From Escherichia coli (GTDB taxonomy: Bacteria; Pseudomonadota; Gammaproteobacteria; Enterobacterales; Enterobacteriaceae), in NCBI RefSeq assembly GCF_044324875.1, contig NZ_CP172185.1: 64,000 nucleotides of DNA, one strand, 5' to 3'. The notes under the pieces were generated by a model. That model saw nothing but the letters and a program-made list of their open reading frames with translations. It was not told the DNA's origin and did no database searches. How positions within the stretch are numbered: the stretch's first letter is position 1; the number at the start of each line of letters is the position of its first letter. The position numbers and the translations under genes are program-made. This document shows positions 1 to 64,000 of this stretch, piece after piece.

Positions 1-9402: not shown

Positions 9403-12400
9403 ATGCAGGTCAGCAGAAGGCAGTTCTTTAAGATCTGCGCTGGCGGTATGGCAGGCACCACGGCGGCGGCACTGGGTTTTGCACCCAGCGTAGCACTCGC
9501 GGAAACCCGGCAGTATAAACTGCTGCGCACCCGCGAAACCCGTAATACCTGCACCTATTGTTCCGTAGGCTGTGGGCTGTTGATGTACAGCCTCGGTGAC
9601 GGAGCAAAAAACGCCAAAGCATCTATCTTCCATATCGAAGGCGATCCGGATCACCCGGTCAACCGCGGTGCACTTTGTCCGAAAGGCGCTGGCCTGGTGG
9701 ATTTCATCCACTCCGAAAGCCGTCTGAAGTTTCCGGAATACCGTGCGCCAGGTTCTGATAAATGGCAGCAAATCAGTTGGGAAGAGGCGTTTGATCGCAT
9801 CGCCAAACTGATGAAAGAAGACCGCGATGCTAACTACATTGCGCAAAACGCCGAAGGCGTGACAGTTAACCGCTGGCTCTCCACCGGGATGCTGTGTGCT
9901 TCCGCGTCGAGTAACGAAACCGGCTATTTAACGCAAAAATTCTCCCGCGCGCTGGGTATGCTCGCGGTCGACAACCAGGCGCGTGTCTGACACGGACCAA
10001 CGGTAGCAAGTCTTGCTCCAACATTTGGTCGCGGTGCGATGACCAACCACTGGGTCGACATCAAGAACGCCAACCTCGTCGTGGTGATGGGCGGTAACGC
10101 CGCTGAAGCTCACCCGGTCGGGTTCCGCTGGGCGATGGAAGCCAAAATTCACAACGGCGCGAAGCTGATTGTGATCGATCCTCGCTTTACGCGTACGGCG
10201 GCGGTGGCTGACTACTATGCCCCTATTCGTTCCGGTACTGACATTGCTTTCCTGTCAGGCGTATTGCTGTACCTGCTGAACAATGAAAAATTCAACCGCG
10301 AATACACCGAAGCCTATACCAACGCCAGCCTGATCGTGCGTGAGGATTACGGCTTTGAAGATGGCCTGTTCACCGGCTATGACGCGGAAAAACGCAAGTA
10401 CGATAAATCCTCCTGGACTTACGAACTGGACGAAAACGGCTTCGCCAAACGCGATACCACGCTGCAACATCCGCGCTGCGTGTGGAACTTGCTGAAACAG
10501 CACGTTTCCCGCTACACGCCAGATGTGGTTGAAAACATCTGTGGTACGCCAAAAGACGCGTTCCTGAAAGTCTGCGAATACATCGCAGAAACCAGTGCTC
10601 ACGATAAAACTGCCTCGTTCCTGTATGCCCTCGGCTGGACGCAACACTCCGTTGGTGCGCAAAACATTCGTACGATGGCGATGATCCAGCTGCTGCTCGG
10701 CAACATGGGGATGGCAGGCGGCGGCGTTAACGCCCTGCGCGGTCACTCCAATATTCAGGGGCTGACGGACCTGGGGCTGCTGTCGCAGAGCCTGCCAGGT
10801 TACATGACGCTGCCAAGCGAGAAGCAGACCGATCTGCAAACCTACCTTACCGCCAACACGCCAAAACCGCTGCTGGAAGGCCAGGTAAACTACTGGGGCA
10901 ACTACCCGAAATTCTTCGTCTCCATGATGAAGGCCTTCTTTGGTGATAAAGCGACGGCGGAAAATAGCTGGGGCTTTGACTGGTTGCCGAAGTGGGATAA
11001 AGGCTACGACGTCCTGCAATACTTCGAGATGATGAAAGAAGGCAAGGTCAATGGCTATATCTGCCAGGGCTTTAACCCTGTTGCCTCATTCCCGAACAAA
11101 AACAAAGTGATCAGTTGTCTGTCGAAACTGAAGTTCCTCGTCACTATCGACCCGCTGAACACTGAAACCTCTAACTTCTGGCAGAACCACGGTGAGCTGA
11201 ACGAAGTTGACTCGTCGAAGATCCAGACCGAAGTGTTCCGTCTGCCATCGACCTGCTTTGCGGAAGAGAACGGTTCTATCGTTAACTCCGGTCGCTGGTT
11301 GCAGTGGCACTGGAAAGGTGCGGACGCCCCAGGGATTGCGCTGACTGATGGCGAGATCCTCTCCGGTATCTTCCTGCGCTTGCGCAAGATGTATGCCGAA
11401 CAGGGTGGCGCGAACCCGGACCAGGTGCTGAACATGACCTGGAACTACGCTATCCCGCATGAGCCGAAGTCGGAAGAAGTAGCGATGGAGAGCAACGGTA
11501 AGGCGCTGGCCGATATTACCGATCCGGCAACCGGTGCGGTTATCGTCAAGAAAGGCCAACAACTTAGCTCGTTCGCCCAACTGCGCGATGACGGTACAAC
11601 CTCCTGTGGCTGCTGGATTTTCGCCGGTAGCTGGACGCCAGAAGGTAACCAGATGGCACGCCGTGATAACGCCGATCCGTCTGGCCTCGGTAACACGCTG
11701 GGCTGGGCATGGGCATGGCCGCTTAACCGCCGCATTCTGTATAACCGCGCCTCCGCAGATCCGCAGGGTAACCCGTGGGATCCGAAGCGTCAGTTGCTGA
11801 AATGGGACGGCACTAAGTGGACCGGCTGGGATATTCCGGACTACAGCGCAGCGCCTCCGGGTAGCGGCGTCGGGCCGTTTATCATGCAGCAGGAAGGCAT
11901 GGGGCGTCTGTTTGCCCTCGATAAGATGGCGGAAGGTCCGTTCCCGGAACACTACGAGCCGTTTGAAACGCCGCTGGGAACTAACCCGCTGCATCCAAAC
12001 GTTATCTCGAACCCGGCTGCACGTATCTTTAAAGACGACGCCGAAGCATTGGGTAAAGCCGATAAGTTCCCGTATGTCGGAACCACCTATCGTCTGACCG
12101 AGCACTTCCACTACTGGACCAAACACGCGCTGTTGAACGCGATTTTGCAACCAGAGCAGTTTGTGGAAATCGGGGAGTCGCTGGCGAATAAACTTGGCAT
12201 TGCCCAGGGCGATACCGTGAAAGTCTCCTCCAACCGTGGCTATATCAAAGCCAAAGCGGTGGTGACCAAACGTATTCGCACGCTGAAAGCGAACGGCAAA
12301 GATATCGATACCATCGGTATTCCGATTCACTGGGGCTATGAAGGTGTTGCGAAAAAAGGCTTTATTGCCAATACGTTAACGCCATTCGTTGGTGATGCGA

Positions 12401-12453
12401 ACACGCAGACGCCAGAGTTTAAGTCCTTCCTTGTGAATGTGGAAAAGGTGTAA
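9403..12453 (+). CDS. fdoG: Formate dehydrogenase-O major subunit, selenocysteine-containing (TGA at 9988-9990 decoded as Sec)
   Basis: Two same-frame ORFs (9403-9990 and 10039-12453) separated only by one in-frame TGA; Tat signal RRQFFK; Cys-rich Fe-S N-terminus; molybdopterin oxidoreductase body; total 1016 codons. Confidence 0.93.
9988..10040 (+). promoter_or_regulatory. Sec UGA codon plus downstream putative SECIS stem-loop
   Basis: Local inverted repeats immediately 3' of the in-frame TGA (AGCAAG..CTTGCT; GGACCAA..TTGGTC). Confidence 0.45.
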
Positions 12454-12465
12454 CGGAGACGACAT

Positions 12466-13368
12466 ATGGCTTATCAATCTCAAGATATCATTCGTCGTTC
12501 CGCGACTAACGGTCTGACCCCCGCGCCTCAGGCGCGGGACTTCCAGGAAGAAGTGGCGAAACTCATCGACGTCACCACCTGTATCGGCTGTAAAGCCTGT
12601 CAGGTGGCGTGTTCAGAGTGGAACGACATTCGCGATACCGTCGGCAATAACATTGGGGTGTACGACAACCCCAATGATTTAAGTGCCAAATCGTGGACGG
12701 TAATGCGCTTCTCGGAAGTGGAGCAGAACGACAAACTGGAATGGCTGATCCGCAAAGACGGCTGTATGCACTGTTCCGATCCAGGCTGCCTGAAAGCGTG
12801 CCCGGCGGAAGGAGCAATTATTCAGTATGCCAACGGTATCGTCGACTTCCAGTCCGAGCAGTGCATCGGCTGCGGTTATTGCATTGCGGGCTGTCCGTTC
12901 GACATTCCGCGCCTCAACCCGGAAGACAACCGCGTCTACAAATGTACGCTGTGCGTTGACCGCGTGGTGGTTGGGCAAGAACCGGCCTGCGTGAAGACCT
13001 GCCCAACGGGCGCGATTCACTTCGGTACGAAAGAGTCGATGAAAACGCTGGCGAGCGAGCGCGTGGCGGAGCTGAAAACTCGCGGTTACGACAATGCGGG
13101 TCTGTACGATCCGGCAGGCGTTGGTGGTACACACGTTATGTACGTGCTGCACCATGCTGACAAGCCAAATCTGTATCATGGCTTGCCGGAGAACCCGGAA
13201 ATCAGCGAAACCGTGAAATTCTGGAAAGGCATCTGGAAACCGCTCGCGGCTGTTGGCTTTGCGGCTACCTTTGCGGCCAGTATCTTCCACTACGTGGGTG
13301 TCGGTCCGAACCGTGCGGATGAGGAAGAGAATAATCTGCACGAAGAGAAAGACGAGGAGCGCAAATGA
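12466..13368 (+). CDS. fdoH: Formate dehydrogenase-O iron-sulfur subunit
   Basis: 300-aa ORF with multiple CxxCxxCxxxCP ferredoxin motifs. Confidence 0.93.
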
Positions 13369-14000
13369 AACGACGTGACACCATCGTGCGCTACACCGCG
13401 CCGGAACGTATCAACCACTGGATCACCGCCTTCTGCTTCATCCTGGCGGCGGTGAGCGGGCTGGGCTTTTTGTTCCCGTCCTTCAACTGGTTGATGCAAA
13501 TCATGGGCACACCGCAGCTGGCGCGAATTCTGCACCCGTTTGTCGGCGTGGTTATGTTTGCCTCGTTCATCATCATGTTTTTCCGTTACTGGCATCACAA
13601 CCTAATCAATCGGGATGATATCTTTTGGGCGAAGAATATTCGTAAGATCGTCGTCAACGAGGAAGTAGGTGACACCGGGCGTTATAACTTCGGTCAGAAA
13701 TGCGTTTTCTGGGCGGCGATTATTTTCCTGGTTCTGCTGCTGGTGAGCGGCGTGATTATCTGGCGTCCTTATTTTGCGCCTGCTTTCTCAATCCCGGTGA
13801 TCCGATTCGCGTTAATGCTGCATTCATTTGCCGCAGTGGCGTTAATTGTGGTTATCATGGTGCATATCTACGCCGCCCTTTGGGTGAAAGGCACGATTAC
13901 CGCCATGGTGGAAGGATGGGTTACCAGCGCCTGGGCGAAGAAACATCACCCGCGCTGGTACCGTGAGGTCCGCAAGACAACGGAAAAGAAAGCTGAATGA
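13365..14000 (+). CDS. fdoI: Formate dehydrogenase-O cytochrome b556 subunit
   Basis: 211-aa membrane protein; start overlaps fdoH stop. Confidence 0.93.
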
Positions 14001-14926
14001 GTATTCGCATAATCCCGCAAGATGAGCTGGGTTCGAGCGAGAAACGTACGGCGGATATGATTCCGCCGTTATTGTTCCCTCGGCTCAAGAATTTATACAA
14101 CCGCCGCGCCGAGCGTCTGCGCGAGCTGGCAGAAAATAATCCGCTGGGTGATTATCTGCGCTTTGCTGCGCTTATCGCCCACGCCCAGGAAGTGGTGCTG
14201 TACGACCATCCGCTGGAAATGGATTTGACCGCACGCATTAAAGAAGCCAGCGCACAAGGCAAGCCCCCGCTGGATATTCACGTTCTACCGCGTGATAAGC
14301 ACTGGCAAAAGCTGCTGATGGCGCTGATTGCTGAGCTGAAACCTGAAATGAGCGGCCCGGCGCTGGCAGTGATTGAGAATCTGGAGAAGGCATCGACCCA
14401 GGAGCTGGAAGATATGGCCAGCGCACTGTTTGCCTCTGATTTCTCGTCCGTCAGCAGTGATAAAGCGCCGTTTATCTGGGCTGCGCTGTCGCTCTACTGG
14501 GCGCAGATGGCTAATCTGATCCCCGGCAAAGCCCGCGCTGAATACGGCGAACAACGTCAATATTGCCCGGTATGTGGCTCTATGCCGGTGTCCAGCATGG
14601 TGCAAATTGGCACCACTCAGGGGCTGCGTTACCTGCACTGCAACCTGTGTGAAACCGAATGGCACGTAGTGCGCGTAAAATGCAGCAACTGCGAGCAGAG
14701 CGGCAAACTGCATTACTGGTCGCTGGATGACGAACAGGCCGCGATTAAAGCCGAAAGCTGCGATGACTGCGGCACTTACCTGAAGATTCTTTATCAGGAA
14801 AAAGAACCGAAAGTTGAAGCCGTGGCAGATGACCTCGCCTCTCTGGTTCTGGATGCGCGAATGGAGCAAGAAGGCTACGCCCGCAGTTCCATCAACCCGT
14901 TCCTGTTTCCGGGTGAAGGGGAGTAA
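13997..14926 (+). CDS. fdhE: Formate dehydrogenase formation protein
   Basis: 309-aa ORF with paired CxxC motifs; start overlaps fdoI stop. Confidence 0.93.
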
Positions 14927-15108
14927 TCTCTGACGTTTTCCGGGTGGCGCTGGTCGCCCGGATTACTGTTGATAGGATGTGGTGACACCCTCTCTCGTAT
15001 TCCGCGTTACCCATTCAAGACCAAGCCATTAGTGCCTGTTTGGCCTCATTCTTCCCGCCAACACATCGATAAGGTTATTGGTATGTCACTGATGACAAGC
15101 GTAAGATT

Positions 15109-16119
<1,011 letters not shown>

Positions 16120-16203
16120 TGATTGGCATCCTGCCAGTCACTCCGGGAATTAACTCTTTTCACCACAGTCTCCATTGCCGTGTTTAAACCAGTGGAGACG
16201 TCA

Positions 16204-17769
16204 ATGTCCAGAAAGAGAAAATCCAGGAGCACTATGGAAACCTGTTTTAAGATCCTTCAGCTCAAGTTCGACAAGAAGCTGACTAACCGTTGTATCGGAC
16301 TGACGTTACACATCAGCGCCTCAACCGTTTTTGAGGTTCTTGCCCGCTTCAAAGCCTCTTCTCTGTCATGGCCATTACCTGCTGATATATCCCATGACAC
16401 GCTGGAGAAACTCATTTTTCCGCCCAAAGACACCTTTGCATCAGAGCTTGTAATGCCTGACATGTTGTACTTCGATACGGAAATGAGAAAACCAGGTGTG
16501 ACGCGGCAACTGTTGTGGATGGAATACAAGGCACAGGCGGGTAACAAAGCGATGGGATACTCGCACTTCTGCCGTTGCTACCGGGAGTGGAAAAAAACGC
16601 GACGTCTCTCCATGCGCCAGGAGCATCGTGCCGGCGAAAAGCTTTTTATCGACTTCTGTGGTCCTACGGTTCCTGTTATTAATCCGGACACCGGTGAGAT
16701 ACGCCGCGTGGCAATCTTCGTGGCCGTAATGGGGGCGTCCAACTATACCTACGTTGAAGCGTGCGAAGGTCAGGACATGATGTCATGGTTAAATGCCCAC
16801 AGCCGTTGCCTGACCTTCCTGGGCGGCGTACCGAAGCTGCTCATCCCCGATAACCTCAGAAGCGCAGTGAAAAAGGCCGATCGATATGAGCCTGTCATCA
16901 ACGACAGTTATCAGGCACTGGCTGAGCACTATGGCACGGTTATCATCCCGGCCCGACCACGCAAACCTAAAGATAAACCAAAAGCAGAAAACGGCGTCCT
17001 CATCGTTGAACGATGGCTTCTTGCCCGCATCCGTAATGAAACCTTCCACACGCTCAGGGCGCTGAATGCGCGCCTTAGGGAGTTACTGACAGACATGAAT
17101 AACCGGCCAATGAAGGGGTACGGCAATCAAACCCGTGCAGAACGCTTCCGCATACTGGATGCGCCAGCACTCTCTCCGCTGCCTCTGGCACCTTATGAAT
17201 ACACGGAATACAAAGCTGTGAAGGTTGGCCCTGACTACCACGTTGAATATGCCCGTCACTGGTACTCCGTTCCACACGAACTGGTCGGTCAGCGTCTGTC
17301 ACTGAAGGCGGGGCAGTCGGTGGTACAGCTCTGGCACAAGGGGCAGTGTGTGGCGCAACATCCGCGCAGCACACATGAATATAAACACACAACCAATCCG
17401 CTTCACATGCCAGAGCGCCACCGGCAGCACGGGACATGGACACCGGAACGCCTGATCGAGCAGGGAAAACGTACGGGCCCGTCCACAGGCCGGGTGGTTG
17501 AATCCATGCTGAAGGCAAAACCCCATCCGGAACTGGCTTATCGTGCAGTTCTGGGGCTGCTGGCACTTCAGAAAAAATACGGCCCGGAACGGCTGGAAAA
17601 GGCCTGTTACGTTGCCCTGCACTATAACGCCCCTGACAGACGCTTTATCGACAATCTGCTGCGTCACCATCGGGAGAACCTGGAGCTTCCATTATCCCGC
17701 CAGGGCGAACAACATCCGGCATATGCTTCAGAGCATGAAAACCTGCGTGGTCCGGGCTACTACCACTGA
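16204..17769 (+). CDS. istA: IS21-family transposase IstA
   Basis: Large ORF with HTH N-terminus and integrase-like core; start uncertain (16204 or 16234). Confidence 0.8.
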   Translation: MSRKRKSRSTMETCFKILQLKFDKKLTNRCIGLTLHISASTVFEVLARFKASSLSWPLPADISHDTLEKLIFPPKDTFASELVMPDMLYFDTEMRKPGVTRQLLWMEYKAQAGNKAMGYSHFCRCYREWKKTRRLSMRQEHRAGEKLFIDFCGPTVPVINPDTGEIRRVAIFVAVMGASNYTYVEACEGQDMMSWLNAHSRCLTFLGGVPKLLIPDNLRSAVKKADRYEPVINDSYQALAEHYGTVIIPARPRKPKDKPKAENGVLIVERWLLARIRNETFHTLRALNARLRELLTDMNNRPMKGYGNQTRAERFRILDAPALSPLPLAPYEYTEYKAVKVGPDYHVEYARHWYSVPHELVGQRLSLKAGQSVVQLWHKGQCVAQHPRSTHEYKHTTNPLHMPERHRQHGTWTPERLIEQGKRTGPSTGRVVESMLKAKPHPELAYRAVLGLLALQKKYGPERLEKACYVALHYNAPDRRFIDNLLRHHRENLELPLSRQGEQHPAYASEHENLRGPGYYH

Positions 17770-17785
17770 CAGAAGGAACAACAGT

Positions 17786-19117
<1,332 letters not shown>

Positions 19118-19159
19118 TGAACTGCACCCCAAATGTTGGACATAATCTGACATCTGAAG

Positions 19160-19690
19160 GTGCAGTTTATGAAACATTCATTTGAAGTAAAACTTGCCGC
19201 TGTAAATCACTACCTGGCTGGTCATGCAGGCATCATTTCTACGGCAAAACTCTTTCAACTTTCTCACACCAGCCTCTCACACTGGATTAATCTTTTTCTT
19301 CTTCACGGTCCTCGGGCACTGGATTGCAGACACAAGCGTAGCTATTCTCCTGAAGATAAACTTTGCGTGGTTCTTTATGCTCTCGGGCATTCTGAGTCTC
19401 TACCCCGGGTAGCTGCCCGGTTTAACATTCCCAGCCACAACACGGTTAAAAACTGGATAAAAGGCTACCGCAAATCTGGTAATGAGGCCTTTATCAGGCG
19501 CTGGAAGGAGAAAAGCATGACCCGTTCTGATGATACCCATGAAAACGAGGCAAACATGACGCCGGAAGAGATGAAGAATGAGCTGCGTTATCTTCGCGCA
19601 GAAAATGCATATCTGAAAGCCATGCAGGAGCATCTCCTGGAAAAAAAGCGCCAGGAGCTGGAGAAAAAACGAAAGTCATCCGGAGCCTGA
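19160..19690 (+). CDS. IS3-family transposase OrfA (HTH)
   Basis: 176-aa ORF with HTH and leucine-zipper-like C-terminus. Confidence 0.8.
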   Translation: MQFMKHSFEVKLAAVNHYLAGHAGIISTAKLFQLSHTSLSHWINLFLLHGPRALDCRHKRSYSPEDKLCVVLYALGHSESLPRVAARFNIPSHNTVKNWIKGYRKSGNEAFIRRWKEKSMTRSDDTHENEANMTPEEMKNELRYLRAENAYLKAMQEHLLEKKRQELEKKRKSSGA

Positions 19691-19794
19691 GGTGCGGACA
19701 CTGCCAGTCTGACCTGTTAAAGGCTGCAGGGCTGGCCAGAAGCACGCTGTACTACCAGCTGTCACTGCAGAAGGCTAAGGACAAGTATGCTGAT

Positions 19795-20576
<782 letters not shown>

Positions 20577-20786
20577 ACGCACGTTGTCAGCAAATGGCGA
20601 AAAAAGTCCCCTTGTTGAATCTTTAAAGAAAGTGTATTTACGCATCACTTTTTATTTTTGCGAGGCGTTTTTCAGATATGAAGTAACAGTTGCAGTTATT
20701 ATAAGTTCAAGTAAAACAGCCTCGTATTAATTCCAGAATAAGGGCATCTGGCTTTTTATTTAATATTCAAGAATGAAAAGTTTTTG

Positions 20787-21005
20787 TCATTCCTTATGCT
20801 CATGACACTCATCATCAACACCTGCTACCTCATCCCTTTGCCTACCGCCTTTTACCTTACGCACCGGAAATTGCTGCCGCTCCAGATATTGCTCCACCGC
20901 TTCGCGTAAAATTGCAGATCGTGAAACCTTACGCCAGCCCCGAAGCTTGTTCAGCCGTTTAATTGCCTCGTCTGATAAATGAAGAAAAACCGTACTCATC
21001 ACCAT
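20787..21005 (-). CDS. yiiE: Ribbon-helix-helix (CopG-like) small DNA-binding protein
   Basis: 72-aa product from ATG 21005 (MVMSTVFLHLSDEAIKRLNKLRGW...); GAGGGGG RBS. Confidence 0.7.
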   Translation of the reverse strand: MVMSTVFLHLSDEAIKRLNKLRGWRKVSRSAILREAVEQYLERQQFPVRKVKGGRQRDEVAGVDDECHEHKE

Positions 21006-21253
21006 CGCCACCCCCTCACATATATCTCTCGTCAATGCATGGTGCGAAAATTACGCCGAAAATTTAATTAATAAAAGCTGATTTTTGCATCTTGTTTTAT
21101 TTTTGCGAGACGTTTTCCAGAAATAATGCAACAGTTGCAGTTATTTCAATTAATATTAAAAAACGGTTCAGCTATCATCCGGGATGATTTACTATTCTTC
21201 ATCAGGTGCTGGCGCACCCACAGGAAAGAAACGATAAACAATAAGGATGAGTT

Positions 21254-21724
21254 ATGGATGCTGATAATATATTATATTCAGGAATGTTTATTTTTTTGAT
21301 CGGTTTTGCATGGATCTTCGGTTGCATCATCCGCATGGTGTACCCGAAAAAAGTCAGCGTCTTTACCGCTCCAGGCTTTAGCGGCGCTGTTACCCTGCCA
21401 AAAGCAGGTGACTATGCGGTGACAATTACACTCCCGCTCAAAAGCGGTATTGCGTCATATCTCCCTGGCGCGAGCTTTTATTCAGCACAGTTTACCATTA
21501 CCGCCTCTGAGAGCCAGCAAGCAATAGCACTACAACGTAAAGGAAAGTGGGGAGCTAATTCTTATAACAAGGATTTTATCGGTAATAAAAGCCATATTAT
21601 TGGGGTATTTAATTGCCCTCAAGCCACGGAGAATTACGACATAGTTTGCACTAATCCACAGATTATTCACGACACCTATAAAGTGGAAATCATAAACTAT
21701 ATCTCTCTCTCGGAAAAAGAATGA
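21254..21724 (+). CDS. Hypothetical membrane-anchored protein
   Basis: 156-aa ORF; AAGGA RBS; N-terminal hydrophobic helix then Ser/Thr/Gly-rich domain; AT-rich. Confidence 0.55.
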   Translation: MDADNILYSGMFIFLIGFAWIFGCIIRMVYPKKVSVFTAPGFSGAVTLPKAGDYAVTITLPLKSGIASYLPGASFYSAQFTITASESQQAIALQRKGKWGANSYNKDFIGNKSHIIGVFNCPQATENYDIVCTNPQIIHDTYKVEIINYISLSEKE

Positions 21725-21795
21725 TGCAAACCATCCCCGGTTGGATCCTTGTTTTTATTGCGGTGGGGTTAATTATTATTCCGCAAGTAAGTTAA
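21721..21795 (+). CDS. Possible 24-aa hydrophobic peptide overlapping the stop of the upstream gene
   Basis: ATGATG overlapping upstream TGA; MMQTIPGWILVFIAVGLIIIPQVS is a single transmembrane-like helix. Confidence 0.25.
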   Translation: MMQTIPGWILVFIAVGLIIIPQVS

Positions 21796-21832
21796 TGGCA
21801 GAGATTACTGCACTGCATCCATCGCAGACCGG

Positions 21833-22141
21833 TCAGTGCTGCCACCAACCGGTCTTTACTTGGTAGTAGTAGTAATTTTGCGGATAACAGTCCGGGAACC
21901 AGACAATTCCTTGTGGATCATCCCCCTTCATCACCCGATAGCATTGGCGTCGATCATCGGCGCGGCGACGAAGAGTAGTATAAAGCCGTTTCCACTCATG
22001 ATCGCCCGGTGTACTGTAGTTTACCCAACACTCCATTGAAGGGTGACGCCATTTACCTGTCAGTGTTGGGATCCCTGAATGATTATGCAGCTTCGCTTTA
22101 CCATTACGATCCCTATCTTTACGCGTATTAAGCGTGGACAT
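21833..22141 (-). CDS. Hypothetical basic protein (102 aa)
   Basis: ORF with AGGAG RBS 8 nt upstream of ATG; no recognisable domain. Confidence 0.5.
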   Translation of the reverse strand: MSTLNTRKDRDRNGKAKLHNHSGIPTLTGKWRHPSMECWVNYSTPGDHEWKRLYTTLRRRADDRRQCYRVMKGDDPQGIVWFPDCYPQNYYYYQVKTGWWQH

Positions 22142-22202
22142 TTTTAGTCTCCTGTTAAGAGTTCTAAAAATGTGCTTCCTTAAAATAGTTCATCATTTTC
22201 CC

Positions 22203-22415
22203 TTAATTCGCATAGCGTGCTTTTGCTCGAATTTCCGATACGCGGGGACCATTATGATAGCGTCGATGCCCACACATCCAACAAGAACAAATACAGGGAG
22301 TACGAAAGCAAATACCTGATGCTTTTTTGCTTCCATCGCCTGCAGTGCGATAACGGCAGCGGATTTTTTTTAATCGCGCCATATGATGGCGACGTTCAGC
22401 ACGATTACGGGTCAT
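22203..22415 (-). CDS. Hypothetical Arg-rich, Cys-rich small protein (70 aa)
   Basis: ORF with AGGAG RBS; CFRTPCICSCWMCGH cluster suggests metal binding; RBS lies in a hairpin arm. Confidence 0.5.
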   Translation of the reverse strand: MTRNRAERRHHMARLKKIRCRYRTAGDGSKKASGICFRTPCICSCWMCGHRRYHNGPRVSEIRAKARYAN

Positions 22416-22422
22416 AGTAAAA

Positions 22423-22528
22423 CTCCTGAGCAGGCGGCACTATGCCGCTTTCATAGGAGTTCTGAATGCTGGTGCTTTCTGTATGGCATAACCATGCCTC
22501 TAACGGTTAAGTGCCTGCAGCACATGTT
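22423..22528. repeat. Copy 1 of a ~100-bp repeat containing a 37-bp palindrome
   Basis: About 85 percent identical to 24240-24343; overlaps the last codons of the HigA-like gene. Confidence 0.6.
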
Positions 22529-22790
22529 GCGGATCATTGGCAATCGCTCGCAGCAAAGCCTTTGCAGGCCCAGTCGGTGAACGTCGCCCCTGCTCCCAGT
22601 TACGCAACGTGTCTACGCTTACGGAAATAAGTTCGGCAAATTTAGATTGTGACAACCCTGAAGCGCGGCGTATTTCTTTGATTTTCATAGCATCAACTTC
22701 AAAAGTCCGTGAAGGGTGTCGCGTTCCTTCAATAATTTCATTCATCTGGGCCATGCTGTGAGTCAACCGCTCAAAAAGTGCCTTATCCAT
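22500..22790 (-). CDS. HTH (XRE-family) antitoxin, HigA-like
   Basis: 96-aa ORF; HTH region SGLSQSKFAELISVSVDTLRNWEQG; start directly after toxin gene stop. Confidence 0.75.
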   Translation of the reverse strand: MDKALFERLTHSMAQMNEIIEGTRHPSRTFEVDAMKIKEIRRASGLSQSKFAELISVSVDTLRNWEQGRRSPTGPAKALLRAIANDPQHVLQALNR

Positions 22791-23102
22791 TTACCACCTC
22801 GTATTTAACAACCGGAGCATTGATTTTTCCTGGGGAGACAGATCATCTTTAATACCCTTACGATAAATAAGCAGTAATCTGATCTCATAATGTTTAACCT
22901 GATGAAAGTAAATAACCCTGACACCAGCACGTTTCCCCTTTCCTCCTGACACCCATCGAACCTTTCTTAACCCACCAGTTTCAGGTATTACCTCACCATA
23001 GTCAGGATTCAAGGCCAGGAAAAACTGAAAACGACTGAATTCATCGTCGGTCAGCAGTTTTTGAACATCTTCAGTAAAAATTTCCGTTTCGATGAAGAGC
23101 AT
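22791..23102 (-). CDS. RelE/HigB-superfamily toxin
   Basis: 103-aa ORF with KGKRAGVRVIY motif; toxin-first gene order typical of HigBA-type modules. Confidence 0.7.
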   Translation of the reverse strand: MLFIETEIFTEDVQKLLTDDEFSRFQFFLALNPDYGEVIPETGGLRKVRWVSGGKGKRAGVRVIYFHQVKHYEIRLLLIYRKGIKDDLSPQEKSMLRLLNTRW

Positions 23103-23330
23103 AATTATACGCCATTGGCTTAGAGTAACAATCCTTTTTGTACGTCATTGACGTACCCTTGAAACCACTAGCTTACTGATAGTGCTCCAGCAAAACCACG
23201 TCTCTGCCGGGTTTGTCTTTACATTTGCGAGGCGCTTTCCAGATTTTTCACGCCCGTGAATTTCCCTGTATCCATCCAGCAAAAACGGGTGTATAAAACT
23301 GTACATTCATACAGCAAAATGAGTTCTACT

Positions 23331-33314: not shown

Positions 33315-34724
33315 ATGTCCGCTGAACACGTACTGACGATGCTGAACGAGCACGAAGTGAAGTTTGTTGATTTGCGCTTCACCGATACCAAAGGTAAAGA
33401 ACAGCACGTCACTATCCCTGCTCATCAGGTGAATGCTGAATTCTTCGAAGAAGGCAAAATGTTTGACGGCTCCTCGATTGGCGGCTGGAAAGGCATTAAC
33501 GAATCCGATATGGTGCTGATGCCAGACGCATCCACCGCAGTGATTGACCCGTTCTTCGCCGATTCTACCCTGATTATCCGTTGCGACATCCTTGAACCTG
33601 GCACCCTGCAAGGCTATGACCGTGACCCGCGCTCTATTGCGAAGCGCGCTGAAGATTACCTGCGTTCCACTGGCATTGCCGACACCGTACTGTTCGGGCC
33701 AGAACCTGAATTCTTCCTGTTCGATGACATCCGTTTCGGATCTTCTATCTCCGGTTCCCACGTTGCTATCGACGATATCGAAGGCGCATGGAACTCCTCC
33801 ACCCAATACGAAGGTGGTAACAAAGGTCACCGTCCGGCAGTGAAAGGCGGTTACTTCCCGGTTCCGCCGGTAGACTCTGCTCAGGATATTCGTTCTGAAA
33901 TGTGTCTGGTGATGGAACAGATGGGTCTGGTGGTTGAAGCCCATCACCACGAAGTAGCGACTGCTGGTCAGAACGAAGTGGCTACCCGCTTCAATACCAT
34001 GACCAAAAAAGCTGACGAAATTCAGATCTACAAATATGTTGTGCACAACGTAGCGCACCGCTTCGGTAAAACCGCGACCTTTATGCCAAAACCGATGTTC
34101 GGTGATAACGGCTCCGGTATGCACTGCCACATGTCGCTGTCTAAAAACGGCGTTAACCTGTTCGCAGGCGACAAATACGCAGGTCTGTCTGAGCAGGCGC
34201 TGTACTACATTGGCGGCGTAATCAAACACGCTAAAGCGATTAACGCCCTGGCAAACCCGACCACCAACTCTTACAAGCGTCTGGTCCCGGGCTACGAAGC
34301 ACCGGTAATGCTGGCTTACTCTGCGCGTAACCGTTCTGCGTCTATCCGTATTCCGGTGGTTTCTTCTCCGAAAGCACGTCGTATCGAAGTACGTTTCCCG
34401 GATCCGGCGGCTAACCCGTACCTGTGCTTTGCTGCCCTGCTGATGGCCGGTCTTGATGGTATCAAGAACAAGATCCATCCGGGCGAAGCCATGGACAAAA
34501 ACCTGTATGACCTGCCGCCGGAAGAAGCGAAAGAGATCCCACAGGTTGCTGGTTCTCTGGAAGAAGCACTGAACGAACTGGATCTGGACCGCGAGTTCCT
34601 GAAAGCCGGTGGCGTGTTCACTGATGAAGCGATCGATGCGTACATCGCTCTGCGTCGCGAAGAAGATGACCGCGTACGTATGACTCCGCATCCGGTAGAG
34701 TTTGAGCTGTACTACAGCGTCTAA
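33315..34724 (+). CDS. glnA: Glutamine synthetase
   Basis: 469-aa [34 protein letters not shown]... Confidence 0.96.
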
Positions 34725-34784
34725 TAGTTGAAGTTGTACTACCCGGCGCAACAACGCCGGGATTTAGTTGCCGTGGAAACTTTC

Positions 34785-34810
34785 AGCCCATCTCTGCATG
34801 GGCTTTTTTC
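34785..34810 (+). terminator. Rho-independent terminator after glnA
   Basis: AGCCCAT ctctgc ATGGGCT followed by TTTTTTC. Confidence 0.7.
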
Positions 34811-34897
34811 TCCGTCAATTCTCTGATGCTTCGCGCTTTTTATCCGTAAAAAGCTATAATGCACTAAAATGGTGCAACCTGTTCAGGAGACTGCTTT

Positions 34898-35947
34898 ATG
34901 GCAACAGGCACGCAGCCCGATGCTGGGCAGATCCTCAACTCGCTGATTAACAGTATTTTGTTAATCGATGACAACCTGGCGATCCATTACGCCAACCCCG
35001 CCGCGCAACAACTGCTCGCCCAAAGCTCCCGCAAATTGTTTGGTACGCCGTTACCGGAACTGTTGAGCTACTTCTCATTAAATATCGAGCTGATGCAAGA
35101 AAGTCTGGAGGCGGGGCAAGGCTTTACCGATAACGAAGTGACGCTGGTCATCGACGGGCGCTCGCATATCCTTTCTGTGACGGCCCAGCGTATGCCGGAC
35201 GGCATGATCCTGCTGGAGATGGCTCCGATGGATAACCAGCGCCGCTTAAGTCAGGAACAGCTACAGCACGCCCAGCAGGTTGCTGCCCGTGATTTAGTGC
35301 GCGGCCTGGCACATGAGATTAAAAATCCGCTTGGCGGTTTACGGGGCGCGGCGCAGCTGCTCAGCAAAGCATTACCTGACCCGTCACTACTCGAATATAC
35401 CAAAGTGATTATCGAACAGGCGGACCGGCTGCGAAATCTGGTCGACCGTCTGTTGGGGCCGCAGCTGCCCGGTACGCGCGTTACCGAAAGTATTCATAAA
35501 GTGGCTGAACGCGTGGTGACGCTGGTGTCGATGGAACTGCCGGACAACGTGCGGTTGATTCGTGATTACGACCCCAGCCTGCCGGAACTGGCGCACGACC
35601 CGGATCAAATTGAGCAAGTGCTCCTGAATATTGTGCGCAATGCGCTACAGGCGCTGGGGCCAGAGGGTGGTGAAATCATTCTGCGTACCCGCACAGCTTT
35701 CCAACTGACCTTACACGGCGAGCGTTATCGGCTGGCGGCGCGAATTGATGTGGAAGATAACGGGCCAGGTATTCCGCCTCATTTGCAGGATACGCTGTTT
35801 TACCCGATGGTCAGCGGCCGCGAAGGTGGCACCGGGCTTGGCTTATCCATCGCCCGTAATTTGATTGATCAGCATTCAGGCAAAATTGAATTTACCAGTT
35901 GGCCAGGTCATACCGAGTTCTCGGTTTACCTGCCTATCAGGAAATAA
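34898..35947 (+). CDS. glnL: Nitrogen regulation sensor kinase NtrB
   Basis: 349-aa ORF with histidine-kinase H-box HEIKNPL. Confidence 0.95.
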
Positions 35948-35958
35948 AGGTGACGTTT

Positions 35959-37368
35959 ATGCAACGAGGGATAGTCTGGGTAGTCGATGACGATAGTTCC
36001 ATCCGTTGGGTGCTTGAACGTGCGCTCGCTGGAGCGGGTTTAACCTGTACGACATTTGAGAACGGCGCGGAGGTACTGGAGGCGCTGGCGAGCAAAACGC
36101 CGGATGTGCTGCTTTCAGATATCCGTATGCCGGGAATGGACGGGCTGGCGCTGCTCAAGCAGATTAAACAGCGCCATCCGATGCTTCCGGTCATCATTAT
36201 GACCGCACATTCCGATCTGGATGCTGCCGTCAGCGCCTATCAACAAGGGGCGTTTGATTATCTGCCCAAACCGTTTGATATCGACGAAGCCGTGGCGCTG
36301 GTTGAGCGCGCCATCAGCCATTATCAGGAACAGCAGCAGCCGCGTAATGTTCAGCTTAACGGCCCAACGACCGATATCATCGGCGAAGCGCCAGCCATGC
36401 AGGACGTGTTCCGGATTATCGGTCGGCTTTCGCGTTCTTCTATTAGCGTGCTGATTAACGGCGAGTCCGGCACCGGTAAAGAACTGGTCGCTCATGCCCT
36501 TCATCGCCACAGCCCGCGAGCCAAAGCGCCATTTATCGCGCTCAATATGGCGGCTATCCCGAAGGATTTGATCGAATCCGAACTGTTTGGTCACGAGAAA
36601 GGCGCGTTTACCGGCGCGAATACCATTCGTCAGGGGCGTTTTGAACAGGCTGATGGTGGCACATTATTCCTCGATGAAATTGGCGATATGCCGCTGGATG
36701 TGCAGACGCGTTTGCTGCGCGTGCTGGCAGACGGTCAGTTTTATCGCGTTGGCGGCTATGCGCCGGTGAAAGTGGATGTGCGGATTATCGCTGCCACTCA
36801 CCAGAATCTTGAACAGCGGGTGCAGGAAGGTAAGTTCCGTGAGGATCTGTTCCACCGCCTGAACGTTATCCGCGTTCATCTGCCGCCGCTGCGTGAGCGT
36901 CGGGAAGATATTCCCCGCCTGGCGCGCCATTTTTTACAGGTTGCCGCGCGCGAACTGGGCGTAGAAGCGAAGTTGCTGCATCCGGAAACCGAAGCCGCGC
37001 TGACGCGTCTGGCGTGGCCAGGCAACGTGCGCCAGCTGGAAAACACCTGTCGCTGGCTAACGGTGATGGCCGCCGGGCAGGAAGTGTTGATTCAGGATTT
37101 GCCCGGTGAACTGTTTGAATCAAACGTACCGGAAAGCACTTCACACATGCAGCCGGACAGTTGGGCAACACTGTTAGCACAGTGGGCAGATCGGGCGCTG
37201 CGTTCCGGTCATCAAAACCTGCTTTCCGAAGCACAGCCAGAGCTGGAACGGACGTTACTGACCACCGCGCTGCGACATACGCAGGGGCATAAACAGGAAG
37301 CGGCGCGGCTACTCGGCTGGGGGCGTAACACTCTGACGCGGAAGTTAAAAGAGCTGGGGATGGAGTGA
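35959..37368 (+). CDS. glnG: Nitrogen regulation response regulator NtrC
   Basis: 469 aa from ATG 35959; receiver domain, sigma-54 AAA+ domain (GESGTGKE), C-terminal HTH. Confidence 0.95.
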
Positions 37369-37479
37369 TTCACGGCTTGTGTGTAAAGATTGATTATTGA
37401 GCGCAAATTGCTGGTATTTTGCGCTTTACTGTTCCGATAAGTTCAGTATGATCTTGCCCGGAAAACGGGGAGAGTCATT

Positions 37480-37590
37480 ATGCTGGAATCAATAATTAAT
37501 CTGGTATCGAGTGGCGCAGTTGACAGCCACACACCGCAAACTGCCGTTGCTGCCGTGCTGTGTGCCGCAATGATTGGGCTGTTTAGTTGA
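37480..37590 (+). CDS. yshB: Small membrane protein YshB (36 aa)
   Basis: ATG with GGGGAGAG RBS; MLESIINLVSSGAVDSHTPQTAVAAVLCAAMIGLFS. Confidence 0.7.
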   Translation: MLESIINLVSSGAVDSHTPQTAVAAVLCAAMIGLFS

Positions 37591-37624
37591 GTTTCAGATT
37601 GCTGATGAAGTGCTCTTTGTTCAT

Positions 37625-37713
37625 GCCGGATGCGGCGTGAACGCCTTATCCGGCCTACAAAAGCAATATTTTCAACAGGTTTTGTAGGCCTGATAAGCGT
37701 AGCGCATCAGGCA
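37625..37713. repeat. BIME (two inverted REP units) between yshB and hemN
   Basis: GCCGGATGCGGCGTGAACGCCTTATCCGGCCTACA and TGTAGGCCTGATAAGCGTAGCGCATCAGGCA. Confidence 0.75.
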
Positions 37714-37779
37714 ATCTTGTTCTCAGCACATTGATGGCGCTTTCGTTTTCTACTTTGTAAACGAAGCGCCATTCACTAT

Positions 37780-39153
37780 TTAAATCACCCGTGAGAACTG
37801 CTGCATCCGCGCTTTCTGGCGCAGATAGGTATCAAAGCACATGCAAATGTTGCGGATCAGCAAGCGACCTTTCGCCGTCACCTGAATCCCCTTCTCATCC
37901 ACATCCACCAGCCCATCTTTTGCTAACGGGGCGAGCAGCTTGAGATCTTCCGCAAAGTAATCAGCGAAGTGCAAATCCCACTGTTGCTCAATGGGAGCGT
38001 AATCCAGACGGAAGTTGCAGATGAGCGACTTAATCACATCGCGGCGAATACAGTCATCACGCGTTAGCGCAATACCACGCCACAGCGCATTGCCTTGTTC
38101 ATCCACTTGCTGATAGTACTGCTTCAACTCTTTCTGGTTCTGCGCGTAGCAGTCGCCAATCATGCTGATGGCGGAAACGCCCATCCCCAGCAGATCGGTA
38201 TCGCCCTGAGTGGTGTAGCCCTGGAAGTTACGGTGCAGCACGCCTTCACGCTGGGCCACCGCCAGCTCGTCATCCGGACGGGCAAAGTGATCCATACCGA
38301 TAAACTGATAGCCCGATTGCGTCAGGAAGGCGATGGTTTCCTGCAGGATATCGAGTTTTTGCTGCGGACTCGGCAGGTCAGCATCTTTGATTTTGCGCTG
38401 AGCAGCAAAAATGGTCGGCAGATGCGCGTAGTTAAAGACACTCAGACGATCGGGGTTCAGCTCCGCCACACGTTTCAGGGTAAAAGCGAAACTCTCCGGC
38501 GTTTGTTTCGGCAGGCCGTAAATCAGGTCGATGTTGGTGGAGGTAAAGCCAATCTCACGCGCATGGTTAAGCAGTGCAAAGATGAATTCTTCATCCTGCT
38601 CGCGGTTAACCAGACGTTGCACTTCTTTGTTGAAGTCCTGCACGCCCATGCTCAGGCGATTAAAGCCCTCGGCGCGTAAATGATCGAGTACATCCAGTTC
38701 GATTTCGCGCGGATCGACTTCGATCGAAATCTCCGCATCGGCATTGAACTGGAAGTTTTCGCGCAGCAGCTTCATCAGACGGCTGATTTGCGCTTTGTTC
38801 AGATACGTCGGCGTACCACCGCCCCAGTGCAGCTGGCTCACCTTGCGCCCGGCAAAAAGCGGTGCACGATGGACGATTTCTTGCTCCAGCGCGTCCAGAT
38901 ACTGATCGGCCTTGTGCTGCTGGCGAGTAACAATCTTATTGCAACCGCAGAAGTAACAAAGCTTATGGCAGAACGGGATATGTACGTAGAGAGATAATGG
39001 ACGCTCAGGATAGCGCGCCACGGCTTGTAAAAACGCCTGTTCGCCGAAGTCTTCTGAAAACTCCAGCGCGGTCGGGTACGAGGTGTATCGTGGCCCGGAA
39101 TAGTTATATTTCTGGATCAGGGCCAGATCCCAGTCGATTTGCTGTACAGACAT
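37780..39153 (-). CDS. hemN: Oxygen-independent coproporphyrinogen III oxidase (radical SAM)
   Basis: 457-aa product; CxxxCxxC motif (CHKLCYFCGC). Confidence 0.95.
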   Translation of the reverse strand: MSVQQIDWDLALIQKYNYSGPRYTSYPTALEFSEDFGEQAFLQAVARYPERPLSLYVHIPFCHKLCYFCGCNKIVTRQQHKADQYLDALEQEIVHRAPLFAGRKVSQLHWGGGTPTYLNKAQISRLMKLLRENFQFNADAEISIEVDPREIELDVLDHLRAEGFNRLSMGVQDFNKEVQRLVNREQDEEFIFALLNHAREIGFTSTNIDLIYGLPKQTPESFAFTLKRVAELNPDRLSVFNYAHLPTIFAAQRKIKDADLPSPQQKLDILQETIAFLTQSGYQFIGMDHFARPDDELAVAQREGVLHRNFQGYTTQGDTDLLGMGVSAISMIGDCYAQNQKELKQYYQQVDEQGNALWRGIALTRDDCIRRDVIKSLICNFRLDYAPIEQQWDLHFADYFAEDLKLLAPLAKDGLVDVDEKGIQVTAKGRLLIRNICMCFDTYLRQKARMQQFSRVI

Positions 39154-39341
39154 GCTCACTCCTTCCGATGGCGTCTCTGGCGGCTACGGCGTACCGGCGG
39201 ATGCCCGTTTCGGGTCATCAGCCGGTTGCGCAGCCACTTTTGTCGCCGCGACAACCGCTGTAGTTTAACGAATAACCACACCAGATAACATATAACCGGA
39301 AGGGTTATCAGCAGAACGGGAAGGCCCACGGCGGCAATCCG

Positions 39342-39851
39342 TTAGTTGCCCCGCAGCAGACGCATCATGTCTTCTTGCTTCTCGTCTTCTTCCTCTTCTT
39401 CGTCATCGTCATAAGAGAGGCCGAGTTTCTGCATCAACTCATCAATACGATCCAGTTTGGCATCCACCCAGGATTGCTCTTCGGCGCTCAGGGTTTCGCC
39501 TGCCTCCAGACGTTCCAGCAGCGCATCCAGACGCTCATCCGTTTCCAGTAACTCCAACTCCGCCTGCGGTGAAAGCATAGGTTTCTCACTCTTCGGTTTG
39601 TGCTGTTTGGTGACTTTTTCAGTCACGCCCAATGGAATAGGGGTTTTACTGCCAATACGTGGATCTTTCGGTGCGTTCTGGCCTTTACTGCCTGACGTGG
39701 TGTTACCGCCCGCTGCGCGGCTGCCCGGCGCATGACCACGACGTTTTTTCTGACGCTTACGGTCACGAGCTTCCTGATCCAGCTCCTCGCGTGTTTTTCG
39801 ACGCGCTTTTGCATGACCTTTGCTGCGTGAGTTTGAAGATGATGGTTTCAT
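39342..39851 (-). CDS. yihI: Der GTPase-activating protein YihI
   Basis: 169 aa from [19 protein letters not shown]...; highly basic N-terminus, acidic C-terminus. Confidence 0.85.
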
Positions 39852-39916
39852 AATGGTTCGTCTTTTAGCCGTTTTATTCAGTATAGATTTGCGGCGGAAT
39901 CTAACAGAAAGCAAGC

Positions 39917-40162
39917 AAAGAAAAAAGGCGACAGATTACTCTGTCGCCTTTTTTCCTGACTCATAACCCTTAACGGGTCTTACAATCCTTGCAGGCCGCC
40001 AACACACCCTGTTTTTCCATTAGCCGGAACAATCCGTGTTGATTCCATTTCCGTTTAATTACGTCTCCGGACGTTTGTCTTCCTGACAATCCTCTGTCTT
40101 CGCCTCCTGGCGCTCCTGACCCTCATCCTGAGTCATTGTTCCTGTTAGCGTCCTCGCTCTAT
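39917..40162 (-). ncRNA. csrC: CsrC small RNA (CsrA-sequestering)
   Basis: Reverse complement matches recalled csrC from 5' ATAGAGCGAGGACGCTAACAGGAAC to terminator AGGCGACAGAGTAATCTGTCGCCTTTTTT; many GGA motifs; located between yihI and engB. Confidence 0.8.
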
Positions 40163-40432
40163 GGGTGCTACTTTACGCCTTTGCTTTAAACAAACAATCA
40201 ACCGCCATCAGTATTTGCACATTTTCAGAGTTTTATATAAAAGCAATTAACTGATTTATATAGCTTATTTGACATGCATCGCAGAATTTTCTCTGCTATT
40301 TCGCATAAAGACTATCGGCAATGTCTCACAAAGCGTATGGCTTTTACTTACAACGCTCACGCCGAAAAATCCGCCTTTTATTATGGTTCAGGTATAATCG
40401 CCGCAAAGCTTTGACTGACGGAGACGACCGCT

Positions 40433-41065
40433 TTGACTAATTTGAATTATCAACAGACGCATTTTGTGATGAGTGCGCCTGATATTCGCCACCTACCTTC
40501 CGATACCGGAATTGAAGTGGCTTTTGCAGGCCGTTCCAACGCAGGTAAATCCAGCGCGCTGAACACGCTGACTAACCAGAAAAGCCTGGCGCGGACCTCA
40601 AAAACCCCAGGGCGCACCCAGCTTATCAACCTGTTTGAAGTGGCTGACGGCAAGCGTCTGGTTGACCTGCCCGGCTATGGCTACGCGGAAGTCCCGGAAG
40701 AGATGAAGCGCAAATGGCAACGCGCGCTCGGCGAATACCTCGAAAAACGTCAGAGCCTGCAAGGTCTGGTGGTGCTAATGGATATTCGCCATCCGCTGAA
40801 AGATTTGGATCAGCAGATGATTGAGTGGGCGGTAGACAGCAATATCGCCGTGCTGGTGCTGCTGACCAAAGCGGACAAACTGGCAAGCGGCGCACGTAAA
40901 GCGCAATTGAATATGGTGCGTGAAGCGGTGCTGGCGTTTAACGGTGATGTGCAGGTTGAAACGTTCTCTTCACTGAAGAAACAAGGCGTGGACAAGCTGC
41001 GGCAGAAACTGGATACCTGGTTTAGCGAGATGCAGCCTGTAGAAGAAACGCAGGACGGCGAATAA
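40433..41065 (+). CDS. engB: Ribosome biogenesis GTPase EngB/YihA
   Basis: 210-aa ORF with G1 motif GRSNAGKSS. Confidence 0.92.
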
Positions 41066-41086
41066 TTTTCTTGCCTTAATGCTTGT

Positions 41087-41165
41087 GCCGGATGTGGCGT
41101 ATCCGGCCCGTAAATTCAATAGATTACACTTCTACCGTTGGCCTGATAAACAGGGCGCATCAGGC
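41087..41165. repeat. REP-like palindromic units between engB and spf
   Basis: TGCCGGATGTGGCGTATCCGGC and GCCTGATAAACAGGGCGCATCAGGC. Confidence 0.5.
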
Positions 41166-41190
41166 ATTACGGATCTTTTCTTTCGCCCAA

Positions 41191-41299
41191 TAAAAAACGC
41201 CCCAGTCATTACTGACTGGGGCGGCTAAAATATTCAGCCAAATCCGATTACGTGAAGTAAAAGGTCTGAAAGATAGAACATCTTACCTCTGTACCCTAC
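41191..41299 (-). ncRNA. spf: Spot 42 small RNA
   Basis: Reverse complement matches recalled 109-nt Spot 42 (GTAGGGTACAGAGGTAAGATGTTC...GCCCCAGTCAGTAATGACTGGGGCGTTTTTTA). Confidence 0.9.
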
Positions 41300-41446
41300 G
41301 CGACTAACTTTACTCTTTTTTGTTCAGTTCAGAAAGCATTTTTTGTAATTTTTTTTCAGTTGTTGCATAGGAATTTCTAATAGCCATCACAAAACGTGAC
41401 AGCTTATGTTGCTTACTTACGAAAAAAGGGCATGTTCAGGCGAATC

Positions 41447-44233
41447 TTAGTGCGCCTGATCCCAGTTTTCGCCACTCCCCACTTCCACCAGCAACGGCAC
41501 ATCCAGACGGGTACAGTTTTCCATCAGTTGATGAATCTGCTTCGCGACGGCATCGACATCATCTTTATGAACTTCAAATACCAGTTCATCGTGTACCTGC
41601 ATGATCATACGCACACGCGGTTGCTCAGCCTGTAGCCACGTATCAACGGCAATCATTGCCCGTTTGATAATGTCGGCGGCGGTTCCCTGCATTGGCGCGT
41701 TAATGGCTGCACGTTCAGCCGCTGCACGACGAGCACCATTGCTGGATTTGATATCCGGCAGATACAGACGGCGTCCGTCCAGCGTTTCAACGTAGCCCTG
41801 CTCTTTCGCCTGAGCACGGGTGCGTTCCATATACTCCAGCACGCCAGGGTAGCGTTCGAAGTAAAGGTCCATGTACTTCTGCGCTTCTTTACGTGGAATG
41901 TTCAATTGCCGCGCCAGACCGAAAGCACTCATGCCATAAATCAGACCAAAGTTGATCGCTTTCGCGCTACGGCGTTGCTCGCTGGTGACGGTTTCCAGTG
42001 GCAAACCAAACACTTCTGCCGCCGTTGCCCGGTGGATATCTTTTCCTTCCGCGAATGCGGTCAGCAAGCCTTTGTCACGCGAGAGATGCGCCATAATGCG
42101 CAGTTCAATCTGCGAGTAGTCCGCTGAGACAATCACATAATCCTCTGGCGCAATAAACGCCTGGCGGATACGACGACCTTCTTCGTTACGCACCGGAATG
42201 TTTTGCAGGTTAGGATCGGTTGACGATAAACGTCCCGTTGCAGTTACTGCCTGGTGATAAGAGGTATGCACACGCCCGGTTTTCGGGTTGATCATCAGCG
42301 GCAGCTTGTCGGTGTAAGTCGATTTCAGCTTCGCCAGACCACGATACTCCAGAATCACTTTTGGCAACGGATAGTCCAGCGCCAGTTCTTCCAGTACCTC
42401 TTCCGACGTTGACGGCGCGCCACCTGGCGTTTTCTTCAGCGGTTTAATGCCCTGTTTTTCAAACAGAATGGTTTGTAACTGCTTGGTGGAAGAAAGATTA
42501 AACTCCTCACCTGCAATTTCATGCGCTTTCTTTTCCAGCTCAACCAGACGAAGAGTGAGCTCTTCAGAATGATTGTGCAGCACTTTCGGATCGATCTTCA
42601 CACCGTTACGTTCAATGCGTGAAAGCACCGGCACTAGCGGCATTTCGATATTCTCGAAGACGTTCAACGGCCCTTTGTGTTTTTGCAGATCCGGCCACAT
42701 TTTCAGATGCAGCTGCAAGGTGACATCTGCATCTTCGGCGGCGTAACGTCCGGCCTCTTCCAGGGCAATCTGGTTAAAGGTCAGTTGATTTTTACCTTTA
42801 CCAGCAATCTCTTCAAAAGTGATGGTTTTGTGCTTCAACCAACGTTCCGCGAGGCTGTCCATATCGTGACGCCCGGCAACGCTATTGAGAATGTAGGACT
42901 CCAGCATGGTATCAAATGCAATCCCACGCAGCTCAATGCCGTAATTCGCCAGAATACCGCGATCGTATTTCAGGTTTTGCCCGACCTTCAGCGCCTTTTC
43001 ATCTTCCAGCAGCGGTTTTAGCAACTCGAGTGCACGCTCGCGAGAGATTTGATCGGGCGCATCAAGATAATCATGAGCAACCGGAATATATGCCGCTACG
43101 CCTGGCTCGATAGCAAAAGAAAGCCCGACCAGGTTAGCAGAGATGTTATCAAGGCTGTCGGTTTCGGTATCAAATGCAAATACCGGCGCTTTTTCCAGCT
43201 TCGCAATCCACGCTTTCAGTGTTTCTTCATCAAGGATGGTGACGTAGTTGTCATAAGAAATCACCGTTGCCGTCACTTCTGGTGCTTCGTCTGCAACACT
43301 GGTTTCCTGTGGCTTCGCGGCTGGTTTTGCCCCTTTGGCCTGTAACCATTTGCCCGCTTCGACATCAGCAGTCCAGCGTTTGAACTCATACTTTTTGAAC
43401 AGCCCCAACAACTCTTCCGCTGCCGGTTGCTGCACTTCCAGTTGTTCGCAGGTCAGCTCCAGTTCAACGTCGGTTTTAATCGTCGCCAGCTGGTATGAGA
43501 GATAAGCAACTTCTTTGTTTTGCTCGAGCTTCGCTGCCATTGTTTTCGCGCCACGGAAGCTCAACCCGGCAATTTTTTCTGGCTCGGCATACAGCGTATC
43601 CAGTCCGCCAAGACCTTGCAGCAATGCCTGTGCGGTTTTTTCACCGACGCCCGGTACGCCTGGAATGTTATCAGAGGAGTCACCCATCAGCGCCAGGAAG
43701 TCGATGATCAATTCTGGCGGCACGCCGTACTTATTCACCACCTCTTCCGGTCCGAGGATGGTATTCGTCATAGTGTTGATAAGCGTAATATTTGGCGTCA
43801 CCAGCTGCGCCATATCTTTATCGCCAGTGCTGATCAGCACCGGACGCCCGGCTTTTTCGGCTTCGCGCGCCAGAGTACCGATAACGTCGTCCGCTTCTAC
43901 GCCAGAAACCGCCAGCAGCGGCAGTCCCATCGCTTTAACCATCGCGTGCAAAGGTTCGATTTGTGCACGCAGATCGTCCGGCATTGGCGGGCGATGTGAT
44001 TTGTAATGTTCAAACAGTTCATCACGAAAGGTTTTTCCCTTGGCGTCAAAGACCACCGCTGCATGCGTCGGTTTATATTGCATGATCAGACTGCGCAGCA
44101 TGTTGAGGACACCATACATCGCACCGGTCGGCTCGCCTGCGCTGTTAGTCAGCGGGGGAAACGCGTGATATGCGCGATAAAGATAAGATGAACCATCTAC
44201 AAGGATAAGTGGATTTTGGGGGATCTGAACCAT
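41447..44233 (-). CDS. polA: DNA polymerase I
   Basis: 928-aa [28 protein letters not shown]... Confidence 0.96.
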
Positions 44234-44596
44234 AATGTCCGTGCCTGTTTATCAGATTATGGGTAAAGGATGCCACAGACAGGATGAAAACATGAGTTTT
44301 TCACCGCTTTTCGTGAAAATCTTTTGTAGATCTTCTGGATCGCTCGCAAATCGTCATGTGGATAACTTTGTGCATAAATTATTTACATCGCTTTTAATTT
44401 ATTATCATGCTTTTTACAGCATGATGTTTGTCTTTGTTTTTCATGAAGTTAAAAATAAGACCATCCCTAATGATTGAGATAATGGGATTTTTTCTAATGT
44501 GGATAGATATGAATTATTTTTCTCCTTAAGGATCATCCGTTATTTGGGTCGTTTTCTGCTAAAATCTGCGCCTTGCGCTTCTTTAGCGCACTGTCT

Positions 44597-45529
44597 ATGG
44601 CTAACTTTTTGAATAAATTCATTATGACGAGAATACTCGCTGCGATAACCCTTTTGCTGAGTATCGTATTGACCATTTTGGTCACTATTTTTTGCTCCGT
44701 CCCGATCATCATTGCCGGGATTGTAAAACTATTGCTTCCTGTGCCAGTCATTTGGCGAAAGGTTTCGCGTTTTTGTGATTTTATGATGTATTGCTGGTGC
44801 GAAGGTCTGGCGGTATTACTGCATCTGAACCCACACCTGCAATGGGAAGTTCACGGGCTGGAAGGGTTAAGTAAGAAGAACTGGTATCTGCTTATTTGTA
44901 ACCACCGTAGTTGGGCAGATATTGTCGTACTGTGCGTGCTGTTTCGTAAGCACATTCCGATGAATAAATATTTCCTCAAGCAGCAACTGGCCTGGGTGCC
45001 TTTTCTTGGCCTGGCGTGCTGGGCGCTGGATATGCCGTTCATGAAGCGTTATTCCCGCGCTTATTTATTACGTCATCCGGAGCGACGTGGTAAAGATGTC
45101 GAAACCACTCGGCGTTCTTGTGAAAAGTTTCGCCTGCATCCCACCACCATTGTCAATTTCGTTGAAGGCTCCCGTTTCACGCAAGAAAAACATCAGCAAA
45201 CCCACTCCACTTTTCAAAACTTGTTGCCACCAAAGGCGGCAGGCATTGCGATGGCGCTAAATGTACTGGGTAAACAATTCGATAAACTGCTTAATGTTAC
45301 GCTGTGTTATCCGGACAATAACCGTCAGCCGTTCTTCGATATGTTAAGCGGTAAACTGACGCGAATTGTCGTACATGTGGATTTGCAGTCTATTTCCGAT
45401 GAGTTACATGGCGACTACATCAATGACAAAAGCTTTAAGCGCCATTTTCAGCAATGGCTGAACTCACTGTGGCAGGAAAAAGACCGGCTTCTGACGTCGT
45501 TGATGTCATCACAGCGGCAGGACAAGTAA
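44597..45529 (+). CDS. yihG: Acyltransferase YihG (PlsC-like)
   Basis: 310 aa from ATG 44597; HRSWAD acyltransferase motif. Confidence 0.85.
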
Positions 45530-45569
45530 ATTTTGCTCGCCTCTGAATGAGCAGAGGCGAGTGAGTATT

Positions 45570-47000
45570 TTAATGAACAAAACGTCCGGCACGAGACATA
45601 AATTCTTCTTCGCTCATCTCCTGTCCGTTAAAAGCAACTTTACCCGGTGTATAACGCAGTTGCAGCGAGGCGGTATTGTTGTCAATCGTGATTAACTGAA
45701 ACATCTGACCTAAGGTCATCATCCCGCTGATTTGTTTATCAGCCTGCTTTTGCGCTTTTTCCGCATCCATTCCTTCAGATAAATTAAGCTGTTTTGCGAT
45801 TTCTGTGGCGACATTAAGCGGTAATTTCACATCAAAATTGAGCGATTTAATATCTTTGTTTGTGGATGATGAAGATTTGGCTGGGTCGGCAATACTGATA
45901 TCCAGATTGGCATTTAGTTCGCCGAGTGCGTTCTTCCATCTTACCGGTTGTTTAATGGTCGGCTCACTTTTTTGTAATAACGGTAAATACTCTTTGAACA
46001 ATGCAGCATTCACTTCTTGCAGAGCAACTTCATCGTTTGCTAACTCAGGGTGTGCAGCAAGCTGCTTCTGCATCGCAATGTTATACTGGATGATAAATTG
46101 GCGCACCGCTGAGGGATCAATAGATTCAGCAATCAATGACCACTCACCACTACCGAGTTGCTGATTCCCTTTTGTTAACTTATCAAGTTCGTAGGTCAGA
46201 TTGACATTGATATAATCTTTGTCTTTAACGCGATCCAGCCTGGTTTTTGCAACGAAAGCATCGATTTGGGCAACGTCTTCCCCGTGATTGATAATGTTAA
46301 TCTGATTAAATTTCGACTCGCTTTCACCAACCGGAAATTTCTTTTCTTCTAATCGCGCCAGAGAATCAATGGTAAAACTTTTCGCCGTTACTTTGTTCAT
46401 TGGTGATAATTGCAGAACAATATCTTCGACTTTGCCTTCAATATCCAGGTTAGACAATGAACTACCATCACCATTAAAAGTAAACTGGCCCTTACCAAAG
46501 GAAAACTTTCCATACTCTGCAGGGGCAACATCTAATGTCGTGGAGAATGAGCTACCAAACGCGAACCTCAATGTCGCTTCCACGGGCGATTTATTTTTCG
46601 CGGCGATAAATAGCGGTTGTGTCAGTTCATTATTCACTAAGTTCACTTTTACCGCTGCCAGTACTGGGATGACATTACCATGCATTAACATTGTGATGGG
46701 CAACGGACCGTGCTCAACATCCACATCAAATGCAACTTTCTGGCCTGGCTTGATATTGAGATCGGGTGTACCGTTATCAAATGTCATTTGCATTTGAAAA
46801 CGAGAATTAAAAAAGCCTTTGTCAAAATTTTTATAACTTAACGTCATATCGTAGGCATGTTCACCTTTCTTTTTAGCATCGTTAAAATCTTTAATAAATT
46901 TTTCGACACCAGGCTGAATTTGCGTACCTGTGTACCATGTGCCACCGCCCCAGATTACGGCTAACGCAACAATAACACCTGTAGCTGACTTACGTATCAT
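45570..47000 (-). CDS. yihF: DUF945-family protein YihF
   Basis: 476 aa from MIRKSATGVIVALAVIWGGG... Confidence 0.82.
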   Translation of the reverse strand: MIRKSATGVIVALAVIWGGGTWYTGTQIQPGVEKFIKDFNDAKKKGEHAYDMTLSYKNFDKGFFNSRFQMQMTFDNGTPDLNIKPGQKVAFDVDVEHGPLPITMLMHGNVIPVLAAVKVNLVNNELTQPLFIAAKNKSPVEATLRFAFGSSFSTTLDVAPAEYGKFSFGKGQFTFNGDGSSLSNLDIEGKVEDIVLQLSPMNKVTAKSFTIDSLARLEEKKFPVGESESKFNQINIINHGEDVAQIDAFVAKTRLDRVKDKDYINVNLTYELDKLTKGNQQLGSGEWSLIAESIDPSAVRQFIIQYNIAMQKQLAAHPELANDEVALQEVNAALFKEYLPLLQKSEPTIKQPVRWKNALGELNANLDISIADPAKSSSSTNKDIKSLNFDVKLPLNVATEIAKQLNLSEGMDAEKAQKQADKQISGMMTLGQMFQLITIDNNTASLQLRYTPGKVAFNGQEMSEEEFMSRAGRFVH

Positions 47001-47154
47001 ATAAATATTCCCTGATAAAACAGCAAAACTTTGAATATCCACTTATGCTGAAATAATGTCCAGCGGCAGGATGCATTATCAGAATGTATTTATATTTATT
47101 AAATAATAAAAAAAGCCCGTGAATATTCACGGGCTTTATGTAATTTACATTGAA

Positions 47155-47781
47155 TTATTTTTTCTCGGACAGATATTTTACTGTATCAGCATACTGCTGC
47201 ACAAAAACATCCATATTGCTGGTATCCATACCCTGCGGATTCAGCTGATATTTACCGTTAACAAACATCGCCGGAACACCACGCAATTGCACGTCAGCTG
47301 CAGCTTTTTCCTGCTGAGCGACCAGGGATTTCACCACGAAGCTGTTCCATGCCGCGTCGTACTCTTCACCTTTAATACCTGCGTTGATAAATACATCGCG
47401 GATATCAGATGCTGAACGAATAGTCTGGGTTTTCTGTACGCCTTCAAACAGCGGAACAGTGACTTTGTCTTCCACGCCCAGTGCCATCGCCACAGCCCAT
47501 GCCTGAGTCAGATCTTTGCCCAGGTCACCACCCATGAAGTTGACGTGGTATTTAGTCATCTTCACGCCTTCCGGCAGTTTTTTCTTCACGTTATCAGAAA
47601 TATGCAGAACTTCTTCAAACTGATAGCAGTGCGGGCAGAAGAAAGAGAAAAACTCCAGCACTTGCGGCGCGCCAGCAACTGGTTTTTCCAGGGTAGTGTA
47701 CTGTTTACCATCTTCATACTGCGCCGCCGATGCGCTAAACGCTAAAACTAAACCAGCCAGCGCCAGCCAAATCTTTTTCAT
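47155..47781 (-). CDS. dsbA: Periplasmic thiol:disulfide oxidoreductase DsbA
   Basis: 208-aa ORF with signal peptide and CPHC active site. Confidence 0.96.
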
Positions 47782-47797
47782 GATCTACTCTCTCCGA

Positions 47798-48784
47798 TTA
47801 ATACATAGGTGTTAATTGCAAAGGGGGTTCTTGTAGAACTTTTGCCTGTTCTATAAAAGTCGCCGTCTGTCGCAGCCAGTAATCTTCCCCGGTTAACCAC
47901 GGGAAATTTTTCGGGAACGCGGGATCAGCCCAACGCCGCATTAGCCAGGCAAGATAATAAACCAAACGCATGGCGCGTAAAGGTTCAATCAGTCCGATTT
48001 CAGCGGTGTCGAACTCGCTAAATTCTTCATAAGCTTCAATAATAGTTTCCAGTTGCATCCGCTGCTCGGCTTTATCGCCATTGAGCAACATCCACAAATC
48101 CTGAATAGCCGGACCATTACGTGCATCATCCAGATCAACAAACATTGGACCATCGCGCCAGAGAATATTCCCAGCGTGGCAGTCTCCATGTAGCCGCAGA
48201 ACGGTGAAATCTTCCCGCCAGTGTGCTGTAACGGCGGCGATCAGCTCATCTGTCGCTTTCAGGAATGCCGCTTTCAACCCGGAAGGTATCAGTGTAGCGT
48301 CCTCAAACAGCTTGCGAGGCTCAATGAGATATTCATTCAGACCGATGGTCGGGCGATGGATAAAAAGCTGTTTGCGCCCCGTCTGGTGCATACGCCCTAA
48401 ATAACGCCCAACCGCTTCCATCTGATCGATATTATCAGCTTCAAACTGGCGACCACCAACGCTTGGAAAAACAGCGAAATAAAATCCCTGATGATTCAAT
48501 AAAGTCTGACCGTTAAAGGCCACAGGTGCTGCGACCGGAACTTCATCATTTACCAGCTGCAACGCAAACTGATGTTCTTCGAGGATTTGGTCGGCTGTCC
48601 AACGTTCAGGGCGATAAAATTTGACGACAAAACGTCGACGATCTTCGTCCTGAAATTGATAGACACGGTTTTCATAGCTGTTAAGCGGGGTAAGACCGGA
48701 ATCCACCCGGATCCCTTGCTCAAATAGAGCATCCATGATGGTATCCGGGTGTAGTGTCTGGAAAGTAAAAGCGCTGTTGTTCAT
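47798..48784 (-). CDS. srkA: Stress response serine/threonine kinase SrkA (YihE)
   Basis: 328-aa ORF immediately upstream of dsbA. Confidence 0.9.
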   Translation of the reverse strand: MNNSAFTFQTLHPDTIMDALFEQGIRVDSGLTPLNSYENRVYQFQDEDRRRFVVKFYRPERWTADQILEEHQFALQLVNDEVPVAAPVAFNGQTLLNHQGFYFAVFPSVGGRQFEADNIDQMEAVGRYLGRMHQTGRKQLFIHRPTIGLNEYLIEPRKLFEDATLIPSGLKAAFLKATDELIAAVTAHWREDFTVLRLHGDCHAGNILWRDGPMFVDLDDARNGPAIQDLWMLLNGDKAEQRMQLETIIEAYEEFSEFDTAEIGLIEPLRAMRLVYYLAWLMRRWADPAFPKNFPWLTGEDYWLRQTATFIEQAKVLQEPPLQLTPMY

Positions 48785-48860
48785 CCCATCATCCGGAAAA
48801 CATTACGAATGATGAAGGATATCATTTCACGATGATTTTGGTGGCACCGCTTACAAGCTT

Positions 48861-49130
48861 TTACTCTTTAATTACGCCGCGAGCGCGTAACAGCGCCGTT
48901 TTGAAGTCTTCTTCATAATCTTTCTGCAAACCCGGGATCACCGCATCTTTCGCGGAATCACGCATTTTCAGATGATAGATCAGAATGTCATCCGTCAAAT
49001 CCGCCAGTTCGCCGTCAAAACCTGACTCTTTCGCCAGTTTCTGCAAAAATTGCAGCAGGTTAAGGTCTGGCTCTTTTTGCCAGGCTGGCTGGAGGAGTTC
49101 AATAACTTCATTCAGACGTTTACATTTCAT
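48861..49130 (-). CDS. yihD: DUF1040 protein YihD
   Basis: 89 aa from [17 protein letters not shown]... Confidence 0.82.
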
Positions 49131-49199
49131 AGTAATGCTCCTTACTCTTGAGACAGACACGTTAGCAGGGTCAATCCCACAATAAAAGAGGCGATATCG

Positions 49200-49784
49200 G
49201 TGAATCTGATGACGACGATAACAGGCGTTGTGCTGGCGGGCGGTAAAGCCAGACGAATGGGCGGCGTAGATAAAGGATTGCTTGAATTAAACGGCAAACC
49301 GCTGTGGCAACATGTCGCTGACGCGCTTATGACGCAGCTCTCTCACGTCGTGGTTAATGCTAATCGTCATCAGGAAATCTATCAGGCAAGCGGTCTGAAA
49401 GTGATTGAAGATTCACTGGCGGATTACCCAGGCCCTCTGGCAGGAATGCTTTCAGTAATGCAGCAGGAAACGGGGGAGTGGTTTTTGTTTTGTCCGTGCG
49501 ATACGCCTTACATTCCCCCTGATTTAGCCGCCCGGCTTAATCATCAGCGCAAAGAGGCACCTGTCGTGTGGGTCCACGACGGTGAACGCGATCACCCGAC
49601 TATTGCTCTGGTAAACCGCGCAATTGAGCCTTTATTACTGGAATATCTGCAAGCAGGAGAACGCCGGGTAATGGCATTTATGCGTCTGGCTGGCGGTCAT
49701 GCGGTTGATTTCAGCGATAATAAAGATGCATTTATTAACGTGAATACGCCAGAGGAGCTTGCCCGATGGCAGGAAAAACGATGA
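49200..49784 (+). CDS. mobA: Molybdenum cofactor guanylyltransferase
   Basis: 194-aa [14 protein letters not shown] motif. Confidence 0.92.
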
Positions 49785-50293
49785 TACCGTTACTCGCCTT
49801 TGCCGCGTGGAGCGGCACTGGAAAAACTACGCTTTTGAAAAAACTGATCCCGGCATTATGCGCCAGAGGGATCCGTCCAGGACTGATTAAGCATACGCAC
49901 CATGATATGGATGTTGATAAACCGGGCAAAGATAGCTATGAGCTGCGCAAAGCTGGCGCGGCACAAACCATCGTTGCCAGCCAGCAGCGATGGGCCTTGA
50001 TGACGGAAACACCAGACGAAGAAGAGCTGGATCTACATTTTCTCGCAAGTCGAATGGATACCTCAAAGCTGGATTTGATTCTGGTCGAAGGGTTTAAGCA
50101 TGAAGAGATCGCAAAGATTGTGCTGTTTCGCGATAGAGCCGGACATCGACCGGAAGAATTAGTGATAGACAGACATGTTATTGCTGTAGCCAGTGATGTG
50201 CCGCTTAATCTTGATGTCGCGTTACTGGATATTAATGATGTTGGGGGGCTGGCTGATTTTGTGGTGGAGTGGATGCAAAATCAGGACGGATAA
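49766..50293 (+). CDS. mobB: Molybdopterin-guanine dinucleotide biosynthesis adapter MobB
   Basis: 175-aa ORF with P-loop GTGKTT; overlaps mobA end. Confidence 0.9.
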
Positions 50294-50353
50294 GCAAGAG
50301 TAGGCTGGATCAGACGCAGCCAGCGTCGCATCCGGCCTTCTTCTGCTCCAGCG

Positions 50354-50380
50354 CAAAAAGGCCATCCTGACGGATGGCCT
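50354..50380 (-). terminator. rRNA operon terminator downstream of 5S rRNA
   Basis: AGGCCATCC gtca GGATGGCCT followed by TTTTT on minus strand. Confidence 0.7.
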
Positions 50381-50393
50381 TCTGCTTAATTTG

Positions 50394-50513
50394 ATGCCTG
50401 GCAGTTCCCTACTCTCGCATGGGGAGACCCCACACTACCATCGGCGCTACGGCGTTTCACTTCTGAGTTCGGCATGGGGTCAGGTGGGACCACCGCGCTA
50501 CGGCCGCCAGGCA
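50394..50513 (-). rRNA. rrfA: 5S ribosomal RNA
   Basis: 120 nt; reverse complement matches recalled E. coli 5S (TGCCTGGCGGCC...CTGCCAGGCAT). Confidence 0.95.
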
Positions 50514-50605
50514 AATTCTGTTTATCAGACCGCTTCTGCGTTCTGATTTAATCTGTATCAGGCTGAAAATCTTTCTCTCATCCGCCAAAACATCTTCGGC
50601 GTTGT

Positions 50606-53510
<2,905 letters not shown>

Positions 53511-53684
53511 TCACAACCCGAAGATGTTTCACTTCAGAGTTGCGAAAATTTGAGAGACTCACGAACAACTTTCGTTGTTCAGTGTTTCAATTTTCAGCTT
53601 GATCCAGATTTTTAAAGAGCAAAACTTCGCAGTGAACCTTTGCAGGTACACTCTGAAGTATTTTTTATTTAATCACTACAGAGA

Positions 53685-53760
53685 TGGTGGAGCTATGCGG
53701 GATCGAACCGCAGACCTCCTGCGTGCAAAGCAGGCGCTCTCCCAGCTGAGCTATAGCCCC
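53685..53760 (-). tRNA. alaT: tRNA-Ala (anticodon UGC)
   Basis: 76 nt; reverse complement GGGGCTATAGCTCAGCTGGGAGAGCGCCTGCTTTGCACGCAGGAGGTCTGCGGTTCGATCCCGCATAGCTCCACCA. Confidence 0.95.
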
Positions 53761-53802
53761 ATAACATGTAGTTAAAACCTCTTCAAATTTGCGGTGCAAA
53801 TT

Positions 53803-53879
<77 letters not shown>

Positions 53880-53947
53880 GTAGAGGTTTTACTGCTCATT
53901 TTCATCAGACAATCTGTGTGAGCACTGCAAAGCACAGTTCTTTAAGG

Positions 53948-55489
<1,542 letters not shown>

Positions 55490-55670
55490 AAAAGTTTGAT
55501 GCTCAAAGAATTAAACTTCGTAATAAATTACGTGTTCACTCTTGAGACTTGGTATTCATTTTTCGTCTTGCGACGTTAAGAATCCGTATCTTCGAGTGCC
55601 CACACAGATTGTCTGATAAATTGTTAAAGAGCAGTGCCGCTTCGCTTTTTCTCAGCGGCGCGGGGTGTGC

Positions 55671-55698
55671 ATGATACGCTTTCCCGCTACAGAGTCAA
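55671..55698 (-). promoter_or_regulatory. rRNA operon promoter P2
   Basis: Minus-strand -35 TTGACT (55693-55698) and -10 TATCAT (55671-55676), 16-bp spacer. Confidence 0.7.
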
Positions 55699-55787
55699 GC
55701 ATTTTTTTCTTTTCCCTGTTGAGATTCTCAGGAGAACCCCGCTGACCCGGCGGCGTGTTTGCCGTTGTTCCGTGTCAGTGGTGGCGC

Positions 55788-55840
55788 ATTATAGGGAGTT
55801 ATTCCGGCCTGACAAGAGGAAATTTAAAATAATTTTCTGA
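55788..55840 (-). promoter_or_regulatory. rRNA operon promoter P1 with AT-rich UP element
   Basis: Minus-strand -35 TTGTCA (55810-55815), -10 TATAAT (55788-55793), 16-bp spacer; A/T tract 55816-55840. Confidence 0.75.
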
Positions 55841-55864
55841 CCGCGCATTTTTTATTCTTTATGC

Positions 55865-56410
55865 TTATTTCAGCGTCGGTTTGTCGGTTAAATGGGCGAT
55901 TTCTCGGGCGAAATTCGCCACCTGCTCCCAATCGGTATAGACAACTTCTTTGCGCGTATCCGTTTCACCGCCTGACATCTTCATAATCAGCTTGATCATA
56001 AAACGGTCGTACCAGCGATAACGTGGGTAACGCAGCGCCCCGGCAATGACCGCGCAGCGATCGGGACGCCATTGCGAGTTCATCAGAAACTTCCGCGCGT
56101 AGCTGTTGGTCTGTGGAGTACGCTTCTCCGGTTTGCGCGCCACCAGGTTTACGGAGTAAAAGGCGCTCGGCATCGAATTCAGCCGCGTCGCATGCTTTTT
56201 AACAAATTCCTGGAACGCAGAGTGGTAGTGACCATAGCGAATAGAAGCACCAATGACCACACGGTCATAGTTTTCCCATTGTGGTTCTTCAATGCGGTGC
56301 ACATTGGCGACATCCGCCTGGATCCCCAGTTCTTTCAGTTCCGAAGCCAGGTAGGAGGCAATCTCGCGCGTTTGTCCGTCCCTTGTTGAGAAAAGAATTA
56401 ATGTTTTCAC
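55865..56410 (-). CDS. hemG: Protoporphyrinogen oxidase (flavodoxin-like)
   Basis: 181-aa [25 protein letters not shown]... Confidence 0.92.
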
Positions 56411-56421
56411 GTATTACTCCA

Positions 56422-57873
56422 TCATTCACGCCAGAAGGTCGGGGTAAAGAGCACCAGCAATGTAAAGACCTCGAGACGACCAAACAGCATGTTAGCAATC
56501 AGGATCCATTTAGCCACCGGGTTCATACTGGTAAAGTTATCAGCAACCACGCCAAGCCCTGGCCCCAGGTTATTCAATGTCGCAACAACTGAGGCAAAGG
56601 CAGAAAAGTCATCCACGCCCGTGGCGATAATCGCCAGCATACTGACAATAAACACCAATGCATAGGCGGAGAAAAATCCCCAAACGGCTTCGAGGATACG
56701 TTCCGGCAGTGCGCGATTCCCCAGCTTAATGCTATAGACGGCGTTCGGATGCACCAGTCGTTTCAGCTCACGGTTCCCCTGCTTAAACAGCAGCAGGATG
56801 CGGATCACTTTCAGGCCACCGCCCGTTGACCCGGCGCAACCGCCGATAAAAGCTGAACATAAAAGCAGTACCGGCAAAAAGAGCGGCCAGCGGGCAATGC
56901 TGTCAGTCGTAAACCCGGCGGTTGTCGCCATCGACACCACCTGGAAAAACGCCTGGTTAATTGTCATCAGCGCCGAACTGTAGACATTATGAAACCACAG
57001 TACGAGTGTACAAATAACCACCAGCGTAAACTGTACGCCGATAAACATGCGAAATTCCGGATCGCGCCAATAAACCTTCAGACTACGCCCACTTAACAGT
57101 GAAAAGTGCAGACCGTAGTTACAGCCGGAGATCAGCAGGAAGATAGCAATGATAGTGTTAATAGTCGGGCTGTCGAAATAACCGATACTGGCATCATGTG
57201 TCGAGAAGCCGCCAATAGCGATAGTCGCAAAGCTATGGCCGATGGCATCAAAGGCATCCATTCCGGCAAACCACAGCGCCAGTGCACAGGCGACGGTCAG
57301 CAAGACATAAATCAACCACAGGGTTTTCGCCGTTTCCGCAATTCGCGGACGCATTTTGTTATCTTTCAGTGGGCCGGGCATTTCCGCGCGATAGAGCTGC
57401 ATCCCACCCACGCCGAGGATAGGCAGTATCGCAACCGCCAACACGATGATCCCCATCCCGCCAAACCATTGCAGCATCTGGCGATAAAAGAGGATGGCAT
57501 GAGGGAGTGAATCCAGCCCCACCAGCGTAGTGGCTCCCGTGGTGGTCAGGCCAGAGAAAGATTCAAAAAACGCATCGGTAATCGTGAGGTTCGGGCTTTC
57601 CGAGAAGATAAAAGGGAGCGCACCGACACTACCCAGCACGGTCCAGAACAGCACCACTATCAGAAACCCCTCACGGGATTTAAGTTCGCCTTTCTCTTTG
57701 CGGTTCGGCCACCACAGCATAGAGCCAATGGCGAGGGCGACAAAAAAGGTCTGGGTAAAAGCGCGGCCCGCTCCATCCCGGTAGATGAGTGCTACCAGCC
57801 CAGGGATAATCATGGTCCCTGAAAATAAGATGACCAGTAGTCCAACGATTCGGGTAATGGCGCGAAAATGCAT
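56422..57873 (-). CDS. trkH: Potassium uptake protein TrkH
   Basis: 483-aa polytopic membrane protein. Confidence 0.92.
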   Translation of the reverse strand: MHFRAITRIVGLLVILFSGTMIIPGLVALIYRDGAGRAFTQTFFVALAIGSMLWWPNRKEKGELKSREGFLIVVLFWTVLGSVGALPFIFSESPNLTITDAFFESFSGLTTTGATTLVGLDSLPHAILFYRQMLQWFGGMGIIVLAVAILPILGVGGMQLYRAEMPGPLKDNKMRPRIAETAKTLWLIYVLLTVACALALWFAGMDAFDAIGHSFATIAIGGFSTHDASIGYFDSPTINTIIAIFLLISGCNYGLHFSLLSGRSLKVYWRDPEFRMFIGVQFTLVVICTLVLWFHNVYSSALMTINQAFFQVVSMATTAGFTTDSIARWPLFLPVLLLCSAFIGGCAGSTGGGLKVIRILLLFKQGNRELKRLVHPNAVYSIKLGNRALPERILEAVWGFFSAYALVFIVSMLAIIATGVDDFSAFASVVATLNNLGPGLGVVADNFTSMNPVAKWILIANMLFGRLEVFTLLVLFTPTFWRE

Positions 57874-57911
57874 CTCTGCCGCTTCCTTAGTTCTGCAAAA
57901 CGAAGTGGGGA

Positions 57912-58529
57912 TTATTCTTCAATCGCTAACAATTGCAATGAACCACGGCTAAAATCCGCCAGCTTTGCGGAAAATTCAGCCACTTTCGCCGCCGGAAGCG
58001 CCACCCGCAGCAGAACGAATGCCTGATAATCACTGTTGATAATTTTGCCGTCACACTGCCCCAGCAACGCTTCAATGCCGGTTAACTGACTATATTCACA
58101 TTGCAAAGTATATTCGGTTAATGGCGTCTTGCGTTGGGTCGTTAGCTGGCGCAGCGCCTGATTCACTCCGCCACCATACGCTTTCACTAACCCACCGGTA
58201 CCAAGCAATATGCCGCCGTAGTAGCGCACCACCACAGCGGTAATTTCCCCGACGCCGCTGCCCATTAGTTGGGCGAGCATCGGTTTACCGGCCGTTCCCG
58301 CCGGTTCCCCGTCGTCAGAGAAACCGAGCTGTTGAGAATCATCCGGCGCACCCGCCACCCACGCCACGCAATGGTGGCGGGCATCGGGGTGTTCTGCCCG
58401 CACCGATTCAACAAACGCTTTCGCCGCCTCAACGCCATCGGTATGCGCCAACATCGTTATGAAGCGGCTCTTTTTGATCTCTTCAACGACCGCGACTGGT
58501 GCCGCAGGAATTAACCAGCTTTCCATCAC
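57912..58529 (-). CDS. yigZ: IMPACT-family protein YigZ
   Basis: 205-aa ORF; overlaps pepQ stop. Confidence 0.85.
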
Positions 58530-59857
58530 GCCAGTTTCAGATCCCGGGTCATGTTTTCCACGTTGTTTTCGTGGATCACCACGTTGTCTTCGATACGAAT
58601 GCCACCGAACGGTTTCAGTGCTTCAATTTTCTGCCAGTTAAAGTGTTTACTGAACTGCCCTTCACGCCACGGTGCCAGCAGCGATTCAATGAAGTAAATA
58701 CCCGGTTCGATGGTTAACACCATGCCCGGCTGGAGAATACGGGTGCAGCGCAGGTACGGATATTTTGCCGGTGCCGCGAGGTGCGTACCGCTATCATCCT
58801 GCATAAAACCGGCTACGTCATGCACCTGCAGGCCCAGCGGATGGCCGATACCGTGCGGCATAAACGGTCCGGTGAGATCGTTTTCGACCATCGCTTCTTC
58901 ACTCATATCGGTGATGATTTGATGTTTACGCAGCAGTTTGGCGATGCGCTGATGGAACTGGAGGTGGTAATCCACATAGCTGACGCCTGCTTTCATGGTG
59001 GCGATCAGCGCCAGTTGTTCATCATTTACGTCTTTCACCAGCTGTGCGTAGTCGTTATCGCTTTTTGCCGACCAGGTACGGGTCAGGTCAGCCGCATAGC
59101 CGTTATATTCGGCCCCGGCATCCAGCAGGAAGCTGCGCATCTCTTCCGGTGCCTGGTGGTCCAGTTTGGTGTAATGCAACACCGCAGCGTGTTCGTTAAG
59201 CGCCACAATGTTGCTGTAAGGTACGTCGGTATCACGATGACCGGTCGCGGTCAGATAGGCAATATTGATATCGAACTCGCTCATGCCAGAACGGAACGCT
59301 TCTTCTGCCGCGCGATGACCGTTGACCGCCATTTTCTGCGCTTCACGCATACAGGCCAGTTCGTACTCGGTTTTGAAGGAGCGGTAGTAATGCAGGTAGT
59401 CGATCACCCCTTTCGGGTTGATATTGCTGGCCTCAATACCCAGTTGCAGCGCACGCTCCGGCACCGGACCGATATAACCGATATTCCCGCGCGCAGCAGG
59501 CAGCAGGCTACCAATGCCATCGGCTTTCGGCAGCGCGATCACTTCTACATCTTCAGTCCAGAAGGAGGTCGGCAGCGGTTCGACGTTGTGCCAGTAATCA
59601 ACCGGCAGATAAAACCACAGTTTCGGCTTGTTCACGCCATCCACCAACAGCCAGCAGTTTGGCACCTGAGTTACCGGCACCCACGCTTTGAATTGCGGAT
59701 TCACTTTAAACGGATAGGGATGATCGTCGAGAAAAACGTTGAACAGTTCGCCGGAGTGAATAAGTAACGCATCCAGCTTGAAGCGCGCCAGCGCATCGCG
59801 AGTCCGTTCTTGTAAGGTAGCTATATGATTTTTATAGAGTGAGGCCAGTGATTCCAT
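58526..59857 (-). CDS. pepQ: Xaa-Pro dipeptidase
   Basis: 443-aa ORF; M24 metallopeptidase features. Confidence 0.92.
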
Positions 59858-60004
59858 TTTTTACCCTTCTGTTTTTTTGACCTTAAGTCTCCGCATCTTA
59901 GCACATCGTTCATCCAGAGCGTGATTTCTGCCGAGCGTGATCAGATTGGCATTTCTTTAATCTTTTATTTGCATATTTTTAACACAAAATACACACTTCG
60001 ATGC

Positions 60005-60021
60005 ATCTGGTACGACCAGAT
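60005..60021. promoter_or_regulatory. FadR operator in fadBA promoter
   Basis: Palindrome ATCTGGTACGACCAGAT about 25 bp upstream of fadB ATG. Confidence 0.7.
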
Positions 60022-60046
60022 CACCTTGCGGATTCAGGAGACTGAC

Positions 60047-62236
60047 ATGCTTTACAAAGGCGACACCCTGTACCTTGACTGGCTGGAAGATGGCATTGCC
60101 GAACTGGTATTTGATGCCCCAGGTTCAGTTAATAAACTCGACACTGCGACCGTCGCCAGCCTCGGCGAGGCCATCGGCGTGCTGGAACAGCAATCAGATC
60201 TAAAAGGGCTACTGCTGCGTTCGAACAAAGCAGCCTTTATCGTCGGTGCTGATATCACCGAATTTTTGTCCCTGTTCCTCGTTCCTGAAGAACAGTTAAG
60301 CCAGTGGCTACATTTTGCCAATAGCGTGTTTAATCGCCTGGAAGATCTGCCGGTGCCGACCATTGCTGCCGTCAACGGCTATGCGCTGGGCGGTGGCTGC
60401 GAATGCGTGCTGGCGACCGATTATCGTCTGGCGACGCCGGATCTGCGCATCGGTCTGCCGGAAACCAAACTGGGCATCATGCCGGGCTTTGGCGGTTCTG
60501 TACGTATGCCACGTATGCTGGGCGCTGACAGTGCGCTGGAGATCATTGCCGCCGGTAAAGATGTCGGCGCGGATCAGGCGCTGAAAATCGGTTTGGTGGA
60601 TGGCGTAGTCAAAGCAGAAAAACTGGTTGAAGGCGCGAAGGCGATTTTACGTCAGGCTATTAACGGCGACCTCGACTGGAAAGCGAAACGTCAGCCGAAG
60701 CTGGAACCGCTAAAACTGAGCAAGATTGAAGCCACCATGAGCTTCACCATCGCTAAAGGGATGGTCGCACAAACAGCGGGGAAACATTATCCGGCCCCCA
60801 TCACCGCAGTAAAAACCATTGAAGCGGCGGCCCGTTTTGGTCGTGAAGAAGCCTTAAATCTGGAAAACAAAAGTTTTGTCCCGCTGGCGCATACCAACGA
60901 AGCCCGCGCACTGGTCGGCATTTTCCTTAACGATCAATATGTAAAAGGCAAAGCGAAGAAACTCACCAAAGACGTTGAAACCCCGAAACAGGCCGCGGTT
61001 CTGGGCGCAGGCATCATGGGCGGCGGCATCGCTTACCAGTCTGCGTGGAAAGGCGTGCCGGTTGTTATGAAAGATATTAACGACAAGTCGTTAGCCCTCG
61101 GCATGACCGAAGCCGCGAAACTGCTGAACAAGCAGCTTGAGCGCGGCAAGATCGATGGTCTGAAACTGGCTGGCGTGATCTCCACGATCCACCCAACGCT
61201 CGACTACGCCGGGTTTGACCGCGTGGATATTGTGGTAGAAGCGGTTGTTGAAAACCCGAAAGTGAAAAAAGCCGTACTGGCAGAAACCGAACAAAAAGTA
61301 CGCCCGGATACCGTGCTGGCGTCTAACACTTCAACCATTCCTATCAGCGAACTGGCCAACGCGCTTGAACGCCCGGAAAACTTCTGCGGGATGCACTTCT
61401 TTAACCCGGTGCACCGGATGCCGTTGGTAGAAATTATTCGCGGCGAGAAAAGCTCCGACGAAACCATCGCGAAAGTCGTCGCATGGGCGAGCAAGATGGG
61501 AAAGACGCCGATTGTGGTCAACGACTGCCCCGGCTTCTTCGTTAACCGTGTACTGTTCCCCTACTTCGCCGGATTCAGCCAGTTGCTGCGCGACGGCGCA
61601 GACTTCCGCAAGATCGACAAAGTGATGGAAAAACAGTTTGGCTGGCCGATGGGTCCGGCATATCTGCTGGACGTTGTGGGGATTGATACCGCGCATCATG
61701 CCCAGGCTGTCATGGCAGCAGGCTTCCCGCAGCGGATGCAGAAAGATTATCGCGATGCCATCGACGCGCTGTTTGATGCCAACCGCTTTGGTCAGAAGAA
61801 CGGCCTCGGTTTCTGGCGTTATAAAGAAGACAGCAAAGGTAAGCCGAAGAAAGAAGAAGACGCCGCTGTTGACGACCTGCTGGCAGAAGTGAGCCAGCCG
61901 AAGCGCGATTTCAGCGAAGAAGAGATTATCGCCCGCATGATGATCCCGATGGTCAACGAAGTGGTGCGCTGTCTGGAAGAAGGCATTATCGCCACTCCGG
62001 CAGAAGCGGATATGGCGCTGGTCTACGGCCTGGGCTTCCCTCCGTTCCACGGTGGTGCGTTCCGCTGGCTGGACACCCTCGGTAGCGCAAAATACCTCGA
62101 TATGGCACAGCAATATCAGCACCTCGGCCCGCTGTATGAAGTGCCGGAAGGTCTGCGTAATAAAGCGCGTCATAACGAACCGTACTATCCCCCGGTTGAG
62201 CCAGCCCGTCCGGTTGGCGACCTGAAAACGGCTTAA
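60047..62236 (+). CDS. fadB: Fatty acid oxidation complex alpha subunit
   Basis: 729 aa from [27 protein letters not shown]... Confidence 0.95.
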
Positions 62237-63409
<1,173 letters not shown>

Positions 63410-63415
63410 CCACTT

Positions 63416-63530
63416 GCCGGATGCGGCGTGAACGCCTTATCCGGTCTACCGATCCTGCACCAATGTAGGCCTGATAAGACGCGCCAGCGTCGCATCAGGC
63501 ATCGTGTGCCGAATGCCGGATGCGACATAG
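63416..63530. repeat. BIME (multiple REP units) downstream of fadA
   Basis: GCCGGATGCGGCGTGAACGCCTTATCCGG..., TGTAGGCCTGATAAGACGCGCCAGCGTCGCATCAGGCA, GCCGGATGCGAC. Confidence 0.75.
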
Positions 63531-63569
63531 ATCTAAATGCCACTGTATAAAGTTTTAGTTGCCGTTCTT

Positions 63570-63594
63570 CCCGCCTGTCAGGGGCGGGTTTTTT
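63570..63594 (+). terminator. Rho-independent terminator for fadBA, abutting fre stop
   Basis: CCCGCC tgtcagg GGCGGG followed by TTTTTT. Confidence 0.6.
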
Positions 63595-63599
63595 ATATC

Positions 63600-64000
63600 T
63601 CAGATAAATGCAAACGCATCGCCAAACAGGCGATCTTCCCGCGCATTACGCTCACTGCAAAACAGATCACGGGCGATTTTCGCCATCTCAAAACGTCCGG
63701 CAATATAGATATCATGCTCTGCCAGCGTACCGTGATCCTGCAATACCGCCGTTAACACAGTGCCAGTACGCCCACGCCAGCCCGCTTCCGGTTGTTCAAC
63801 CACCGGCACCACTTGCAACCCTGGATGCTTAAGCGAAAGCGCCTCAAGCTCGGAGAGATCATAAAGATGCTGCTCTTCACGCCCGCCCCAGTAAATGGTG
63901 ATATCACGGTTTGGGTTACGCGCCAGCGCCGTCAGCAAAATCGAGCGCGCATAAGAGAACCCGGTGCCGCCCGCAATCAAAATCATCGGACGCTCTTCAT
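63600..64000 (-). CDS. fre: NAD(P)H-flavin reductase, 5' end beyond window
   Basis: C-terminal portion ending ...[10 protein letters not shown]; frame continues open to the window edge. Confidence 0.85.

What the first reader, a model, noticed from the sequence alone, without database searches (positions are those of the whole stretch)
9403..12453. Selenocysteine recoding in fdoG
Two long ORFs in the same frame are separated only by a single TGA at 9988-9990, at the position expected for the catalytic Sec of formate dehydrogenase; automated callers would split the gene. Local inverted repeats immediately downstream are candidates for the SECIS hairpin.
Basis: partly seen in the sequence, partly recalled or inferred. 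Interest (0 to 1): 0.25.

Follow-up and report, generated by a model that had tools for sequence, protein, structure and literature searches.

The report
Known selenocysteine codon in fdoG

Summary
One reading frame runs from ATG 9403 to TAA 12451-12453. It is interrupted only by TGA 9988-9990, which is codon 196. The gene is fdoG of Escherichia coli: it is 98.85% identical in DNA to K-12 b3894, with 2 amino-acid differences. It lies in the usual fdoG-fdoH-fdoI-fdhE operon, with fdhD divergent upstream. The TGA aligns with the selenocysteine position (residue 196) of the solved FdnG structure 1KQF, and also with the Sec of the Desulfovibrio formate dehydrogenases. The RNA from 9985 to 10043 matches Rfam SECIS_3 (RF01989) at 84.3 bits, above the curated threshold of 63. 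K-12 fdoG and fdnG give the same score. The predicted hairpin has a bulged U17 and G23/U24 in the apical loop, at the canonical distance from the UGA. The 71 nt starting at 9985 are identical between fdoG and its 75%-identical paralogue fdnG. That is the longest identical run between the two genes. The 75 nt around the UGA are at least 99% identical in 5322 of 5433 matching E. coli records. RefSeq already annotates the gene as one CDS, so only naive ORF finders split it. Verdict: already known, low interest.

The parts
9403..12453 (+). fdoG, the catalytic alpha subunit of formate dehydrogenase-O. It has 1016 residues including Sec196. It carries a Tat signal (SRRQFFK at residues 4-10), 4Fe-4S ligands Cys50/53/57/92, His197 and Arg446.
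   Evidence: Translation. 98.85% nt identity and 2 aa differences (G571S, S689K) against K-12 b3894. TIGR01553 at 1573.9 bits, cut-off 814.2. Pfam Molybdop_Fe4S4, Molybdopterin and Molydop_binding. 1kqf_A at E = 0 over residues 1-1015. Motif positions.
9988..9990 (+). UGA codon 196, recoded as selenocysteine (the Mo ligand).
   Evidence: It is the only internal stop. It aligns with the Sec position (X196) of 1kqf_A and with the Sec of 8cm4_A. K-12 fdoG and fdnG have TGA at the same codon.
9985..10043 (+). Bacterial SECIS element of the fdnG/fdoG type. The hairpin pairs 9990-10035 and its upper stem-loop spans 10002-10019. U17 is bulged at 10004. The apical loop G23-U24-C25 lies at 10010-10012.
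   Evidence: Rfam RF01989 SECIS_3 at 84.3 bits, gathering score 63, full-length match 1-59/59. MFE structure. Numbering from the U of UGA. 71-nt perfect identity with fdnG starting at 9985.
12466..13368 (+). fdoH, the Fe-S beta subunit.
   Evidence: TIGR01582 at 478.7 bits, cut-off 334.7. RefSeq annotation of the matching locus.
13365..14000 (+). fdoI, the cytochrome b556 gamma subunit.
   Evidence: NF007924 at 453.3 bits, cut-off 341. The FDH-N gamma model NF007558 scores only 243.6 bits, below its cut-off of 339.
13997..14926 (+). fdhE, a formate dehydrogenase accessory protein. A terminator-like hairpin follows at 14939-14962.
   Evidence: NF002925 at 604.1 bits. Terminator-like site.
8376..9209 (-). 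fdhD, the divergent accessory sulfurtransferase needed to mature all three E. coli formate dehydrogenases.
   Evidence: TIGR00129 at 340 bits. Annotation. Role as described in PMC6239281.

Best explanation
Positions 9403-12453 are one gene, fdoG. It encodes the periplasmic molybdenum (bis-MGD) catalytic subunit of the E. coli formate dehydrogenase-O. The UGA at 9988-9990 is read as selenocysteine 196. The mRNA immediately 3' of the UGA folds into the SECIS hairpin (9990-10035). The specialised elongation factor SelB, carrying Sec-tRNA(Sec), binds the hairpin's upper stem-loop (bulged U17, loop G23/U24). Because that stem-loop sits 11 nt from the UGA, the tRNA is delivered to the ribosomal A site in competition with release factor 2. 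The same nucleotides also encode the active-site peptide U-HGPTVASLAPTFGRG. Shown here: the gene's identity, the position of the TGA at the Sec column, a SECIS match above the curated threshold, its canonical geometry, and its conservation. Inferred from established knowledge of E. coli: SelB binding, actual Sec insertion, and the presence of selA, selB, selC and selD elsewhere in the genome.
For: There is a single in-frame TGA at codon 196. The gene is 98.85% identical in DNA to K-12 fdoG, with no differences in codons 185-225. The TGA aligns to the Sec column of 1kqf_A (FdnG) and 8cm4_A. TIGR01553 and the Pfam domains span both halves, which is as expected for one protein. Rfam SECIS_3 scores 84.3 bits against a threshold of 63, and K-12 fdoG and fdnG score the same, while fdhF matches the sister model SECIS_2. 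The MFE fold has a bulged U at +17 and G23/U24 in the apical loop, matching the determinants summarised in PMC8659212. The 71 nt from 9985 are identical between fdoG and fdnG, although the two genes are 75% identical overall and only 58% of same-amino-acid codons are identical. This is the only place in the gene where 20 consecutive codons are identical (P about 3e-5 under independence). The 75 nt around the UGA are at least 99% identical in 5322 of 5433 E. coli records, against 652 for the whole gene. The second ORF's ATG at 10039 has no Shine-Dalgarno sequence, whereas ATG 9403 has AAGGAG. PMC6239281 states that all three E. coli FDH catalytic subunits use a selenocysteine ligand.
Against: Nothing in the data contradicts it. 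There are three limits. The hairpin's folding energy is not better than shuffled sequence (z = -0.56). The window holds no tRNA-Sec or sel genes, so the decoding machinery is assumed from species identity. The perfect fdoG/fdnG identity could partly reflect gene conversion between the paralogues rather than selection alone.
Confidence: 0.98

Rival explanations
1. The TGA is a nonsense mutation. On this reading fdoG is a pseudogene in this strain, and only a 195-residue fragment is made.
For: A mechanical ORF call ends at 9990. Under selenium limitation, termination at this UGA is expected to occur to some extent (established knowledge of RF2 competition; PMC8124441).
Against: K-12 fdoG and fdnG have the same TGA at the same codon, and it sits at the Sec column of solved structures. 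An intact SECIS follows it. The 820 downstream codons stay open, with only 2 aa changes against K-12. The segment is conserved in 5425 of 5426 E. coli genomes.
Confidence: 0.01
2. There are two separate genes, 9403-9990 and 10039-12453, translated independently.
For: Both appear as ORFs with ATG starts.
Against: There is no Shine-Dalgarno sequence before ATG 10039. The residues between 9991 and 10038 are conserved active-site sequence, aligned without a gap to FdnG. The single-protein models TIGR01553 and PF00384 span the junction. RefSeq annotates one CDS.
Confidence: 0.005
3. The UGA is read by ordinary near-cognate read-through (Trp or Cys insertion) rather than by SelB-dependent Sec insertion.
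For: None specific. Low-level UGA read-through does exist in E. coli (general knowledge).
Against: A canonical SECIS sits at the correct spacing. The position is the Mo-ligating Sec in the homologous structures. The literature states that the three E. coli FDHs coordinate Mo with Sec.
Confidence: 0.005

Closest known systems
E. coli K-12 fdoG (b3894, NP_418330.1), formate dehydrogenase-O alpha subunit, Sec196
   Same: Same length (3051 nt). TGA at the same codon, 196. The 63 nt after the UGA are identical. Same operon, fdoGHI-fdhE, with divergent fdhD. 98.85% DNA identity.
   Different: 35 nucleotide differences and 2 amino-acid differences (G571S, S689K). None lies in codons 185-225.
E. coli FdnG (formate dehydrogenase-N alpha subunit; PDB 1KQF/1KQG) and its SECIS (Rfam RF01989 SECIS_3)
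   Same: 77% amino-acid identity. Sec at residue 196. The 71-nt UGA/SECIS segment is identical and gives the same Rfam score of 84.3 bits.
   Different: It is a paralogue at another locus (fdnGHI, nitrate-inducible). The neighbours in the window are the FDH-O-specific fdoI and fdhE.
E. coli fdhF SECIS (Rfam RF01988 SECIS_2), the experimentally dissected model SECIS
   Same: UGA-CAC-GG start. Bulged U17. G23 and U24 in the apical loop. Same spacing from the UGA.
   Different: The stem sequences differ, and the loop is GGUC in fdhF against A-GUC-U in the window. The window scores only 28.1 bits on SECIS_2 (gathering score 70), and fdhF scores only 35.8 bits on SECIS_3.

Membership tests
Bacterial SECIS element, fdnG/fdoG type (Rfam RF01989 SECIS_3) | Covariance-model score at or above the curated gathering score | tested here: met
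   84.3 bits against 63, full-length match 1-59/59 at 9985-10043. K-12 fdoG and fdnG give the same score.
Bacterial SECIS element, fdnG/fdoG type (Rfam RF01989 SECIS_3) | Located immediately 3' of an in-frame UGA inside a coding sequence | tested here: met
   The UGA at 9988-9990 is model positions 4-6, and the hairpin begins at 9990.
Bacterial SECIS element, fdnG/fdoG type (Rfam RF01989 SECIS_3) | Upper stem-loop 11 nt from the UGA, with a bulged U17 and G23/U24 in the apical loop (SelB contacts, as summarised in PMC8659212) | tested here: met
   Counting from the U of UGA, U17 is 10004 and is unpaired between two helices. G23 and U24 are 10010 and 10011, in the loop of the MFE fold.
Bacterial SECIS element, fdnG/fdoG type (Rfam RF01989 SECIS_3) | Binds SelB and directs Sec insertion in vivo | not testable with these tools
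   Inferred from sequence identity with the K-12 fdoG and fdnG elements.
Formate dehydrogenase-N/O alpha subunit (NCBIfam TIGR01553 equivalog) | Whole-protein score above the curated cut-off, and full-length homology to a solved member | tested here: met
   1573.9 bits against 814.2. 1kqf_A at E = 0, residues 1-1015 aligned to 1-1014.
Formate dehydrogenase-N/O alpha subunit (NCBIfam TIGR01553 equivalog) | Sec (UGA) at the Mo-ligand position, followed by His | tested here: met
   VDNQARV-U-HGPTVASL aligns with VDNQARV-X-HGPTVASL of 1kqf_A. The Desulfovibrio Sec-FDH shows QARI-X-HS.
Formate dehydrogenase-N/O alpha subunit (NCBIfam TIGR01553 equivalog) | Tat signal, N-terminal 4Fe-4S Cys motif, molybdopterin and MGD-binding domains | tested here: met
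   SRRQFFK at residues 4-10. Cys50/53/57/92. PF04879, PF00384 and PF01568.
fdoG specifically (FDH-O, not FDH-N) | Orthology and synteny: fdoH-fdoI-fdhE downstream and fdhD divergent upstream | tested here: met
   98.85% nt identity to b3894, against 75% to fdnG. The gamma subunit passes NF007924 (FDH-O) and fails NF007558 (FDH-N). FdhE and FdhD models match. The gene order is the same in K-12.
Sec-decoding trait of the host genome | selA, selB, selC (tRNA-Sec) and selD present | not testable with these tools
   The only tRNAs in the window are tRNA-Ala and tRNA-Ile of the rrn operon. In E. coli the sel genes lie elsewhere (my own knowledge).

The most novel reading that the evidence does not exclude
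The only mildly non-textbook readings left open are two. First, the perfect 71-nt identity of the UGA/SECIS segment between fdoG and fdnG may be maintained by recurrent gene conversion between the paralogues, rather than solely by the combined protein and RNA constraint. Second, the fdoG 5' UTR (9234-9402) may retain a diverged version of the Rfam 'FdoG-1 5' UTR thermometer', which would make FDH-O translation temperature-sensitive in E. coli. That match is below threshold in both the window and K-12, and most of its score comes from the conserved Shine-Dalgarno sequence and first codons.
Probability: 0.1. Interest if true: 0.2.

Novelty: already known. Interest (0 to 1): 0.05.

Why it matters
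For annotation, this is a correct call. The two ORFs should be merged into one selenoprotein CDS with a translation exception at codon 196. Public annotation pipelines already do this. It adds nothing new to biology, because Sec196 of FdoG and the fdnG/fdoG-type SECIS are long established and have a curated Rfam model.

Tried and rejected
(1) Folding energy as evidence for the hairpin. The MFE is -17.4 kcal/mol and z = -0.56 against shuffles. This is not discriminating, so I relied on the covariance model and conservation instead.

(2) Pseudogene or two-gene readings. Both were rejected on the alignment to 1KQF, the absence of an RBS at 10039, and conservation.

(3) The Rfam 'FdoG1_thermometer' hit at 9234-9432. 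It scores 32 bits, below the gathering score of 50. K-12 scores 36.4, also below threshold. The well-aligned part is the SD and the first ~10 codons. I did not accept it as a member.

(4) A crude pattern for further SECIS-like sites, TGA-N11-GGT-N5-GT. It gave three other matches (46751+, 51886+, 31570-), one of them inside 23S rRNA. None is supported by Rfam. I treated them as chance.

(5) The first PDB search failed because 'U' is not accepted as a residue, so I repeated it with X. PMC139081 (Thanbichler and Böck 2002) is not held in the library.

(6) I ran no further search on cross-species SECIS covariation. The curated Rfam model already captures it, and the finding is ordinary.

Full report
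**Observation.** The sequence is exactly as described. ATG at 9403 is preceded by AAGGAG 7 nt upstream. It opens a frame of 1017 codons that ends with TAA at 12451-12453. The frame contains one internal stop, TGA at 9988-9990, which is codon 196. A mechanical ORF list splits the frame into 9403..9990 (195 aa) and 10039..12453 (804 aa). The ATG at 10039 has no Shine-Dalgarno sequence, and the codons between 9991 and 10038 are open.

**Identity of the gene.** A megablast of 9300-12500 finds the locus in 5425 of 5426 complete E. coli genomes, with a best identity of 99.3%. Against K-12 MG1655, the window's gene is collinear with fdoG (b3894). There are 35 nucleotide differences in 3051 nt (98.85% identity) and two amino-acid differences, G571S and S689K. 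K-12 has TGA at the same codon, 196.

The read-through protein passes NCBIfam TIGR01553 (FDH-N/O alpha subunit) at 1573.9 bits against a cut-off of 814.2. It carries the Pfam domains Molybdop_Fe4S4, Molybdopterin and Molydop_binding on both sides of the TGA. It also has a twin-arginine signal (SRRQFFK, residues 4-10), the 4Fe-4S cysteines 50/53/57/92, His197 and Arg446.

The downstream genes are:
- fdoH, 12466-13368
- fdoI, 13365-14000, which passes the FDH-O-specific model NF007924 and fails the FDH-N gamma model
- fdhE, 13997-14926, followed by a terminator-like hairpin at 14939-14962

fdhD lies divergently at 8376-9209. So the gene is fdoG and not its paralogue fdnG, even though PGAP-annotated RefSeq genomes label it 'fdnG: formate dehydrogenase-N subunit alpha'.

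**Is the TGA at the Sec position?** Yes. In the phmmer alignment to the solved FdnG structure 1kqf_A (E = 0, residues 1-1015), the query's VDNQARV-X-HGPTVASL lies over the chain's VDNQARV-X-HGPTVASL. The X in the chain is the selenocysteine. The Desulfovibrio selenocysteine-containing FDH (8cm4_A) shows QARI-X-HS in the same column. K-12 fdnG (codon 196) and fdhF (codon 140) have their TGA in the homologous ARV-U-HGP context. The literature held in the library states that all three E. coli FDH catalytic subunits coordinate bis-MGD with a selenocysteine ligand (PMC6239281).

**The SECIS element.** Rfam's covariance model SECIS_3 (RF01989) matches 9985-10043 over its full length at 84.3 bits, against a gathering score of 63. 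The E-value is 1.4e-18 for the whole 64-kb window. K-12 fdoG and fdnG give the identical score. fdhF matches the sister model SECIS_2 at 87.1 bits, so SECIS_3 is the fdnG/fdoG type.

The minimum-free-energy fold pairs 9990-10035. Counting from the U of UGA, G15-G16 pair with C31-C32, U17 (10004) is bulged, and A18-A22 pair with U26-U30. G23-U24-C25 (10010-10012) form the apical loop. These are the determinants given for the E. coli SECIS in the review PMC8659212: an upper stem-loop 11 nt from the UGA, a bulged U17, and G23 and U24 in the loop, with U17 and G23 contacting SelB. The folding energy itself is unremarkable (z = -0.56), so thermodynamics alone would not have picked this hairpin out.

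**Conservation beyond chance.** fdoG (window) and fdnG (K-12) are 77% identical in protein and 75% in DNA. Only 58% of codons that encode the same amino acid are identical. Even so, the longest run of identical nucleotides between them is 71 nt and starts at 9985 (GTC-TGA plus 65 nt). It is the only place where 20 consecutive codons are identical, with P about 3e-5 if codons were independent. Within E. coli, the 75 nt around the UGA are at least 99% identical in 5322 of 5433 records, whereas the whole gene reaches that level in only 652. This pattern fits a combined constraint from the active-site peptide and the RNA structure. Gene conversion between the paralogues could also contribute and was not excluded.

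**Mechanism.** The shown parts are listed above. The inferred part, from established knowledge summarised in PMC8124441 and PMC8659212, is as follows. SelB-GTP carrying Sec-tRNA(Sec) binds the upper stem-loop of the SECIS through its C-terminal winged-helix domains. It delivers the tRNA to the UGA in the A site, in competition with RF2. The resulting Sec196 ligates the molybdenum of bis-MGD. The window contains no tRNA-Sec. In E. coli the sel genes lie elsewhere (my own knowledge), so their presence in this strain is assumed.

**Rivals.** A pseudogene, two independent genes, or non-specific read-through are each contradicted by three lines of evidence: the alignment to solved structures, the intact and conserved SECIS, and the intact downstream 820 codons.

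**Novelty and verdict.** This is the known Sec196 codon and SECIS of E. coli fdoG, already annotated as a single CDS in RefSeq. Its remark about automated callers applies only to naive ORF finders. Interest is low.

**Context seen in passing.** Relative to K-12, the window shows the following differences:
- about 5.4 kb of IS elements directly downstream of fdhE (15135-20594)
- about 5 kb of further accessory DNA (21191-26158)
- loss of about 14.5 kb from yihM to yihX, which includes the sulfoquinovose catabolic cluster
- an extra carbohydrate porin gene between rhaM and frvA
- a truncated yiiG

Noticed in passing
window 15135-20594: About 5.4 kb directly downstream of fdhE has no counterpart in K-12, where the same junction spans about 0.4 kb. 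In other E. coli genomes it matches IS21-family (istA/istB), IS110-family and IS3-like IS1397 transposase genes. No complete E. coli genome in the collection covers 80% or more of 15100-26200 in one place.
   Followed up: partly
window 21191-26158: About 5 kb of accessory DNA lies between the yiiE/yiiF-like region and fabY, and is absent from K-12. In matching genomes it is annotated as alpha/beta hydrolase, NadS family protein, several hypothetical proteins and a transposase.
   Followed up: partly
window 29058-29821: About 14.5 kb of K-12 (4061530-4076042) is missing and replaced by about 760 bp. The missing stretch runs from inside yihM to inside yihX. It includes yihN, ompL and the sulfoquinovose catabolism cluster yihO-yihV/csqR.
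   Followed up: partly
window 970-2747: About 1.8 kb lies between rhaM and frvA that K-12 lacks. It is annotated as a carbohydrate porin in the 2544 E. coli genomes that hold most of it.
   Followed up: partly
window ~8280-8287: About 470 bp of K-12 yiiG sequence is missing at this junction. The most similar RefSeq genome annotates a YiiG-family pseudogene here ('incomplete; missing N-terminus').
   Followed up: no
window 9234-9432: There is a sub-threshold match to Rfam RF02778, 'FdoG-1 5' UTR thermometer'. It scores 32 bits in the window and 36.4 in K-12, against a gathering score of 50. The confident part of the alignment is the Shine-Dalgarno sequence and the first ~10 codons, and the upstream helices are poorly matched.
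   Followed up: partly
window 9985-10055, compared with K-12 fdnG (L002 684-754): There is a 71-nt run of perfect identity between the paralogues fdoG and fdnG, centred on the UGA/SECIS. It is the longest identical run in the genes; the next longest is 37 nt. It may reflect combined protein and RNA constraint, or gene conversion.
   Followed up: partly
window ~11443-11502 (fdoG nt 2041-2100): Eight of the 35 differences from K-12 fdoG fall within 60 nt, including the multi-nucleotide S689K change. Most other 60-nt bins have 0-2 differences. This could be a small recombination patch.
   Followed up: no
RefSeq annotation of the matching locus (L001 4104-7154, hits H1-H15): PGAP-annotated E. coli genomes name this gene 'fdnG: formate dehydrogenase-N subunit alpha', although its neighbours are named fdoH and fdoI. 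This is a naming inconsistency for the FDH-O alpha subunit.
   Followed up: yes
window 50396-55489 (- strand); 39909-40162; 41191-41309: A complete rrn operon (16S, tRNA-Ile, tRNA-Ala, 23S, 5S) corresponds to rrnA of K-12. The sRNAs CsrC and Spot 42 are also present, along with ES222, STnc370 and StyR-44 matches. All are as expected for this chromosomal region.
   Followed up: no

What the first reader, a model, noticed from the sequence alone, without database searches (positions are those of the whole stretch)
20651..23243. Repeated promoter-like motif, with an operator-like palindrome in two of three copies
TTTATTTTTGCGAG(G/A)CGTTTT(T/C)CAGA...AACAGTTGCAGTTATT occurs at 20651-20700 and 21097-21145 (about 44 of 50 identical), and a shorter TTTGCGAGGCGCTTTCCAGA at 23224-23243. 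Copies two and three lie upstream of minus-strand yiiE and of the HigB-like gene; the second copy contains the 6-1-6 palindrome TGCAACAGTTGCA. This points to a shared regulator or duplicated promoter modules.
Basis: seen in the sequence. Interest (0 to 1): 0.5.

Follow-up and report, generated by a model that had tools for sequence, protein, structure and literature searches.

The report
Three Sxy-dependent CRP (CRP-S) binding sites

Summary
TTTGCGAGRCGYTTTYCAGA occurs three times on the + strand (20657-76, 21102-21, 23224-43), where shuffles give 0.01 on average. Copies 1 and 2 are 44/50 identical.

The motif reads TGCGA-N6-TTCCA. That is the asymmetric, orientation-independent E. coli CRP-S site, bound by cAMP-CRP only with Sxy/TfoX. 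It matches the validated K-12 sxy site at 17/20 positions, ybaV at 16/20 and ppdD at 15/20.

The exact 20-mer also lies in at least 9 unrelated intergenic contexts across Enterobacteriaceae. Most are beside toxin-antitoxin modules or LexA-box (SOS) genes, and similarity stops at the motif edges.

- **Copy 3:** across 8 genomes only the 20-mer, a -10 element and a LexA box are conserved upstream of the alpha/beta hydrolase gene. Their spacing is fixed, placing the site near -70.5, a class I activator position.
- **Copies 1 and 2:** these are the paralogous upstream regions of yiiF (deleted in this window) and yiiE.
- **Palindrome:** TGCAACAGTTGCA is perfect only in this window and is absent from K-12.

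YiiE or the HigA-like protein are unlikely binders of the 20-mer. A separate palindrome (23140-56) looks like the toxin-antitoxin operator. Binding and Sxy dependence are predicted, not shown. Verdict: new member of a known kind, modest interest.

The parts
20657..20676 (+). Copy 1: CRP-S-like site TGCGA-N6-TTTCA (one change from TTCCA), centre 20666.5. It is orphaned, because in E. coli it lies 118 nt upstream of yiiF, which is deleted here.
21102..21121 (+). Copy 2: CRP-S site TGCGA-GACGTT-TTCCA, centre 21111.5. It lies between minus-strand yiiE and a plus-strand 156-aa ORF.
23224..23243 (+). Copy 3: CRP-S site TGCGA-GGCGCT-TTCCA, centre 23233.5. It lies in the divergent region between the higB-like/nadS operon and the alpha/beta hydrolase gene.
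20623..20716 (+). Extended paralogous block around copy 1 (94 nt, 76% identical to the block around copy 2).
   Evidence: D1
21068..21161 (+). Extended paralogous block around copy 2.
   Evidence: D1
21127..21139 (.). 6-1-6 palindrome TGCAACAGTTGCA, perfect only in this window and not conserved in K-12.
20787..21005 (-). yiiE, a 72-aa CopG/ribbon-helix-helix protein.
21150..21178 (+). Sigma-70-like promoter TTAATA-17-TATCAT. It would place copy 2 at about -73.5 and faces the 156-aa ORF (21254-21724).
22500..23102 (-). higB-like toxin (22791-23102) and NadS/Xre-type antitoxin (22500-22790) operon.
23292..23314 (+). Hydrolase promoter elements: -10 TATAAA (23292-97) and LexA box CTGTACATTCATACAG (23299-23314). 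Their distance from copy 3 is conserved in 8 genomes.
23331..24239 (+). Alpha/beta hydrolase gene (Abhydrolase_3), the likely target of copy 3.

Best explanation
Each copy is a CRP-S site. This is the non-palindromic 22-bp site (core TGCGA-N6-TTCCA) that cAMP-CRP occupies productively only together with the co-activator Sxy (TfoX).

Bound CRP-Sxy is expected to bend the DNA and contact the RNA polymerase alpha C-terminal domain from an upstream (class I) position. That would activate nearby sigma-70 promoters when cAMP is high and Sxy is present.

- **Copy 3** is placed to activate the alpha/beta hydrolase promoter, with its centre near -70.5. That promoter is also covered by a LexA box, so it would be under dual competence/SOS control, as at sbmC.
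- **Copy 2** sits about 70-74 bp from candidate promoters in both directions (yiiE, and a 156-aa ORF).
- **Copy 1** is the yiiF-side site, left behind after yiiF was deleted.

Shown: the sequence match, the distribution, and the conservation of sequence and spacing. Inferred: CRP/Sxy binding, the transcription starts, and which genes respond.
For: 1. **Match to the published motif.** The motif equals the E. coli CRP-S motif 5'-T4G5C6G7A8-6N-T15T16C17C18A19-3'. That motif is described as asymmetric, orientation-independent and acting at class I distances (Sondberg 2019, PMC6728893; Cameron & Redfield 2006, PMC1635313).
2. **Match to validated K-12 CRP-S promoters**. sxy TTTGCGAGGCTCTTTCCGAA is 17/20, ybaV 16/20 and ppdD 15/20. 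hicA and higB share the right half ATTCCAGAA.
3. **Distribution.** The exact 20-mer lies in at least 9 unrelated intergenic contexts in Enterobacteriaceae. Similarity between contexts is confined to about -6..+21.
4. **Orientation independence.** The motif occurs in both orientations relative to a homologous C4-RNA cassette.
5. **Phylogenetic footprint.** Upstream of the hydrolase in 8 genomes of 7 species, only the 20-mer, the -10 and the LexA box are invariant. The spacing from motif to LexA box is 54-55 nt throughout.
6. **Precedent for TA operons under CRP-Sxy.** E. coli hicAB P1, plus chpSB, higBA and hokD, are induced by Sxy. H. influenzae toxTA is another case (PMC11951105).
7. **Precedent for a CRP-S promoter.** sbmC is named as a class I CRP-S promoter.
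8. **Not chance.** Three matches against 0.01 expected.
Against: - No binding, expression or transcription-start data were available for this locus. Sinha 2009, the E. coli Sxy regulon paper, could not be read.
- No accessible paper links yiiE or yiiF to Sxy.
- Promoter predictions around copies 1 and 2 are weak and ambiguous.
- The distance to the best higB-like promoter (-136) and to the relBE-context promoter (-47.5) is not a canonical CRP position.
- Copy 2 has decayed in some E. coli lineages (TTTGCGAGACGGCATCCAAA in strain A10). Copy 1 carries TTTCA here.
- The perfect conservation inside the 20-mer across genera is partly an ascertainment effect of the exact-pattern search.
Confidence: 0.75

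Rival explanations
1. The similarity is only common descent. On this view the copies are duplicated upstream (promoter) modules from a tandem duplication of an RHH gene plus its leader, with no shared trans-acting factor.
For: - Copies 1 and 2 share 94 nt, or 78 nt by BLAST from -34 to +43.
- They precede the paralogous 72-aa RHH genes yiiF and yiiE, which are 43% identical at the protein level.
Against: - The non-coding block (76-79% identical) is far better conserved than the coding sequences.
- Copy 3 and at least 8 other contexts share only the 20-28 nt core, with no flanking homology.
- This explains the long repeat but not the core motif. It is complementary to the CRP-S reading rather than an alternative.
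Confidence: 0.1
2. One reading: the motif, with the palindrome, is an operator bound by the locally encoded repressors (YiiE/YiiF RHH proteins or the HigA/NadS-like antitoxin).
For: - The copies lie upstream of RHH and TA genes.
- Copy 2 has a perfect 6-1-6 palindrome next to the motif.
- A GTAACAGTTGCAGTTATT element is shared by copies 1 and 2 and could still be an RHH site.
Against: - The 20-mer is not palindromic or tandemly repeated, as RHH and HTH antitoxin operators are.
- It lies 96-122 nt from the start codons, upstream of rather than over the core promoters.
- It occurs in loci without these proteins, such as yfhM, C4-RNA cassettes and sxy-like sites.
- The palindrome is absent or imperfect in orthologues.
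- The TA operon has its own perfect 8-1-8 palindrome, GTACGTCAtTGACGTAC, at 23140-56 next to TTGTTA-16-TATAAT.
Confidence: 0.05
3. The 20-mer is a recombination or cassette-junction site at which small accessory modules (TA pairs, SOS genes) are inserted or swapped.
For: - Homology between loci starts or stops exactly at the motif edges.
- The fdhE-fabY locus holds vapBC in Citrobacter, a relE/xre pair in Salmonella, and both in tandem in Escherichia. Each leftward module is preceded by a direct copy of the motif.
- All three copies here are direct repeats.
Against: - There is no associated recombinase and no inverted-arm/spacer architecture.
- In the ilvA-ilvY insertion the motif lies about 135 nt inside the insert, not at its edge.
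- The yiiF deletion junction (about 20595) is not at the motif.
- Sharp edges are expected for any short conserved protein-binding site embedded in diverging DNA.
- The CRP-S identity explains the sequence fully.
Confidence: 0.06
4. The minus-strand reading CTGGAAAnCGyCTCGCA is a sigma-54 promoter (GG-N10-GC) driving yiiF, yiiE and the higB-like operon.
For: - The spacing is correct: TGG-N8-TCGC, as in glnAp2 (from the sequence plus prior knowledge).
- The orientation is the same towards three minus-strand genes.
Against: - Sigma-54 ChIP-seq in K-12 lists a site in fdoI/fdhE but none at the yiiE or yiiF copies, although both carry the intact motif.
- In other genomes there is often no minus-strand gene downstream.
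Confidence: 0.02

Closest known systems
CRP-S site of the E. coli K-12 sxy promoter (Jaskolska & Gerdes 2015; Sondberg et al. 2019, PMC6728893)
   Same: - It has the same asymmetric core TGCGA-N6-TTCC(A/G) and nearly the same spacer (GGCTCT against GGCGCT).
- Identity is 17/20.
- It has the same T-rich 5' flank and lies upstream of a sigma-70 promoter.
   Different: - The sxy site has been shown experimentally to need CRP and Sxy. The sites here are predictions.
- The second half-site is TTCCA here and TTCCG at sxy.
CRP-S-controlled toxin-antitoxin promoters: E. coli hicAB P1 (Turnbull & Gerdes 2017) and H. influenzae toxTA (Findlay Black 2020, PMC6957337); Sxy-induced chpSB, higBA, hokD (Sinha 2009, as cited in PMC11951105)
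   Same: - A CRP-S site lies upstream of small TA or antitoxin-type genes.
- The hicA and higB upstream regions share the right half ATTCCAGAA.
   Different: - The gene families differ: yiiE/yiiF RHH orphans and a higB-like/NadS pair.
- For copy 3, the conserved geometry points to the divergent hydrolase gene rather than the TA operon.
sbmC promoter
   Same: It is named as a class I CRP-S promoter (PMC1635313). From my own knowledge, not checked here, it is also LexA-regulated, like the CRP-S + LexA-box arrangement upstream of the hydrolase gene.
   Different: - The gene is unrelated (a gyrase inhibitor against an alpha/beta hydrolase).
- The sbmC sequence was not compared here.
Canonical CRP (CRP-N) site TGTGA-N6-TCACA
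   Same: It has the same 22-bp frame, 6-bp spacer and G5/G7/A8 contacts in the left half.
   Different: - Position 6 is C, not T.
- The right half is TTCCA, not TCACA.
- Such sites bind CRP poorly without Sxy: an 80-fold loss is reported for T6 to C6.

Membership tests
E. coli-type CRP-S (Sxy-dependent CRP) site | Conserved half-site T4G5C6G7A8 (TGCGA, with C rather than T at position 6) | tested here: met
   All three copies contain TGCGA preceded by a T-run.
E. coli-type CRP-S (Sxy-dependent CRP) site | 6-bp spacer followed by the less conserved half-site T15T16C17C18A19 (TTCCA), giving an asymmetric site | tested here: met
   Copies 2 and 3 read TGCGA-N6-TTCCA. Copy 1 reads TGCGA-N6-TTTCA here and TTCCA in E. 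coli.
E. coli-type CRP-S (Sxy-dependent CRP) site | Sequence similarity to experimentally validated CRP-S sites | tested here: met
   sxy 17/20, ybaV 16/20, ppdD 15/20. These are the best matches in each K-12 upstream region.
E. coli-type CRP-S (Sxy-dependent CRP) site | Works in either orientation relative to the promoter | tested here: met
   The motif is found in both orientations upstream of homologous C4-RNA + ~150-aa cassettes. It is also found on either side of divergent gene pairs. This shows consistency with the feature, not function.
E. coli-type CRP-S (Sxy-dependent CRP) site | Class I position (about -61.5, -71.5, -82.5 and so on) upstream of a sigma-70 promoter | tested here: inconclusive
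   - Copy 3 sits at about -70.5 from a conserved -10/LexA-box promoter in 8 genomes.
- Copy 2 sits at about -73.5 and about -70.5 from candidate promoters.
- Other contexts vary from -47.5 to -136.
- No transcription starts have been mapped.
E. coli-type CRP-S (Sxy-dependent CRP) site | Activation and binding require both cAMP-CRP and Sxy | not testable with these tools
   This needs Sxy induction, crp mutants and EMSA.
Sigma-54 promoter | GG-N10-GC elements, and sigma-54 occupancy in vivo | tested here: not met
   The spacing fits on the minus strand. However, K-12 ChIP-seq shows no site at yiiE or yiiF.
Rfam STnc560 sRNA | Score at or above the gathering threshold (55 bits) | tested here: not met
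   The score is 18.7 bits with E 0.2-0.87. STnc560 belongs to the ydeI/ydeE locus of Salmonella.
Dispersed intergenic repeat family (REP/BIME, ERIC-type) | Many copies per genome and a hairpin-forming unit | tested here: not met
   The median is 2 and the maximum 4-6 places per E. coli genome. No inverted partner or hairpin was found.
TA / RHH autoregulatory operator | Palindromic or tandem-repeat site overlapping the operon's core promoter, found with the cognate regulator | tested here: not met
   The 20-mer is asymmetric, lies 96-122 nt from the start codons, and occurs in loci without these regulators. A separate palindrome at 23140-56 fits this role.

The most novel reading that the evidence does not exclude
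Besides being a CRP-S site, the 20-mer may act as the crossover point at which alternative toxin-antitoxin and SOS cassettes are swapped or stacked in enterobacterial chromosomes. That would make it a short 'portable junction' explaining two observations. First, homology between loci breaks exactly at its edges. Second, the fdhE-fabY locus carries vapBC, a relE/xre pair, or both in tandem, with each leftward module preceded by a direct copy of the motif.
Probability: 0.07. Interest if true: 0.7.

Novelty: new member of a known kind. Interest (0 to 1): 0.3.

Why it matters
If the prediction holds, the RHH genes yiiE and yiiF and an SOS-box-bearing hydrolase next to a HigB-like toxin-antitoxin pair belong to the Sxy/CRP "competence" regulon of Escherichia.

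Near-perfect CRP-S sites would also be a recurrent feature of accessory toxin-antitoxin, SOS and prophage-immunity-like cassettes across Enterobacteriaceae. That would extend the known link between competence regulation and toxin-antitoxin systems. It would also give a simple sequence rule for predicting Sxy targets in accessory genome islets.

It does not reveal a new mechanism.

Tried and rejected
- **Rfam.** The only hit was a sub-threshold STnc560 match. STnc560 maps to an unrelated Salmonella locus, so this was rejected.
- **Sigma-54 promoter on the minus strand.** The spacing fits, but K-12 sigma-54 ChIP-seq shows no site there. Rejected.
- **Sigma-70 core promoter made by the motif itself.** No conserved -35/-10 pair was found in either direction.
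- **Small ORF or leader peptide across the motif.** Frames and flanks are not conserved between contexts.
- **Dispersed repeat or mobile-element end.** Copy number is low, there is no inverted partner, and plasmid and phage hits are few.
- **Recombination or attachment site.** I considered this seriously because of the sharp homology edges. It is not supported by the ilvA-ilvY insertion boundaries or by any recombinase-type architecture.
- **Literature search by sequence string.** Nothing was found.
- **Searches for yiiE or yiiF together with Sxy or CRP-S.** Nothing accessible was found.
- **SlyA/H-NS.** yiiE is reported as SlyA-induced and H-NS-bound. This does not explain the motif.
- **Class I spacing test across all contexts.** Automatic promoter prediction proved too noisy to use, except where a conserved -10/LexA box fixes the promoter.
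Full report
**Observation**

The 20-nt core TTTGCGAGRCGYTTTYCAGA occurs at 20657-76, 21102-21 and 23224-43, always on the + strand. Each copy is within one mismatch of a common sequence. 100 dinucleotide-preserving shuffles of the window give 0.01 matches on average, and none gives three.

The similarity between copies 1 and 2 extends to 94 nt at 76% identity. The 6-1-6 palindrome TGCAACAGTTGCA is present at 21127-39.

**Locus**

The region is the E. coli fdhE-yiiF-yiiE-(islet)-fabY locus.

- FdhE in the window (13997-14923) is 100% identical to the K-12 FdhE sequence that I supplied from memory as the query. The islet itself is only 92-94% identical to any E. coli genome in the collection.
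- The window is therefore probably from the E. coli/Shigella lineage and carries a divergent allele of the islet.
- In E. coli, copy 1 lies 118 nt upstream of yiiF, a 72-aa ribbon-helix-helix (RHH) paralogue of yiiE.
- In this window, yiiF and about 60 nt of its proximal upstream region are missing (junction about 20595). A cluster of IS elements lies to the left.
- Copies 1 and 2 are therefore the paralogous upstream regions of yiiF and yiiE.
- Copy 3 lies in the divergent region between a higB-like/NadS-type toxin-antitoxin (TA) operon on the minus strand and an alpha/beta hydrolase gene on the plus strand.

**Distribution elsewhere**

In 5,413 E. coli genomes the element occurs a median of twice, and at most 4-6 times. 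It is not a dispersed repeat.

An exact-pattern scan of one genome per bacterial species found the 20-mer in many Enterobacteriaceae. The remaining hits were in coding sequence (for example polB), in other unrelated non-enterobacterial sequence, or in two contigs filed under other genera that are near-identical to E. coli copy 1 and are probably contamination.

The enterobacterial hits fall into at least nine unrelated intergenic contexts:

- yiiE/yiiF.
- The TA|hydrolase divergent region of the same locus in Citrobacter, Salmonella houtenae, Superficieibacter, Phytobacter and Enterobacter.
- A relBE module next to cybC.
- A higBA module between ilvA and ilvY.
- yfhM in Kosakonia.
- rhuM|symE in Enterobacter hormaechei.
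- Cassettes made of a LexA-box promoter, a C4-type antisense RNA and a ~150-aa gene.

All-against-all comparison shows that similarity between different contexts is confined to the motif. Information content falls to background outside about -6..+21.

**Identification**

The motif reads TGCGA-N6-TTCCA. Sondberg et al. (PMC6728893), summarising Sinha et al. [quoted passage not shown] They report that it is asymmetric, that both different halves are required, that it works in either orientation, and that it acts from class I-like distances through CRP activating region 1 together with Sxy. Cameron & Redfield (PMC1635313) give the T-rich flank and the C6 signature.

I fetched K-12 upstream regions of known CRP-S promoters and looked for the best match to the motif:

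| Promoter | Best match | Identity |
|---|---|---|
| sxy | TTTGCGAGGCTCTTTCCGAA | 17/20 |
| ybaV | TTTGCGAGGCGGCTTCAGGA | 16/20 |
| ppdD | TTTGCGAGGCGTTACGAAGA | 15/20 |

The hicA and higB upstream regions share the right half ATTCCAGAA. The three copies in the window are therefore near-consensus CRP-S sites.

TA operons are already known members of Sxy/CRP-S regulons. Examples are E. coli hicAB P1, Sxy-induced chpSB, higBA and hokD, and H. influenzae toxTA (PMC11951105).

**Which genes?**

For copy 3 there is a clean phylogenetic footprint.

- In eight genomes of seven species, only the 20-mer, a -10 element (TAT-AA), a LexA box (CTGnAT...ACAG) and the start codon are invariant upstream of the hydrolase gene.
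- The distance from the motif to the LexA box is 54-55 nt in all of them, although the intervening sequence has diverged.
- With a transcription start about 7 nt after the -10, the site centre (23233.5) is at about -70.5. This is a class I position.
- The LexA box (23299-23314) covers the predicted start.
- The hydrolase promoter therefore looks like a dual CRP-Sxy/LexA promoter. sbmC, named as a class I CRP-S promoter, is also LexA-regulated from my own knowledge.

The best higB-like promoter is TTGTTA-16-TATAAT at 23131-23104. It has an adjacent perfect palindrome, GTACGTCAtTGACGTAC, at 23140-56. That promoter lies about 136 bp from copy 3, so a direct effect on it is less likely.

Copy 2 is about 73.5 bp from the best plus-strand promoter-like site (TTAATA-17-TATCAT, facing the 156-aa ORF). 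It is about 70.5 bp from a weak minus-strand -10 (TAATTT) ahead of yiiE. The target is undetermined.

Copy 1 has lost yiiF and carries TTTCA instead of TTCCA in this window.

**Palindrome and local repressors**

The perfect palindrome is specific to this window's copy 2. It is imperfect in two other E. coli lineages and absent in K-12.

A GTAACAGTTGCAGTTATT element is shared by copies 1 and 2 and might be a separate site. There is no evidence either way.

The 20-mer itself is not a plausible RHH or HTH operator. It is asymmetric, distant from the start codons, and present in loci without such proteins.

**Rejected alternatives**

- A sigma-54 promoter on the minus strand fits the GG-N10-GC spacing. 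K-12 ChIP-seq shows no sigma-54 site at yiiE or yiiF.
- The Rfam STnc560 hit is far below threshold and belongs to another locus.
- A recombination or cassette-junction role is suggested by the sharp homology edges and by the alternative TA modules at the fdhE-fabY locus. It lacks any recombinase or core-site architecture. It is also contradicted by the ilvA-ilvY insertion, where the motif lies about 135 nt inside the insert.

**Limits**

- Nothing here shows binding or regulation.
I cannot say whether the K-12 yiiE and yiiF sites were already listed there.
- The perfect conservation inside the 20-mer across genera is partly a product of searching for an exact pattern. Diverged CRP-S sites such as sxy, ppdD and ybaV were not captured by that search.

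**Verdict**

The feature is real and non-random. It is best explained as three CRP-S (CRP-Sxy) activator sites, with confidence about 0.75. It is a new member of a known kind and of modest interest.

Noticed in passing
window 23299-23314: There is a LexA (SOS) box, CTGTACATTCATACAG, immediately after a -10 TATAAA upstream of the alpha/beta hydrolase gene. The box and its position are conserved in Citrobacter, Salmonella houtenae, Enterobacter, Phytobacter and Superficieibacter. This suggests an SOS-regulated esterase-type gene.
   Followed up: partly
window 23140-23156 and 23104-23131: A perfect 8-1-8 palindrome, GTACGTCAtTGACGTAC, lies just upstream of a strong sigma-70-like promoter (TTGTTA-16-TATAAT) that abuts the annotated higB-like ATG (23102). 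This is probably the real TA operator. The -10 ends only 1 nt before the start codon, so the annotated start or the leader is odd.
   Followed up: no
window ~20556-20600 (and 15328-20540): yiiF is precisely missing here: a REP-like sequence is followed directly by the distal yiiF upstream region. Several IS elements (IS21-like, an IS110-like fragment, IS3-family) fill the 5.6 kb between fdhE and this point. An IS3-family element ends about 15 bp from the REP-like sequence.
   Followed up: partly
window 20733-20761: There is a plus-strand terminator-like hairpin, CCAGAataagggcaTCTGG, followed by CTTTTTATTT. It lies between copy 1 and the 3' end of yiiE, with no plus-strand gene upstream. A short CRP-S-adjacent transcript cannot be excluded.
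   Followed up: no
L006 863-949, L013 5250-5333, L015 6127-6214, L026 7359-7444, L032 1783-1867: In Enterobacter, Lelliottia and related genomes the same CRP-S 20-mer lies upstream of cassettes containing a C4 antisense RNA (Rfam RF01695, above gathering score) and a ~150-aa gene with no Pfam match. In the four loci where the motif and cassette share an orientation, a LexA-box-like promoter lies between them. The motif occurs in both orientations relative to the cassette. In L015 a CRISPR array follows.
   Followed up: partly
L046 (Citrobacter freundii), L047 (Salmonella houtenae), L018, L034: The fdhE-fabY locus carries alternative TA modules in different genera: vapBC, whose antitoxin is the yiiF orthologue, or a relE/xre pair. 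These sit beside the same CRP-S/LexA/hydrolase unit. Escherichia has remnants of both in tandem, plus yiiE. yiiF therefore looks like an orphan VapB antitoxin.
   Followed up: partly
window 20594-23500 versus 13997-14923: The islet is only 92-94% identical to any of 5,426 complete E. coli genomes, whereas the FdhE protein encoded nearby is 100% identical to the K-12 FdhE sequence I supplied from memory. This points to a divergent, probably recombined, allele of the islet.
   Followed up: no
window 24408-26261 (minus strand): A 617-aa ORF lies next to the hydrolase gene. It was not identified. In E. coli genomes the corresponding region is annotated as a transposase and a truncated hypothetical protein.
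   Followed up: no

What the first reader, a model, noticed from the sequence alone, without database searches (positions are those of the whole stretch)
21833..22415. Two uncharacterised small basic proteins; the Cys-rich one has its RBS inside a hairpin
On the minus strand a 70-aa Arg/Cys-rich ORF and a 102-aa basic ORF follow the TA module, each with an AGGAG RBS. The 70-aa gene's RBS is the 3' arm of a hairpin followed by UUUU immediately before its ATG, so translation or read-through from the TA operon may be gated by RNA structure. Neither protein is recognisable to me.
Basis: seen in the sequence. Interest (0 to 1): 0.55.

Follow-up and report, generated by a model that had tools for sequence, protein, structure and literature searches.

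The report
Hairpin-locked small basic gene pair
Two real but uncharacterised small basic proteins of an E. coli variable island are made from start sites that are folded into conserved RNA hairpins. The first belongs to a very large family also found in T5-like phages, and a short upstream reading frame probably opens its hairpin, as in known antibiotic-sensing or stress-sensing leader peptides.

Summary
A 70-aa Arg/Cys-rich ORF (A, 22203-22415, minus strand) and a 102-aa basic ORF (B, 21833-22141) follow a RelE/ParE-NadS module, each with an AGGAG. A's AGGAG and AUG lie inside a hairpin (z = -4.3).

Both genes are under purifying selection (dN/dS 0.1-0.4). Neither has a named family or fold. 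A matches only PHROG 4499 (T5 gene T5.055) and belongs to at least 4029 protein clusters across many phyla. B's C-terminal domain occurs in about 190 representative clusters.

The hairpin does not belong to the TA operon. It accompanies A in loci without any TA, usually has no U-tract, and keeps anti-SD:SD pairing through compensatory changes. In 18 betaproteobacterial leaders, 86% of cells are paired, 11 pairs are changed on both sides, and 0 of 500 shuffles reach the observed score. No Rfam family matches.

I also found a conserved 12-codon upstream ORF (22451-22489) that ends inside the hairpin's 5' arm, a second hairpin pairing B's start codon, and a second leader copy at 24238-24335.

Best reading: a leader-peptide plus hairpin translational switch (ErmCL/ToiL-like) in front of a probable zinc-binding, nucleic-acid-binding protein. 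The protein functions remain unknown.

The parts
23104..23131 (-). Sigma-70-like promoter of the RelE/ParE-NadS operon (TTGTTA-16-TATAAT). It is the only promoter-like site found upstream of A-B on this strand, so it probably also transcribes them.
22791..23102 (-). RelE/ParE-type toxin gene (103 aa). This is context, not part of the conserved cassette.
   Evidence: phrog_5869 4e-27; RefSeq name in L002
22500..22790 (-). NadS-family HTH antitoxin-like gene (96 aa). This is context.
   Evidence: NF041265, 60.4 bits, cut-off 60
22497..22500 (-). GAGG, an SD-like sequence 7 nt upstream of the upstream-ORF ATG. It overlaps the last base of the nadS stop codon.
   Evidence: read
22451..22489 (-). 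Upstream ORF (leader peptide) MPYRKHQHSELL plus a UGA stop. It reads through the anti-AUG and anti-SD and terminates inside the 5' arm of the hairpin.
   Evidence: Same start (-74) and stop (-38) in L005, L050 and L052. pN/pS 0.34 in this frame against 0.61 and 1.12 in the other frames.
22419..22468 (-). Leader hairpin that sequesters A's SD and AUG. Elements: anti-AUG CAU 22468-22466; anti-SD arm 22463-22455; GC clamp 22448-22443 with 22439-22434 (loop UAG); SD arm 22427-22419 (AGGAG 22427-22423).
   Evidence: z = -4.26; conserved in other genomes
22203..22415 (-). Gene A: 70-aa, pI 11.1 protein. Invariant C43-S-C45-x-M-C48-G, R52 and R8/R9; the adjacent H10/H11 are usually, not always, conserved. 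PHROG 4499 / T5.055 family.
22364..22371 (-). A8 homopolymer inside gene A. This is the site of the -1 frameshift allele seen in some E. coli strains.
22128..22183 (-). Hairpin over B's initiation region. CAUUUUUAG pairs with CUAAAAAUG (which contains the start codon), and B's AGGAG sits in the loop.
   Evidence: I4; z = -4.75
21833..22141 (-). Gene B: 102-aa basic Trp/Tyr-rich protein (92 aa in most strains). Its conserved C-terminal module is W..yTT.RRR...G.DP.G..w.P..P..YYY.
24238..24335 (-). Second copy of the leader (88% identical). It has a perfect 19-bp hairpin at 24238-24278, no upstream-ORF ATG and no A gene after it. It lies between the convergent 617-aa ORF and the esterase gene.
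   Evidence: (63 bits with model R1)

Best explanation
The finding is a mobile two-gene cassette (A then B) encoding two small, very basic proteins of unknown function.

Protein A is probably a zinc-binding, nucleic-acid-binding protein. It has three invariant cysteines (CxCxxC), a usually conserved HH pair and arginine-rich helices.

The cassette is expressed through a translational lock. In the mRNA leader, an upstream stretch (CAU...AACUCC) pairs with A's AUG and Shine-Dalgarno sequence across a GC-rich clamp, so ribosomes cannot start on A by default.

A 12-codon upstream ORF with its own SD is translated through the anti-SD and stops (UGA) inside the 5' arm. A ribosome sitting or stalling there must melt the stem and free A's SD. 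A synthesis would therefore be coupled to, and could sense, translation of the leader peptide, as in ErmCL/ermC, SecM/secA or ToiL/topAI.

B's start codon is held in a second, weaker hairpin with its SD in the loop.

In this window the cassette has no promoter of its own and is probably transcribed from the neighbouring TA promoter. That neighbourhood is incidental.

Shown: both genes are real and under selection; the hairpin and its SD pairing are conserved, with covariation; it is not a conserved terminator; the upstream ORF is conserved in position.

Inferred: that occlusion lowers translation; that the upstream ORF is translated and opens the lock; that A binds zinc and nucleic acid.
For: Genes are real:
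- dN/dS is 0.10-0.21 for A and 0.17-0.42 for B, with saturated dS.
- The exact window A protein is on at least 1000 contigs.
- The A-B pair is conserved in other contexts: L005, L008, L047, L049, L050, L060, L063, L075, L080, L123.

Size of the families:
- A: 446 phage records, mostly T5-like, including T5.055; 123 loci in reference genomes across phyla; 4029 clusters.
- B: 191 representative clusters.

Hairpin:
- Window z = -4.26.
- Of 63 non-redundant leaders, the median z is -2.4 and 54% have z below -2.
- A gap-free sequence alignment of 10 betaproteobacterial leaders gives 89% of cells paired, 7 pairs changed on both sides, and covariation 0.336 against 0.162, with 0 of 500 shuffles as high; slid controls give 44-60%.
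- For 18 leaders found by model R2: 85.9% paired, 11 pairs changed on both sides, 0 of 500. G-U pairs occur on the sense strand.
- Model R1, built only from E. coli-like leaders, finds six leaders of other genera. All six end exactly at the A start codon, with no other hit at E <= 1.
- The WIN and L005 leaders are 88.6% identical, while synonymous sites of the adjacent gene differ at pS = 0.66.
- Most homologous leaders have no U-tract, the terminator scan gives no call, and there is no Rfam family.

Upstream ORF:
- Same ATG (-74) and same UGA (-38) in four diverged leaders. Clade-specific conserved upstream ORFs start at -77, -79, -82 and -85.
- pN/pS is lowest in the upstream-ORF frame in 4 of 4 clades, and codon 2 shows an AGA/CGT Arg codon swap.
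- SD-like purine runs lie upstream.

Precedent: a uORF plus an RBS-occluding structure controls topAI (PMC12121999).
Against: - No expression data of any kind were available.
- The case for the upstream ORF is moderate only. The generic presence of an ATG-started upstream ORF is not enriched over shuffles (25 observed against 20.6 expected of 34, p = 0.07). The excess of variable third positions is marginal (38/34/54, p = 0.07). RNA-structure constraints overlap the upstream ORF and could mimic coding constraint.
- In most clades the upstream ORF runs through the whole hairpin and past A's start, whereas in the window's clade it stops in the 5' arm. One single mechanism may therefore not apply.
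- Some clades lack the hairpin (Chromatiales, T5-like phages).
- The window hairpin does have a UUUU tail, so partial termination cannot be excluded.
- Zinc and nucleic-acid binding are inferred from composition only. The AlphaFold model is of modest confidence (pLDDT 75) and has no structural neighbour.
Confidence: 0.55

Rival explanations
1. The hairpin is simply the intrinsic terminator of the RelE/ParE-NadS operon, and its overlap with A's RBS is incidental.
For: It sits 37 nt after the nadS stop codon, has a GC-rich apical stem, and is followed by UUUU. The second copy sits between two convergent genes.
Against: - The consensus terminator scan does not call it.
- The four U's pair with AGAA in the predicted fold.
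- The same leader precedes A where no TA exists (L005, O157:H7, L047, L049, L008).
- Homologous leaders in other genera and in Betaproteobacteria have no U-tract, but they always keep SD pairing.
- The leader is far more conserved than synonymous sites.
Confidence: 0.1
2. The palindrome acts at the DNA level, as a recombination site or a protein-binding operator. The 98-nt direct repeats mark insertion or deletion of the esterase-TA segment.
For: Two direct copies flank the 1.8-kb esterase-TA segment. O157:H7 has one copy and lacks that segment. There are at most two copies per genome. Copy 2 is a perfect 19-bp palindrome.
Against: - The repeats are two homologous copies of the A-gene leader. 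Ordinary homologous recombination between them explains the indel.
- Across genomes the stem sequences change while complementarity is kept, with G-U pairs on the sense strand only. That fits an RNA helix, not a protein-binding site or a cruciform.
- The element is always placed so that its 3' arm is the SD, 5-9 nt before the start codon.
Confidence: 0.05
3. The leader hairpins are operators for the cassette's own products. A and/or B (basic, possibly RNA-binding) would bind their mRNA and autoregulate translation, as ribosomal proteins, T4 RegA or MS2 coat protein do. The upstream ORF would be irrelevant.
For: A carries about +16 net charge, with a Cys/His motif and arginine-rich helices. Among close relatives the leader sequence, not only its structure, is conserved. 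Both genes carry structured start regions.
Against: Apical stems and loops differ completely between clades. This argues for a structural role rather than a sequence-specific one. A homologues in T5-like phages and Chromatiales lack the hairpin. Nothing shows RNA binding. This reading is compatible with the main explanation rather than exclusive of it.
Confidence: 0.15
4. A and B are decaying remnants of a phage or mobile element with no current function, and the hairpins are leftovers.
For: Frameshift alleles of both genes exist in E. coli, O157:H7 carries an internal deletion, and the island is variable. RefSeq annotation is inconsistent, with the intact gene left unannotated in L004.
Against: - Purifying selection is strong.
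- The intact A allele is by far the commonest: at least 1000 contigs, against 1-7 for the frameshift alleles looked up (P0014, P0016, P0029).
- The pair is conserved across genera at 40-65% identity.
- Non-coding leaders are conserved above the neutral rate.
Confidence: 0.05
5. The hairpin is an RNA thermometer that frees the SD at host temperature.
For: The SD lies in a stem with internal loops in the window copy.
Against: Predicted stabilities are -22 kcal/mol in the window and -25 to -46 kcal/mol in homologues from soil and water bacteria. That is far more stable than the short, mismatch-rich stems typical of known thermometers (my own knowledge of ROSE and fourU elements; not tested here).
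Confidence: 0.05

Closest known systems
Leader-peptide translational attenuation (ErmCL-ermC, cat/cmlA leaders; ToiL-topAI in E. coli, PMC12121999)
   Same: A short upstream ORF with its own SD overlaps the 5' arm of a hairpin whose 3' arm holds the SD of the regulated gene. A ribosome positioned in the upstream ORF must open the stem. ToiL likewise controls a potentially harmful protein next to TA-like genes.
   Different: No sequence relation to any known leader peptide. No inducing signal is known. In most other clades the upstream ORF runs through the whole hairpin and overlaps the A start, which resembles plain translational coupling. Stalling and Rho involvement are untested.
SecM-secA, MifM-yidC2 and VemP-secDF2 arrest peptides (from my own knowledge)
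   Same: A ribosome halted near the end of an upstream ORF unfolds a stem that masks the downstream SD.
   Different: Those upstream ORFs are long and monitor secretion or membrane insertion. Here the upstream ORF is 12 codons in the window, and nothing points to an arrest motif.
5' locks of type I toxin mRNAs (hok, tisB, zorO, aapA1; from my own knowledge)
   Same: Stable, conserved anti-SD:SD pairing in the leader of a small gene carried on mobile or variable DNA keeps basal translation off.
   Different: A is hydrophilic and very basic, not a membrane peptide. No antisense RNA or antisense promoter was seen. Activation by processing is untested.
PHROG 4499 / phage T5 gene T5.055 (AAS77102)
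   Same: Clear homology of A: E = 8e-14 to the PHROG, and 49-51% identity over residues 4-63 to T5-like phages. The RRHH and TPCxCSCWMCG motifs are shared.
   Different: T5.055 carries an extra acidic C-terminal tail, has no B partner and shows no significantly stable leader fold (z = -0.3; only a possible short UCUCC...GGAGA stem). Its function is equally unknown.
Pfam DUF3797
   Same: One A-family member gives a weak hit (i-E 5.9e-3). From memory, that family is a short Cys-containing domain with a 'CGN' motif found in bacteria and viruses.
   Different: The window protein and 57 of 58 relatives do not match it. It is at most a remote relation, and DUF3797 has no known function.

Membership tests
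Leader-peptide translational attenuator (ErmCL/ToiL type) | The SD (and start) of the regulated gene is base-paired in a stable leader stem. | tested here: met
   window z = -4.26; conserved with covariation in homologues.
Leader-peptide translational attenuator (ErmCL/ToiL type) | A short upstream ORF with its own start and SD overlaps the 5' arm of that stem. | tested here: met
   Window upstream ORF 22489-22451 with GAGG 7 nt upstream. Same start and stop in L005, L050 and L052, and upstream ORFs in the other clades. Presence alone is not above the shuffle expectation.
Leader-peptide translational attenuator (ErmCL/ToiL type) | The upstream ORF is translated. | tested here: inconclusive
   pN/pS is lowest in the upstream-ORF frame in 4 of 4 clades, and there is an AGA/CGT Arg codon swap. 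The third-position excess has p = 0.07. No ribosome profiling data were available.
Leader-peptide translational attenuator (ErmCL/ToiL type) | Ribosome stalling in the upstream ORF, in response to a signal, raises downstream translation. | not testable with these tools
   Needs reporter assays, toeprinting or Ribo-seq.
Intrinsic (Rho-independent) terminator | GC-rich stem-loop immediately followed by a U-rich tract. | tested here: not met
   Not called by the scan, which requires at least 5 T in 8. Only UUUU is present, and it pairs in the fold. Most homologous leaders have no U-tract.
Type II toxin-antitoxin operon member | Constant co-occurrence and co-orientation with the toxin and antitoxin genes. 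| tested here: not met
   The A-B pair occurs without a TA in L005, L008, L047, L049, L050 and others.
Type I toxin | Small hydrophobic membrane peptide with a cis-encoded antisense RNA. | tested here: not met
   A has pI 11.1, is rich in Arg and has no hydrophobic stretch. There is no promoter-like site on the opposite strand at the leader.
PHROG 4499 (phage protein family of unknown function) | Significant full-length match to the family HMM. | tested here: met
   E = 8e-14, residues 3-67. tblastn finds 446 phage records.
Any Pfam-A, NCBIfam or PADLOC family (proteins A and B) | Match to a family profile. | tested here: not met
   No hit, even at E <= 10 in Pfam. None in NCBIfam or PADLOC. 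Member-wise Pfam scans give only isolated weak hits.
Any Rfam family (leader RNA) | Match to a covariance model. | tested here: not met
   No hit at E <= 1 in the window 20-25 kb, nor on the leaders in 10 homologous loci.
Zinc-binding small protein (zinc knuckle or ribbon) | Four conserved Cys/His ligands, and bound metal. | tested here: inconclusive
   C43, C45 and C48 are invariant. H10/H11 are frequent but not invariant, and C41 is often replaced. The Cys loop is modelled at pLDDT 57-65. Metal binding cannot be tested here.
Dispersed repeat family (REP/ERIC-like) | Many copies per genome. | tested here: not met
   At most 2 places per genome in 3369 E. coli genomes.

The most novel reading that the evidence does not exclude
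The leader is an undescribed, widely distributed sensory switch: a conserved leader peptide plus an SD-sequestering hairpin that reports ribosome stalling or translation stress. It would control a protein family of at least 4000 clusters (small zinc-knuckle proteins) shared by bacterial chromosomes, defence and mobile islands, and T5-like and jumbo phages. The function of that family, for example nucleic-acid binding during stress or infection, is entirely unknown.
Probability: 0.3. Interest if true: 0.7.

Novelty: new member of a known kind. Interest (0 to 1): 0.5.

Why it matters
SD-masking leaders opened by upstream-ORF translation are a known way for bacteria to sense translation stress, but only a handful are characterised. 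This one is not in Rfam. It is conserved, with covariation, from Enterobacterales to Betaproteobacteria. It guards a very large protein family that has no Pfam entry, no solved structure and no literature that I could find, yet is under strong purifying selection and is also carried by T5-like phages.

If the switch is real, it offers a compact, testable handle on when this mystery protein is made, and so on what it does. It would also add a new leader-peptide sensor in pathogenic E. coli lineages.

The work also corrects the annotation picture. The intact gene A is left unannotated in at least one RefSeq genome, and a frameshift allele is annotated as an ordinary protein in another.

Tried and rejected
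- Literature searches for T5.055, the RefSeq accessions and DUF3797 gave nothing useful.
- RNAalifold on a MAFFT alignment of enterobacterial leaders failed, because a sequence alignment is not structural there: register shifts, different loop sizes and two alternative anti-SD positions. I therefore did not make a formal pair count for the window's own clade. For that clade I relied on MFE z-scores and on covariance-model hits.
- A dispersed-repeat explanation was rejected: at most 2 copies per genome.
- An integron attC-like reading of the AAC...GTT palindrome was considered. It was not tested further.
- I looked for a remote B-like partner next to A in other phyla and found none. The pairing is restricted to some Enterobacterales.
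- A generic test for enrichment of upstream ORFs against shuffles was not significant.
Full report
**1. Where this is**

The window segment 20.5-26 kb is the variable island that many E. coli carry between fabY (yiiD) and yiiE/yiiF/fdhE. Of 5426 complete genomes, 2845 have a match and 1269 cover at least 80% of the 1.5-kb query.

Reading the minus strand, the order is:
- a 617-aa ORF with no family hit;
- an alpha/beta-hydrolase gene on the other strand;
- a RelE/ParE-type toxin gene (22791-23102);
- a NadS-family HTH gene (22500-22790);
- the two ORFs of the finding;
- a strain-specific ORF on the plus strand;
- a yiiE-like CopG gene.

**2. The observation**

Both ORFs exist as described: A at 22203-22415 (70 aa, 14 Arg, 6 Cys, pI 11.1) and B at 21833-22141 (102 aa, pI 9.6). 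Each has AGGAG 7 nt before its ATG.

A's AGGAG (22427-22423) forms the 3' arm of a hairpin.
- The anti-SD arm 22463-22455 pairs with 22427-22419.
- The GC clamp GCGGCA pairs with UGCCGC around a UAG loop.
- CAU 22468-22466 pairs with the AUG.
- MFE is -21.8 kcal/mol, z = -4.26, and none of 200 shuffles fold as well.

The terminator scan does not call the site.

**3. The genes are real**

- Between the window and diverged alleles (L005, L050, L052, L049, L075, L008), non-synonymous change is far below synonymous change. dN/dS is 0.10-0.21 for A and 0.17-0.42 for B, with dS at or near saturation.
- The exact window A protein is recorded on at least 1000 contigs. The frameshift alleles I looked up (P0014, P0016, P0029) are each on 1-7 contigs.
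- One such allele (L002) is a loss of one A in the A8 run at 22364-22371.
- RefSeq annotation is inconsistent. The intact A gene is not annotated in strain 7/2, and the frameshift product is annotated in another strain.
- O157:H7 has an internal deletion from inside A to inside B.

**4. What the proteins are**

Neither protein matches Pfam, NCBIfam or PADLOC.

*Protein A*
- It matches PHROG 4499, of unknown function (E = 8e-14).
- tblastn finds it in 446 phage records. Most are T5-like phages of Salmonella and Escherichia; some are jumbo phages of Erwinia and Klebsiella.
- In T5 the homologue is T5.055 (AAS77102). It lies in the tRNA-rich early region and carries an extra acidic tail.
- A scan of one genome per species returned 123 relatives. 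They come from Enterobacterales, Chromatiales, Massilia/Janthinobacterium, Rhodocyclales, Nitrosomonadales, Burkholderia, Comamonadaceae, Methylobacterium, Pseudomonas, and MAGs of Planctomycetia, Acidobacteriota, Verrucomicrobia and Desulfobacterales.
- A profile search gives 4029 clusters, all named 'hypothetical' and none with a Pfam domain.
- Invariant residues are C43-S-C45-x-M-C48-G and R52. R8, R9, R14, G34, W46 and E61 are nearly invariant. H10/H11 are usual.

*Protein B*
- It is a conserved protein: MS.FNTRKDR..GK..PH ... W..yTT.RRR ... G.DP.G..w.P..P..YYY, ending there.
- Full-length relatives occur only directly downstream of A in some Enterobacterales.
- Its C-terminal 50 residues define a wider family of 191 representative clusters with other basic N-termini, found without A, for example next to a phage lysozyme gene in L130.
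- The model has confident residues only at 50-80, and there is no fold match.

I infer nucleic-acid binding and zinc binding for A from its composition and motifs only.

**5. The hairpin belongs to gene A, not to the TA operon**

The same leader precedes A in loci with no TA:
- L005, at the same chromosomal site with other neighbours;
- the O157:H7 remnant;
- L008, downstream of a P4-like primase gene;
- L047 and L123, beside an SNF2 helicase gene;
- L049, beside a restriction endonuclease that binds phosphorothioated DNA.

In these leaders the stems change but stay complementary.
- The apical stem is GCGGCA/UGCCGC in the window, GGGGC/GCCCC in L047 and L049, and GCGCGGC/GCCGCGC in L008.
- The basal stem is AACUCC/GGAGUU in the window, CACUCCG/CGGAGUG in L008, and UCCUCAUA/UAUGAGGA in L055, L060, L063 and L066 (UCUUCAUAU/AUAUGAGGA in L010).

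Across 63 non-redundant leaders:
- the median MFE z-score against dinucleotide shuffles of the upstream part is -2.4;
- 54% are below -2;
- the SD is paired with upstream sequence more often than in shuffles (0.58 against 0.45, Wilcoxon p = 2e-4).

Hairpin-positive clades are Enterobacterales, Massilia/Janthinobacterium, Rhodocyclales, Nitrosomonadales and Comamonadaceae. Most of these leaders have no U-tract.

Formal pair counts:
- A gap-free MAFFT alignment of 10 betaproteobacterial leaders, which is not fitted to any structure, gives 89% of cells paired and 7 pairs changed on both sides. Covariation is 0.336 against 0.162, with 0 of 500 shuffles as high. Slid controls give 44-60%.
- A covariance model built from that alignment finds 18 leaders with E of 7e-7 or lower, all ending at the start codon. 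On them, 85.9% of cells pair, 11 pairs are changed on both sides, and 0 of 500 shuffles are as high. G-U pairs occur on the sense strand.

For the window's own clade, a model built only from E. coli-like leaders finds six leaders of other genera (Atlantibacter, Klebsiella indica, Citrobacter, Pectobacterium and two others). All six end exactly at the A start codon, and there is no other hit at E <= 1 in 104 kb. The window and L005 leaders are 88.6% identical, while synonymous sites in the adjacent gene differ at pS = 0.66. No Rfam family matches.

**6. A conserved upstream ORF**

In the window, GAGG (22500-22497) lies 7 nt before an ATG (22489-22487). That ATG opens a 12-codon ORF, MPYRKHQHSELL. 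The ORF reads through the anti-AUG and the anti-SD and stops at UGA 22453-22451, inside the 5' arm.

L005, L050 and L052 have an ATG at the same position (-74) and the same UGA (-38), although the 5' half of the ORF has diverged (MTYRKQRHSELM, MMNRKFQYSELM, MASRKQRHSELM).

Other clades have their own conserved upstream ORFs:

| Start position | Clade or loci | Feature |
|---|---|---|
| -77 to -92 | L047, L123, L075, L008, L049 | reads through the hairpin to a shared stop at +43 (L047 runs on to +97) |
| -85 | Pectobacterium, K. indica, Pantoea, Erwinia, Rouxiella | MRKI[IL][YH]SE... |
| -79 | Massilia/Janthinobacterium | MKIYRWTSYS... |
| -82 | Rhodocyclales | conserved ATG |
| -76 | Nitrosomonadales-type leaders | conserved frame |

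Evidence that the upstream ORF is coding:
- In all four clades tested, pN/pS is lowest in the upstream-ORF frame: 0.34-0.72, against 0.6-3.5 in the other frames.
- Codon 2 shows an AGA/CGT arginine swap upstream of any stem.

Caveats:
- The third-position excess is only marginal (38/34/54, p = 0.07).
- The mere presence of an ATG-started upstream ORF is not above the shuffle expectation (25 against 20.6 of 34).
- RNA-structure constraints overlap the upstream ORF.

I therefore treat the upstream ORF as probable, not proven.

A ribosome at the window's UGA would hold the anti-SD in its channel and must free A's SD. This is the architecture of leader-peptide translational attenuation. The closest E. 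coli precedent is toiL-topAI, where a uORF and an RBS-occluding structure respond to ribosome-targeting antibiotics (PMC12121999).

In Chromatiales MAGs, A has no hairpin and instead starts 5 nt after the gyrA stop, upstream of serC. That is another form of coupling to upstream translation.

**7. B's start site**

An inverted repeat (22183-22164 with 22147-22128) pairs CAUUUUUAG with CUAAAAAUG, which contains B's start codon. B's AGGAG is left in the loop (z = -4.75).

L005 and L050 keep this structure. L047, L123 and L075 have CAUUUGUAAG paired with CUUACUNAUG (N = A or U) instead. I made no formal covariation count for this hairpin.

**8. The second leader copy**

A 98-nt direct repeat (22421-22518 and 24238-24335, 88% identical) brackets the esterase-TA segment.
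- Copy 2 scores 63 bits with the leader model.
- It has a perfect 19-bp stem (-35 kcal/mol).
- It lacks the upstream-ORF ATG (AAGCCATAC).
- It is followed by the antisense 3' end of the esterase gene, and it is preceded by a remnant of a nadS 3' end.
- No E. coli genome has more than two copies, and O157:H7 has one.

The simplest reading is rearrangement by recombination between two homologous leaders in a recombination-prone island. It is not a dispersed repeat or a dedicated recombination site.

**9. Transcription**

The only promoter-like site upstream on this strand is the TA promoter (23131-23104). None lies between nadS and the leader. In this window A-B are therefore probably co-transcribed with the TA genes.

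L005, which has no TA, has a promoter-like site of its own (TTGTTA-16-GATAAT with a TG) inside a palindrome, TTATATTATCG-N7-CGATAATATAA.

**10. Verdict**

The idea of RNA-structure gating is supported and extended by the conserved lock, the probable leader peptide and the second hairpin. The link to the TA operon and the terminator reading are not supported. The proteins remain of unknown function.

By mechanism this is a new, uncatalogued member of a known class of cis-regulators, placed in front of a very large uncharacterised protein family. Interest is moderate.

Noticed in passing
window 22421-22518 and 24238-24335: A 98-nt direct repeat (two leader copies) brackets the esterase + RelE/ParE-NadS segment. 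Copy 2 has a perfect 19-bp palindrome, no upstream-ORF ATG and no A gene, and it sits next to a remnant of a nadS 3' end. O157:H7 has a single copy and lacks the bracketed segment.
   Followed up: partly
window 22364-22371 (A8) and 22323-22328 (A6): Homopolymer runs lie inside gene A. Loss of one A in the A8 run gives the 73-aa frameshift allele that RefSeq annotates as a normal protein. Other alleles look like frameshift plus restoration between the two runs. Slipped-strand (phase-like) variation is possible.
   Followed up: partly
window 20623-20716 / 21068-21161; motif at 20660, 21105, 23227, 24649: There is a 94-nt repeat (76% identical) and a 15-27-nt motif (TTTATTTTTGCGAGGCGTTTTTCAGAT, core GCGAGGCGTTTTTCA). 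The motif recurs upstream of the yiiE-like CopG gene, just upstream of the esterase gene, and inside the 617-aa ORF. It may be a shared operator or promoter module.
   Followed up: no
window 19160-20517: Two overlapping ORFs (176 aa and 240 aa) look like the orfA/orfB pair of an IS3-family insertion sequence. They sit where other E. coli have yiiF.
   Followed up: no
window 24408-26261 (minus strand): A 617-aa ORF has no hit in PHROGs, NCBIfam or PADLOC. In other E. coli it is split in two, and one half is annotated 'transposase', which looks like a misannotation.
   Followed up: no
window 21254-21724 (plus strand): A 156-aa ORF lies in a ~450-bp segment (about 21380-21827) that is present in strain 2013C-4282 (L001, annotated as a 179-aa hypothetical protein) but absent from L002 and L004. 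It has no family hit.
   Followed up: no
L074 3001-3210, L077, L087: In Chromatiales MAGs the A-family gene sits between gyrA and serC. In L074 it starts 5 nt after the gyrA stop. It has no leader hairpin. This is a conserved core-genome context and hints at a DNA-related role.
   Followed up: partly
L048 2764-3075 (T5 27263-27574): T5.055 is the A domain plus an acidic tail, and it is the last gene before a terminator in the tRNA region. An ORF starting at the TAATG overlap with the T5.056 stop reads through the T5.055 start region (read by eye).
   Followed up: partly
L005 3850-3890: A promoter-like site lies upstream of the leader inside a palindrome, TTATATTATCG-N7-CGATAATATAA. This is a likely operator, so the cassette has its own regulated promoter where no TA is present.
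   Followed up: no
L004 6111-6323: The intact gene A is not annotated in RefSeq strain 7/2, although its sequence matches the window allele.
   Followed up: yes
L130 3001-3369: A B-type C-terminal domain (...TRPRRA...G.IDPD...P..KKPHIYYW) is attached to a different basic N-terminus (MAHYKRGK...) and sits next to a phage lysozyme gene, with no A nearby. The B domain is therefore a module of its own.
   Followed up: partly
L083 3192-3413: Directly downstream of the A homologue lies another small basic Cys protein, MSLDKAIQHGKERRKPYHRSKQFDRTCRNHGSCPWCEGNRRHK.... From memory it resembles a common phage small-protein family.
   Followed up: no

What the first reader, a model, noticed from the sequence alone, without database searches (positions are those of the whole stretch)
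22500..23102. HigB/HigA-like toxin-antitoxin pair in the accessory island
A 103-aa RelE/HigB-superfamily protein (KGKRAGVRVIY) is followed directly by a 96-aa XRE-type HTH protein, in toxin-first order with adjacent stop and start codons. This suggests addiction or defence function stabilising the island.
Basis: partly seen in the sequence, partly recalled or inferred. Interest (0 to 1): 0.45.

Follow-up and report, generated by a model that had tools for sequence, protein, structure and literature searches.

The report
Known HigB-2/HigA-2 toxin–antitoxin pair
This is an ordinary, already-annotated E. coli toxin–antitoxin gene pair of the Vibrio cholerae HigB-2/HigA-2 type, sitting at a chromosomal spot where related bacteria carry the same pair, and it is not evidence of a new system.

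Summary
On the minus strand, a 103-aa ORF (22791-23102) abuts a 96-aa ORF (22500-22790), with TAA directly followed by ATG.

- **Toxin:** it matches the solved V. cholerae HigB-2 structures (E 1e-19, ungapped). All four of its experimentally defined catalytic residues are conserved, and the model has a RelE fold (TM 0.86-0.88).
- **Antitoxin:** it is a HigA-2/"NadS" XRE-type HTH protein.
- **Regulatory signals:** two palindromes lie upstream and are conserved in eight or nine genera. The distal one shares the GTACG core and spacing of the footprinted V. cholerae operator. A Shine-Dalgarno-like sequence inside the toxin's last codons suggests translational coupling.
- **Prior knowledge:** the exact toxin sequence is already named "toxin HigB-2 [Escherichia coli]". 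The Salmonella pair at the same position appears to be the published SehCD.

The "island-stabilising" reading is only partly supported. About half of complete E. coli genomes carry the pair. However, Salmonella, Enterobacter, Klebsiella, Yokenella, Pseudocitrobacter and Cronobacter carry it next to fdhE, most of them in the same fabY-fdhE interval. In E. coli it has also been lost by deletion: O157:H7 lacks exactly the segment between two 100-nt direct repeats.

No defence-system signal was found for the toxin. The finding is of low interest and already known.

The parts
22791..23102 (-). higB-2-type toxin gene (103 aa plus TAA stop); predicted ribosome-dependent mRNA endonuclease of the RelE superfamily
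   Evidence: The ORF is. phmmer against PDB matches V. cholerae HigB-2 (5ja9, 5ja8, 8a0x, 9tv9) at E 1e-19 over residues 2-99 without gaps. The AF2 model has pLDDT 87.6, and its top Foldseek hits are HigB2 structures at TM 0.85-0.88. R49, R62, Y80 and K82 align with the catalytic R51, R64, Y82 and K84 of VcHigB2 (PMC5416850) and are invariant in an 18-sequence alignment. The exact sequence is named 'toxin HigB-2 [Escherichia coli]'.
22500..22790 (-). [quoted passage not shown]
   Evidence: Pfam HTH_3 at E 3.9e-10. NCBIfam NadS NF041265 scores 60.4 bits against a cut-off of 60. PDB HigA-2 matches at E 8e-9 over residues 5-89, and Atu1735 (2ppx) at 1e-10. In the AF2 model of toxin-linker-antitoxin, antitoxin residues 3-21 form a helix and 28-31 a strand, with block-mean pLDDT of 84-96. 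This is the helix-plus-strand arrangement described for VcHigA2 bound to HigB2.
22794..22800 (-). Shine-Dalgarno-like GAGGTGG inside the last toxin codons (T101-R102-W103), ending four bases (TAA plus one) before the antitoxin ATG; predicted to couple translation of the two genes
   Evidence: Read directly from the sequence. The same AGGTGG-stop-ATG junction is seen in Enterobacter, Xenorhabdus, Yokenella, Cronobacter, Klebsiella and Pseudocitrobacter loci; Trabulsiella has GGGCTGG. In some species the stop and start overlap (TGATG). The coupling function is inferred.
23140..23156 (.). O1: perfect palindrome GTACGTCA-A-TGACGTAC, the candidate HigA-2 operator, 38-54 nt upstream of the toxin ATG
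   Evidence: It is the only inverted repeat found in the intergenic region. It is conserved in Enterobacter, Salmonella, Yokenella, Cronobacter, Klebsiella, Pseudocitrobacter and Trabulsiella. In several genera the outer G..C pair is changed symmetrically to A..T. It has the same GTACG/CGTAC cores, 7 nt apart, as the footprinted V. cholerae HigA2 operator TGTACGC-N5-GCGTACA (PMC11006873). Binding has not been tested.
23108..23122 (.). O2: imperfect palindrome TAAGCCA-A-TGGCGTA (6 of 7 arm positions), a second candidate operator, 33 bp centre-to-centre from O1 and ending 5 nt before the ATG
   Evidence: The block GCCAATGGCGTA is conserved across eight genera in alignment A5. Trabulsiella has TACGCCAATGACGTA at this position. 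The operator role is inferred.
22421..22523 (-). D1a: a roughly 100-nt element overlapping the last codons of the antitoxin gene; likely the operon's intrinsic terminator, and the left recombination repeat
   Evidence: It forms a direct-repeat family with 24238-24341 at 88% identity. The minus-strand RNA folds into a long hairpin followed by UUUU (-34.5 kcal/mol, z -3.5). The O157:H7 junction is a D1a/D1b chimera.
24238..24341 (-). D1b: second copy of the repeat, downstream of the 617-aa gene and abutting the hydrolase stop. Together with D1a it brackets the 1817-bp antitoxin-toxin-hydrolase unit.
   Evidence: See (2 copies in the window, 0 expected by chance). D1b is absent from strain 00_3230, which also lacks the 617-aa gene.

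Best explanation
This is a chromosomal type II toxin-antitoxin operon of the V. cholerae HigB-2/HigA-2 kind. The proposed mechanism has five parts.

1. **Toxin (inferred from homology).** The 103-aa toxin enters the ribosomal A site and cleaves translated mRNA. It uses a RelE-like active site formed by R49, R62, Y80 and K82.
2. **Neutralisation (inferred).** The 96-aa antitoxin binds the toxin through its N-terminal ~30 residues, which fold into a helix plus a strand on the toxin.
3. **Autoregulation (inferred).** The antitoxin dimerises through its C-terminal HTH domain and represses the operon. It would do so at one or two palindromic operators (O1, O2) that flank or overlap the promoter.
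4. **Coupled translation (inferred).** The antitoxin is translated by coupling, from a Shine-Dalgarno-like sequence embedded in the toxin's last codons.
5. **Activation (general TA knowledge, not tested here).** Free toxin would appear when the labile antitoxin is degraded or its synthesis stops.

Shown here are the genes, the homology, the fold, the conserved catalytic residues, the conserved palindromes and junction, and the genomic distribution.
For: **Anatomy and homology**
- The toxin matches HigB-2 crystal structures at E 1e-19. The fold matches at TM 0.85-0.88, with other RelE toxins next in the list.
- The catalytic tetrad is conserved and invariant across the alignment.
- The antitoxin matches HigA-2 and HTH_3.
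- The fused-chain AF2 model gives a confident helix plus strand for the antitoxin N-terminus, with pTM 0.71.

**Regulatory signals**
- O1 has the same core and spacing as the footprinted VcHigA2 operator and is conserved across genera.
- By my reading of the alignment against the residues named, two of the four base-contacting residues of VcHigA2 (N72, R77) are conserved in the E. coli protein. The other two differ (R68 to D, E71 to R).
- The Shine-Dalgarno-like junction is conserved.

**Experimental support from relatives**
[quoted passage not shown] Its structure and mutants are described in PMC5416850.
- Salmonella SehCD behaved as a functional toxin/antidote pair, and SehC protein was detected (PMC4366850). 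SehCD is the pair next to fdhE, and the 2013 paper gave its toxin 72% identity to an 'E. coli HigB'. I infer it is the ortholog from position, protein size and that identity figure, not from a direct sequence comparison.

**Existing annotation**
- The exact protein is named toxin HigB-2 in public databases. Gerdes 2025 calls the E. coli allele WP_032269392.1 'HigB2'.
Against: **Family thresholds**
- The Pfam PF06296 score is 17.1, below the gathering score of 27. VcHigB2 itself only reaches 33.5.
- No NCBIfam model hits the toxin.

**Promoter**
- No convincing promoter or Shine-Dalgarno sequence precedes the toxin ATG.
- The best sigma-70-like match (TTGTTA-16-TATAAT) ends 1 nt before the ATG. 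It is not conserved in other genera.

**Hints that the toxin is weak or dispensable**
- A retracted paper reported that deleting sehD caused no growth defect in Salmonella (PMC3868539). This evidence is of uncertain reliability.
- A Salmonella toxin allele indexed in about 1000 blocks of the collection (both loci I read) pairs an intact toxin with a frameshifted antitoxin.
- Some E. coli alleles have an ATA start codon or a G44R change in an invariant motif.
- The antitoxin is more conserved than the toxin: 83% versus 68% identity to Enterobacter.

**Untested**
- No activity was measured for this allele, which differs from the common E. coli allele at residue 94 (S for A).
Confidence: 0.85

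Rival explanations
1. The module is attenuated or partly domesticated. The toxin is weakly expressed or weakly active, and the antitoxin (NadS) is kept mainly as a transcription factor. It might also act on the divergently transcribed alpha/beta-hydrolase gene that travels with the pair.
For: - The antitoxin is more conserved than the toxin: 83% versus 68% to Enterobacter, and 85-88% versus 66-67% to Salmonella.
- The toxin has no recognisable Shine-Dalgarno sequence, and the best -10 match abuts the ATG.
- Some E. coli alleles have an ATA start codon or a G44R change.
- A Salmonella lineage has an intact toxin with an N-terminally truncated antitoxin.
- The hydrolase is adjacent and divergent in E. 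coli, Enterobacter, Klebsiella and Pseudocitrobacter, and is reported adjacent in S. Typhimurium.
- Hydrolase and pair are deleted together in O157:H7.
- A retracted paper reported no phenotype for sehD deletion.
Against: - The catalytic residues are invariant and the toxin reading frame is intact across genera.
- SehCD scored as a functional toxin/antidote pair in an independent study.
- O1 lies roughly 135 bp from the apparent hydrolase -10, so co-regulation is not evident from the sequence (my reading).
- The pair occurs without the hydrolase in Xenorhabdus, Trabulsiella, Yokenella and Cronobacter.
Confidence: 0.2
2. The pair is an addiction module that stabilises the surrounding accessory segment. 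Loss of the segment would free the stable toxin and kill or arrest the cell.
For: - V. cholerae higBA-2 can stabilise plasmids (as summarised in PMC11980606).
- The family is common on plasmids: 758 plasmid records.
- The interval is variable in E. coli and holds extra low-GC genes.
Against: - The pair is the conserved core of the interval in several genera, not a passenger of an island.
- About half of E. coli genomes lack it.
- O157:H7 lost exactly the pair plus hydrolase through the D1 repeats while keeping the neighbouring 617-aa gene. K-12 lost a larger 4.3-kb block.
- The module therefore has not prevented loss of itself or its neighbours.
Confidence: 0.1
3. The pair is an anti-phage abortive-infection system. 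A phage cue would release the toxin and shut down translation.
For: The support is by analogy only. Other RelE-superfamily HigB toxins in toxin-antitoxin-chaperone modules defend against phage (PMC11980606). The locus also has patchy distribution and fast-evolving toxin sequence.
Against: - The toxin has no PADLOC hit, and the antitoxin gives only generic HTH hits.
- No chaperone or other defence gene is adjacent.
- Homologues are rare in phage records: 7 records, several of which are bacterial contigs.
Confidence: 0.1

Closest known systems
Vibrio cholerae HigB-2/HigA-2 (higBA-2 of the superintegron; PDB 5JA8, 5JA9, 5JAA, 8A0X)
   Same: - The toxin is 42% identical without gaps.
- The fold is the same, at TM 0.85-0.88.
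- All four catalytic residues are conserved.
- The gene order is toxin first.
- The antitoxin has an N-terminal neutralising segment and a C-terminal XRE HTH.
- The operator has the same GTACG half-site core and spacing.
   Different: - The location is a chromosomal fabY-fdhE interval rather than an integron cassette.
- The stop and start codons abut.
- There may be two operators, whereas a single site was reported for V. cholerae.
- Two of the four base-contacting residues differ (my reading).
- The antitoxin N-terminus is only weakly similar in sequence.
- The Pfam score is below the family threshold.
Salmonella Typhimurium SehCD (STM4032.2N-STM4033; SL3979-SL3980)
   Same: - It occupies the same genomic position next to fdhE, with an acetyl-esterase neighbour (STM4032).
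- The 2013 paper gave the toxin 72% identity to an 'E. coli HigB', and the Salmonella toxins I read are 66-67% identical to the window toxin.
- Palindromes were described in the promoter region.
- It was functional in a toxicity/neutralisation assay.
   Different: - Orthology is inferred from position, protein size and the identity figure. I did not have the LT2 sequences to compare directly.
- Salmonella carries a second, unrelated HigBA-type module (sehAB) in the same interval.
- Much of the SehCD description comes from a paper that has since been retracted (PMC3868539).
E. coli K-12 RelE/RelB
   Same: It shares the RelE fold and a RelE-like active-site layout. RelE structures are the next-best Foldseek hits. 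VcHigB2 is described as having an active site almost identical to that of EcRelE.
   Different: The gene order is reversed, with the antitoxin first. RelB is a ribbon-helix-helix protein rather than an XRE HTH. Sequence identity is only 10-12%.
Classical HigB/HigA (plasmid Rts1; E. coli K-12 YgjN/YgjM; Pfam PF05015/PF09907)
   Same: The gene order is toxin first, the toxin belongs to the RelE superfamily, and the antitoxin carries an HTH.
   Different: There is no Pfam hit to these families. Foldseek to K-12 HigB (5IFG) gives only E 0.4, and to Shigella HigB (5YCL) E 0.23. K-12-type HigA is about 140 aa. This is a different lineage despite the shared name (PMC11980606).

Membership tests
HigB-2/HigA-2 (V. 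cholerae type; Pfam PF06296 'RelE') | Toxin sequence homologous to V. cholerae HigB-2 | tested here: met
   phmmer against PDB gives E 7e-19 to 1e-19 over residues 2-99 with no gaps. Identity in the alignment is 42%.
HigB-2/HigA-2 (V. cholerae type; Pfam PF06296 'RelE') | Toxin reaches the Pfam PF06296 gathering score | tested here: not met
   The score is 17.1 bits against a cut-off of 27. VcHigB2 residues 4-101 score only 33.5, so the model is marginal even for its founding member. Several close orthologues carry a precomputed PF06296 hit.
HigB-2/HigA-2 (V. cholerae type; Pfam PF06296 'RelE') | RelE/BECR fold closest to HigB2 | tested here: met
   The AF2 model has pLDDT 87.6. The top 11 Foldseek hits are all HigB2 chains, at TM 0.76-0.88, followed by RelE toxins.
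HigB-2/HigA-2 (V. cholerae type; Pfam PF06296 'RelE') | Catalytic residues equivalent to VcHigB2 R51, R64, Y82 and K84 | tested here: met
   R49, R62, Y80 and K82 are aligned to them and are invariant in 18 sequences.
HigB-2/HigA-2 (V. cholerae type; Pfam PF06296 'RelE') | Toxin-first bicistronic operon with an antitoxin that has an N-terminal neutralising segment and a C-terminal XRE HTH | tested here: met
   Gene order is shown. The HigA-2 match is E 8e-9 over residues 5-89. HTH_3 covers residues 37-74. The fused AF2 model gives a helix at residues 3-21 and a strand at 28-31 with high confidence. I could not inspect the toxin-antitoxin interface itself.
HigB-2/HigA-2 (V. cholerae type; Pfam PF06296 'RelE') | Autoregulation through a palindromic operator bound by the antitoxin | tested here: inconclusive
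   A perfect 8-1-8 palindrome has the same GTACG core and spacing as the footprinted V. cholerae operator, and it is conserved across genera. Binding and repression were not tested.
HigB-2/HigA-2 (V. cholerae type; Pfam PF06296 'RelE') | Toxicity neutralised by the antitoxin; ribosome-dependent mRNA cleavage | not testable with these tools
   Evidence comes only from relatives: V. cholerae and Salmonella SehCD.
NadS family (NCBIfam NF041265) | Antitoxin reaches the curated equivalog cut-off | tested here: met
   The score is 60.4 bits against a cut-off of 60, over residues 5-89. RefSeq annotates the gene as nadS. I could not trace the origin or meaning of the name in the searchable literature.
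Classical HigB (Pfam PF05015 HigB-like / PF09907 HigB) | Profile match or closest fold to Rts1 or K-12 HigB | tested here: not met
   Pfam gives no hit at E<=0.01. Foldseek gives E 0.4 to 5IFG and E 0.23 to 5YCL.
MqsA-type antitoxin (Pfam PF15731 / TIGR03830) | Full-length match including the N-terminal zinc-binding CxxC domain | tested here: not met
   Only the HTH half matches, at 22.4 bits against 30 and 40.2 bits against 61.8. The 96-aa protein contains no cysteine at all.
Known anti-phage defence systems (PADLOC-DB 2.0) | Toxin or antitoxin matches a defence-system model | tested here: not met
   The toxin has 0 families. The antitoxin gives only generic HTH hits, to HTH_VI, RmrA and capH.

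The most novel reading that the evidence does not exclude
The fabY-fdhE interval may be a conserved site where Enterobacteriaceae accumulate toxin-antitoxin modules, with HigBA-2 plus a divergent esterase as the old core. Around that core sit SehAB in Salmonella, ParDE and VapBC in Pseudocitrobacter, and the orphan ribbon-helix-helix genes yiiE and yiiF in E. coli. Within the core, the toxin may be attenuated and fast-evolving while the better-conserved antitoxin (NadS) has taken on a regulatory role beyond its own operon. A shared 20-nt motif upstream of yiiE, yiiF and the higB-2/esterase region could link these genes in one regulon.
Probability: 0.15. Interest if true: 0.4.

Novelty: already known. 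Interest (0 to 1): 0.12.

Why it matters
It matters little as a discovery. The pair is already annotated as HigB-2/NadS in public databases, its family is structurally and biochemically characterised in V. cholerae, and the pair at the same site in Salmonella has been studied as SehCD.

The useful outcomes are corrective:

- **Family assignment.** The pair belongs to the HigB-2 (PF06296) lineage, not classical HigB. RefSeq still labels the toxin 'hypothetical protein' in many genomes, apparently because it falls below the profile thresholds.
- **Origin.** The pair is a long-standing occupant of a conserved chromosomal site, not cargo of a recent island.
- **Loss.** Its patchy presence in E. 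coli is explained at least in part by simple deletions. One of them is an exact recombination between two terminator-like repeats.

Tried and rejected
1. **SehAB as the Salmonella ortholog: rejected.** SehB is 142 aa and was modelled on K-12/Shigella-type HigA. The pair matching this one in position and size is SehCD.
2. **A. baumannii 'HigBA2Ab' (PMC5906591) as a characterised relative: rejected.** That toxin has a GP49 domain and belongs to a different family.
3. **Origin of the name 'NadS': not found.** Two literature searches gave nothing relevant. One paper only notes that a K-12 nadS gene is expressed.
4. **Rfam scan of 20000-27000: no credible RNA family**.
5. **The sigma-70-like TTGTTA-16-TATAAT site as the operon promoter: doubtful.** It ends 1 nt before the ATG, and its TATAAT is not conserved in other genera. 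An alternative has its -35 in the right arm of O1 (ATGACG, or TTGACG in other genera) and its -10 at TCTAAG (or TATAAG). This is my reading of the alignment and is unproven.
6. **dN/dS for toxin and antitoxin against Enterobacter, Salmonella and Xenorhabdus: no estimate.** Synonymous sites are saturated, so only amino-acid identities are reported.
7. **Vertical inheritance of the pair: not established.** Toxin identity to Xenorhabdus (67%) equals that to Salmonella and Enterobacter, while the flanking core genes are 91-97% identical. Shared position therefore does not prove simple vertical descent.
8. **Similarity of the neighbouring 617-aa protein to plasmid-borne IpgD-type effectors: none** by tblastn at E<=1e-3.
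Full report
**Observation.** A 103-aa ORF runs from the ATG at 23102 to a TAA at 22793-22791. It is followed with no gap by a 96-aa ORF, from the ATG at 22790-22788 to a TAG at 22502-22500. The two ORFs are in the same reading frame. The quoted motif KGKRAGVRVIY is residues 55-65 of the first protein. Both proteins have thousands of homologues. Both exact sequences are in public databases, as 'toxin HigB-2 [Escherichia coli]' and 'MULTISPECIES: NadS family protein [Enterobacteriaceae]'.

**What the toxin is.**
- Pfam gives only a sub-threshold match to PF06296 'RelE' (17.1 bits; cut-off 27), and NCBIfam gives nothing.
- A direct search of solved structures hits V. cholerae HigB-2 at E about 1e-19, over residues 2-99 and without a gap.
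- VcHigB2 itself scores only 33.5 bits against PF06296. The weak Pfam score therefore reflects a marginal model, not absence of homology.
- An AlphaFold2 model built on 18 homologues has mean pLDDT 87.6. Foldseek places it on the HigB2 crystal structures at TM 0.85-0.88. Mycobacterial, E. coli and archaeal RelE follow, and K-12 HigB comes only at E 0.4.
- Hadzi et al. 2017 (PMC5416850) showed by mutagenesis that R51, R64, Y82 and K84 of VcHigB2 are needed for activity. These align with R49, R62, Y80 and K82 here, and all four are invariant in the 18-sequence alignment.

**What the antitoxin is.**
- It has an XRE-type HTH at residues 37-74 (HTH_3, E 4e-10).
- It just reaches the NCBIfam NadS equivalog cut-off (60.4 against 60).
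- It matches V. cholerae HigA-2 at E 8e-9 over residues 5-89.
- I modelled toxin, a Gly-Ser linker and antitoxin as a single chain, using eight natural pairs as the alignment. In that model, antitoxin residues 3-21 form a helix and residues 28-31 a strand. Block-mean pLDDT is 84-96 and overall pTM is 0.71.
- This is the helix-then-strand arrangement described for the HigA2 N-terminus when bound to HigB2. I could not inspect the interface, so this is supportive only.

**Regulatory anatomy (inferred).**
- The only inverted repeat in the 150 bp upstream of the toxin is a perfect GTACGTCA-A-TGACGTAC at 23140-23156. By my arithmetic, roughly 0.002 such repeats are expected by chance in a region of this size.
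- The footprinted V. cholerae HigA2 operator is TGTACGC-N5-GCGTACA (PMC11006873). Written the same way, the E. coli site is gGTACGt-caatg-aCGTACa, with the same GTACG/CGTAC cores at the same spacing.
- The palindrome is conserved in Enterobacter, Salmonella, Yokenella, Cronobacter, Klebsiella, Pseudocitrobacter and Trabulsiella. In several genera the outer G..C pair changes symmetrically to A..T.
- A second, imperfect palindrome (TAAGCCA-A-TGGCGTA, 23108-23122) is equally conserved. It lies 33 bp centre-to-centre from the first.
- Of the four base-contacting residues of VcHigA2, N72 and R77 are conserved here, while R68 and E71 are replaced. This is my reading of the alignment.
- The best sigma-70-like match ends one base before the ATG, and its TATAAT is not conserved elsewhere. 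The promoter and the toxin's ribosome-binding site therefore remain unresolved.
- The toxin's last codons read ACG AGG TGG TAA ATG. This places GAGGTGG just upstream of the antitoxin start. The junction is conserved in the other genera, which points to translational coupling.
- Downstream of the antitoxin, the minus-strand RNA folds into a long hairpin followed by UUUU. This is probably the terminator.

**Where it sits.**
- The window is E. coli chromosome, in the interval between fdhE/yiiF/yiiE and fabY (yiiD)/dtd.
- Of 5426 complete E. coli genomes, 2635 carry at least 80% of the 851-bp query. K-12 lacks window positions about 21899-26157 and keeps only gene remnants.
- The interval is therefore accessory within E. 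coli, and it has lower GC than its flanks.
- The pair is nevertheless found between fabY and fdhE in Salmonella, Enterobacter, Yokenella, Klebsiella spallanzanii and Pseudocitrobacter. In Cronobacter it lies next to fdhE. An Abhydrolase_3 esterase is usually transcribed divergently from it.
- Other toxin-antitoxin modules share the interval. Pseudocitrobacter has ParDE and a ribbon-helix-helix/PIN pair. S. Typhimurium has sehAB. E. coli has the ribbon-helix-helix genes yiiE and yiiF.
- Xenorhabdus and Trabulsiella carry the pair elsewhere.
- The pair is much more diverged than its flanks. The toxin is 67-68% identical and the antitoxin 83%, against 91-97% for fabY, fdhE and dtd, and synonymous sites are saturated. 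The toxin is also no closer to Salmonella than to Xenorhabdus. Shared position therefore does not prove simple vertical descent.

**How it is lost.**
- Two copies of a ~100-nt direct repeat (22421-22523 and 24238-24341; 88% identity) bracket exactly the antitoxin, the toxin and the hydrolase, a unit of 1817 bp.
- O157:H7 strain 493/89 has a single chimeric repeat, with the left flank of the first copy and the right flank of the second. It lacks the unit but keeps the neighbouring gene.
- Strain 00_3230 has the pair and hydrolase directly next to fabY. It has neither the second repeat nor the 617-aa gene.
- These states argue against the idea that the pair holds the segment in place.

**Prior knowledge.**
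- Gerdes 2025 (PMC11980606) places HigB-2 in PF06296. He notes that it is closer to RelE than to Rts1 HigB, and he uses the E. coli allele WP_032269392.1 as 'HigB2 toxin from E. coli APEC179'.
- In S. Typhimurium the pair next to fdhE and the STM4032 esterase is SehCD.
- That description comes from a retracted paper (PMC3868539). It reported SehD binding to its own promoter and no phenotype for sehC or sehD mutants.
- An independent study (PMC4366850) found SehCD functional in a toxicity/neutralisation assay and detected SehC protein.
- I infer orthology from position, size and the reported 72% identity. I did not compare the LT2 sequences directly.

**Defence and mobility.** PADLOC has no model for the toxin, and the antitoxin gives only generic HTH hits. 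Homologues occur on 758 plasmids, mostly below 60% identity, and in seven 'phage' records, several of which are bacterial contigs. The family is thus mobile in general, but this copy shows no sign of it.

**Verdict.** This is a correctly spotted, ordinary and already-annotated HigB-2/HigA-2-type toxin-antitoxin operon. The mechanism is inferred with good confidence from close, experimentally characterised relatives. The island-stabilising or defence interpretation is not supported by the context.

Noticed in passing
window 24408-26261 (minus strand): A 617-aa ORF in a low-GC stretch (34-41%) has no Pfam, NCBIfam or PDB sequence match. It contains the exact string CKSAKDRT, the CX5R catalytic motif quoted for mammalian inositol polyphosphate 4-phosphatase INPP4B. 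It is split into two ORFs in O157:H7, reduced to a 5' remnant in K-12, and called 'transposase' plus a pseudogene by PGAP in some strains. It could be an uncharacterised phosphoinositide-phosphatase-like protein.
   Followed up: partly
window 22421-22523 and 24238-24341; L010 1373-1533: Two ~100-nt direct repeats, each with a 41-nt hairpin, bracket the antitoxin-toxin-hydrolase unit. O157:H7 carries one chimeric copy and lacks the unit, which is the signature of recombination between the repeats.
   Followed up: yes
window 20657-20676, 21102-21121, 23224-23243 (plus strand): The 20-nt motif TTTGCGAGRCGYTTTYCAGA occurs three times in the window, with 0 expected by chance. The copies lie upstream of yiiF, upstream of yiiE, and in the divergent higB-2/hydrolase region. 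The third copy is conserved in Enterobacter, Salmonella and Klebsiella. Its function is unknown; it may be a shared regulator site.
   Followed up: partly
L004 and L005 3313-3603 (Salmonella enterica): The Salmonella toxin allele P0110 is indexed in about 1000 blocks of the collection. In both loci I read for it, the toxin is intact but the antitoxin gene has a frameshift near codon 10. Only an 81-aa ORF remains, lacking the first 15 residues of the predicted toxin-binding helix.
   Followed up: partly
L003 4001-3999 and L012 (E. coli strains 2013C-4282 and S87): Some E. coli alleles carry changes likely to attenuate the toxin. In 2013C-4282 the start codon is ATA and TATAAT has become TACAGT. 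In S87 there is a G44R change in the invariant GGLRK motif. The antitoxin is intact in both. The window allele has ATG and differs from the common allele only at residue 94, with S for A.
   Followed up: partly
L017, L015, and PMC3868539 for S. Typhimurium; window 20300-21035: The fabY-fdhE interval collects toxin-antitoxin genes in several genera. Pseudocitrobacter has ParDE and a ribbon-helix-helix/PIN pair, Klebsiella has a lone RHH gene, and Salmonella has sehAB. The tandem RHH/CopG paralogues yiiE and yiiF in E. coli may be orphan antitoxin-like genes.
   Followed up: partly
window about 15000-20590: A cluster of insertion-sequence DNA lies between fdhE and yiiF, where other E. coli genomes have nothing. 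Matching records annotate it as IS21-family istA/istB, IS110-family and IS3/IS1397. No complete E. coli genome in the collection covers 80% of window 17000-24500.
   Followed up: partly
toxin versus antitoxin across genera: The antitoxin is more conserved than the toxin: 83% versus 68% to Enterobacter, and 85-88% versus 66-67% to Salmonella. By my general knowledge this is the reverse of what is usually reported for type II pairs.
   Followed up: partly
protein P0005 (one ENA metagenome contig): This is a 181-aa in-frame fusion of toxin residues 1-97 to antitoxin residues 13-96, that is, a 57-nt deletion across the junction. It could be a natural fused variant or an assembly artefact. Fused relE-yiaG genes are described in PMC11980606.
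   Followed up: no
E. coli K-12 (not in the window): A PIRT-seq paper reports expression of a PGAP-annotated 'nadS' gene (RS26030) in BW25113. K-12 lacks this locus, so a NadS-family paralogue must lie elsewhere in K-12. I did not locate it.
   Followed up: no
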